Source of the DNA: Microcystis aeruginosa NIES-843
GTDB lineage: Bacteria > Cyanobacteriota > Cyanobacteriia > Cyanobacteriales > Microcystaceae
Length of the DNA stretch: 32,000 bases
Assembly: GCF_000010625.1 (NCBI RefSeq)
Contig: NC_010296.1
Coordinates: 1,470,001-1,502,000, forward strand
Reading direction: 5' to 3'
Each line of letters starts with the position of its first letter. The stretch's first letter is position 1. The notes beneath the pieces were generated by a model, which saw nothing but the letters and a program-made list of their open reading frames with translations, was not told the origin of the DNA and did no database searches. A program made the position numbers and the translations under genes. This document shows positions 1-32,000 of the stretch, in pieces.

Positions 1-28
1 TTTCTTATCCTACTTTTAAGTATATGAC

Positions 29-139
29 GTAAGGATGCTCCAATGGCAGAACTGGTTGGGGAACAGGCCAGACAGGGACTTCTGCGAATGCGTCTGGGGC
101 CAAGATGACGCGACGACAAATGATCGCGGTAGCCTTCAT
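29..139 (-). pseudogene. 5' fragment (37 codons) of the TumE-like toxin gene
   Basis: Minus-strand translation MKATAIICRRVILAPDAFAEVPVWPVPQPVLPLEHPY parallels the first 37 aa of the 2570-2866 ORF. Homology stops at nt 29. Confidence 0.65.
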
Positions 140-288
140 GTTGGACATACTAACAACACCTTAGCCTATTGTCAATGTCCCCAACAGTTAAAAACGCCTC
201 ATATTCTTCTATATTTCTCGCTTGAGGGTTGAGATATTGCCCAAAGTTTTGTGTTAAATCAATCTGTATGGTTATTATTGTATCCTTA

Positions 289-447
289 TTATTTTAACCC
301 CGTTGCATAGTTTTCCATCACCTGCAAAAATTGAGGGTAAATTAATTCCATATTAGCTTGCAGAATATTAGTTCGTTCCTCATCATCAGCAGAAGTGAGC
401 AACTGTTCAATTAAATTAACATAAGCTTGGGCGTGTTGTTCATTCAT
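289..447 (-). pseudogene. Orphan 52-codon copy of the N-terminal module found on the HicB fusion
   Basis: Minus strand reads MNEQHAQAYVNLIEQLLTSADDEERTNILQANMELIYPQFLQVMENYATGLK then a stop. It parallels residues 1-50 of the 771-1319 product. A further start fragment, MDEKRTQAYLNII, lies at about 500-555. Confidence 0.45.
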
Positions 448-565
448 TGTCTGTACTGTGATTGATCTGATTATGTGATGGATTGTGATTTTTTCGAGAG
501 AACGACTCGATGATATTTAGATAAGCTTGGGTGCGTTTTTCGTCCATAACCTTAATCCGATGCTT

Positions 566-778
566 TCACAAAAGTTTTTTAAATTCTTCAATAGACATTC
601 CGGCACCTTTAATAATTGTTCCCATTGTATAAGCATTAATTGGATTAGCTCTGGGAATTGTTAAGATATGCTCTCCATCAGTCATTGTAATATGTTTACC
701 CTGTCGAACAATCCTAAATCCTGCTTTTTCAAAGGCTTTAATGGCTCGTTGATGATTAATTCCGGGAAGACTAGGCAT
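566..778 (-). CDS. hicA: HicA-family toxin (type II TA, mRNA interferase)
   Basis: 70 aa with an AIKAFEKAGFRIVRQGKHITM core typical of HicA/YcfA. It overlaps the upstream hicB-like stop by 8 nt. Confidence 0.85.
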   Translation of the reverse strand: MPSLPGINHQRAIKAFEKAGFRIVRQGKHITMTDGEHILTIPRANPINAYTMGTIIKGAGMSIEEFKKLL

Positions 779-1319
779 GATTTAATTCAACTTCCACATA
801 ACAAGATTCTACACCTTGATTCAATTCCTCGGCAACTTCTAAATAAGACACAATAGCATCTTGAATATTATTGAGAGCTTCTTCTTTTGTTGTACCTTGA
901 GAAGCACAGCCGGGTAAACCGGGACACCAAACAGCATATCCTTCTTCTGTTTGCTTAAGACTGACTTTATACTGCATATTTTTATAATAATAATCGTTGT
1001 CAGTTATTATAGCACGGCCATCATTAATCTCTGCTTCTGCTTGTAATACTTCTAATAAAAACCCCTGATATTCCTCTATACTTCTCGCTTGAGGGTTGAG
1101 AAACTGCCCCAACTGTTGCGCTATGTTCCGTAACCAAGCCGCAGGATTATTATGTCCTTGTTGTTCTAACCCTGTTGCATAGTTTTCCATCACCTGCAAA
1201 AATTCGGGATCAATCAATTCCTGATTAGCTTGCAGAATCTTATTGAGTTCCTCACCATCAGCAGAAGTGAGCAACTGTTCAATTAAATTAACATAAGCTT
1301 GGGCGCGTTGTTCATTCAT
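771..1319 (-). CDS. hicB: HicB-like antitoxin (UPF0150 fold) fused to a ~95-aa N-terminal helical module
   Basis: The C-terminal half, YKVSLKQTEEGYAVWCPGLPGCASQGTTKEEALNNIQDAIVSYLEV, is the HicB N-domain signature. The N-terminal MNEQRAQAYVNLIEQLL...AAWLRNIAQQLGQFLN is an extra module. Confidence 0.8.
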   Translation of the reverse strand: MNEQRAQAYVNLIEQLLTSADGEELNKILQANQELIDPEFLQVMENYATGLEQQGHNNPAAWLRNIAQQLGQFLNPQARSIEEYQGFLLEVLQAEAEINDGRAIITDNDYYYKNMQYKVSLKQTEEGYAVWCPGLPGCASQGTTKEEALNNIQDAIVSYLEVAEELNQGVESCYVEVELNHA

Positions 1320-1437
1320 TGTCTGTACTGTGATTGATGTGATTATGTGATGGACTGTGATTTTTTTTGAGAGAGAGCGACCTTATGATATAGTGTGATA
1401 CAATAAATATTCGTGATTGTCAAGGACAAAGGATAAC

Positions 1438-1475
1438 CTAATCATAGTCGATCATTCAATCATTCTAATCATAGT
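1438..1475. promoter_or_regulatory. Candidate operator: direct repeat CTAATCATAGT x2 upstream of the vapBC-like pair
   Basis: Exact 11-mers at 1438-1448 and 1465-1475, 25-60 nt upstream of the AAGGAG RBS and the ATG at 1501. Antitoxin autoregulation is the usual model. Confidence 0.25.
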
Positions 1476-1500
1476 TTAGACATTATTAAGGAGAAGGACT

Positions 1501-1761
1501 ATGGACATCACCATTCATCTTAGCCAAGAACAAAGGGAAAAACTCGCCTACATCCAACAACATAGCGATCAGGATATCACTACCCTGCTCAATCAAGTTA
1601 TTGAGCAACAATATACCAAACTACACCCGCGTAACTCAGAGCCTCTTAAAGTGCTGAAAGAAAGCGGTTTTATTGGGTGTGGACAAGGTTCGCCCGATCT
1701 TTCTACTAACTATAAAACCATCCTCAAGGAAGAATGGTCAGCCAAACATGATTATAGTTGA
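1501..1761 (+). CDS. Antitoxin partner of the PIN toxin (VapB-like)
   Basis: 86 aa with AAGGAG 8 nt upstream. It overlaps the PIN gene start by 14 nt. The C-terminal ESGFIGCGQGSPDLSTNYK motif is one I recall from cyanobacterial PIN-associated antitoxins. Confidence 0.7.
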   Translation: MDITIHLSQEQREKLAYIQQHSDQDITTLLNQVIEQQYTKLHPRNSEPLKVLKESGFIGCGQGSPDLSTNYKTILKEEWSAKHDYS

Positions 1762-2170
1762 TACAGGCTTCTGGTTGGCCCTCGCCAATGAGCAAGATAA
1801 TCATCATCAACAAGCACAGCTTGTAATTCAAAGATTGCGAGAACCCCTAATAACAACCTGGTGTGTTGTCACCGAAACTTGTTACCTTTTGCTAACTCGT
1901 ATCGGTAATCATGCTCAACTGCTATTTATCCAAAATTTCTTAGCAGGTGGTTTTGAAGTATTTGAATTACAATCAAATCATGTTAGACGAATGCAACAAC
2001 TTATGAAACGTTATGAAGATATACCAATGGATCTAGCTGATGCTTCATTAGTAGTATTAGCTGAAAACTTAGGGCATGGGAAAATTTTAACGTCAGATCG
2101 CCGCGATTTTTCAATCTATCGCTGGCAGGATACCCATACTTTTCAAAATTTATTCTTAGGATATCCTTAA
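1748..2170 (+). CDS. vapC: PIN-domain ribonuclease toxin (VapC-like)
   Basis: MIIVDTGFWLAL start with the first acidic residue, then TETCYLL and DLADASLVVLAE, which fit PIN architecture. I chose the ATG at 1748 rather than the track start at 1673. Confidence 0.85.
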   Translation: MIIVDTGFWLALANEQDNHHQQAQLVIQRLREPLITTWCVVTETCYLLLTRIGNHAQLLFIQNFLAGGFEVFELQSNHVRRMQQLMKRYEDIPMDLADASLVVLAENLGHGKILTSDRRDFSIYRWQDTHTFQNLFLGYP

Positions 2171-2241
2171 TAATTTCGAGAGAATGATAATACTTTTGCT
2201 TCAGGTATCCTCTTTATTGGCGATCGCTACTAATCCGGCGA

Positions 2242-2589
2242 TCAAACGGCTTGCAACATGAATTCAACCTTGATCGCTTCAAAAGGGAACTCTACGCTCC
2301 CATCTGCTACACGACTCAGAATACCGACATTTAAAAGTGCCGTAATATCTCCATGTACTGCTTTTACATCCCGATGTACTCGCCTCGCCGCCTCACGGAT
2401 AGAAATGGGGCCAGCACCGCACATAGCTTTGAGGAGTTCCCACCGCTTGGCAGTCAGAACTTTCCAGAGAAGTTCGGGGGTAGCAAAACTGATACGAACT
2501 TCTTTTTCTGCTCGACCAGTTTTCATCGCTTGAACGGCATCGGCAAGGGTGTCAGTCAAGGAGCGAACTTCAAGAACGACCGTGTTCAT
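2242..2589 (-). CDS. HTH DNA-binding protein, probable antitoxin (TumA-like)
   Basis: 115 aa. The LTAKRWELLKAMCGAGPISIREAARRVHRDVKAVHGDITALLNVGIL segment is a winged-HTH. It overlaps the upstream toxin-like gene by 20 nt. Confidence 0.7.
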   Translation of the reverse strand: MNTVVLEVRSLTDTLADAVQAMKTGRAEKEVRISFATPELLWKVLTAKRWELLKAMCGAGPISIREAARRVHRDVKAVHGDITALLNVGILSRVADGSVEFPFEAIKVEFMLQAV

Positions 2590-2866
2590 AATTCCACCTC
2601 AAAATGTCAGAGTTGAAGTCGGCCATCAATTGGTCTGGCGAAGAGAAAGCATAAAGAGACTCCACACCATCGAAATGACGGTGATCGCCTTTACCGCGTT
2701 CGTTATCATATCGCAACACACATTTGCCGTTGACTATGTAAGCGAGACGATATTTGTAAGGATGCTCCGATGGCAGAACTGGTTGGGAAACACGCCAGAC
2801 AGTGACTTCTGCGAATGCGTCTGGGGCCAAGATGACGCGACGACGAATGAGAGCGGTAGCCTTCAT
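2570..2866 (-). CDS. Small toxin-like protein (TumE/DUF6516-like; name from memory)
   Basis: 98 aa with a YKYRLAYIVNGKCVLRYDNERGKGDHRHFDG core. Translationally coupled to the HTH gene. Confidence 0.65.
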   Translation of the reverse strand: MKATALIRRRVILAPDAFAEVTVWRVSQPVLPSEHPYKYRLAYIVNGKCVLRYDNERGKGDHRHFDGVESLYAFSSPDQLMADFNSDILRWNYEHGRS

Positions 2867-3012
2867 GTTGGATATACTAACAACACCTTAGCCTGTTGTC
2901 AATGTCCCCAACAGTTAAAAACGCCTCATATTCTTCTATATTTCTCGCTTGAGGGTTGAGATATTGCCCAAAGTGTTGTGTTAAATCAATCTGCATGGTT
3001 ATTGTATCCTTA

Positions 3013-3168
3013 TTATTCTAACCCTGTTGCATAGTTTTCCATCATCTGCAAAAATTCGGGGTCAATCAATTCCTGATTAGCTTGCAGGATATTGGGTTCC
3101 TCACCCTCAGTACAAGCGAGTAACTGTTCAATTAAATTAACATAAGCTTGGGCGCGTTGTTCATCCAT
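3013..3168 (-). pseudogene. Second orphan copy of the N-terminal module
   Basis: Minus strand reads MDEQRAQAYVNLIEQLLACTEGEEPNILQANQELIDPEFLQMMENYATGLE then a double stop. A further remnant, QHFGQYLNPQARNIEEYEAFL, lies at about 2890-2990. Confidence 0.45.
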
Positions 3169-3286
3169 TGTCTGTACTGTGATTGATGTGATTATGTGAT
3201 AGACTGTGATTTTTTTTTGAGGCTGATTCGATGATATTTAGATAAGCTTGAGTGCGTTTTTCGTCCATAACCTTAATCCGACGCTT

Positions 3287-3499
3287 TTACAAAAGTTTTT
3301 TAAATTCTTCAATAGACATTCCGGCACCTTTAATAATTGTTCCCATTGTATAAGCATTAATTGGATTAGCTCTGGGAATTGTTAAGATATGATCTCCATC
3401 AGTCATTGTAATATGTTTACCCTGTCGAACAATCCTAAATCCTGCTTTTTCAAAGGCTTTAATGGCTCGTTGATGATTAATTCTGGGAAGACTAGGCAT
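3287..3499 (-). CDS. hicA: HicA-family toxin, second copy
   Basis: Differs from the 566-778 product at two residues (G6R, E36D). Confidence 0.85.
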   Translation of the reverse strand: MPSLPRINHQRAIKAFEKAGFRIVRQGKHITMTDGDHILTIPRANPINAYTMGTIIKGAGMSIEEFKKLL

Positions 3500-3962
3500 G
3501 ATTTAATTCAACTTCCACATAACAAGATTCTACACCTTGATTCAATTCCTCGGCAACTTCTAAATAAGACACAATAGCATCTTGAATATTATTGAGAGCT
3601 TCTTCTTTTGTTGTACCTTGAGAAGCACAGCCGGGTAAACCGGGACACCAAACAGCATATCCTTCTTCTGTTTGCTTAAGACTGACTTTATACTGCATAT
3701 TTTTATAATAATAATCGTTGTCAGTTATTATAGCACGGCCATCATTAATCTCTGCTTCTGCTTGTAATACTTCTAATAAAAACCCCTGATATTCCTCTAT
3801 AGTTCCCGCTTGACGGTTGAGATATGTCCCCAACTGTTGCGCCATATTCCGTAGCCAAGCAACAGGATGATTATTTCCTTGTTCTTCTAACCTTTTTGTG
3901 ATTGTCAAGGGCGATCGCTGCCAAATTGGTTTGATATGTTCCAAGGCAGAACCTTGGAACAA
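3492..3962 (-). CDS. hicB: HicB-like antitoxin, second copy with truncated or replaced N-terminal module
   Basis: The C-terminal 110 aa are identical to the first copy. Homology to copy A is lost upstream of nt 3892, so the first ~23 codons and the promoter are unrelated sequence. Confidence 0.6.
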   Translation of the reverse strand: MFQGSALEHIKPIWQRSPLTITKRLEEQGNNHPVAWLRNMAQQLGTYLNRQAGTIEEYQGFLLEVLQAEAEINDGRAIITDNDYYYKNMQYKVSLKQTEEGYAVWCPGLPGCASQGTTKEEALNNIQDAIVSYLEVAEELNQGVESCYVEVELNHA

Positions 3963-4032
3963 GCAAAACTAATCACTTTTCTGCACAAATAACTGTTATT
4001 ACAGCAACTTCTTTGTCCAATTGATCTCCTAT

Positions 4033-4213
4033 TGGGACTTAGACAAAAAACAAATCGAGAAAAGCCTCAACTCCAATCCCCGCTTGGGATTTACTTCGAG
4101 AAGCCCAAAATCGCTGAAACCCAGATATATCAAGGAAAATCATAAATCGAGGTTAACCCTTTGTCCCGTAATGGTTTGAGCCTTTTTTGCTGACCGAAAA
4201 CGCCTAAGTCCCA
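4033..4213. mobile_element. 181-bp MITE with IS701-like termini
   Basis: Terminal inverted repeats TGGGACTTAG at 4033-4042 and CTAAGTCCCA at 4204-4213. They resemble the TGGGACTTAAAC ends of the IS701-like element at 4761-6123. No ORF. Confidence 0.5.
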
Positions 4214-4408
4214 CTAGAGATTCACACTTTTTGTTATCTCTGATCAAGGGTTGCGCTTGCTTTGGTTTAACCTGAGCGACTTAGTTTTTGCTGCGCTTTT
4301 TTCTGGCTTGAGATTTTAGGTTCGACAGCAACTCCTTGATTGTTTTTTGAGTTACCCCTTGACAATCAAGACAGTCGCTACGTTCATCTTATATTTAATT
4401 CCACCCAC

Positions 4409-4760
4409 CTACTTACGAAGGCGTTCGGGATCAGTAGAGTGAGTAGATTCCAAACAAAACCCACGAGTCTTGAGAATCCCGAAAAGGGTTTCAATCCCCC
4501 AGCGTAGAGCGTAATCGCGAACAAGTCCGACCGTATGGGTCGGAGCGATCACTACCAAGAGGTCTCCGTCGTCCAAACGCAGAGCTTCAACGGAAACCTG
4601 ATCACCCCACACCCGACAATCCTCTTGGAGTTGTTGAGATTCTCCCCGAACCAGATGGGCAAAAACGACTTGAGCGGCTAAGGCTTTCCCGGACCGTTCG
4701 ATCTTGTCGGTAGCCCGAATCCGGATTCGGAAAGGCAGAGAAGGTTCGAGGAGAAGATAA
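4409..4760 (-). pseudogene. IS4-family transposase, C-terminal piece
   Basis: LLLEPSLPFRIRIR...YALRWGIETLFGILKTRGFCLESTH carries the catalytic-E region of a DDE transposase. Confidence 0.75.
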
Positions 4761-6123
4761 TGGGACTTAAACGCCAAATAAAGATCAAATCGAGTATAAT
4801 CGTTAAAGAGTAAGCACTTTACGTTGAAAGATCAGCGATGAAAGAGACAACCCCAGCCGCGATGCCCCCATGCTTTGACCGATGGTGTCGGCGGTTTGAC
4901 AATTGCTTCAAAAACGAAGCGCAAAAAAACGGCTTCAGACAATATTTAGGAGGATTATTAGGGGAAAGTGAGCGGAAAAACCTCACTCAAATGGCCAATA
5001 ATGCCGTCGGAGTAGTTTATAACCGATTACATCACTTTTTGACCGAATCTCCCTGGTCAGACCGTCAGGTGAATGAATGTCGGTTGCAAGTGATGAACCA
5101 ATGCCGCCAGACGCAAATCCCCCGAGGATTTTCCCTGATTGTCGATGACTCAGGACATCGAAAAAGTGGCAATCTGACCGCCGGAGTTGGCAGGCAGTAC
5201 CTAGGAGAAATTGGCAAGACAGACAACGGAATAGTCGCCGTCACTACCCATCTCTACGACGGCAAAAAAAGTGTCCCCCTAGACATTGAAATTTATCAAC
5301 CGGCTAGTTCCTTAGCCGAGGGGAAAGAAGACAAAGAATTTAAGAAGAAACCAGAGATAGCGATAGATTTAATTGACCGGAGCTTAACCAGAGGCTATCG
5401 ACCGAAAATCGTCTTAATAGATGCTGGTTATGGCAACAACACAAATTTTCTCAAAGCCCTGGAAGAAAGAAAGCTAAAATACTTAGGAGGATTGGCAAAA
5501 AATCGAAAAGTAATTATTGAAAAAGAAGGGGGTGTGGAAGAAACAATCCAGCTTGAGCAACTAGCAAAAAGCCTATCAGAAAAGGATTGGGAGAAAATCA
5601 CCCTAAATCTAGATAAAGAAAAAACGGTTTGGGTAGCGGTATTCAGAGCGAAAATATCTCAACTAGAAGGAGAAAGGAACTTGGCGATCGTCATGAATGC
5701 AAGTTCAATGGAAAAAGCCACAGAGGTGGACTATTTCATCACCAATGTAGTTGAGGCAGATACAGTAACAGCTTCGTGGATAGTGAGGACTTACACCGAA
5801 AGAAATTGGGTGGAAGTATTCTACCGAGAAGCCAAAGGATGGTTAGGGTTAAGGGAATATCAAGTCAGGGATAAACGAAGCTTACTTCGTCATTTTATCC
5901 TGGTGTTTTGTGCCTATACATTTATCCTGTGGCATAAGTTAACTGGGGGATTGCAAAGGCGGTGGGCGAATCGACCTTTAAACACTTTTGTGGAAGCCTT
6001 GGAAGCTTTTCGGACAGCGATGTCTTTCCGTTTCTTTGAGTGGCTGACCGAGAATCGGGATGTGTTTGCCGCTTACAAAGCCAGTTTAGGCTTTGTTTGG
6101 GCTTGAAATTTGTTTAAGTCCCA
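4761..6123 (+). mobile_element. IS701-like insertion sequence
   Basis: Inverted ends TGGGACTTAAAC at 4761 and GTTTAAGTCCCA ending at 6123, flanked by a 4-bp direct repeat ATAA (4757-4760 and 6124-6127). Confidence 0.8.
4838..6106 (+). CDS. IS701-family DDE transposase
   Basis: 422-aa intact ORF with LIVDDSGHRKSG, VLIDAGYGNN and YTERNWVEVFYREAKGWLGL motifs. Confidence 0.85.
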   Translation: MKETTPAAMPPCFDRWCRRFDNCFKNEAQKNGFRQYLGGLLGESERKNLTQMANNAVGVVYNRLHHFLTESPWSDRQVNECRLQVMNQCRQTQIPRGFSLIVDDSGHRKSGNLTAGVGRQYLGEIGKTDNGIVAVTTHLYDGKKSVPLDIEIYQPASSLAEGKEDKEFKKKPEIAIDLIDRSLTRGYRPKIVLIDAGYGNNTNFLKALEERKLKYLGGLAKNRKVIIEKEGGVEETIQLEQLAKSLSEKDWEKITLNLDKEKTVWVAVFRAKISQLEGERNLAIVMNASSMEKATEVDYFITNVVEADTVTASWIVRTYTERNWVEVFYREAKGWLGLREYQVRDKRSLLRHFILVFCAYTFILWHKLTGGLQRRWANRPLNTFVEALEAFRTAMSFRFFEWLTENRDVFAAYKASLGFVWA

Positions 6124-6319
6124 ATAACGCAACCAAGCTTGACCGATCAACTCCCGGTCGGCACACAGACAACGAATTTGAGCGTCGGGAAAAATTTTGA
6201 GCATCTCCTCCAAGAAACGCATACGCTCATCACTGTTCGAGTTTCCTTTTTTTTTGAGCATCCACCACAGTACGGGAATGGCAACCCCCTCGGAGACTAT
6301 GCCTACAGTCAGGATGTTG
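6124..6319 (-). pseudogene. IS4-family transposase, middle piece
   Basis: NILTVGIVSEGVAIPVLWWMLKKKGNSNSDERMRFLEEMLKIFPDAQIRCLCADRELIGQAWLRY contains the second catalytic D. Confidence 0.75.
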
Positions 6320-6321
6320 TA

Positions 6322-6552
6322 AGCTAAAACGCACTTAAACCACCTAAAATAGAAATAGTAACTTGAGAAAAATCCTACTTATGCCAGCCAAAGATTTCCT
6401 AGACTTAGAAGAAAAGAAAAACTTACAAAAAGCTCTTAAAGAAGAAGAAAGAGCAGAGGTTAGGGAAAGAATTTTAATGTTTCTCTTGCTAAACGACGGA
6501 AAAACTCAACGAGAAATAGCTGAGTTTATTGGCTGTTCACTCAAAACAGTCG
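6322..6552 (+). mobile_element. IS630-family element, 5' 231 bp only
   Basis: Nearly identical to 7509-7739: left end AGCTAAAACGCACTTAAACC and the first ~57 codons of the transposase. Homology stops after AAAACAGTCG. Confidence 0.8.
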
Positions 6553-7506
6553 GGGAGCATCTCACTTATGCAATGAGTATTAATGCTTATAGCCGTCAAC
6601 AACTAGAAAATCTTCAACTTGATCACAAAGAGAAATGAGATTATAATAGTTATAGCTTACAATTCAGAATATGGCTCGATGGGAGGAATAATTCAATGTT
6701 ATCAGAAAATGAAAAAAGAATTAAAGAGTTATGTCAAGAGTTAGGGCAATGTCTCTATGAGCAATCCCAAATTAAGAAATTTAATAACTTGGGAGAGATA
6801 GAGGAGACAGTCAGAGATTTAATGATTCATTATGTCAACCCAGAAATCGGTATTTTTTTGTCAAAACAAGCACAGAAGAAACCGCCGGTCGGACGAGAAA
6901 AGTGAAAAGTATTTTGGGGGAATTACCAACTACAGAAAAACAAGCGAAGAAGTTAGAAGTAAAGCCTCGGACTCAGATGAGTCCAATGTTAGAGAAGAAC
7001 TGTTTGCTATTAAGTGGCGATGAATCCTACGAGAAATCGGCGCAGAAAATCAAATCATTGACAGGGATTGCTGTTTCTCACAGTACCCAACAACGCCTCG
7101 TGCATCGCTATGCTTTTGGAGAATTACCGTCTAACCCAGAAGTCGAAGTCGAAGAAATGAGCATAGATGGCGGTAAGGTACGACTGAGAACTGCCAAGGG
7201 AGAAGCCTTAATTTGGCGTGATTATAAAGCAGTGAGTTTTCATCAACTGGGGGTAGCGGCTTTTTTTCAAGATAACTCGGCTTTATTAGATTTGGTTGAT
7301 TCTCAAGTTTTGGCTAAACCTTTAATTTGTTTAGGAGATGGACATGATGGTATCTGGAATTTATTTCGTGAGATAGGAGAGAAACAGGAAAGAATTGAAA
7401 TATTGGATTGGTATCATTTAATCGAAAACCTCTATAAAGTTGGGGGGTCATTCCAGAGGATTGAGGAGGTCAAGTCTTTTCTTTGGATGGGTAAGGTGGA
7501 TGCTGC
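6553..7506 (+). pseudogene. ISKra4-like transposase gene fragment (frameshifted, 3'-truncated)
   Basis: ORFs 6696-6905 and 6902-7506 are in different frames. The LICLGDGHDGIWNLF and ILDWYHLIENLYKVGGS motifs fit what I recall of ISKra4-type transposases. The fragment is cut off by the IS630 left end at 7507. Confidence 0.55.
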
Positions 7507-7508
7507 TA

Positions 7509-8738
7509 AGCTAAAACGCACTTAAACCACCTAAAATAGAAATAGTAACTTGAGAAAAATTCTACTTATGCCAGCCAAAGATTTCCTAGATTTAGAAGAA
7601 AAGAAAAACTTACAAAAAGCTCTTAAAGAAGAAGAAAGAGCAGAAGTTAGGGAAAGAATTTTAATGTTTCTCTTGCTAAACGACGGAAAAACTCAACGAG
7701 AAATAGCTGAGTTTATTGGCTGTTCACTCAAAACGGTCGCCCCTTGGTGTGTTCACGGTGATCCTAACAATTTAGAAAGTCTAGAAGATGGGAGAAAAAA
7801 TGGAAATCATAAAAAAGCCACAGAGGAATATATTAATTTACTATTAAAAATAGTTGATGAAGACCCGAAGGAATTTGGATATGAATTCGGGAGATGGACA
7901 GCGGCAAGATTAGCAGAGCATCTAGAAAAGGAAACAAGAATTAAACTGAGTGGCTCGCAAGTGAGAAGAATATTGAGAAGAAAAAAGTATGTGTATATCT
8001 GGGCGAAATATAGTCTAGAAGATAAGCAAGACAAGAAATTAAGAAAAGCATTTAAAGAAAAATTAGATGAATATTTAAGGTTGGCTAAAGAAAAGCCAGA
8101 GTCAATCCAGGTATGGTTTTGGGACGGGGCTTTCAAGGTGGCGACGCAGGTTCGCCACACAGCCCCTCATGAGTGTGGATTTAGTTTGAGAGTAATAAGA
8201 AGGAGAGCTTGGACAAAAAAAGGAAAGCGAAAAAAAGTGAATGGACAAAGAAAAAGAGGAAGGGTGAATGTGATGGGAGCCTTAAGATATAATGACAAAA
8301 AACGAGTCTGTTTTATGATCAAAAAAGGAAATTCAGAAACTTTCCATGAACAATTAAAGAAACTTCATGAAGAGATTCGTCAAGAATGGATAAACTTGGG
8401 AAATCTGCCCGAAGATTTTCGAGAAAAAGGACCGAAAATTATCATCATATTAGACAATGCTAGTTATCACAAAAAGAAAGATGTTATTGAGCAGGTGGAA
8501 AAAGAGTTGCCCAATATTAGGCTAGAGTTTTTACCAGCTTATAGTCCAGATTACAACCTAATAGAATTAGTGTGGCATTCCGCTAAAGAGTACATAGCTA
8601 ATCGAGAATTTGAAAATAAAGAAGAACTGGAAAAAGTAGTCAATCAGCTTTTAAATGAAGGGGGATTGATTATTAAATGGAGTAGAAAACTTAAAAATAA
8701 GGGTAATGCTGTCAATGTAACTTAAATGCGTAAAAGCT
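7509..8738 (+). mobile_element. IS630-family element, full-length copy 1
   Basis: Imperfect inverted ends AGCTAAAACGCACTTAAAC and ACTTAAATGCGTAAAAGCT. TA dinucleotides flank the whole 6322-8738 composite (6320-6321 and 8739-8740). Confidence 0.85.
7568..8725 (+). CDS. IS630-family transposase (385 aa)
   Basis: N-terminal HTH (GKTQREIAEFIGCSLKTV) and a DDE domain (WFWD...E, ILDNASYH, PAYSPDYNLIELVW). I use the ATG at 7568 because the minus-strand copy starts at the equivalent MPAKDF. Confidence 0.85.
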   Translation: MPAKDFLDLEEKKNLQKALKEEERAEVRERILMFLLLNDGKTQREIAEFIGCSLKTVAPWCVHGDPNNLESLEDGRKNGNHKKATEEYINLLLKIVDEDPKEFGYEFGRWTAARLAEHLEKETRIKLSGSQVRRILRRKKYVYIWAKYSLEDKQDKKLRKAFKEKLDEYLRLAKEKPESIQVWFWDGAFKVATQVRHTAPHECGFSLRVIRRRAWTKKGKRKKVNGQRKRGRVNVMGALRYNDKKRVCFMIKKGNSETFHEQLKKLHEEIRQEWINLGNLPEDFREKGPKIIIILDNASYHKKKDVIEQVEKELPNIRLEFLPAYSPDYNLIELVWHSAKEYIANREFENKEELEKVVNQLLNEGGLIIKWSRKLKNKGNAVNVT

Positions 8739-8740
8739 TA

Positions 8741-9049
8741 GCAATGCTCGCCCAACTCCCAGGTAGTCCGGTCAAGACTCAACACCCAAGGCTGGGGGAG
8801 CTTCAACCAACCCACGACAATTTTCGCAATTTCAGAATAATCAAGCTCGAAGTTGCGGAAAAAGCGTTGTAATCTCTTGTAGTTGGATTCTTTGAGGGCT
8901 TTACCTCCAAATCCTACTGCTAACTCGCTCAGATTGACGGTTTTGACTTTAATTAAGGCTAGTAGGAACAGTGCTAGAAACGAGAGCCTGGCTCCATGCC
9001 ATGCCAGATGGGGTTTAAGGGCTTGCTTTAAGGCGCTATACTGGTTCAT
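8741..9049 (-). pseudogene. IS4-family transposase, N-terminal piece
   Basis: MNQYSALKQALKPHLAWHGARLSFLALFLLALIKVKTVNLSELA...YKRLQRFFRNFELDY...LSLDRTTWELGEHC includes the first catalytic D. Confidence 0.75.
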
Positions 9050-9179
9050 AGGGTTTTAGAGATTGGTTCTATTTCTCATAAAACACTACTCTCGCCTACT
9101 TTTCAAGCTTTTTGTCCTGTACTGAGGTCCAGATTACAACCTAATAGAATTAGTATGGCATTCCGCTAAAGAATACATA

Positions 9180-10317
9180 TACTTTGCACGGCTACAACTT
9201 GCATTTTTTCCTCAAGGACAATAATATAGTTTAAGAGTCATAATTAGAAGCAAAGCACTCATTAAAAACATGATTAACCTAGAATTCACGGAAGAAGAAA
9301 AGAACTCACTGTATTATGAAAGATTTCATCATCCCCATCCCCGGGTTCAACTGAAGATGGAAGTTCTCTGGTTAAAGAGCCAAAAGATACCGCACAAAAA
9401 AATTTGTCAGTTAGCAGGAATCTCGCCAAATACCTTATTAACCTATCTTCGAGATTATGAAGAAGGCGGAATAGAAAAATTAAAAGAAATCAACTTATAT
9501 CGCCCTAAAAGTGAATTAGAGTCTCAAAGAGAAACGCTCAAAAAATATTTCGAGAAAAATCCACCAGCCACAATAAATGAAGCTGTATATAGAAGAGAAA
9601 AATTGACAGGAATAAAACGAAGTCCTACCCAAGTGAGAAAATTCTTAAAATCCTTGGGAATGAAATGTTTAAAAGTAGGTTCTCTTCCTTCTAAAGCTGA
9701 CCCAGATGAACAAGAGGACTACAAAGAAAAAAAGCTAGAACCCAGACTAAATGAGGCTAAAGAAGGAAAAAGGGCTGTTTTTTTTGTTGATGCCGCTCAC
9801 TTCGTCATGGGAGCATTTCTCGGTTTTGTTTGGTGTTTTGAGAGACTTTTCGTTAAGTCACCGAGCGGGCGTAAACGCTTCAATGTTTTAGGAGCATTAA
9901 ATGCGATAACTCATGAAGTTATTCTGGTTACTAATGACACTTATATTACAGCAGCTCAAGTCTGTGAACTTCTTAAAAAAATAGCTGCTTTAGGAATAAC
10001 TATTCCCATCACTCTAGTCTTAGATAATGCCCGCTATCAAAAATGTAAAATTGTTGAAGAATTGGCTCTTTCTTTGTCAATAGAGCTACTGTATCTTCCG
10101 TCTTATTCGCCTAATCTAAATTTAATTGAAAGGCTGTGGAAATTTGTCAAAAAGAAATGTTTGTATGGTAAATATTATGAAAACTTTTCTGACTTTTCTT
10201 CAGCTATTTATGAATGTCTGAATGATGCCCACCTGAAACATAAAAAAGAACTGGATTCCTTGCTCACTCTACGATTTCAGAAGTTTAATAAATCTCAGAT
10301 TATGAACGTCTAAAGTA
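9180..10317 (+). mobile_element. Second, unrelated IS630-family element nested in the IS630 fragment
   Basis: Ends TACTTTGCACG and CGTCTAAAGTA form an imperfect inverted repeat. TA duplication at 9178-9179 and 10318-10319. The host IS630 sequence resumes exactly after it. Confidence 0.8.
9270..10313 (+). CDS. IS630-family transposase (347 aa, different subgroup)
   Basis: Intact ORF with FFVDAAHF, LVLDNARYQK and PSYSPNLNLIERLW motifs. Confidence 0.85.
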   Translation: MINLEFTEEEKNSLYYERFHHPHPRVQLKMEVLWLKSQKIPHKKICQLAGISPNTLLTYLRDYEEGGIEKLKEINLYRPKSELESQRETLKKYFEKNPPATINEAVYRREKLTGIKRSPTQVRKFLKSLGMKCLKVGSLPSKADPDEQEDYKEKKLEPRLNEAKEGKRAVFFVDAAHFVMGAFLGFVWCFERLFVKSPSGRKRFNVLGALNAITHEVILVTNDTYITAAQVCELLKKIAALGITIPITLVLDNARYQKCKIVEELALSLSIELLYLPSYSPNLNLIERLWKFVKKKCLYGKYYENFSDFSSAIYECLNDAHLKHKKELDSLLTLRFQKFNKSQIMNV

Positions 10318-10401
10318 TAGCTAATCGAGAATTTGAAAATAAAGAAGAACTGGAAAAAGTAGTCAATCAGCTTTTAAATGAAGGGGGATTGATTATTAAA
10401 T

Positions 10402-10690
10402 CCCACATTCCGCACCCTAGTTGTTGAAATCAAAAGTTGCTCTAGCCCTTGTATAGTAAGACTTTTAGCGATTACTAAGAATTATGAAGTGTCACACTCT
10501 AGTCAGCGATCGCCAGCTTAATGAGAGTTTCTCTCAATAATTTAGTATCAGAACTATCAGATTTTTAGGGCTAATTGTGCATCGGCTGGGCAAACAAACT
10601 AGCCTGTAATTCAGAGCCGGCAATCGTTTTGACGATTTAGATAAAATTTTCAATGTGACAGTTGAGGGTGCGGAATGTGGGTTAAATGGA
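10402..10690. mobile_element. 289-bp MITE, family with CCCACATTCCGCACCCT termini
   Basis: Perfect 17-bp terminal inverted repeat. Flanked by duplicated TTAAAT of the host IS630 sequence. A second copy in the opposite orientation lies at 18031-18746. Confidence 0.8.
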
Positions 10691-10749
10691 GTAGAAAACT
10701 TAAAAATAAGGGTAATGCTGTCAATGTAACTTAAATGCGTAAAAGCTTA

Positions 10750-10804
10750 TTCTCGTTTTCAAGGTTTAATTGGGCAATAGCTCTATCAATTAAATCACAG
10801 CCCT
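10750..10804. repeat. 55-bp duplicate of the 3' end of the dus gene (identical to 12494-12548)
   Basis: Exact match by eye, TTCTCGTTTTCAAGGTTTAATTGGGCAATAGCTCTATCAATTAAATCACAGCCCT. It sits between the IS630 right end and the tnpB element end. Confidence 0.9.
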
Positions 10805-10950
10805 AGGCTGGTTTGACGCAAGGAAACCCAACCCCTTCGTTTAACTGAATATATCGGATTTGACATCCTCGCCGCCGTAAAACGGACGGCGATTCCCAAA
10901 CCTCACGATTTGGGTTTCTGCTTCTTTCCCGAAGGATTTTTCGCACCTGC
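10785..10950 (-). ncRNA. Putative omega/reRNA of TnpB (scaffold overlapping the tnpB 3' end, plus flanking guide)
   Basis: Position only. In characterised TnpB systems the guide RNA spans the tnpB 3' end and right end and reads into flanking DNA. The hairpin-rich sequence here is consistent, but no covariance model was run. Confidence 0.35.
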
Positions 10951-12183
10951 CTTAACAGATTTACTCTGTTCTGGTCTTATGGTCGCTCTACAGACTGACA
11001 CCGCAAGCCCTGCGGCCAAAATATTTTTACTCGCGTTAATATCTCGGTCATGGTGCGTCCCACAGTCTGGACAGTCCCACTCTCGAACATTTAACGGCAT
11101 TTTCTCAGCAATATGCCCACAATTACTACATCTTTTAGAGCTAGGAAACCATCTATCTATTTCGATGTAATTTCTTCCATACCAACGGCATTTATAGGCT
11201 AATTGTCGGGTAATTTCTCCCCAGCTTACATCAGATATTGCCTGAGATAATTTCGGGTTTTTGACCATATTCTTGACGGCTAAGTTCTCAACCACAACCG
11301 GTTGGTTTTCACGAACTAATTGAGTGGTTAGCTTATGTAAATGGTCTTTTCTGCTATCGGTGATTTGAGCGTGAATCTTGGCTACTTTGATTCTTGCTTT
11401 TTCCCGATTTTTTGACCCTTTCTGTTTTCTAGAAAGGCTTTTTTGGGCCTTTCGCAGTCTCCGATAATGCTTTTTAAAATGCTTGGGATTAGACACTTTA
11501 TCGCCATCGCTGGTAATCACGAGGCTACTAATTCCTAAGTCAATTCCAATGGCTTTATCTGTTACTGGTAATGGCTTAATCGTTGGGTCATCAAATCTAA
11601 TTGAGATATGCCAACGTCCTGAGGGATGTAATCTGACTGTTACTGTGCTTGGTTCACAGCTTTCTGGTATTTGTCTTGACCATCGAATAGGTAAAGGTTC
11701 TGTGCATTTAGCTAAATAGATTTGTCTGTCTTTAAATTTAAAAGCAGATTTGGTAAATTCGGCACTTCCTCCTTGATGTTTTTTCTTAAAGTTAGGATAC
11801 TTAGTCCGACCAGCAAAGAAATTAGTAAAAGCTGTTTGTAAATGTCTTAACCCTTGTTGTAAAGGTACACAGCTAACTTCGTTTAAAAAGTCTAATTCTT
11901 CTTGTTTTTTCCAATCGGTCAACATTGAAGAAGTTTCAGTATATCCTACTCTTTCTTGTCTTTCATACCAAGCTTGTGTTCTGAGATGGAGTGCCTTATT
12001 GTAAACCAATCTTACACAGCCCAATGTGCGCCGCAATAGCGACTCTTGTGTTGGTGTGGGGTAAAATCGAAACGAATAGGCTTTTTCCATACCTCACATT
12101 TTAGCATATATTTCGTAAATGTGCTAATATTTAACAGTAAAGCCGTCGTAGAACGACGGGGTTTCAGACCCAAATTTTCGATG
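10805..12183 (-). mobile_element. IS200/IS605-type element carrying only tnpB (no tnpA); ends approximate
   Basis: tnpB is flanked by similar subterminal hairpins: CCGTCGTAGAACGACGG at 12143-12159 and GCCGCCGTAAAACGGACGGC at 10871-10890. The right boundary is set by the junction with the dus duplicate. Confidence 0.65.
10903..12090 (-). CDS. tnpB: TnpB RNA-guided endonuclease (IS605 OrfB family), apparently intact
   Basis: 395 aa with RuvC motifs GIDLG, VVVENL and HDRDINASKNI, and a zinc finger CSNCG...CPDCG. Confidence 0.9.
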   Translation of the reverse strand: MEKAYSFRFYPTPTQESLLRRTLGCVRLVYNKALHLRTQAWYERQERVGYTETSSMLTDWKKQEELDFLNEVSCVPLQQGLRHLQTAFTNFFAGRTKYPNFKKKHQGGSAEFTKSAFKFKDRQIYLAKCTEPLPIRWSRQIPESCEPSTVTVRLHPSGRWHISIRFDDPTIKPLPVTDKAIGIDLGISSLVITSDGDKVSNPKHFKKHYRRLRKAQKSLSRKQKGSKNREKARIKVAKIHAQITDSRKDHLHKLTTQLVRENQPVVVENLAVKNMVKNPKLSQAISDVSWGEITRQLAYKCRWYGRNYIEIDRWFPSSKRCSNCGHIAEKMPLNVREWDCPDCGTHHDRDINASKNILAAGLAVSVCRATIRPEQSKSVKAGAKNPSGKKQKPKS

Positions 12184-12218
12184 ATCAAAGACAAGTCATT
12201 GAACGTTAAGGAAATACC

Positions 12219-12408
12219 GTGAACATCAGCCTAGATCTACCTTCAGAGCTAGAGAATGAGTTATCTTCAAAATCCTCCTAAAACAGGGCTGGAGCTAGTT
12301 GCTTATTGGGAAAGCGTTGGGGTTATTGGCCCCCGACCTGATATTAGCGATAGTCAGGAGCAGGCAAGCCAATTGCGCCATAAGGCTGAAACCCGTGAGC
12401 GGGCTTAG
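12219..12408 (+). pseudogene. Degraded small antitoxin-like gene
   Basis: VNISLDLPSELENELSS, then a stop and frame change, then LVAYWESVGVIGPRPDISDSQEQASQLRHKAETRERA. The two halves resemble a small cyanobacterial antitoxin family as I recall it, with an internal deletion. Confidence 0.3.
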
Positions 12409-13291
12409 GTATTCAATGTACCTTGTCGATGATGCTGACGAACCAGCAAAAGGTTCGTCAGGTCCTACAGCTTGTAGCACCGTTACCTAAATATTCTCGT
12501 TTTCAAGGTTTAATTGGGCAATAGCTCTATCAATTAAATCACAGCCCTCCGCCAGGGATTCGATGCGCGAAAACCGATCGCGCCAAACCGCCGCACCGGT
12601 AAAATCCTGACAATACCAAGCCAGATGTTTCCGTGCTTGCCAAATACCGCGTTGTCCCTTGTATAGCCATAGCCCCTGTAAATGCTCTTTAGCTAGGCTT
12701 AACAGGTCAATAGAGGTGGGTTTCGGCAACTTTTTGCCTGTTTTGAGGTAATAATCGATTTCCCCCACCAAATAGGGATAACCGAGAGTTCCCCGCGAAC
12801 ACATCACCCCATCGGCCCGGGTAAATTCCAAACAATTAATCGCCGCTTCCACAGAAACAATATCACCATTAGCAATGACAGGAATCGATAAAACCTCCTT
12901 CACCCGTTTAATCCATTGCCAATCGGCCGGCCCGTGATAACCCTGTTCCCTAGTGCGTGCGTGCAGGGTCAACATTTGCGCTCCCGCATCTTCCAAACGA
13001 CGGGCAAAATCGATAATATTAATCTCCTGAGCGTTCCATCCCAAGCGAGTTTTCACCGTTACCGGCACCGATACCGCTCCCACCACTTCCCTAACAATTT
13101 GCTCGGCAATTTCTGGCTGTCGTAAAAGCGAAGAACCGCCGCCTTTTTTAGTAATTTTATTAACTGGACAACCCATATTAATATCGATGGTCATCGCTCC
13201 TTCTTTAACCGCTTTTTCCGCCGCCACAGCCATAAAATCGGGACGGCAATCAAATAATTGCATACTAATTGGTTGTTCTTTGTCCCCGATA

Positions 13292-14521
13292 AGCTTTTAC
13301 GCATTTAAGTTACATTGACAGCATTACCCTTATTTTTAAGTTTTCTACTCCATTTAATAATCAATCCCCCTTCATTTAAAAGCTGATTGACTACTTTTTC
13401 CAGTTCTTCTTTATTTTCAAATTCTCGATTAGCTATGTACTCTTTAGCGGAATGCCACACTAATTCTATTAGGTTGTAATCTGGACTATAAGCTGGTAAA
13501 AACTCTAGCCTAATATTGGGCAACTCTTTTTCCACCTGCTCAATAACATCTTTCTTTTTGTGATAACTAGCATTGTCTAATATGATGATAATTTTCGGTC
13601 CTTTTTCTCGAAAATCTTCGGGCAGATTTCCCAAGTTTATCCATTCTTGACGAATCTCTTCATGAAGTTTCTTTAATTGTTCATGGAAAGTTTCTGAATT
13701 TCCTTTTTTGATCATAAAACAGACTCGTTTTTTGTCATTATATCTTAAGGCTCCCATCACATTCACCCTTCCTCTTTTTCTTTGTCCATTCACTTTTTTT
13801 CGCTTTCCTTTTTTTGTCCAAGCTCTCCTTCTTATTACTCTCAAACTAAATCCACACTCATGAGGGGCTGTGTGGCGAACCTGCGTCGCCACCTTGAAAG
13901 CCCCGTCCCAAAACCATACCTGGATTGACTCTGGCTTTTCTTTAGCCAACCTTAAATATTCATCTAATTTTTCTTTAAATGCTTTTCTTAATTTCTTGTC
14001 TTGCTTATCTTCTAGACTATATTTCGCCCAGATATACACATACTTTTTTCTTCTCAATATTCTTCTCACTTGCGAGCCACTCAGTTTAATTCTTGTTTCC
14101 TTTTCTAGATGCTCTGCTAATCTTGCCGCTGTCCATCTCCCGAATTCATATCCAAATTCCTTCGGGTCTTCATCAACTATTTTTAATAGTAAATTAATAT
14201 ATTCCTCTGTGGCTTTTTTATGATTTCCATTTTTTCTCCCATCTTCTAGACTTTCTAAATTGTTAGGATCACCGTGAACACACCAAGGGGCGACCGTTTT
14301 GAGTGAACAGCCAATAAAGTCAGCTATTTCTCGTTGAGTTTTTCCGTCGTTTAGCAAGAGAAACATTAAAATTCTTTCCCTAACCTCTGCTCTTTCTTCT
14401 TCTTTAAGAGCTTTTTGTAAGTTTTTCTTTTCTTCTAAGTCTAGGAAATCTTTTGCTGGCATAAGTAGGATTTTTCTAAAATTACTATTTCTATTTTAGG
14501 TGGTTTAAGTGCGTTTTAGCT
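13292..14521 (-). mobile_element. IS630-family element, full-length copy 2 (inverted relative to copy 1)
   Basis: Same ends as copy 1. TA duplications at 13290-13291 and 14522-14523. Confidence 0.9.
13305..14462 (-). CDS. IS630-family transposase (385 aa)
   Basis: Differs from the copy-1 product at one residue in the ORF track (IADFIG versus IAEFIG). Confidence 0.85.
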   Translation of the reverse strand: MPAKDFLDLEEKKNLQKALKEEERAEVRERILMFLLLNDGKTQREIADFIGCSLKTVAPWCVHGDPNNLESLEDGRKNGNHKKATEEYINLLLKIVDEDPKEFGYEFGRWTAARLAEHLEKETRIKLSGSQVRRILRRKKYVYIWAKYSLEDKQDKKLRKAFKEKLDEYLRLAKEKPESIQVWFWDGAFKVATQVRHTAPHECGFSLRVIRRRAWTKKGKRKKVNGQRKRGRVNVMGALRYNDKKRVCFMIKKGNSETFHEQLKKLHEEIRQEWINLGNLPEDFREKGPKIIIILDNASYHKKKDVIEQVEKELPNIRLEFLPAYSPDYNLIELVWHSAKEYIANREFENKEELEKVVNQLLNEGGLIIKWSRKLKNKGNAVNVT

Positions 14522-14929
14522 TAACCATCAATTGCGGTAACTCTTGCAGCCGGGAGATTTCTGTCGCATTGACCATCTCGGTATAGAGCATGGAATCAGG
14601 AGCAAAGCGTCTCACCAAGCACCGAAAAACTAAATCGGTGACACCGGATAAAGGTGATTGCAAGACGCGGCTATGCACTTCTAAGTTACCGATTTTGAGA
14701 GGGGATGAGTAGATAGCCATAGAACCAGTTAAAAAATCAACAGCCAACACCAGCAAACCGAACAATTAGGGGATAGTTCCGTCACTGTCCGTCACTGTTA
14801 GTATTTTGCCAACCCCTAATATATGCTTAACCGTCATCTTCTAGTCTAAAACTACCTGTATGATGATTGGAGAGGATAGAATCCTATCTCCCCTAAACGA
14901 GTAATTAAACAAAAATTTCGCTTTTTTTT

Positions 14930-16504
14930 ATGGATAATCTGCAACTCTGGCAACGTTACCAAGATTGGTTATACTATCACCCTAACCTAGAACTTTATCT
15001 CGATGTCAGTCGGATTCCCTTCGATGAGGCTTTTCTCAAAGGTCTAGAAGCAAAATTTGAGCGCGCTTTCCAAGATATGGCAGCTTTAGAACAGGGTGCG
15101 ATCGCAAATCCCGACGAACAGCGTATGGTCGGCCACTACTGGCTGCGCGCTCCTGAACTCGCTCCTAACCAGGAATTGCGGGACGAAATCACCGAACCGA
15201 TAGCACAGATCAAAGAATTTGTCAAGAAAATTCACTCTGGAGCGATTAAGCCGCCCAATCGGGCAAAATTTAGCCATATTCTCTGTGTAGGCATCGGGGG
15301 GTCTGCTTTGGGTCCCCAATTCGTTGCCGAGGCTCTATCCCCCCTTAATCCCCCCTTAGAGATTGCTTTTATTGATAATACCGACCCCAAAGGTATCGAT
15401 CGCACCCTAGCCCATTTACCCTTAGCTACCACCCTCGTTATCGTCACCAGTAAATCCGGCGGCACTCCCGAAGCGAGAAACGGAATGTTAGAGGTCCGCA
15501 ACGCTTACGAAAAACTGGATTTAGACTTTCCGCAACACGCAGTCGCCGTCACTATGCCGGGTAGCCAACTAGACAAATACGCCCAAGATTGGCTAACTCG
15601 TTTCCCCATGCAGGATTGGGTCGGTGGTCGTACATCAGAACTATCCGCCGTCGGTCTTCTCCCGGCCGCTTTGCAGGGTATCGACATTGATGAAATGTTA
15701 GCCGGGGCCAAAGAAATGGACATGGCCACCCGCGTCCATAACCTGAAAAAAAACCCTAGCGCCCTACTTGCTCTAGCTTGGTATCATGAGGGCAAGGGCA
15801 AGGGAGAGAAAGATATGGTGATTCTGCCCTACAAAGACAGTCTCTATCTCTTTAGCCGCTATCTGCAACAATTGGTAATGGAGTCCCTCGGTAAAGAAAA
15901 AGACCTCGATGGTAATAAGGTGTACCAAGGGATCGCCGTCTATGGTAACAAAGGTTCTACGGACCAACACGCCTACGTCCAACAATTACGAGAAGGTGTT
16001 CCCAATTTCTTCGCCACTTTTATTGAAGTGTTAAAAGACCGGCAAGGAGATTCGATAGAAGTGGAAACTGGCTCCACTGCCGGCGATTTCCTCTCAGGAT
16101 TACTGCAAGGTACTCGACAAGCTTTATACGAAAATAGTCGTCACTCTATCACTATCACTATCCCAGAGGTCACTCCCCGTCAGGTAGGGGCTTTAATTGC
16201 CCTCTACGAACGGGCCGTTAGTTTCTATGCTAGTTTAGTTAATATTAACGCCTACCATCAACCCGGGGTAGAAGCAGGGAAAAAAGCCGCCGCTTCTATT
16301 CTGGATTTACAAAGAAAAATCGTGCAAGTTGTTCGGGAAACGGGAACTTCTCTCGACCTAGCCACTCTAGCGGCCAAAATCGGCGCTAGTGACCAAGTTG
16401 AAGCTATCTATAAAATTGTCCGTCATCTCAACGCTAATCGGCGCAGTTTAACTATTACCGGCGATTTAAGCAAACCGGAAACGCTCCAAATCTCTACCCG
16501 CTAA
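14930..16504 (+). CDS. pgi: Glucose-6-phosphate isomerase
   Basis: 524 aa with [18 protein letters not shown] and [18 protein letters not shown] motifs of the PGI family. Confidence 0.95.
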
Positions 16505-16543
16505 TCAGTTATCAGTTATCAGTTATCAGTTATCAGTTATCAG
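16505..16543. repeat. STRR-like heptamer tandem repeat (TCAGTTA x5.5)
   Basis: Read directly. It starts at the base after the pgi stop codon. Confidence 0.9.
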
Positions 16544-16617
16544 ATGTAAGTTTTAAGTTAATTAGTTAGTTATCTTTATCTTTATCCCTGTTTACTGATC
16601 ACTGAATGTAACCAACC

Positions 16618-17832
16618 ATGGAAATGCTAGAAAACCTGAAAATGGCTTTTTCCGCTTTGATGGGCAATAAACTGCGTAGTGGTCTGACCATGCTAGGAAT
16701 TGCTATCGGTAACGCCTCCGTCATTGCCCTAGTGGGGGTGGGTGAAGGAGCGCAAAAAGTCGCCCTCGAGCAGTTTGAAGCTCTCGGACCGAATGTTTTA
16801 TTTGTTTCCACCTCCTCGCGCAATGTCCGGCGGACAATTCCTAATCCCCGGCCTCTCACCTACGAAGATGCTCAAGCGATCGCATCTCAAGTTCCCGCCA
16901 TTGCCGCCATTTCTCCCGAATTGAGCGGTAAAAGAATTTTATCCTTCGGTAATAGAACCAGTAATAGCCCCCTGATTGGGGTGGGAGCCGAATACCTAAA
17001 TGTGCGTAACCGTCAACTGTCTAAAGGTAGATTTATTATGGAATCTGACCTGAAACGGGATAATCGGGTGATTGTCTTGGGATCGGAATTAGCTAAAAAT
17101 CTCTTTGGTAATCGCAATCCCGTCGGCGAAAATCTTCGCATCGGCAATCTTAGTTTTCAAGTCATTGGAGTTTTACAGGCGAAAGGCTCCTTATTTGAGG
17201 CTAATCAGGACGATCGAGCTTTAATTCCCCTAACTACCATGTCTAATCAGGTTTTAGGGCGCAATTCTATCTATGGCATTCCCCTGACTCATATTTCTGT
17301 CTTGGCCAAAAACTCTGCCCAAATTAAAGCCGCTCAGTTTCAGATTAGCAACCTGCTGCAAATGCGTCATCAGGTCAGCGACGAGAATTATGTGCAGGTT
17401 TTCCTCCAAACCACAGTCTTAGAAATGGCCAAAGAGACTAACGATAGTTTAACTAGAATGTTAGCCTCGATCGCCAGTATTTCCCTTTTTGTCGGGGGAA
17501 TCGGTGTCATGAATATTATGCTCGTGTCAGTCACGGAAAGAACCCAAGAAATCGGGTTAAGAAAGGCTTTAGGAGCCAAAGAAGGGGATATAAAAGGTCA
17601 ATTTCTCATTGAATCGGTGATTTTAGCTACCACTGGCGGAATTATCGGGATTTTTGTCGGCATTCAAGGAATGTATCTAGCGGGAATTTTTGCCGCTTTA
17701 ACCACCAGTGTCTCAATCCCTGCGATAATTCTCGCTTTAGGAGTTTCTAGTGCCATCGGTCTGATTTTCGGTGTTGTTCCCGCTCATCGTGCCGCTAAAT
17801 TAGATCCAATCGTTGCTTTGAGAAGATTATAG
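16618..17832 (+). CDS. ABC transporter permease, MacB/FtsX (DevC-like) type
   Basis: 404 aa. It has an N-terminal TM helix, a periplasmic MacB-like domain, and a C-terminal FtsX domain with ERTQEIGLRKALGA and the PAHRAAKLDPIVALR tail. Confidence 0.9.
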   Translation: MEMLENLKMAFSALMGNKLRSGLTMLGIAIGNASVIALVGVGEGAQKVALEQFEALGPNVLFVSTSSRNVRRTIPNPRPLTYEDAQAIASQVPAIAAISPELSGKRILSFGNRTSNSPLIGVGAEYLNVRNRQLSKGRFIMESDLKRDNRVIVLGSELAKNLFGNRNPVGENLRIGNLSFQVIGVLQAKGSLFEANQDDRALIPLTTMSNQVLGRNSIYGIPLTHISVLAKNSAQIKAAQFQISNLLQMRHQVSDENYVQVFLQTTVLEMAKETNDSLTRMLASIASISLFVGGIGVMNIMLVSVTERTQEIGLRKALGAKEGDIKGQFLIESVILATTGGIIGIFVGIQGMYLAGIFAALTTSVSIPAIILALGVSSAIGLIFGVVPAHRAAKLDPIVALRRL

Positions 17833-18030
17833 GACTTCTGACAAAAGTAAGCTCTTGAGCTGCTATCAGGTCATACCATTTTTCCTTATTCGTGGCAGGC
17901 ATCATAGTCCCCTCTCCCACCCTGACAGGTGTAGGTTTATTACAAAGAGGTGAGCAGTCACACACTCATGGCGAGAAAATCAAGCTAGAGATTTAGAGGA
18001 GCATAGCGAAAGACAATGCTAAACAACAAA

Positions 18031-18746
18031 CCCACATTCCGCACCCTAAAGTGTCACATTGAAAATTTTATCTAAATCGTCAAAACGATTGCCGGCTCTG
18101 AATTACAGGCTAATTTGTTTGCCCAGCAGATGCACAATTGGCGCTAAAAATCTGATAGCTCTGATACCAAATTATTGAGATGGACTCTCATTAAGCTGGC
18201 GAGCGCTGACTAGAGTGTGACACTTCACGATTCTTAGTAATCGCTAAAAGTCTTACTATACCTGGACTTCCCCCGTATAAACATACTAGCTATGGCTAAA
18301 AGTCTTATAGAGCCTGAGTTAAAGCCATATAATACTAATGGACTACTGGACACAAACTCCTGAAGTCCTTACGCTGATAGGGTTTGAGGCAAAAATTTTC
18401 AAATTTGACCTTTCGACCATTATAGCTTGTTTCGGGGCAGAAAACCATCAAAAACATGGCTACAGAGGGAATCGCTGACTCTAGAGATTAATGACACCAT
18501 CTGTTACAATGAGGTTAGCGATCACTATACAGCCAACTCTACGGAATCGCTCTACTCCAGATACAGTCAACGGTACAGCCATTTTCAAGCGAAAAATGTA
18601 CCCAGTAGCGGCTTGTCAATTTTTTCTGAGAAGCTCCAGGCAGTAAGGGTTTTGTTGATTTTTTAGTATTTCTGTATGGGGGAAGTCCAGCTATACAAGG
18701 GCTAGAGCAACTGTTGGTTTCAACCGACTAGGGTGCGGAATGTGGG
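18031..18746. mobile_element. Second copy of the CCCACATTCCGCACCCT MITE, itself interrupted
   Basis: Segments 18031-18261 and 18691-18746 are the reverse complement of 10402-10690. Confidence 0.8.
18262..18690. mobile_element. 429-bp innermost MITE
   Basis: Termini CTGGACTTCCCCCGTA and TATGGGGGAAGTCCAG. A 6-bp duplication CTATAC (18256-18261 and 18691-18696) sits at a site that is uninterrupted in the 10402-10690 copy. Confidence 0.75.
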
Positions 18747-18881
18747 TTCTATTACCCTAATTGCTGATTTACTAAAAGGTTTGTCGATTCACCTTCATCG
18801 TTGGAGTTCTTTCCCTCCCACCCCCGTTGACGCTTTTTACTACTCCCCTTCCTCTTACTTGTAAAATACCTACACCTGTCA

Positions 18882-18901
18882 GGGGGGGGGTTGGGGGGGG
18901 G
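18882..18901. repeat. G9-TT-G9 homopolymer pair
   Basis: Read directly. It lies in the right arm of the outer MITE, where the left arm has CCCCTCTCCCACCC instead. Confidence 0.9.
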
Positions 18902-19296
18902 TGAGGGTAATTAACTATCTCTGCCATTACTTTAGAAAAATGGTATCAGAATATCTAGGGCTTGCTGAAAAAGTTGGCTGGTGGGGTTAGGAGTCATCAG
19001 TCTCCGAGTCGGTCGTCGGTCGGGGAAGTCAGAATAACAGAATGACCTCGCGTACTGCAAAGCGGAACCCTTCGCCATCGCTCACAAAAGTGCCAGGGTT
19101 TTGAGTCCCTATTTCGATTTCTCAACGTTTGTTTCTGGCACTTTTTGGGTAAAAAAAGACCAAAACCCTTTTCTAGCAAAGCTTCTACTGATATTCAGCC
19201 CGCCCTAGATAGATAAGCTAAACGGCTTTTACTTCGGATCACCGATATAGACTCCAAAAGGGTTATAGCTGTTGGATCATGCAGGTTAAGCGCCGT

Positions 19297-20700
19297 TTAG
19301 CTTACTAAGCTAGAGATAGCGGCATCAACCCAAGCCTGGGTACTTACGGTCGTGCCGAAATCACTGAGCCAATTGCGTCCGAAAAGTGCCGCACTTTCGC
19401 CCGAGTAGGCCGCCCTTTCTTCGGGCAAATCCAGTGAATTCGTAAACAGATCGGCGCTGGTCAGTTTATTGCGTAGGGCAATAATATCGTCGCCCTGGGC
19501 ACCCAATCCGATCTCCAGAGCAAAATTAGCTAGGGTGATGGCACCACTATCTAGGCGCTCTGCCCAATAGTTTAAACCTTCTTGTTCTGCGTTACGGTTA
19601 AAAGCAAAGTTATAAACTTTATTCACTTTGTCCCGATTATTCAATTGACCGAAAAGGTTATCAGCTTCGGACGAGTTGCCAAAGTCGTTGACAATTTGAT
19701 TATAAGCACCAGCTTCACTGCCAGTTAATCCATCTCCCTGTCTCGGAGAATAACTAATACCAGCACTCGTCAAGGTAGTGTCCCAGAAAGTGAGTCCAGA
19801 ATTATCCGCCGGTCGTCCATAATAGACAACGTAAGCGATTTGCGCCGTGTCACCAGTCAGGGTTAGGGGACTGGTATTGGGTGGAGGAATAATACCGGGG
19901 ACTCTTGGGGTTACGGCTGCCTGTCCCACTTGAGCGCTCACTTGCAATGTATAGGTGGCGGGATTGGTCTGCGGCAGCGTGATAGTATTGAAACTACTTA
20001 CCCGAATCCGGTAATCCACCCCACCTTGCGGTAAGAAATTGGCAATTAAAGAATTGAGTCCGTCACCACTGTCATCATCGAAAGCCACTACAGCCCCTGT
20101 TCTGGCATTGACAATCTGTAGGAAGGGATCGTAAACACCGGTGTTTGAGGACGTAAGTGATACTTGGATGGGTTGATTAAAGGCAGTCACTGCCAACTTA
20201 TATTCATCCGCCAAAGAGGGTGCAGCTGTGCTAGGAGAGGGAAAAGTATAGTCTCTGCTGTCTAATACCCCCTGAAAAGTAACCACTTGACCTGTTTGGG
20301 GGTTGCCGAAGCTCGATAATCTTTCCTCAAGCACCACATCGCCCACTACAGAGTTAACCTGTAAGGTGTAGGGATGTTCGATCTCTGTGTTAATAGTATT
20401 GAAGCTGGTGACTCGAATTTTATAAACAACTCCGCCTTGGGGCAGAAAATTAGCAATGAGTGAATTATTGCCGTTACCGCTATCGTCATCGCTGGCAACT
20501 ATTGTGTTGGTTCTGGCATCAATAATTTGGACGATAGGATCATAAGTGGTATTGTTAGCAGAAATTAAAGATATCTGCACGGGCTGGTTAAAAGCAGTAA
20601 AAGTGACCAGATATTCATCTGCTCTGGTGGGATTTGCTCCTTGTATAAAGATAAAATCATTGAGAGTCAAGCTTCCCTGTTGAGTTATATTACTAGCCAT
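19297..20700 (-). CDS. Repeat protein: two PPC-like (pre-peptidase C-terminal-like) domains plus a DUF4214-like C-terminal region
   Basis: An internal duplication of ~130 aa carries the motif YDPxxQIxxARTxxxVAxDDDSGxGxNSLIANFLPQGGVxYxIRVxSFN. The C-terminal YYGRPADNSGLTFWDTTL and FNRNAEQEGLNYWAERL resemble DUF4214 repeats. The ATG at 20700 has AAGGAG 6 nt upstream; the track uses a TTG at 20706. Confidence 0.8.
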   Translation of the reverse strand: MASNITQQGSLTLNDFIFIQGANPTRADEYLVTFTAFNQPVQISLISANNTTYDPIVQIIDARTNTIVASDDDSGNGNNSLIANFLPQGGVVYKIRVTSFNTINTEIEHPYTLQVNSVVGDVVLEERLSSFGNPQTGQVVTFQGVLDSRDYTFPSPSTAAPSLADEYKLAVTAFNQPIQVSLTSSNTGVYDPFLQIVNARTGAVVAFDDDSGDGLNSLIANFLPQGGVDYRIRVSSFNTITLPQTNPATYTLQVSAQVGQAAVTPRVPGIIPPPNTSPLTLTGDTAQIAYVVYYGRPADNSGLTFWDTTLTSAGISYSPRQGDGLTGSEAGAYNQIVNDFGNSSEADNLFGQLNNRDKVNKVYNFAFNRNAEQEGLNYWAERLDSGAITLANFALEIGLGAQGDDIIALRNKLTSADLFTNSLDLPEERAAYSGESAALFGRNWLSDFGTTVSTQAWVDAAISSLVS

Positions 20701-20854
20701 GATCAACTCCTTGAATTCAAAGAAAATCTTATTTTTTCATGTTTTCAACACTTACGGTCAAACAGCCCCTAGTCAGCACCAGCCAGTAACTAGCAAGGAT
20801 TTGGAGAGGCTGACCGAAAAATACTTATCTGCTTTGGCTTTGACTTTCTGACCA

Positions 20855-21172
20855 TCACACTGAGATTTGCTCTATGCCAAAGCCGCTGATTTTTCTCCAG
20901 ATAAAGGTAACTAGGGCAAATTGCTTAGTTGGGGAAATCACTGACAAACTGATGTCGATTTTTGCCAACGAATTGTCGAACTCGAATTCATCCCTATTCC
21001 TATAAGCAGGCCACCCATCCTCGTTTTCCATTGTAGTCAATCTGGTCACGAATGTAATTTGGTCGTAATATAGCTTAATACATGAGGAGATTTTTGATTC
21101 CAGAAAAAATCTGCTGTAACCGTTCAGAGGGGAACGAAATCTGGTAATCTCAGACCTATGGATGAGAAACAC
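20855..21172 (-). CDS. Hypothetical ORF, no recognisable motifs
   Basis: Supported only by the ORF track. It lies next to IS debris. Confidence 0.2.
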   Translation of the reverse strand: MFLIHRSEITRFRSPLNGYSRFFLESKISSCIKLYYDQITFVTRLTTMENEDGWPAYRNRDEFEFDNSLAKIDISLSVISPTKQFALVTFIWRKISGFGIEQISV

Positions 21173-21189
21173 CTACGGTTGATACCAGG

Positions 21190-21373
21190 AATTGGCGCAG
21201 AGGATTGGGTCAGACCAACCGACCGCCAGCGTCAGACAGCTAGTAGTGGGGTGAGGTTTGAAGATAGAACAGCTAGAGCAGCATCTCAAAGAATTACAAT
21301 CATCTCAAGAGCAGCTTTCCGAGAAAGTCAATCGTAACTCAGAGAACTCCCATTGTCCGCCCGCCGCAGACGC
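21190..21373 (+). pseudogene. Transposase N-terminal fragment (IS66-like coiled-coil leader)
   Basis: One frame reads QPTASVRQLVVG*GLKIEQLEQHLKELQSSQEQLSEKVNRNSENSHCPPAAD. This resembles IS66-type N-termini as I recall them. It contains a stop and is interrupted by a MITE. Confidence 0.35.
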
Positions 21374-21506
21374 GGCTCTTCTGGTTTCTGTGTGGAAACG
21401 GGGTCTATACTGATAGTTTCTTCAGCAAAATAGTCCTAAAAGTCTTTCCCAGTAAACATTTCACGATTCTATAAGCAAAAATTATCACACAAAGTCGAGA
21501 AGAGCC
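21374..21506. mobile_element. 133-bp MITE with ISL3-type ends
   Basis: Termini GGCTCTTC and GAAGAGCC. A 7-bp direct repeat CAGACGC flanks it on both sides (21367-21373 and 21507-21513). Confidence 0.65.
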
Positions 21507-21624
21507 CAGACGCTTCCATCCCTATAGTCTTCCGGAGCGAATCGAAAAATAAAAAAGCGACCTGCCCTCGTTGTGGGTTAGAGAGGGATAAACTACCCCA
21601 AAATCATCAGAAGCGCAGAAATAT

Positions 21625-22091
21625 AAAAAATATGAAGCAAAAAAAAGAAGCGAAGCTAGAAGTTTTAAAGCCAAGTAAATATAGCCTGTTAAAAAATCAA
21701 GAAGATTGAACGGAACCCCAAAAAATTAAACTAGAAGCTATCAAAGAAAAGTTCCCAAATTTGAAAGAGATGCAGGAATTAAAGGAAGAATTTAGAAAGA
21801 TTTATGAAACCTCGAAGAACAGGATAGAAGAACCGCTATCCATCTCGGAATGGTGGGCAAAATCGGCCAGTATATTTACCAAGAGTTGTCAAACAATCCG
21901 AAACTGGTGTGGAGAAATCATTAGTTATTTCGAGCGAAGAACAACGAAGGTCGGGTCGAGGGAATCAACAATAAACTTAAACTAATAAAACGGAGAGGCT
22001 ATGGCTTGAGAAACTTTCGTAATTTTTTGGTTAGAAGTATGTTGTCTTGGCATTTTGTCTGTTAATTTAGCATAAATAGTAACGAAGAGCC
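21625..22091 (+). pseudogene. ISL3-family transposase 3' remnant with right inverted repeat
   Basis: PSKYSLLKNQED*TEPQKIKLEAIKEKFPNLKEMQELKEEFRKIYE...RRTT, then a frameshift, then EGINNKLKLIKRRGYGLRNFRNF. It ends in ...AACGAAGAGCC at 22091. Confidence 0.65.
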
Positions 22092-22126
22092 AGATTTTCG
22101 ATTTTTACAAGAGGTCTATACTTTTT

Positions 22127-23383
22127 CTAGCTCTTGTCCTGACCTCGGGATTCTATAGCCCCGTCCGTTGCCGTAAATCCCTCCGCTTGCGCTAATATTT
22201 GCAGATTGTGGGCTATGGGGGCGAAAGAATCGGCAGGATATTCGATTAAAGTGGCGGAATCGAGAAAAGTTTCCACTCCCACGGGACAACCCAAATAATC
22301 AGCCACCGCTTTTGGAGTAGTGGAACCGAGGAGAATAGTTCCCGATTGTCTCACAGAAGATAGCTTTTCCCAAGGCTCATCGATCATCAAAGATAAATGG
22401 GTGGGAGCAAAAAGATTCGATAATTTGATCGCTTTCTCCAATGATTCCACCACCACGATTAAACCATAATGAGCGATCGCTTTTTCCGTTAACAATCTCT
22501 GGGGATGTACCTGTAACTGTTTTTGCACTTCTTCCTGTACTATTAGGGCCAAAGCCTTATCCGTCGTCAATAAAATCGCTGCCGCTAGGGAATACTGTTC
22601 CGCTTGCGCTAATAGATCTAGGGCCAACTGTCTAGGATTGGCTTGACTATCGGCAATAATAACCAAATCAGAAGTAATAGAGAGATAATCGATTTTTACA
22701 TGGTCAGAAACCAGTTTTTTAGCCAAATTAGTATAAAAATCACCTATTCCGGCAATCATCTCCACGGGAGCGATCGTTTTTGTGCCGTAGGCTAAAGCAG
22801 CGATCGCCTGTGGTCCAGCCACCCGATAAATCTCACTAATACCCACCGATTGGGCTGCCACTAAAATCGCCGGATGGATGCGTAAATCCTCATCGGCAGG
22901 AGATACCATGACAATCCGTTTAACCCCCGCTATTTTGGCTGGAATCGCCTGTTGGAGCAATAAACTGAGATAGGCCCGTTTCCCATCGGGAACGACAATT
23001 CCCACGCTGTTAACCGGTTGATAACGTTTCCCCCGAACCGTACCATCCTCAGGAAACTGGACCCAAGCTTTGGGAAGACGCTGACGATGAAAAGCCTCCA
23101 TTTTTTCACAGGCAACGGCGATCGCATTTAATAAATCCTGCGACACCTGTTGATAAGCAGCATCGAGTTCCGAGCCACTCACCTTCAGTTGTTGTAGATT
23201 AAGGGACTGTTGGTAGAATTTTTCCGTGTAATCCACCAACGAGCGATCGCCAGAAAGTCGCACCTGCTCGACAATCTCTCGGACAAGCGATTCTTTTTCC
23301 CGAATTTCCGGATCGTCGAACCGTTCCCGAATTCGTCTCAGTTCCGTTCTGGCTGACCATGGCTCTGTGATAATTCGCAACAT
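22127..23383 (-). CDS. Histidinol dehydrogenase-like protein with non-canonical active-site residues
   Basis: 418 aa, collinear with HisD throughout (MLRIIT..., PQAIAALAYGTKTIAPV, DLLAQAE, LSNLFAPTHL). Key motifs are altered; see the finding. Confidence 0.85.
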   Translation of the reverse strand: MLRIITEPWSARTELRRIRERFDDPEIREKESLVREIVEQVRLSGDRSLVDYTEKFYQQSLNLQQLKVSGSELDAAYQQVSQDLLNAIAVACEKMEAFHRQRLPKAWVQFPEDGTVRGKRYQPVNSVGIVVPDGKRAYLSLLLQQAIPAKIAGVKRIVMVSPADEDLRIHPAILVAAQSVGISEIYRVAGPQAIAALAYGTKTIAPVEMIAGIGDFYTNLAKKLVSDHVKIDYLSITSDLVIIADSQANPRQLALDLLAQAEQYSLAAAILLTTDKALALIVQEEVQKQLQVHPQRLLTEKAIAHYGLIVVVESLEKAIKLSNLFAPTHLSLMIDEPWEKLSSVRQSGTILLGSTTPKAVADYLGCPVGVETFLDSATLIEYPADSFAPIAHNLQILAQAEGFTATDGAIESRGQDKS

Positions 23384-23520
23384 CGAGCTATTATCCTCTA
23401 GGGGCGAAACGAGATTAAAAAGTTTTCACTCCTCACACTCTAGCTTATCGCTTTCCATCTTGACCGGGGAGGGAGACGAAGTCAGTTATTTTAGCCGTCG
23501 GTAGGCAGGAGTCAGGAAAT

Positions 23521-23568
23521 AGGGTGATAGGGTTTTGGGGTGATAGGGTTTTGGGGTGATAGGGTGAT
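23521..23568. repeat. 16-bp tandem repeat GGTGATAGGGTTTTGG (~3 units)
   Basis: Read directly. Confidence 0.85.
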
Positions 23569-23576
23569 GAGACAGC

Positions 23577-23832
23577 TTCCCCACTTCCCCAATTCCCCAC
23601 TTCCCCAATTCCCCAATTCCCCACTTCCCCACTTCCCCAATTCCCCAATTCCCCAATTCCCCAATTCCCCACTTCCCCAATTCCCCACTTCCCCAATTCC
23701 CCAATTCCCCACACCCCACACCCCACACCCCACACCCCAATTCCCCAATTCCCCAATTCCCCACTTCCCCAATTCCCCACTTCCCCACTTCCCCACACCC
23801 CACACCCCACTTCCCCACTTCCCCACTTCCCA
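23577..23832. repeat. C4-tract array: octamers TTCCCCA(A/C) interspersed with heptamers CCCCACA
   Basis: I count 32 CCCC runs between 23579 and 23824: 17 octamers, 4 heptamers, 7 octamers, 2 heptamers, 2 octamers. Confidence 0.95.
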
Positions 23833-23920
23833 ACAGCCAGCCCGATTTCCCCAAGGTAACAAAACCAGATATTCTACTAAATAGTCGCCTATCACACCAG
23901 CCTGATCTCGTGGTCGTCCA

Positions 23921-25267
23921 ATGCAGTTTGCCAAGATATTAATCGCCAATCGCGGGGAAATCGCCTTAAGAATCCTTCATAGTTGCGAAGAATTGGGCAT
24001 TAGAACCGTTGCCGTCCACTCTACCATCGATCGCCATGCCCTTCACGTTCAACTGGCCGATGAGAGTGTTTGTATTGGTCCGCCCCCAAGCAGCAAAAGT
24101 TACCTAAATATCCCTAATATCATCTCGGCTGCCCTAACACGCAACGCCACGGCGATCCATCCCGGTTACGGTTTTTTGGCAGAAAACGCCCGCTTTGCCG
24201 AAATTTGTGCCGATCATCAGTTAACTTTTATCGGTCCGTCTCCCAGTGCTATTCTGGCTATGGGGGATAAATCTACCGCTAAAAAAACCATGCAAAAAGC
24301 GGGAGTTCCCACTATCCCCGGCAGTGGTGGTTTAATTACCTCAGAAGCGGAAGCAAAACGTATCGCTGATGACATCGGTTATCCTGTCCTGATCAAAGCC
24401 ACCGCCGGCGGTGGAGGGCGTGGGATGCGTCTTGTCAAGAGTGCAGATGAACTAGGTAATATGTTAAAAGCCGCCCAAGGGGAAGCAGAAGCGGCTTTTG
24501 GCAATTCAGGAGTATATCTAGAAAAATTTATCGAATGTCCCCGACATATCGAGTTTCAGATTTTGGCCGATAGTCACGGTAACGTGATCCATTTAGGAGA
24601 AAGAGACTGTTCGATTCAGCGACGACACCAAAAACTGCTAGAAGAGGCACCCAGCCCCTTCTTAACGCCCCATTTACGCTCAAAAATGGGTAATGCCGCC
24701 GTTAAAGCCGCTAAATCGATTAATTACGTCGGGGTGGGAACTGTGGAATTTTTAGTCGATAAACACGGCAATTTTTACTTCATGGAAATGAACACCCGTA
24801 TTCAGGTGGAACACCCCGTCACGGAGATGATCACGGGGATAGACCTGATCCGAGAACAAATTCTGGTGGCACAGGGCGAAAAACTGCAAATTAAGCAAGA
24901 TCAGGTGATATTTAGAGGGCATTCGATCGAGTGTCGCATTAATGCCGAGGATCCCGATCACAATTTTCGCCCTCACCCCGGCAAAATTAGCGGTTATCTG
25001 CCCCCCGGCGGTCCCGGTGTCCGCATGGATTCCCACGTTTACACCGATTACGAAATCCCCCCCTATTACGATTCCCTAATCGGTAAATTAATTGTCTGGG
25101 GAGAAAATCGCGAAACTGCGATTAAACGCATGAAACGCGCCCTGCGGGAATGTGCGATCACGGGAGTACCGACGACTATTGATTTCCATCGTAAAATATT
25201 GGAAACTCCCGCCTTTTTAGCCGGAGATGTTTACACTAATTTCATCCAAGAACATCTCTTGCCCTAG
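23921..25267 (+). CDS. accC: Acetyl-CoA carboxylase, biotin carboxylase subunit
   Basis: 448 aa with [14 protein letters not shown], the ATP-grasp GGGGRGMR motif, [14 protein letters not shown] and the other hallmarks of the family. Confidence 0.95.
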
Positions 25268-25310
25268 CGCGTTACCATGAATTTTAGACGAGAGTAGGTT
25301 GGGGATAATA

Positions 25311-25880
25311 ATGACAGTAGAAGTTAAATTTAACTCGTTTCAACTCAGCGATGAACAGTTCTTTCAACTTTGTCAGGATAACCGAGATTTGCGCTTGGAA
25401 CGCAACCCAAAAGGAGATTTAATTATTATGCCACCGACTGGAGGAGAAACCAGCAATTCTAACGCTGGAATCACTGCCCAATTATGGTTATGGAATAACC
25501 TACATAAATTAGGTGTAGTTTTTGATTCTTCTGGAGGATTTAAACTACCTAACGGAGCCGATCGCTCTCCCGATGCTGCTTGGATACCTTTAGAAAAATG
25601 GCAAGCTTTAACCCCGCAACAAAAGGAAAGATTTTTACCTCTATCTCCCGATTTTGTCATTGAATTAATGTCTCCTAGTGACAACATAGAAACCGCTAGG
25701 AAAAAAATGCAGGAATATTTAGATAATGGGACTCGTTTAGGTTGGTTAATCAATAGAAAAACTAGAGAAGTGGAAATTTATCGTCAAGGACAGGCAGTAG
25801 AAATTTTCACTAATCCTGAGAGTTTATCGGGGGAAAATATTTTATCTCAATTTGTCTTAGAACTTGATAGTATTTGGTAA
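25311..25880 (+). CDS. Uma2-family (DUF820) putative endonuclease, tandem copy 1
   Basis: LERNPKGDLIIMPPTGG, SPDAAW and PDFVIELMSPSD motifs. I chose the ATG at 25311 over the track's TTG at 25299. Confidence 0.85.
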   Translation: MTVEVKFNSFQLSDEQFFQLCQDNRDLRLERNPKGDLIIMPPTGGETSNSNAGITAQLWLWNNLHKLGVVFDSSGGFKLPNGADRSPDAAWIPLEKWQALTPQQKERFLPLSPDFVIELMSPSDNIETARKKMQEYLDNGTRLGWLINRKTREVEIYRQGQAVEIFTNPESLSGENILSQFVLELDSIW

Positions 25881-25910
25881 TTATATAATCCTATAAAAGA
25901 GAATCTAAAC

Positions 25911-26486
25911 ATGATGACAGTAGTAGAAATTAAATTTGAATCTTGGCAACTCAGCGATGAACAGTTTTTTCAACTTTGTCAGGATAACCGAGATTTGCGC
26001 TTGGAACGCAACCCAAAAGGAGATTTAATTATTATGCCACCGACGGGAGGAAAAACGGGCAATAGTAACGGTAGAATCACCCAACAATTATTTAATTGGT
26101 CAGATAACAATGGTACGGGTATCGCTTTTGATTCTTCCACAGGATTTAAACTACCGAATGGGGCCGATCGGTCTCCCGATGCTGCTTGGATACCTTTAGA
26201 TAAATGGCAAGCTTTAACCCCGCAACAAAAGGAAAGATTTTTACCTCTATCTCCCGATTTTGTCATTGAATTAATGTCTCCTAGTGATAGCCTAGAAACT
26301 GCTAGGAAAAAAATGCAGGAATATTTAGATAATGGGACTCGTTTGGGTTGGTTAATCAATAGAAAAACTAGAGAAGTAGAAATTTATCGTCAAGGACAGG
26401 CAGTAGAAATTTTCACTAATCCAGAGAGTTTATCGGGGGAAAATATTTTATCTCAATTTGTCTTAGAACTTGATAATATTTGGTAA
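25911..26486 (+). CDS. Uma2-family putative endonuclease, tandem copy 2
   Basis: Same motifs. Preceded by the conserved spacer TATAATCCTATAAAAGAGAATCT. Confidence 0.85.
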   Translation: MMTVVEIKFESWQLSDEQFFQLCQDNRDLRLERNPKGDLIIMPPTGGKTGNSNGRITQQLFNWSDNNGTGIAFDSSTGFKLPNGADRSPDAAWIPLDKWQALTPQQKERFLPLSPDFVIELMSPSDSLETARKKMQEYLDNGTRLGWLINRKTREVEIYRQGQAVEIFTNPESLSGENILSQFVLELDNIW

Positions 26487-26512
26487 TTCTATAATCCTAT
26501 AAAAGAGAATCT

Positions 26513-27088
26513 ATGATGGCAGTAGTAGAAATTAAATTTGAATCTTGGCAACTCAGCGATGAACAGTTTTTTCAACTTTGTCAGGATAACCGAGATTTAC
26601 GTTTGGAACGCAACGCAAAAGGAGATTTAATTATTATGCCACCAACCGGAGGAGAAACTGGTAATTCTAACGCTGGAATCACTGCCCAATTATGGTTATG
26701 GAATAACCTACATAAATTAGGTGTAGTTTTTGATTCCTCCACGGGGTTTAAACTACCGAATGGGGCCGATCGCTCTCCCGATGCTGCTTGGATACCTTTA
26801 GAAAAATGGCAAGCTTTAACCCCACAACAAAAGGAAAGATTTTTACCTCTATCTCCCGATTTTGTCATTGAATTAATGTCTCCTAGTGATAGCCTAGAAA
26901 CTACTAGGAAAAAAATGCAGGAATATTTAGATAATGGGACTCGTTTAGGTTGGTTAATCAATAGAAAAACGAGAGAAGTAGAAATTTATCGTCAAGGACA
27001 GGCAGTAGAAATTTTAACTAATCCAGAGAGTTTATCGGGGGAAAGTATTCTGCCAGAATTTAGTTTAAATCTTACTTTGATTTGGTAA
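26513..27088 (+). CDS. Uma2-family putative endonuclease, tandem copy 3
   Basis: Same motifs and the same spacer upstream. Confidence 0.85.
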   Translation: MMAVVEIKFESWQLSDEQFFQLCQDNRDLRLERNAKGDLIIMPPTGGETGNSNAGITAQLWLWNNLHKLGVVFDSSTGFKLPNGADRSPDAAWIPLEKWQALTPQQKERFLPLSPDFVIELMSPSDSLETTRKKMQEYLDNGTRLGWLINRKTREVEIYRQGQAVEILTNPESLSGESILPEFSLNLTLIW

Positions 27089-27165
27089 ATCAGAGGTAGT
27101 GATTGCCGTTTAACGCTTTGCTTTGTTGGGCATTGTCTTCATCGATAAAATACCGAACTTGAGTT

Positions 27166-27633
27166 TTAAGGAAGATAGTCAGAATCAAGGATTTCTGCAA
27201 GGGTGAAGGGGGATTCAATCGGGAATAAATCAGCAGAGAGAAGATACTTTCTTACAGTATCTTCTCTGGCTGCTTGGTAACAATCTATCCAGATTTCAGG
27301 AATCAATCTTCTCAGACTTGGACTCTCTTTTAATAAGCGTTGAACTTGTCGGCGTTGTTCAACAATTGTGCTGCGCCATCCTTGAGCATTTGCTTCCTTT
27401 TCAGTTAGCCAGTAAGTCAATTTAAGCAAATGTTCGGCAATGACGGTTAAGCGACTTTCTAGTTCTCGTTTTTCACTCCTTCCCATCGTTTCAATTTCTT
27501 CGATCAAATTTTCCAGGTCTAATTTTTCAAAACGATGTTCTTTGAGTAAATTAGCGGTTTCTTGTAACCATCGGTAGAAATCTTCTTGATAAAGACTTTT
27601 ACCTGAGGAGACTAAAGACTTTTCGATGCTCAT
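27166..27633 (-). CDS. DUF29-family protein
   Basis: 155 aa. YQEDFYRWLQETANLLKEHRFEKLDLENLIEEIETMGRSEKRELESRL is the DUF29 signature as I recall it. Confidence 0.8.
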   Translation of the reverse strand: MSIEKSLVSSGKSLYQEDFYRWLQETANLLKEHRFEKLDLENLIEEIETMGRSEKRELESRLTVIAEHLLKLTYWLTEKEANAQGWRSTIVEQRRQVQRLLKESPSLRRLIPEIWIDCYQAAREDTVRKYLLSADLFPIESPFTLAEILDSDYLP

Positions 27634-27732
27634 TTGATGATGACCTAGAAAAAAGAATTCTTAGATAATTTAGAAGCGAATCCCCGATCTCAAAAAGATT
27701 GGCAGAATATCGCAGGATGACCCCTTAAAACA

Positions 27733-28332
27733 TCAGAGCTTTAAATTTAAGCTAAAATTGGGTAAAACATCTTCACCCGACAAATCAGTGGGATTTTCTA
27801 AGATCTCCACTTCCTTTCCTTGACGATAAATTTCAACTTGCCGATTCTGCGGATCGATTAACCAGCCTAACCTTGCGCCATTTTCCCTATATTCGAGCAG
27901 TTTTTTCTGTAATTTGTCAAGACTATCAGATTCAGAGCGCAATTCCACCACAAAATCGGGACAGAGGGGAATAAATCCCTTTTTCTGCTTAGGGGTTAAA
28001 GATTCCCAGCGTTCTCGACTCACCCAAGATAGATCAGGAGAACGAATCGCCCCATTTGGCAGTATAAATCCAGTGGAAGAGTCAAACCCGACTCCTAAAG
28101 CTTCGTTTTCTTCGCACCAGCGACCCAGTTGAGTCGTTAAGCTAAAATTACGCTGTCCTGATTCGCCACCTGTCGGGGGATTCACGATTAATTCTCCTTG
28201 GGCTGTACGTTCTAATTTTAAGTCACGGTTGACCGCAGCAAGGGCTTCAAACTGTTCAAGGGTGATAGAGAGAGCGATCGCGCTAGGAATTTCTAAGGAG
28301 AGGGTTTCGGGTGAGGTGGTAACTGCTAACAT
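27733..28332 (-). CDS. Uma2-family putative endonuclease, divergent fourth copy
   Basis: LERTAQGELIVNPPTGG, SPDLSW and PDFVVELRSESD motifs. Same strand as the DUF29 gene and 99 bp upstream of it. Confidence 0.85.
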   Translation of the reverse strand: MLAVTTSPETLSLEIPSAIALSITLEQFEALAAVNRDLKLERTAQGELIVNPPTGGESGQRNFSLTTQLGRWCEENEALGVGFDSSTGFILPNGAIRSPDLSWVSRERWESLTPKQKKGFIPLCPDFVVELRSESDSLDKLQKKLLEYRENGARLGWLIDPQNRQVEIYRQGKEVEILENPTDLSGEDVLPNFSLNLKL

Positions 28333-28390
28333 AGTCTTTTGATCCGGTGCAACTTATACTAAGTAGGTGGGTGTTAAAAATTGTCAGATA

Positions 28391-28503
28391 CCCCCCTTAT
28401 CAAGGGGGGCAAGGTAGGGTTGATTCATGAATCAACCCTACCCTGAATCAACCCTACCCTGAATCAACCCTACCCTGAATCAACCCTAGGGGCAGGGGGG
28501 ATC
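28391..28503. repeat. Compound repeat: hairpin, 26-bp perfect palindrome and 16-bp tandem repeat x3.7
   Basis: Hairpin CCCCCCTTATCAAGGGGGG at 28391-28409. Palindrome TAGGGTTGATTCATGAATCAACCCTA at 28415-28440. Tandem units GAATCAACCCTACCCT at 28429-28492. Confidence 0.9.
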
Positions 28504-28702
28504 AAAGACAAATCTATCTTCAATTTAATTGAAACCACTTACTATTAAAGATTATTTGTCAAGTTTCTGCACAGAATTCTTTAGCTTGCGCTGAACAAAT
28601 TCCCGATTTTTTGGGGAAACTTCCACCTCGATCGGGCGGTTTCACTAAATAACAGGTTACAATAGCCAATAATTAACTAAATTTACCTAAAAACCATCGA
28701 TC

Positions 28703-30298
28703 GTGTTCTACGCTATTGATTTCGGAACCAGTAATACCGTCATTACTCGTTGGAATGGGGCGACAAATAGGGCCGAAACCGTCAAATTATCGGAGTTATC
28801 CCAACAAATAGTCGACAATCCCCCCCTAATTCCCAGTTTACTCTATATCAAATCAGCCAATCCCCTGCAAGTAATTGCCGGTCAAGCGGTACGGGATCGG
28901 GGTTTAGATAGCGATCGAGATCCGCGTTTTTTTCGTCGCTTTAAACGAGGTATCGGGGCAAAAATTCAAGGATTTTTACCGGAATTAGAGGAAACTGTCC
29001 TCAGTTTCGAGGGAGTTGGCCAATGGTTTCTCGATAGCATCATCGACCACTTAAAAAACACCACCCTGGAAACCCCCCAATCGCTAGTTTTAACCGTTCC
29101 CGTCGATAGTTTTGAAAGTTACCGCAATTGGTTAAGTAATGTTTGTCAGGGATGGGAAATCGAACAAATTCGCCTAATTGATGAACCCACGGCCGCCGCT
29201 TTGGGTTATGGAAGCACGGGTGATCAAGTGATTTTAGTGGTAGATTTTGGCGGTGGCACCCTCGATCTTTCTTTGGTACAATTAGATTTAGATAATCCTC
29301 AAAAAAATCAAGGTTTTATTCTCAAGTGGGGAGAAAAACTTTTAGGCAATAATTCCGCCCAAAAAACTAAACTAGCGAGAGTTTTAGCCAAGGCGGGGAC
29401 AAATTTAGGGGGGTCAGATATCGACGATTGGATTGTCGATTATTTTGCCCAAAAGCAATCTTTAGTGAAAACTTCCCTGACTACTCGTCTAGCAGAAAGA
29501 TTAAAAATTAAACTTTCTTCCCAATTAACCGCCGAGGAGGTATATTTTGATGAGGAAAATTTCGAGAGTTATGAGTTAAGCTTGGATCGAGAACAATTGA
29601 CCGATATTCTCCAACAACAAAACTTTTTTCATCAATTAGATGATTTAATGACGGGAGTTTTGCAACAGGGAAGACGCAATGGAGTTGAAGTTAGCGATAT
29701 CGATGCGGTGTTATTAGTCGGGGGAACCGTCCAAATTCCGGCGGTAAAAGATTGGGTGCGACAGTATTTTGATAGTAGTAAAATTAAAGAGGATCGACCC
29801 TTTGAAGCGATCGCTTTGGGAGCGTTACAATTAGCCCAAGGTTATCAAGTCAAAGATTTTCTCTATCATAGCTACGGCATTCGTTACTGGAATCGTCGCA
29901 AAAATGCCCACGCTTGGCATCCAATTATTAACTCTGGACAACCCTATCCTATGGAAAAACCCGTGGAATTAGTCCTAGGTGCTTCCGTGGACAATCAACC
30001 CAGCATTGAGTTAATTATCGGCGAATTAGGCACAGAAAGTGGAGCAATGGAGGTTTATTTTGATGGTGATAAATTAATTACTCGTTCCCTGAGTAATGGA
30101 GAAACTAGCGTCCAACCCTTAAATGATCGCGAGGGGGCCCGATCGATCGCTAAACTCGATCCTTTAGGTTTTCGGGGTAAAGATCGCATTAAAGTGCAGT
30201 TCTGGATTGATGATCAGTGTTTTCTGCGGATTAATGTGGAAGATTTACTCAGTCAAGAATTGTTACTAAATAATCAAATCGTCACCAAATTAAGCTAG
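28703..30298 (+). CDS. Hsp70-family protein lacking the canonical C-terminal lid
   Basis: 531 aa with a GTG start. Actin-like ATPase motifs AIDFGTSNT, IDEPTAAALGYG, VVDFGGGTLDLSLV and LLVGGTVQIPAV, followed by a short beta-rich C-terminal part. Confidence 0.85.
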   Translation: MFYAIDFGTSNTVITRWNGATNRAETVKLSELSQQIVDNPPLIPSLLYIKSANPLQVIAGQAVRDRGLDSDRDPRFFRRFKRGIGAKIQGFLPELEETVLSFEGVGQWFLDSIIDHLKNTTLETPQSLVLTVPVDSFESYRNWLSNVCQGWEIEQIRLIDEPTAAALGYGSTGDQVILVVDFGGGTLDLSLVQLDLDNPQKNQGFILKWGEKLLGNNSAQKTKLARVLAKAGTNLGGSDIDDWIVDYFAQKQSLVKTSLTTRLAERLKIKLSSQLTAEEVYFDEENFESYELSLDREQLTDILQQQNFFHQLDDLMTGVLQQGRRNGVEVSDIDAVLLVGGTVQIPAVKDWVRQYFDSSKIKEDRPFEAIALGALQLAQGYQVKDFLYHSYGIRYWNRRKNAHAWHPIINSGQPYPMEKPVELVLGASVDNQPSIELIIGELGTESGAMEVYFDGDKLITRSLSNGETSVQPLNDREGARSIAKLDPLGFRGKDRIKVQFWIDDQCFLRINVEDLLSQELLLNNQIVTKLS

Positions 30299-30322
30299 GG
30301 TTTACGGCAAAAAGTTTCTCGT

Positions 30323-30360
30323 GGGGGCAGGGTGTGGGGTGTGGGGTGTGGGGTGTGGGG
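30323..30360. repeat. G-rich heptamer repeat (GGGGTGT x4 plus GGGGG)
   Basis: Read directly. It is the reverse complement of the CCCCACA units in the 23577-23832 array and starts 25 nt after the Hsp70-like stop. Confidence 0.9.
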
Positions 30361-30385
30361 TTTTACCGATTTTGAGGTAGTCAGT

Positions 30386-30612
30386 TACCTAATTTTCAGG
30401 GAAAAAGTCCAGGGATTTTACCCCGGATCACTCCAATGGTCAACACTTTTTGAGGGAAAAAAGTCTAAAAGCCTTATCTAACAAGGTTTTTAGATTTATT
30501 CAGCAAACCCTACCTAATTTTTAGGAAAAAATTACCTGAATTTTACCCCCGCTTACTCCCATATCTGGTACTTTTTGATTTCCAAAAAGTCTAAATTTTA
30601 GATTTATTCAGC
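30386..30612. repeat. Two imperfect tandem copies of a ~105-120-bp unit
   Basis: Both 30386-30505 and 30511-30612 begin TACCTAATTTT, contain ATTTTACCCC and AAAAAGTCTAAA, and end TTTTAGATTTATTCAGC. Confidence 0.7.
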
Positions 30613-30709
30613 CTGCTCTAAGCTAGACTTGGCTTCACCTAAAAATCAAGTGCAGACTCATAGTAAGTTTGCACTGATATTATCGCAATATTCTGTTTTA
30701 CCGGTGGCT

Positions 30710-30841
30710 TTATCGACTGTGATCGCGCACGGGGATCGGGATTAGTTCGGGTTCGGGTTCGGGTTCCGGACCAAAAACACTTTCGATCAGTTTGCGCGCC
30801 CATTCTCTCAACTTGTCTATCACTTCATCTAAATAGTCCAT
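30710..30841 (-). CDS. Candidate 43-aa small protein with an (EP)4 tract
   Basis: My own translation: MDYLDEVIDKLREWARKLIESVFGPEPEPEPELIPIPVRDHSR. AAGGAG lies 11 nt upstream of the ATG. Too short for the ORF track. Confidence 0.4.
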   Translation of the reverse strand: MDYLDEVIDKLREWARKLIESVFGPEPEPEPELIPIPVRDHSR

Positions 30842-31037
30842 TGACCAAATGGCTCCTTTGAGATACTAGCTATGAGTTTTCGTCGATTGATCCCCGCAAC
30901 AGCTTGATTCTAGAGAATTTTAACTAATTTTCATCGTTTGGCTGTTAAATCTGACGAGCGGGGGAATCTATATCTTGTATTTATATTAAGCTTAACATAA
31001 CTTTTTAGTCTGAGTATATATTCTCGGCAATTCTTTT

Positions 31038-32000
31038 TTAAGACATTATTAATAAATTCCGGCGTAGGCGATCGAGGGCGGTATAGGCACTAATCTGGCG
31101 AATTGTCAAGCGATCTCGATTTTCTCCGAAACGATGCTCTGATACGGTAACATTTCCCTCAGGACTGGCTAAACCGATATAAACTAGGCCCACGGGTTTT
31201 GTCTCACTGCCTCCTCCTGGTCCGGCAATACCCGTGATACTGATCCCCCAATCCGTAGCGAGGCGTTTTTGCACCCCTAGCGCCATCTGTTGGGCAACAA
31301 TGGCACTGACAGCCCCGAAATTATTTAAATCCCCTTCATTTACGTCTAAGAGGGCAACTTTTACCCGATTATCGTAGGAAATAACCCCACCCCCAAAATA
31401 ATCGGAACTGCCGGCGATTTGGGTGATAATTTCCCCTAATCCCCCTCCAGTACAGGATTCTGCCACACTCAAAGTTTGTTTTTGCCACCGCAAAAGTTCC
31501 CCCACCACCGCAGGTAAAGTATCATCATCAGCCCCAAAATAATCTAATCCGGCGATTTCCTTAATTTCCGTCGCTACCGGTTCAATTACCTGCAAAGCAG
31601 CCTCTAAAGAAGGGGCTTTGGTCGCAATTCGCAAACGCACTTCGCCTAAACTAGCATAGGGGGCAACGGTGGGATTAGTCAGATCAAATAAATGGGCAAC
31701 TTTTTCCGCTAAAGCTGACTCACCGATACCGCGAAATTTGAGGTAACGACTATAAATCCTCTCTTTGCCCCATCCTTGACTTTCTAGGTAAGGAATCGCC
31801 GTTTCTACCCACATTCTCTTCATTTCTGAGGGTACTCCGGGGAAAGTGAGAATAGTCACGTTAGCCTCTGGTTGCCAGATCATTCCGGGGGCGGTTCCCG
31901 TCGGATTTGGCAAAAAATCGGCTCCCATGGGTATTAAAGCCTGTTTACTGTTACTAGGAGGCATTTCTCGCCCTAAGCTCGTAAATTTAGCCTCGATTTC
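31038..32000 (-). CDS. cinA: CinA-family protein (competence/damage-inducible; NMN deamidase domain), 5' end beyond the window
   Basis: C-terminal PncC-like domain (SVAESCTGGGLG, GISITGIAGPGGG) and part of the MoCF-like N-domain. The frame stays open to nt 32000. Confidence 0.9.
   Translation of the reverse strand, partial: EIEAKFTSLGREMPPSNSKQALIPMGADFLPNPTGTAPGMIWQPEANVTILTFPGVPSEMKRMWVETAIPYLESQGWGKERIYSRYLKFRGIGESALAEKVAHLFDLTNPTVAPYASLGEVRLRIATKAPSLEAALQVIEPVATEIKEIAGLDYFGADDDTLPAVVGELLRWQKQTLSVAESCTGGGLGEIITQIAGSSDYFGGGVISYDNRVKVALLDVNEGDLNNFGAVSAIVAQQMALGVQKRLATDWGISITGIAGPGGGSETKPVGLVYIGLASPEGNVTVSEHRFGENRDRLTIRQISAYTALDRLRRNLLIMS

Follow-up and report, generated by a model that had tools for sequence, protein, structure and literature searches.

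Unequal recombination and a two-form helix patch in a tandem Uma2 array downstream of accC in Microcystis

The DNA downstream of accC in Microcystis aeruginosa NIES-843 raises the question of how three very similar Uma2 genes, arranged head-to-tail, came to differ from one another in compact blocks, and whether this arrangement says anything about what the encoded proteins do. The window analysed here is the whole 32,000-nt stretch of the forward strand from position 1,470,001 to 1,502,000 of NC_010296.1 (assembly GCF_000010625.1), and coordinates are counted from its first letter. The array is likely a chromosomal cassette of paralogous Uma2/COG4636 genes that, in the bloom-forming cyanobacterium Microcystis, occupies one fixed place 3' of accC and recombines unequally.

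Gene content and surroundings of the array

The array starts 44 nt 3' of accC and consists of three Uma2 (PF05685) genes, faced by two minus-strand genes, one for DUF29 and one a fourth Uma2 (Table 1). The open reading frames, their families, and the triplication of head-to-tail units with a period of about 600 bp are as the initial annotation described them, with measured unit spacings of 606 and 602 nt; likewise, the common spacer reported before copies 2 and 3 is found at both places, the first time with four nucleotides added. All four Uma2 genes score between 152 and 163 bits against the PF05685 profile, for a Pfam gathering cut-off of 27, with E-values from 1e-44 to 5e-48. At copy 1, a TTG at 25299 is also readable as a start, and the gene callers of related genomes take the ATG at 25311, which gives a protein of 189 aa.

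In all strains the neighbours are accC, hisD, an Hsp70-like gene, and cinA; 10 Microcystis genomes have the identical accC protein ahead of the array, and the exact protein of copy 2 is the middle copy in all 10 further contigs that carry it. A truncation of cinA at 31038-31964 was considered and discarded as apparent only, since the gene runs past the end of the window. Promoter and terminator scans of the array performed no better than on shuffled sequence, and co-transcription with accC is neither favoured nor disfavoured.

Table 1. Coordinates of the array, its difference blocks, and the adjoining genes (positions in the window)
Feature	Position	Strand	Description
accC (biotin carboxylase)	23921..25267	+	conserved upstream anchor of the array; ORF
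Private 5' block of copy 1	25270..25361	+	upstream leader and first ~17 codons, MTVEVKFNSF
Uma2 copy 1 ("first" type, A-form patch)	25311..25880	+	PF05685 E=1e-44
A-form patch, copy 1	25446..25519	+	ETSNSNAGITAQLWLWNNLHKLGVV
Spacer 1	25881..25910	+	TATAATCCTATAAAAGAGAATCT plus 4 extra nt AAAC
Uma2 copy 2 (chimeric middle, G-form patch)	25911..26486	+	PF05685 E=8e-47
G-form patch, copy 2	26052..26125	+	KTGNSNGRITQQLFNWSDNNGTGIA; encodes helix alpha1 (48-67), turn, start of strand 70-74
Spacer 2	26487..26512	+	as spacer 1 minus AAAC
Uma2 copy 3 ("last" type, A-form patch)	26513..27088	+	PF05685 E=5e-48
A-form patch, copy 3	26654..26727	+	sequence alignment
Private 3' block of copy 3	27045..27102	+	ESILPEFSLNLTLIW plus unique downstream DNA
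DUF29 gene	27166..27633	-	PF01724 E=1e-49; convergent with the array
Fourth Uma2 gene (S-PD-ExR-K type)	27733..28332	-	PF05685 E=3.5e-47

Recombination between copies and between strains

In the nucleotide alignment of the three copies, copy 1 has 38 private sites and copies 2 and 3 have 35 each, tightly clustered in every copy (permutation p at most 5e-5 per cluster). The three variable segments noticed at first sight are therefore real as three tight blocks, and the one of copy 2, initially placed at about 26049-26135, is refined to the G-form patch, which holds 32 of the 35 coding-region private sites of this copy. What needs qualifying is the wording that the grouping of copies disagrees between segments: with three sequences only, any variable site is necessarily private to one copy, so that the disagreeing groupings are three private clusters and not phylogenetic incompatibility. 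To prove recombination formally, a population sample was needed.

In such a sample of array copies, the PHI test gives p<0.0005, 3039 of the 5253 site pairs fail the four-gamete test, and the Hudson-Kaplan minimum is 21 recombination events, or 17 when the patch is left out. N-terminal block, patch, and C-terminal block are found in every combination, and crossover points show as hybrid N-termini, for example MTVEVKF joined to ESWQ, in L002, L006, and L012; the 3' block of the copy 3 type is positional in every strain except L014. Irrespective of patch form, copies from one genome share 96.3% core identity and copies from different genomes 95.3%, a small excess of 1 percentage point. Exchange, both inside strains and from strain to strain, has homogenised the gene bodies to about 95% identity regardless of genome and array position.

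Comparison of copy number and patch alleles across relatives (about 45 related loci) reveals arrays of one, two, or three copies, plus decayed forms, with the patch at differing array positions. The ~600-bp units recombine out of register, which accounts for the strains with one, two, or three copies. Two copies are found in most strains, a single copy in L038 (A form) and L064 (G form), and three copies in the NIES-843 window, L004, L011, and L049-L058; copies are often frameshifted, internally deleted, or IS-interrupted. Written as N-terminal block, patch, and C-terminal block of each copy, all three-copy arrays read first-A-first, last-G-first, last-A-last. Specifically, the middle copy combines the 5' end of the last copy with the 3' end of the first, with like spacers on both sides, and the three-copy form of NIES-843 consists of the first copy, this chimera, and the last copy. 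A single unequal crossover, with the middle copy as its product, explains both end blocks (5' and 3') together with the identity of the spacers, and the "repeated gene conversion" first invoked is thus unneeded for two of the three segments. The broader claim, that the paralogues recombined and did not simply diverge, is borne out by the PHI test, by at least 21 events, and by the copy-number polymorphism.

A single unequal crossover per layout could have produced most two-copy and one-copy layouts from (A,G,A), or the changes could have run in the reverse direction; two of the two-copy layouts (L001/L010 and L013/L017) would require one extra exchange at the N-terminal block. One crossover between sister chromosomes from (A,G) or (G,A) cannot yield (A,G,A), and the origin of this layout would require either a further conversion or an exchange in which two different haplotypes took part.

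The fourth Uma2 gene is a conserved single-copy orthologue outside the recombining array: it forms only four clusters at 90% identity in Microcystis, and its relatives in many cyanobacteria, putative orthologues, are 72-78% identical. The resemblance of the C-terminus of copy 3 to this gene, pointed out in the initial annotation, holds at the protein level but not at the nucleotide level, at which the identity of the 3' end to gene 4 is 67% for copy 3 and 62% for copies 1 and 2, against a gene-wide background of 48-71%. The patch region of gene 4 is 48-49% identical to both the A and the G form. With nucleotide identity at background, gene 4 was rejected as the source of either patch form and of the C-terminus of copy 3, and the C-terminal likeness is a retained family consensus (LP.F.LNL), not an exchange.

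The two-form patch and the predicted nuclease fold

A 74-nt segment persists in two old forms, A and G, with 54% identity (46% divergence) between them against about 95% in the rest of the gene, and it shifts between array positions as a unit, being differently placed in different strains. Exactly two forms exist, each 96-98% identical within itself; among 120 protein clusters only two core patch types occur, and two clusters are recombinant inside the patch. Each form has its likeness among Uma2 genes of other genera, the G form in L019 and the A form in L023, L037, and L043. The patch dS is 0.7-0.86 versus 0.14-0.15 in the core, and this approximately fivefold synonymous divergence indicates old sequence and not fast local evolution; dN/dS is about 0.8-1 in the patch, which has only ~16 synonymous sites, versus about 0.1 in the core. 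As for its persistence, sequence divergence may stop recombination from starting inside the patch, or selection may keep two helix surfaces, and both could act together.

An AF2 model based on a 92-sequence alignment reaches a pLDDT of 87.4 and supersedes an earlier one from a shallow, Microcystis-only alignment (67.7); its top Foldseek matches are 1wdj, 3ot2, 6okh, and 9y1l. The first of these is TT1808 of Thermus thermophilus, which phmmer also matches at full length (residues 14-191, E=8e-34). In the model, the patch is no disordered linker: it forms a helix (48-67), a turn, and a strand (70-74) with pLDDT values of 93-95, and it encodes the family-variable positions of the core helix alpha1, of the turn, and of the next strand. 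A and G differ at the positions that vary in the family (entropy 1.05 vs 0.49); residues 54, 55, 58, 61, 62, and 64-69 are variable, and N53, Q59, L60, W63, G70, and F73 are kept in the patch region. From periodicity and conservation rather than from coordinates, we infer that the variable face of helix alpha1 is surface-exposed; together with the following loop, this face would probably tune substrate or partner recognition.

The array genes, with an active site that reads T49-PD90-E120xM-K134, fall in the TT1808-like branch of the PD-(D/E)xK fold; the array alignments show little or no variation at D90, E120, and K134 and very little at T49. The PD-EXX-K site, in which the Asp of PD is joined by a Glu in the next strand, a Lys moved to the following helix, and a His, Ser, or Thr where helix alpha1 starts, with Thr/Ser at the His43 position, was described by Feder & Bujnicki 2005 (PMC551604). 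The array copies look functional, as originally proposed: D90, E120, and K134 of this site are kept, and the core dN/dS is about 0.1. Motifs and fold suggest that their products are probably metal-dependent nucleases. In the literature searched, no nuclease activity is reported for any Uma2 member, TT1808 included, and because no member has a demonstrated activity, family membership gives nothing firm on function. The E48K change of the G-form copies was considered as a loss of the catalytic Glu and rejected, since this position varies widely in diverse homologues. Position 48 is E in the gene 4 orthologue group.

The suggestion of the initial annotation that the array is a defence or addiction locus is not supported, given its housekeeping neighbours, the lack of a DUF29 link outside Microcystis, the weak PADLOC matches, and the decay of copies. 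At 24 non-Microcystis loci, no DUF29 gene (E<1e-3) lies within ~4 kb of the Uma2 homologues, L038, itself a Microcystis strain, keeps Uma2 and misses DUF29, and in the window DUF29 and the array are convergent and form no operon; a toxin-antitoxin pairing is not supported, and a functional link between Uma2 and DUF29 was set aside, the adjacency being Microcystis-specific. The literature on DUF29 is essentially empty. In PADLOC, all four Uma2 proteins match both PDC-S03 profiles weakly (30-34 bits, E 4e-9 to 8e-8), as distant relatives in the same superfamily rather than members, and the context of the array is housekeeping. PDC-S03 is itself a candidate defence system. No strong defence-model match and no defence or mobile neighbours were found at the locus. 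Moreover, no methyltransferase adjoins the array among the genes called within 10 kb on each side in 10 genomes, and across the Uma2 family no methyltransferase association was found either (PMC551604). L003 carries a Methylase_S/HsdS gene ~9-10 kb upstream. The Uma2 genes would behave as dispensable "solo" nucleases that proliferate as paralogue cassettes and not as a defence or toxin-antitoxin operon.

It is unlikely, in our judgement, that the A and G surfaces have different target or partner specificities, both under selection, in a balanced defence or self/non-self nuclease set. The strict dimorphism and age of the patch would fit such a set, as would its dN/dS on the family-variable face of the core helix, the weak PDC-S03 matches, the presence of Uma2 genes inside type III CRISPR clusters in Microcystis (PMC11855584), and the co-occurrence of both forms in ~10 of 17 classifiable genomes; no (G,G) array was seen. 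However, arrays of the (A,A) type and arrays with one copy, be it A or G, are common, copies decay often, the locus is devoid of defence genes, methyltransferase, and mobile element, the high patch dS reflects age and not accelerated change, and the missing (G,G) may only reflect a low frequency of G in a small sample. The proposal that the helix alpha1 face and loop are the specificity determinant of Uma2, with A/G as a balanced polymorphism and arrays that differ in nuclease repertoire, is quite doubtful; if it were true, nuclease repertoires dealt out by crossing-over would matter for the exclusion of phages or foreign DNA.

It is rather improbable, too, that the patch is a functionally meaningless import, acquired in one conversion or horizontal transfer from a divergent Uma2 gene and then moved by unequal crossovers. 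Its boundaries are sharp, its dS is about five times that of the core, and the G form is 80% identical in the patch, and 68% overall, to a Xenococcaceae Uma2. However, no donor was found: the G patch occurs at no other locus of the Microcystis species-representative genomes, exact-match scans of viral contigs with both forms returned nothing, so that a phage or viral donor was rejected, and gene 4 is equally distant from both forms. An import is also hard to tell from ancient paralogues with homogenised flanks, and both fit the cassette reading given at the outset. L066, considered as a second genomic context for the G patch, proved to be a chance 23-nt match within an unrelated gene. Lastly, programmed variation (DGR, shufflon, or phase-variable cassette) or an assembly artefact of the repeat is effectively refuted: a localised variable segment in tandem repeats is a superficial likeness only, the two patch forms are each conserved, no reverse transcriptase or recombinase is among the genes called near the array, the sole inverted repeats are the homology of copy 3 and gene 4, and the identical three-copy layout recurs in independent isolates (one complete chromosome) and in several metagenomes.

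Significance and known relatives

The array belongs to the cyanobacterial expansion of Uma2 / DUF820 / COG4636 (PF05685), one of the largest uncharacterised gene families of cyanobacteria, whose role has been in question since 2005 and which makes up >2% of the genes of Gloeobacter (PMC551604). Alone, the locus does not tell what the proteins do, nor does it bring to light a new kind of system. As an unequally recombining cassette, it offers a natural experiment, in which ~95% identical paralogues carry one swapped 25-residue helix-loop segment in one to three copies depending on the strain, and the patch is a concrete target for testing specificity determinants in the Uma2 family. It also documents the unequal crossing-over that had been proposed, but not shown, as the driver of Uma2 tandem expansion. 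Outside Microcystis, tandem Uma2 pairs are found in Aphanothece, where the pair is mosaic, and in Limnoraphis.

Concerted evolution of tandem duplicates, by unequal crossing-over and gene conversion, is a general mechanism, and the array departs from it in nothing: it has copy-number polymorphism and a chimeric junction copy, its paralogues are as similar to one another as orthologues are, and it holds an island of old divergence that escapes homogenisation. The closest solved structure, TT1808, shares the PD-EXX-K pattern and the fold with the array proteins; the E-x-R of TT1808 and gene 4 corresponds to E-x-M in the array copies.

Makarova et al. 2009 (PMC2701414) described cassettes of paralogous Uma2 genes and proposed them as likely solo toxins, and Feder & Bujnicki 2005 (PMC551604) proposed that Uma2 proteins are selfish recombinogenic nucleases that cause tandem duplications. 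Toxicity and self-promoted duplication are hypotheses of those papers, and that the family forms paralogue clusters was already known from them. The array resembles these cassettes in its head-to-tail Uma2 paralogues devoid of a conserved antitoxin or methyltransferase partner, and in its tandem duplication with strain-variable copy number. Those papers describe a pattern across genomes, whereas the population history of one locus is given here, and what is new in it is the junction copy left by the crossover, the homogenisation of the gene bodies, and the two-form helix patch.

Gene order and divergence blocks at the locus

All four Uma2 proteins, of about 190 aa, match PF05685 in Pfam with E values of 1e-44 to 5e-48, and the outer neighbours are assigned to histidinol dehydrogenase, an Hsp70-like protein and CinA. 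The repeat finder sets the three array copies 606 and 602 nt apart, and the spacer TATAATCCTATAAAAGAGAATCT stands ahead of copies 2 and 3, with four additional bases in the first spacer; the initial annotation had thus described the array accurately in its ORFs, families, repeat spacing and common spacer.

Genes of the accC-downstream locus (window coordinates)
Feature	Position	Strand	Basis
accC	23921-25267	+	ORF directly before array
Uma2 copy 1	25299/25311-25880	+	ORF; Pfam PF05685
Uma2 copy 2	25911-26486	+	ORF; Pfam PF05685
Uma2 copy 3	26513-27088	+	ORF; Pfam PF05685
DUF29 gene, 155 aa	27166-27633	-	ORF; PF01724, E 1e-49
Gene 4 (fourth Uma2), 199 aa	27733-28332	-	ORF; Pfam PF05685

In a nucleotide alignment of the three copies, 38, 35 and 35 sites are private to copies 1, 2 and 3, respectively. 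Those of copy 1 are concentrated at the 5' end (25270-25361) and those of copy 3 at the 3' end (27045-27102), while 32 of the 35 coding-region private sites of copy 2 fall inside a 74-nt patch (26052-26125). Each block is more tightly clustered than in 20,000 random placements (p <= 5e-5), a result that, with three sequences in which any variable site is private to one copy, defines blocks of local divergence in the window rather than incompatible trees. The middle copy joins the 5' end of the last copy to the 3' end of the first and has the identical spacer on both sides; a single crossover out of register, pairing a "first" with a "last" copy, would yield a middle copy with these end blocks and twin spacers.

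The intergenic region between hisD and accC holds an 8-nt tandem repeat, CTTCCCCA, in about 33 copies and a 16-nt repeat (23519-23831), which create spurious ORFs of 114-145 aa on both strands (GELGNWG... and PQFPNSP...); since this region measures from about 290 to 540 nt among strains, the number of repeats probably varies between them. A perfect 15+15-nt palindrome, GGTAGGGTTGATTCA/TGAATCAACCCTACC, runs into a 16-nt tandem repeat, TGAATCAACCCTACCC, in 3.8 copies (28413-28488) in the spacer that separates gene 4 from the Hsp70-like gene; this spacer is about 370 nt long in the window and in the related contigs L050 and L051, and about 190 nt in most strains. The Hsp70/MreB-like gene (531 aa, 28703-30298, GTG start) adjoins gene 4 in almost all strains; it is no canonical DnaK, and its very weak match (20 bits) to the PADLOC candidate PDC-M61B is probably meaningless. 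Tandem repeats of 7 nt separate two long ORFs at 16504-16560 (ATCAGTT, 5.7 copies) and lie just 3' of the Hsp70-like gene at 30330-30361 (GGGTGTG, 4.6 copies). In the metagenome contigs L051, L053, L054 and L055, the called DUF29 gene encodes 171 aa, not 155 aa, which may point to a start codon further upstream or to a minor sequence change at the 5' end of the gene.

Two forms of the patch

Related loci (handles beginning with L) came from ten Microcystis assemblies with the exact accC protein and the same gene order, from species-representative genomes, from contigs that encode the exact copy 2 protein (ten more) and from a metagenome scan with a G-patch 23-mer (nine more array-bearing loci). 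Only two forms of the patch occur in these strains: A (...AGITAQLWLWNNL(H/N)KLGVVF), carried in the window by copies 1 and 3, and G (...GRITQQLFNWSDNNGTGIAF), carried by copy 2. Nucleotide identity in the patch is 54% when A is compared with G and 96-98% among sequences of one form; the gene outside it is about 95% identical regardless of form, array position and genome (96.3% within a genome versus 95.3% between genomes). The 120 protein clusters of the array type contain only two core patch forms, two clusters being recombinant inside the patch, and the N-terminal block, patch and C-terminal block occur in every combination.

By the Nei-Gojobori method, the core of copy 2 differs from that of copies 1 or 3 with dS 0.14-0.15 and dN 0.012-0.016 (dN/dS about 0.1), and because the core is under purifying selection the copies would encode working proteins. 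In the patch, the same comparison gives dS 0.71-0.86 and dN 0.66-0.69 (dN/dS about 0.8-1), a ratio to be read with caution given about 16 synonymous sites. The patch is far older than the sequence on either side of it, not just a fast-evolving segment. The array may represent ancient paralogues with homogenised flanks; alternatively, the patch may have been imported long ago. Genes similar to each form occur in further genera, the G form resembling a Xenococcaceae gene (QQLFNWSDRDGTGIAF) and the A form genes of Pleurocapsa, Limnoraphis and an uncultured cyanobacterium (LWLWNR..LGK.F). Gene 4 was ruled out as donor both of the patch (48-49% identity to both forms) and of the 3' end of copy 3 (identity at background). 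In Microcystis it falls into only four 90% clusters, and it has relatives 72-78% identical in many cyanobacteria, and on such counts its behaviour is unlike that of the array.

Copy number, recombination and decay

The variation that the initial annotation proposed to look for downstream of accC is there: strains carry one, two or three copies, with the two patch forms distributed among them. Single copies occur in L038 (A) and L064 (G), two copies in most strains, and three in the window, L004, L011 and L049-L058. The three-copy layout is identical in all: a copy with first-type start, N-terminal block and C-terminal end and patch A, a copy with last-type start and N-terminal block, patch G and a first-type end, and a copy of last type throughout with patch A. 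The exact copy 2 protein occupies the middle position only, wherever found. The G form lies in the middle of every three-copy array, in the first copy of L002, L006 and L012 and in the last copy of L001, L010, L013, L017, L061, L062 and L068; it is absent from the arrays of L005, L007, L009, L014 and L015, and no (G,G) array was seen among the layouts of related loci.

Recombination among the copies, as initially proposed, is borne out by tests on 30 unique gene sequences: the four-gamete test is failed by 3039 of 5253 pairs of informative sites, the PHI statistic lies below all 2000 permutations (p<0.0005), and the Hudson-Kaplan minimum is 21 events (17 without the patch). Moreover, the hybrid N-termini MTVEVKF|ESWQ (L002, L006, L012) and MMTVVE|VKFNSFQ (L001, L010) mark breakpoints directly. 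Repeated gene conversion, which the initial annotation also named, is more than the end blocks, spacers and copy number call for, since unequal crossing-over is simpler. One unequal crossover each could turn (A,G,A) into (A,A), (G,A) or the single copy of L038, and (A,G) layouts would require one extra exchange at the N-terminal block. No single crossover between sister strands of an (A,G) or a (G,A) array yields (A,G,A), so an extra conversion or recombination between differing haplotypes has to be invoked. Unequal crossing-over would account for copy number, end blocks and spacers, with the old two-form patch travelling as a unit, and we regard this mechanism as likely.

Decayed states are common among the related loci. 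The array of L003 has a frameshift, a recurrent internal deletion of about residues 65-108 removes the PD motif from copies in L059, L060, L063 and L024, and different internal deletions affect L020, L065 and L067; a dead allele with the 65-108 deletion appears to circulate in the Microcystis population. In L008 (11391-13110), copy 1 is cut by an ISL3 transposase, and unrelated DNA (PIN, psbA-like, ppk) follows downstream. For L014 (about 4573 onward), the array ends in a copy with a first-type C-terminus (SQFVLELAFIW), and no DUF29, gene 4 or Hsp70-like gene was found beyond it. At both loci the array looks like a breakpoint of rearrangement.

Fold, function and related Uma2 cassettes

A defence or addiction locus, as first suggested, finds no support here: the flanking genes are housekeeping in every strain, no DUF29 gene turned up close to Uma2 homologues at 24 loci outside Microcystis and L038 lacks one, PADLOC gives only 30-34-bit matches to the candidate family PDC-S03, and the copies are often broken. 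No demonstrated activity of any Uma2 protein was found in the literature searched, and the biochemical role of the array proteins is proposed with much lower confidence than their evolutionary mechanism. Uma2 proteins have been proposed to be selfish, recombinogenic nucleases that promote tandem duplication without a methyltransferase partner (PMC551604).

Among solved structures, TT1808 of Thermus thermophilus is the closest (1wdj; E=8e-34, full length). The top Foldseek matches are all uncharacterised Uma2-type proteins (1wdj, 3ot2, 6okh, 9y1l, 3ijm), followed by the DrdV nuclease domain. Feder and Bujnicki defined the Uma2 PD-EXX-K site, which includes a His, Ser or Thr where helix alpha1 begins (PMC551604); its putative residues in the array copies, T49, D90, E120 and K134, are all conserved, as the initial annotation had said of the nuclease site, and the array copies read E-x-M where gene 4 and TT1808 read E-x-R. 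In the AlphaFold2 model (92-sequence alignment, pLDDT 87.4), the patch is predicted as a helix (48-67), a turn and a strand (70-74) with pLDDT 93-95 and not as a disordered linker. A and G differ at the positions that vary among 75 gene-4-type relatives (mean column entropy 1.05, against 0.49 at patch positions common to both forms and 0.56 overall). N53, Q59, L60, W63, G70 and F73 are fixed, and since their spacing (i, i+3/4, i+7) indicates a buried helix face, the A/G-variable residues would be placed on the exposed side of the helix and in the loop.

Tandem Uma2 pairs are also present among the sampled loci in Aphanothece hegewaldii (L042, 3254-4543), a mosaic pair whose C-terminal halves are identical and whose differences form a cluster that spans the region of helix alpha1 and the PD strand, and in Limnoraphis robusta (L043, 3411-4570), where the two are almost identical; the mosaic tandem pattern thus extends beyond Microcystis. 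The array provides a natural means of testing whether specificity in this very large, uncharacterised family is set by helix alpha1. Cassettes of Uma2 paralogues are a known habit of this family, of which the array is a well-documented new example.
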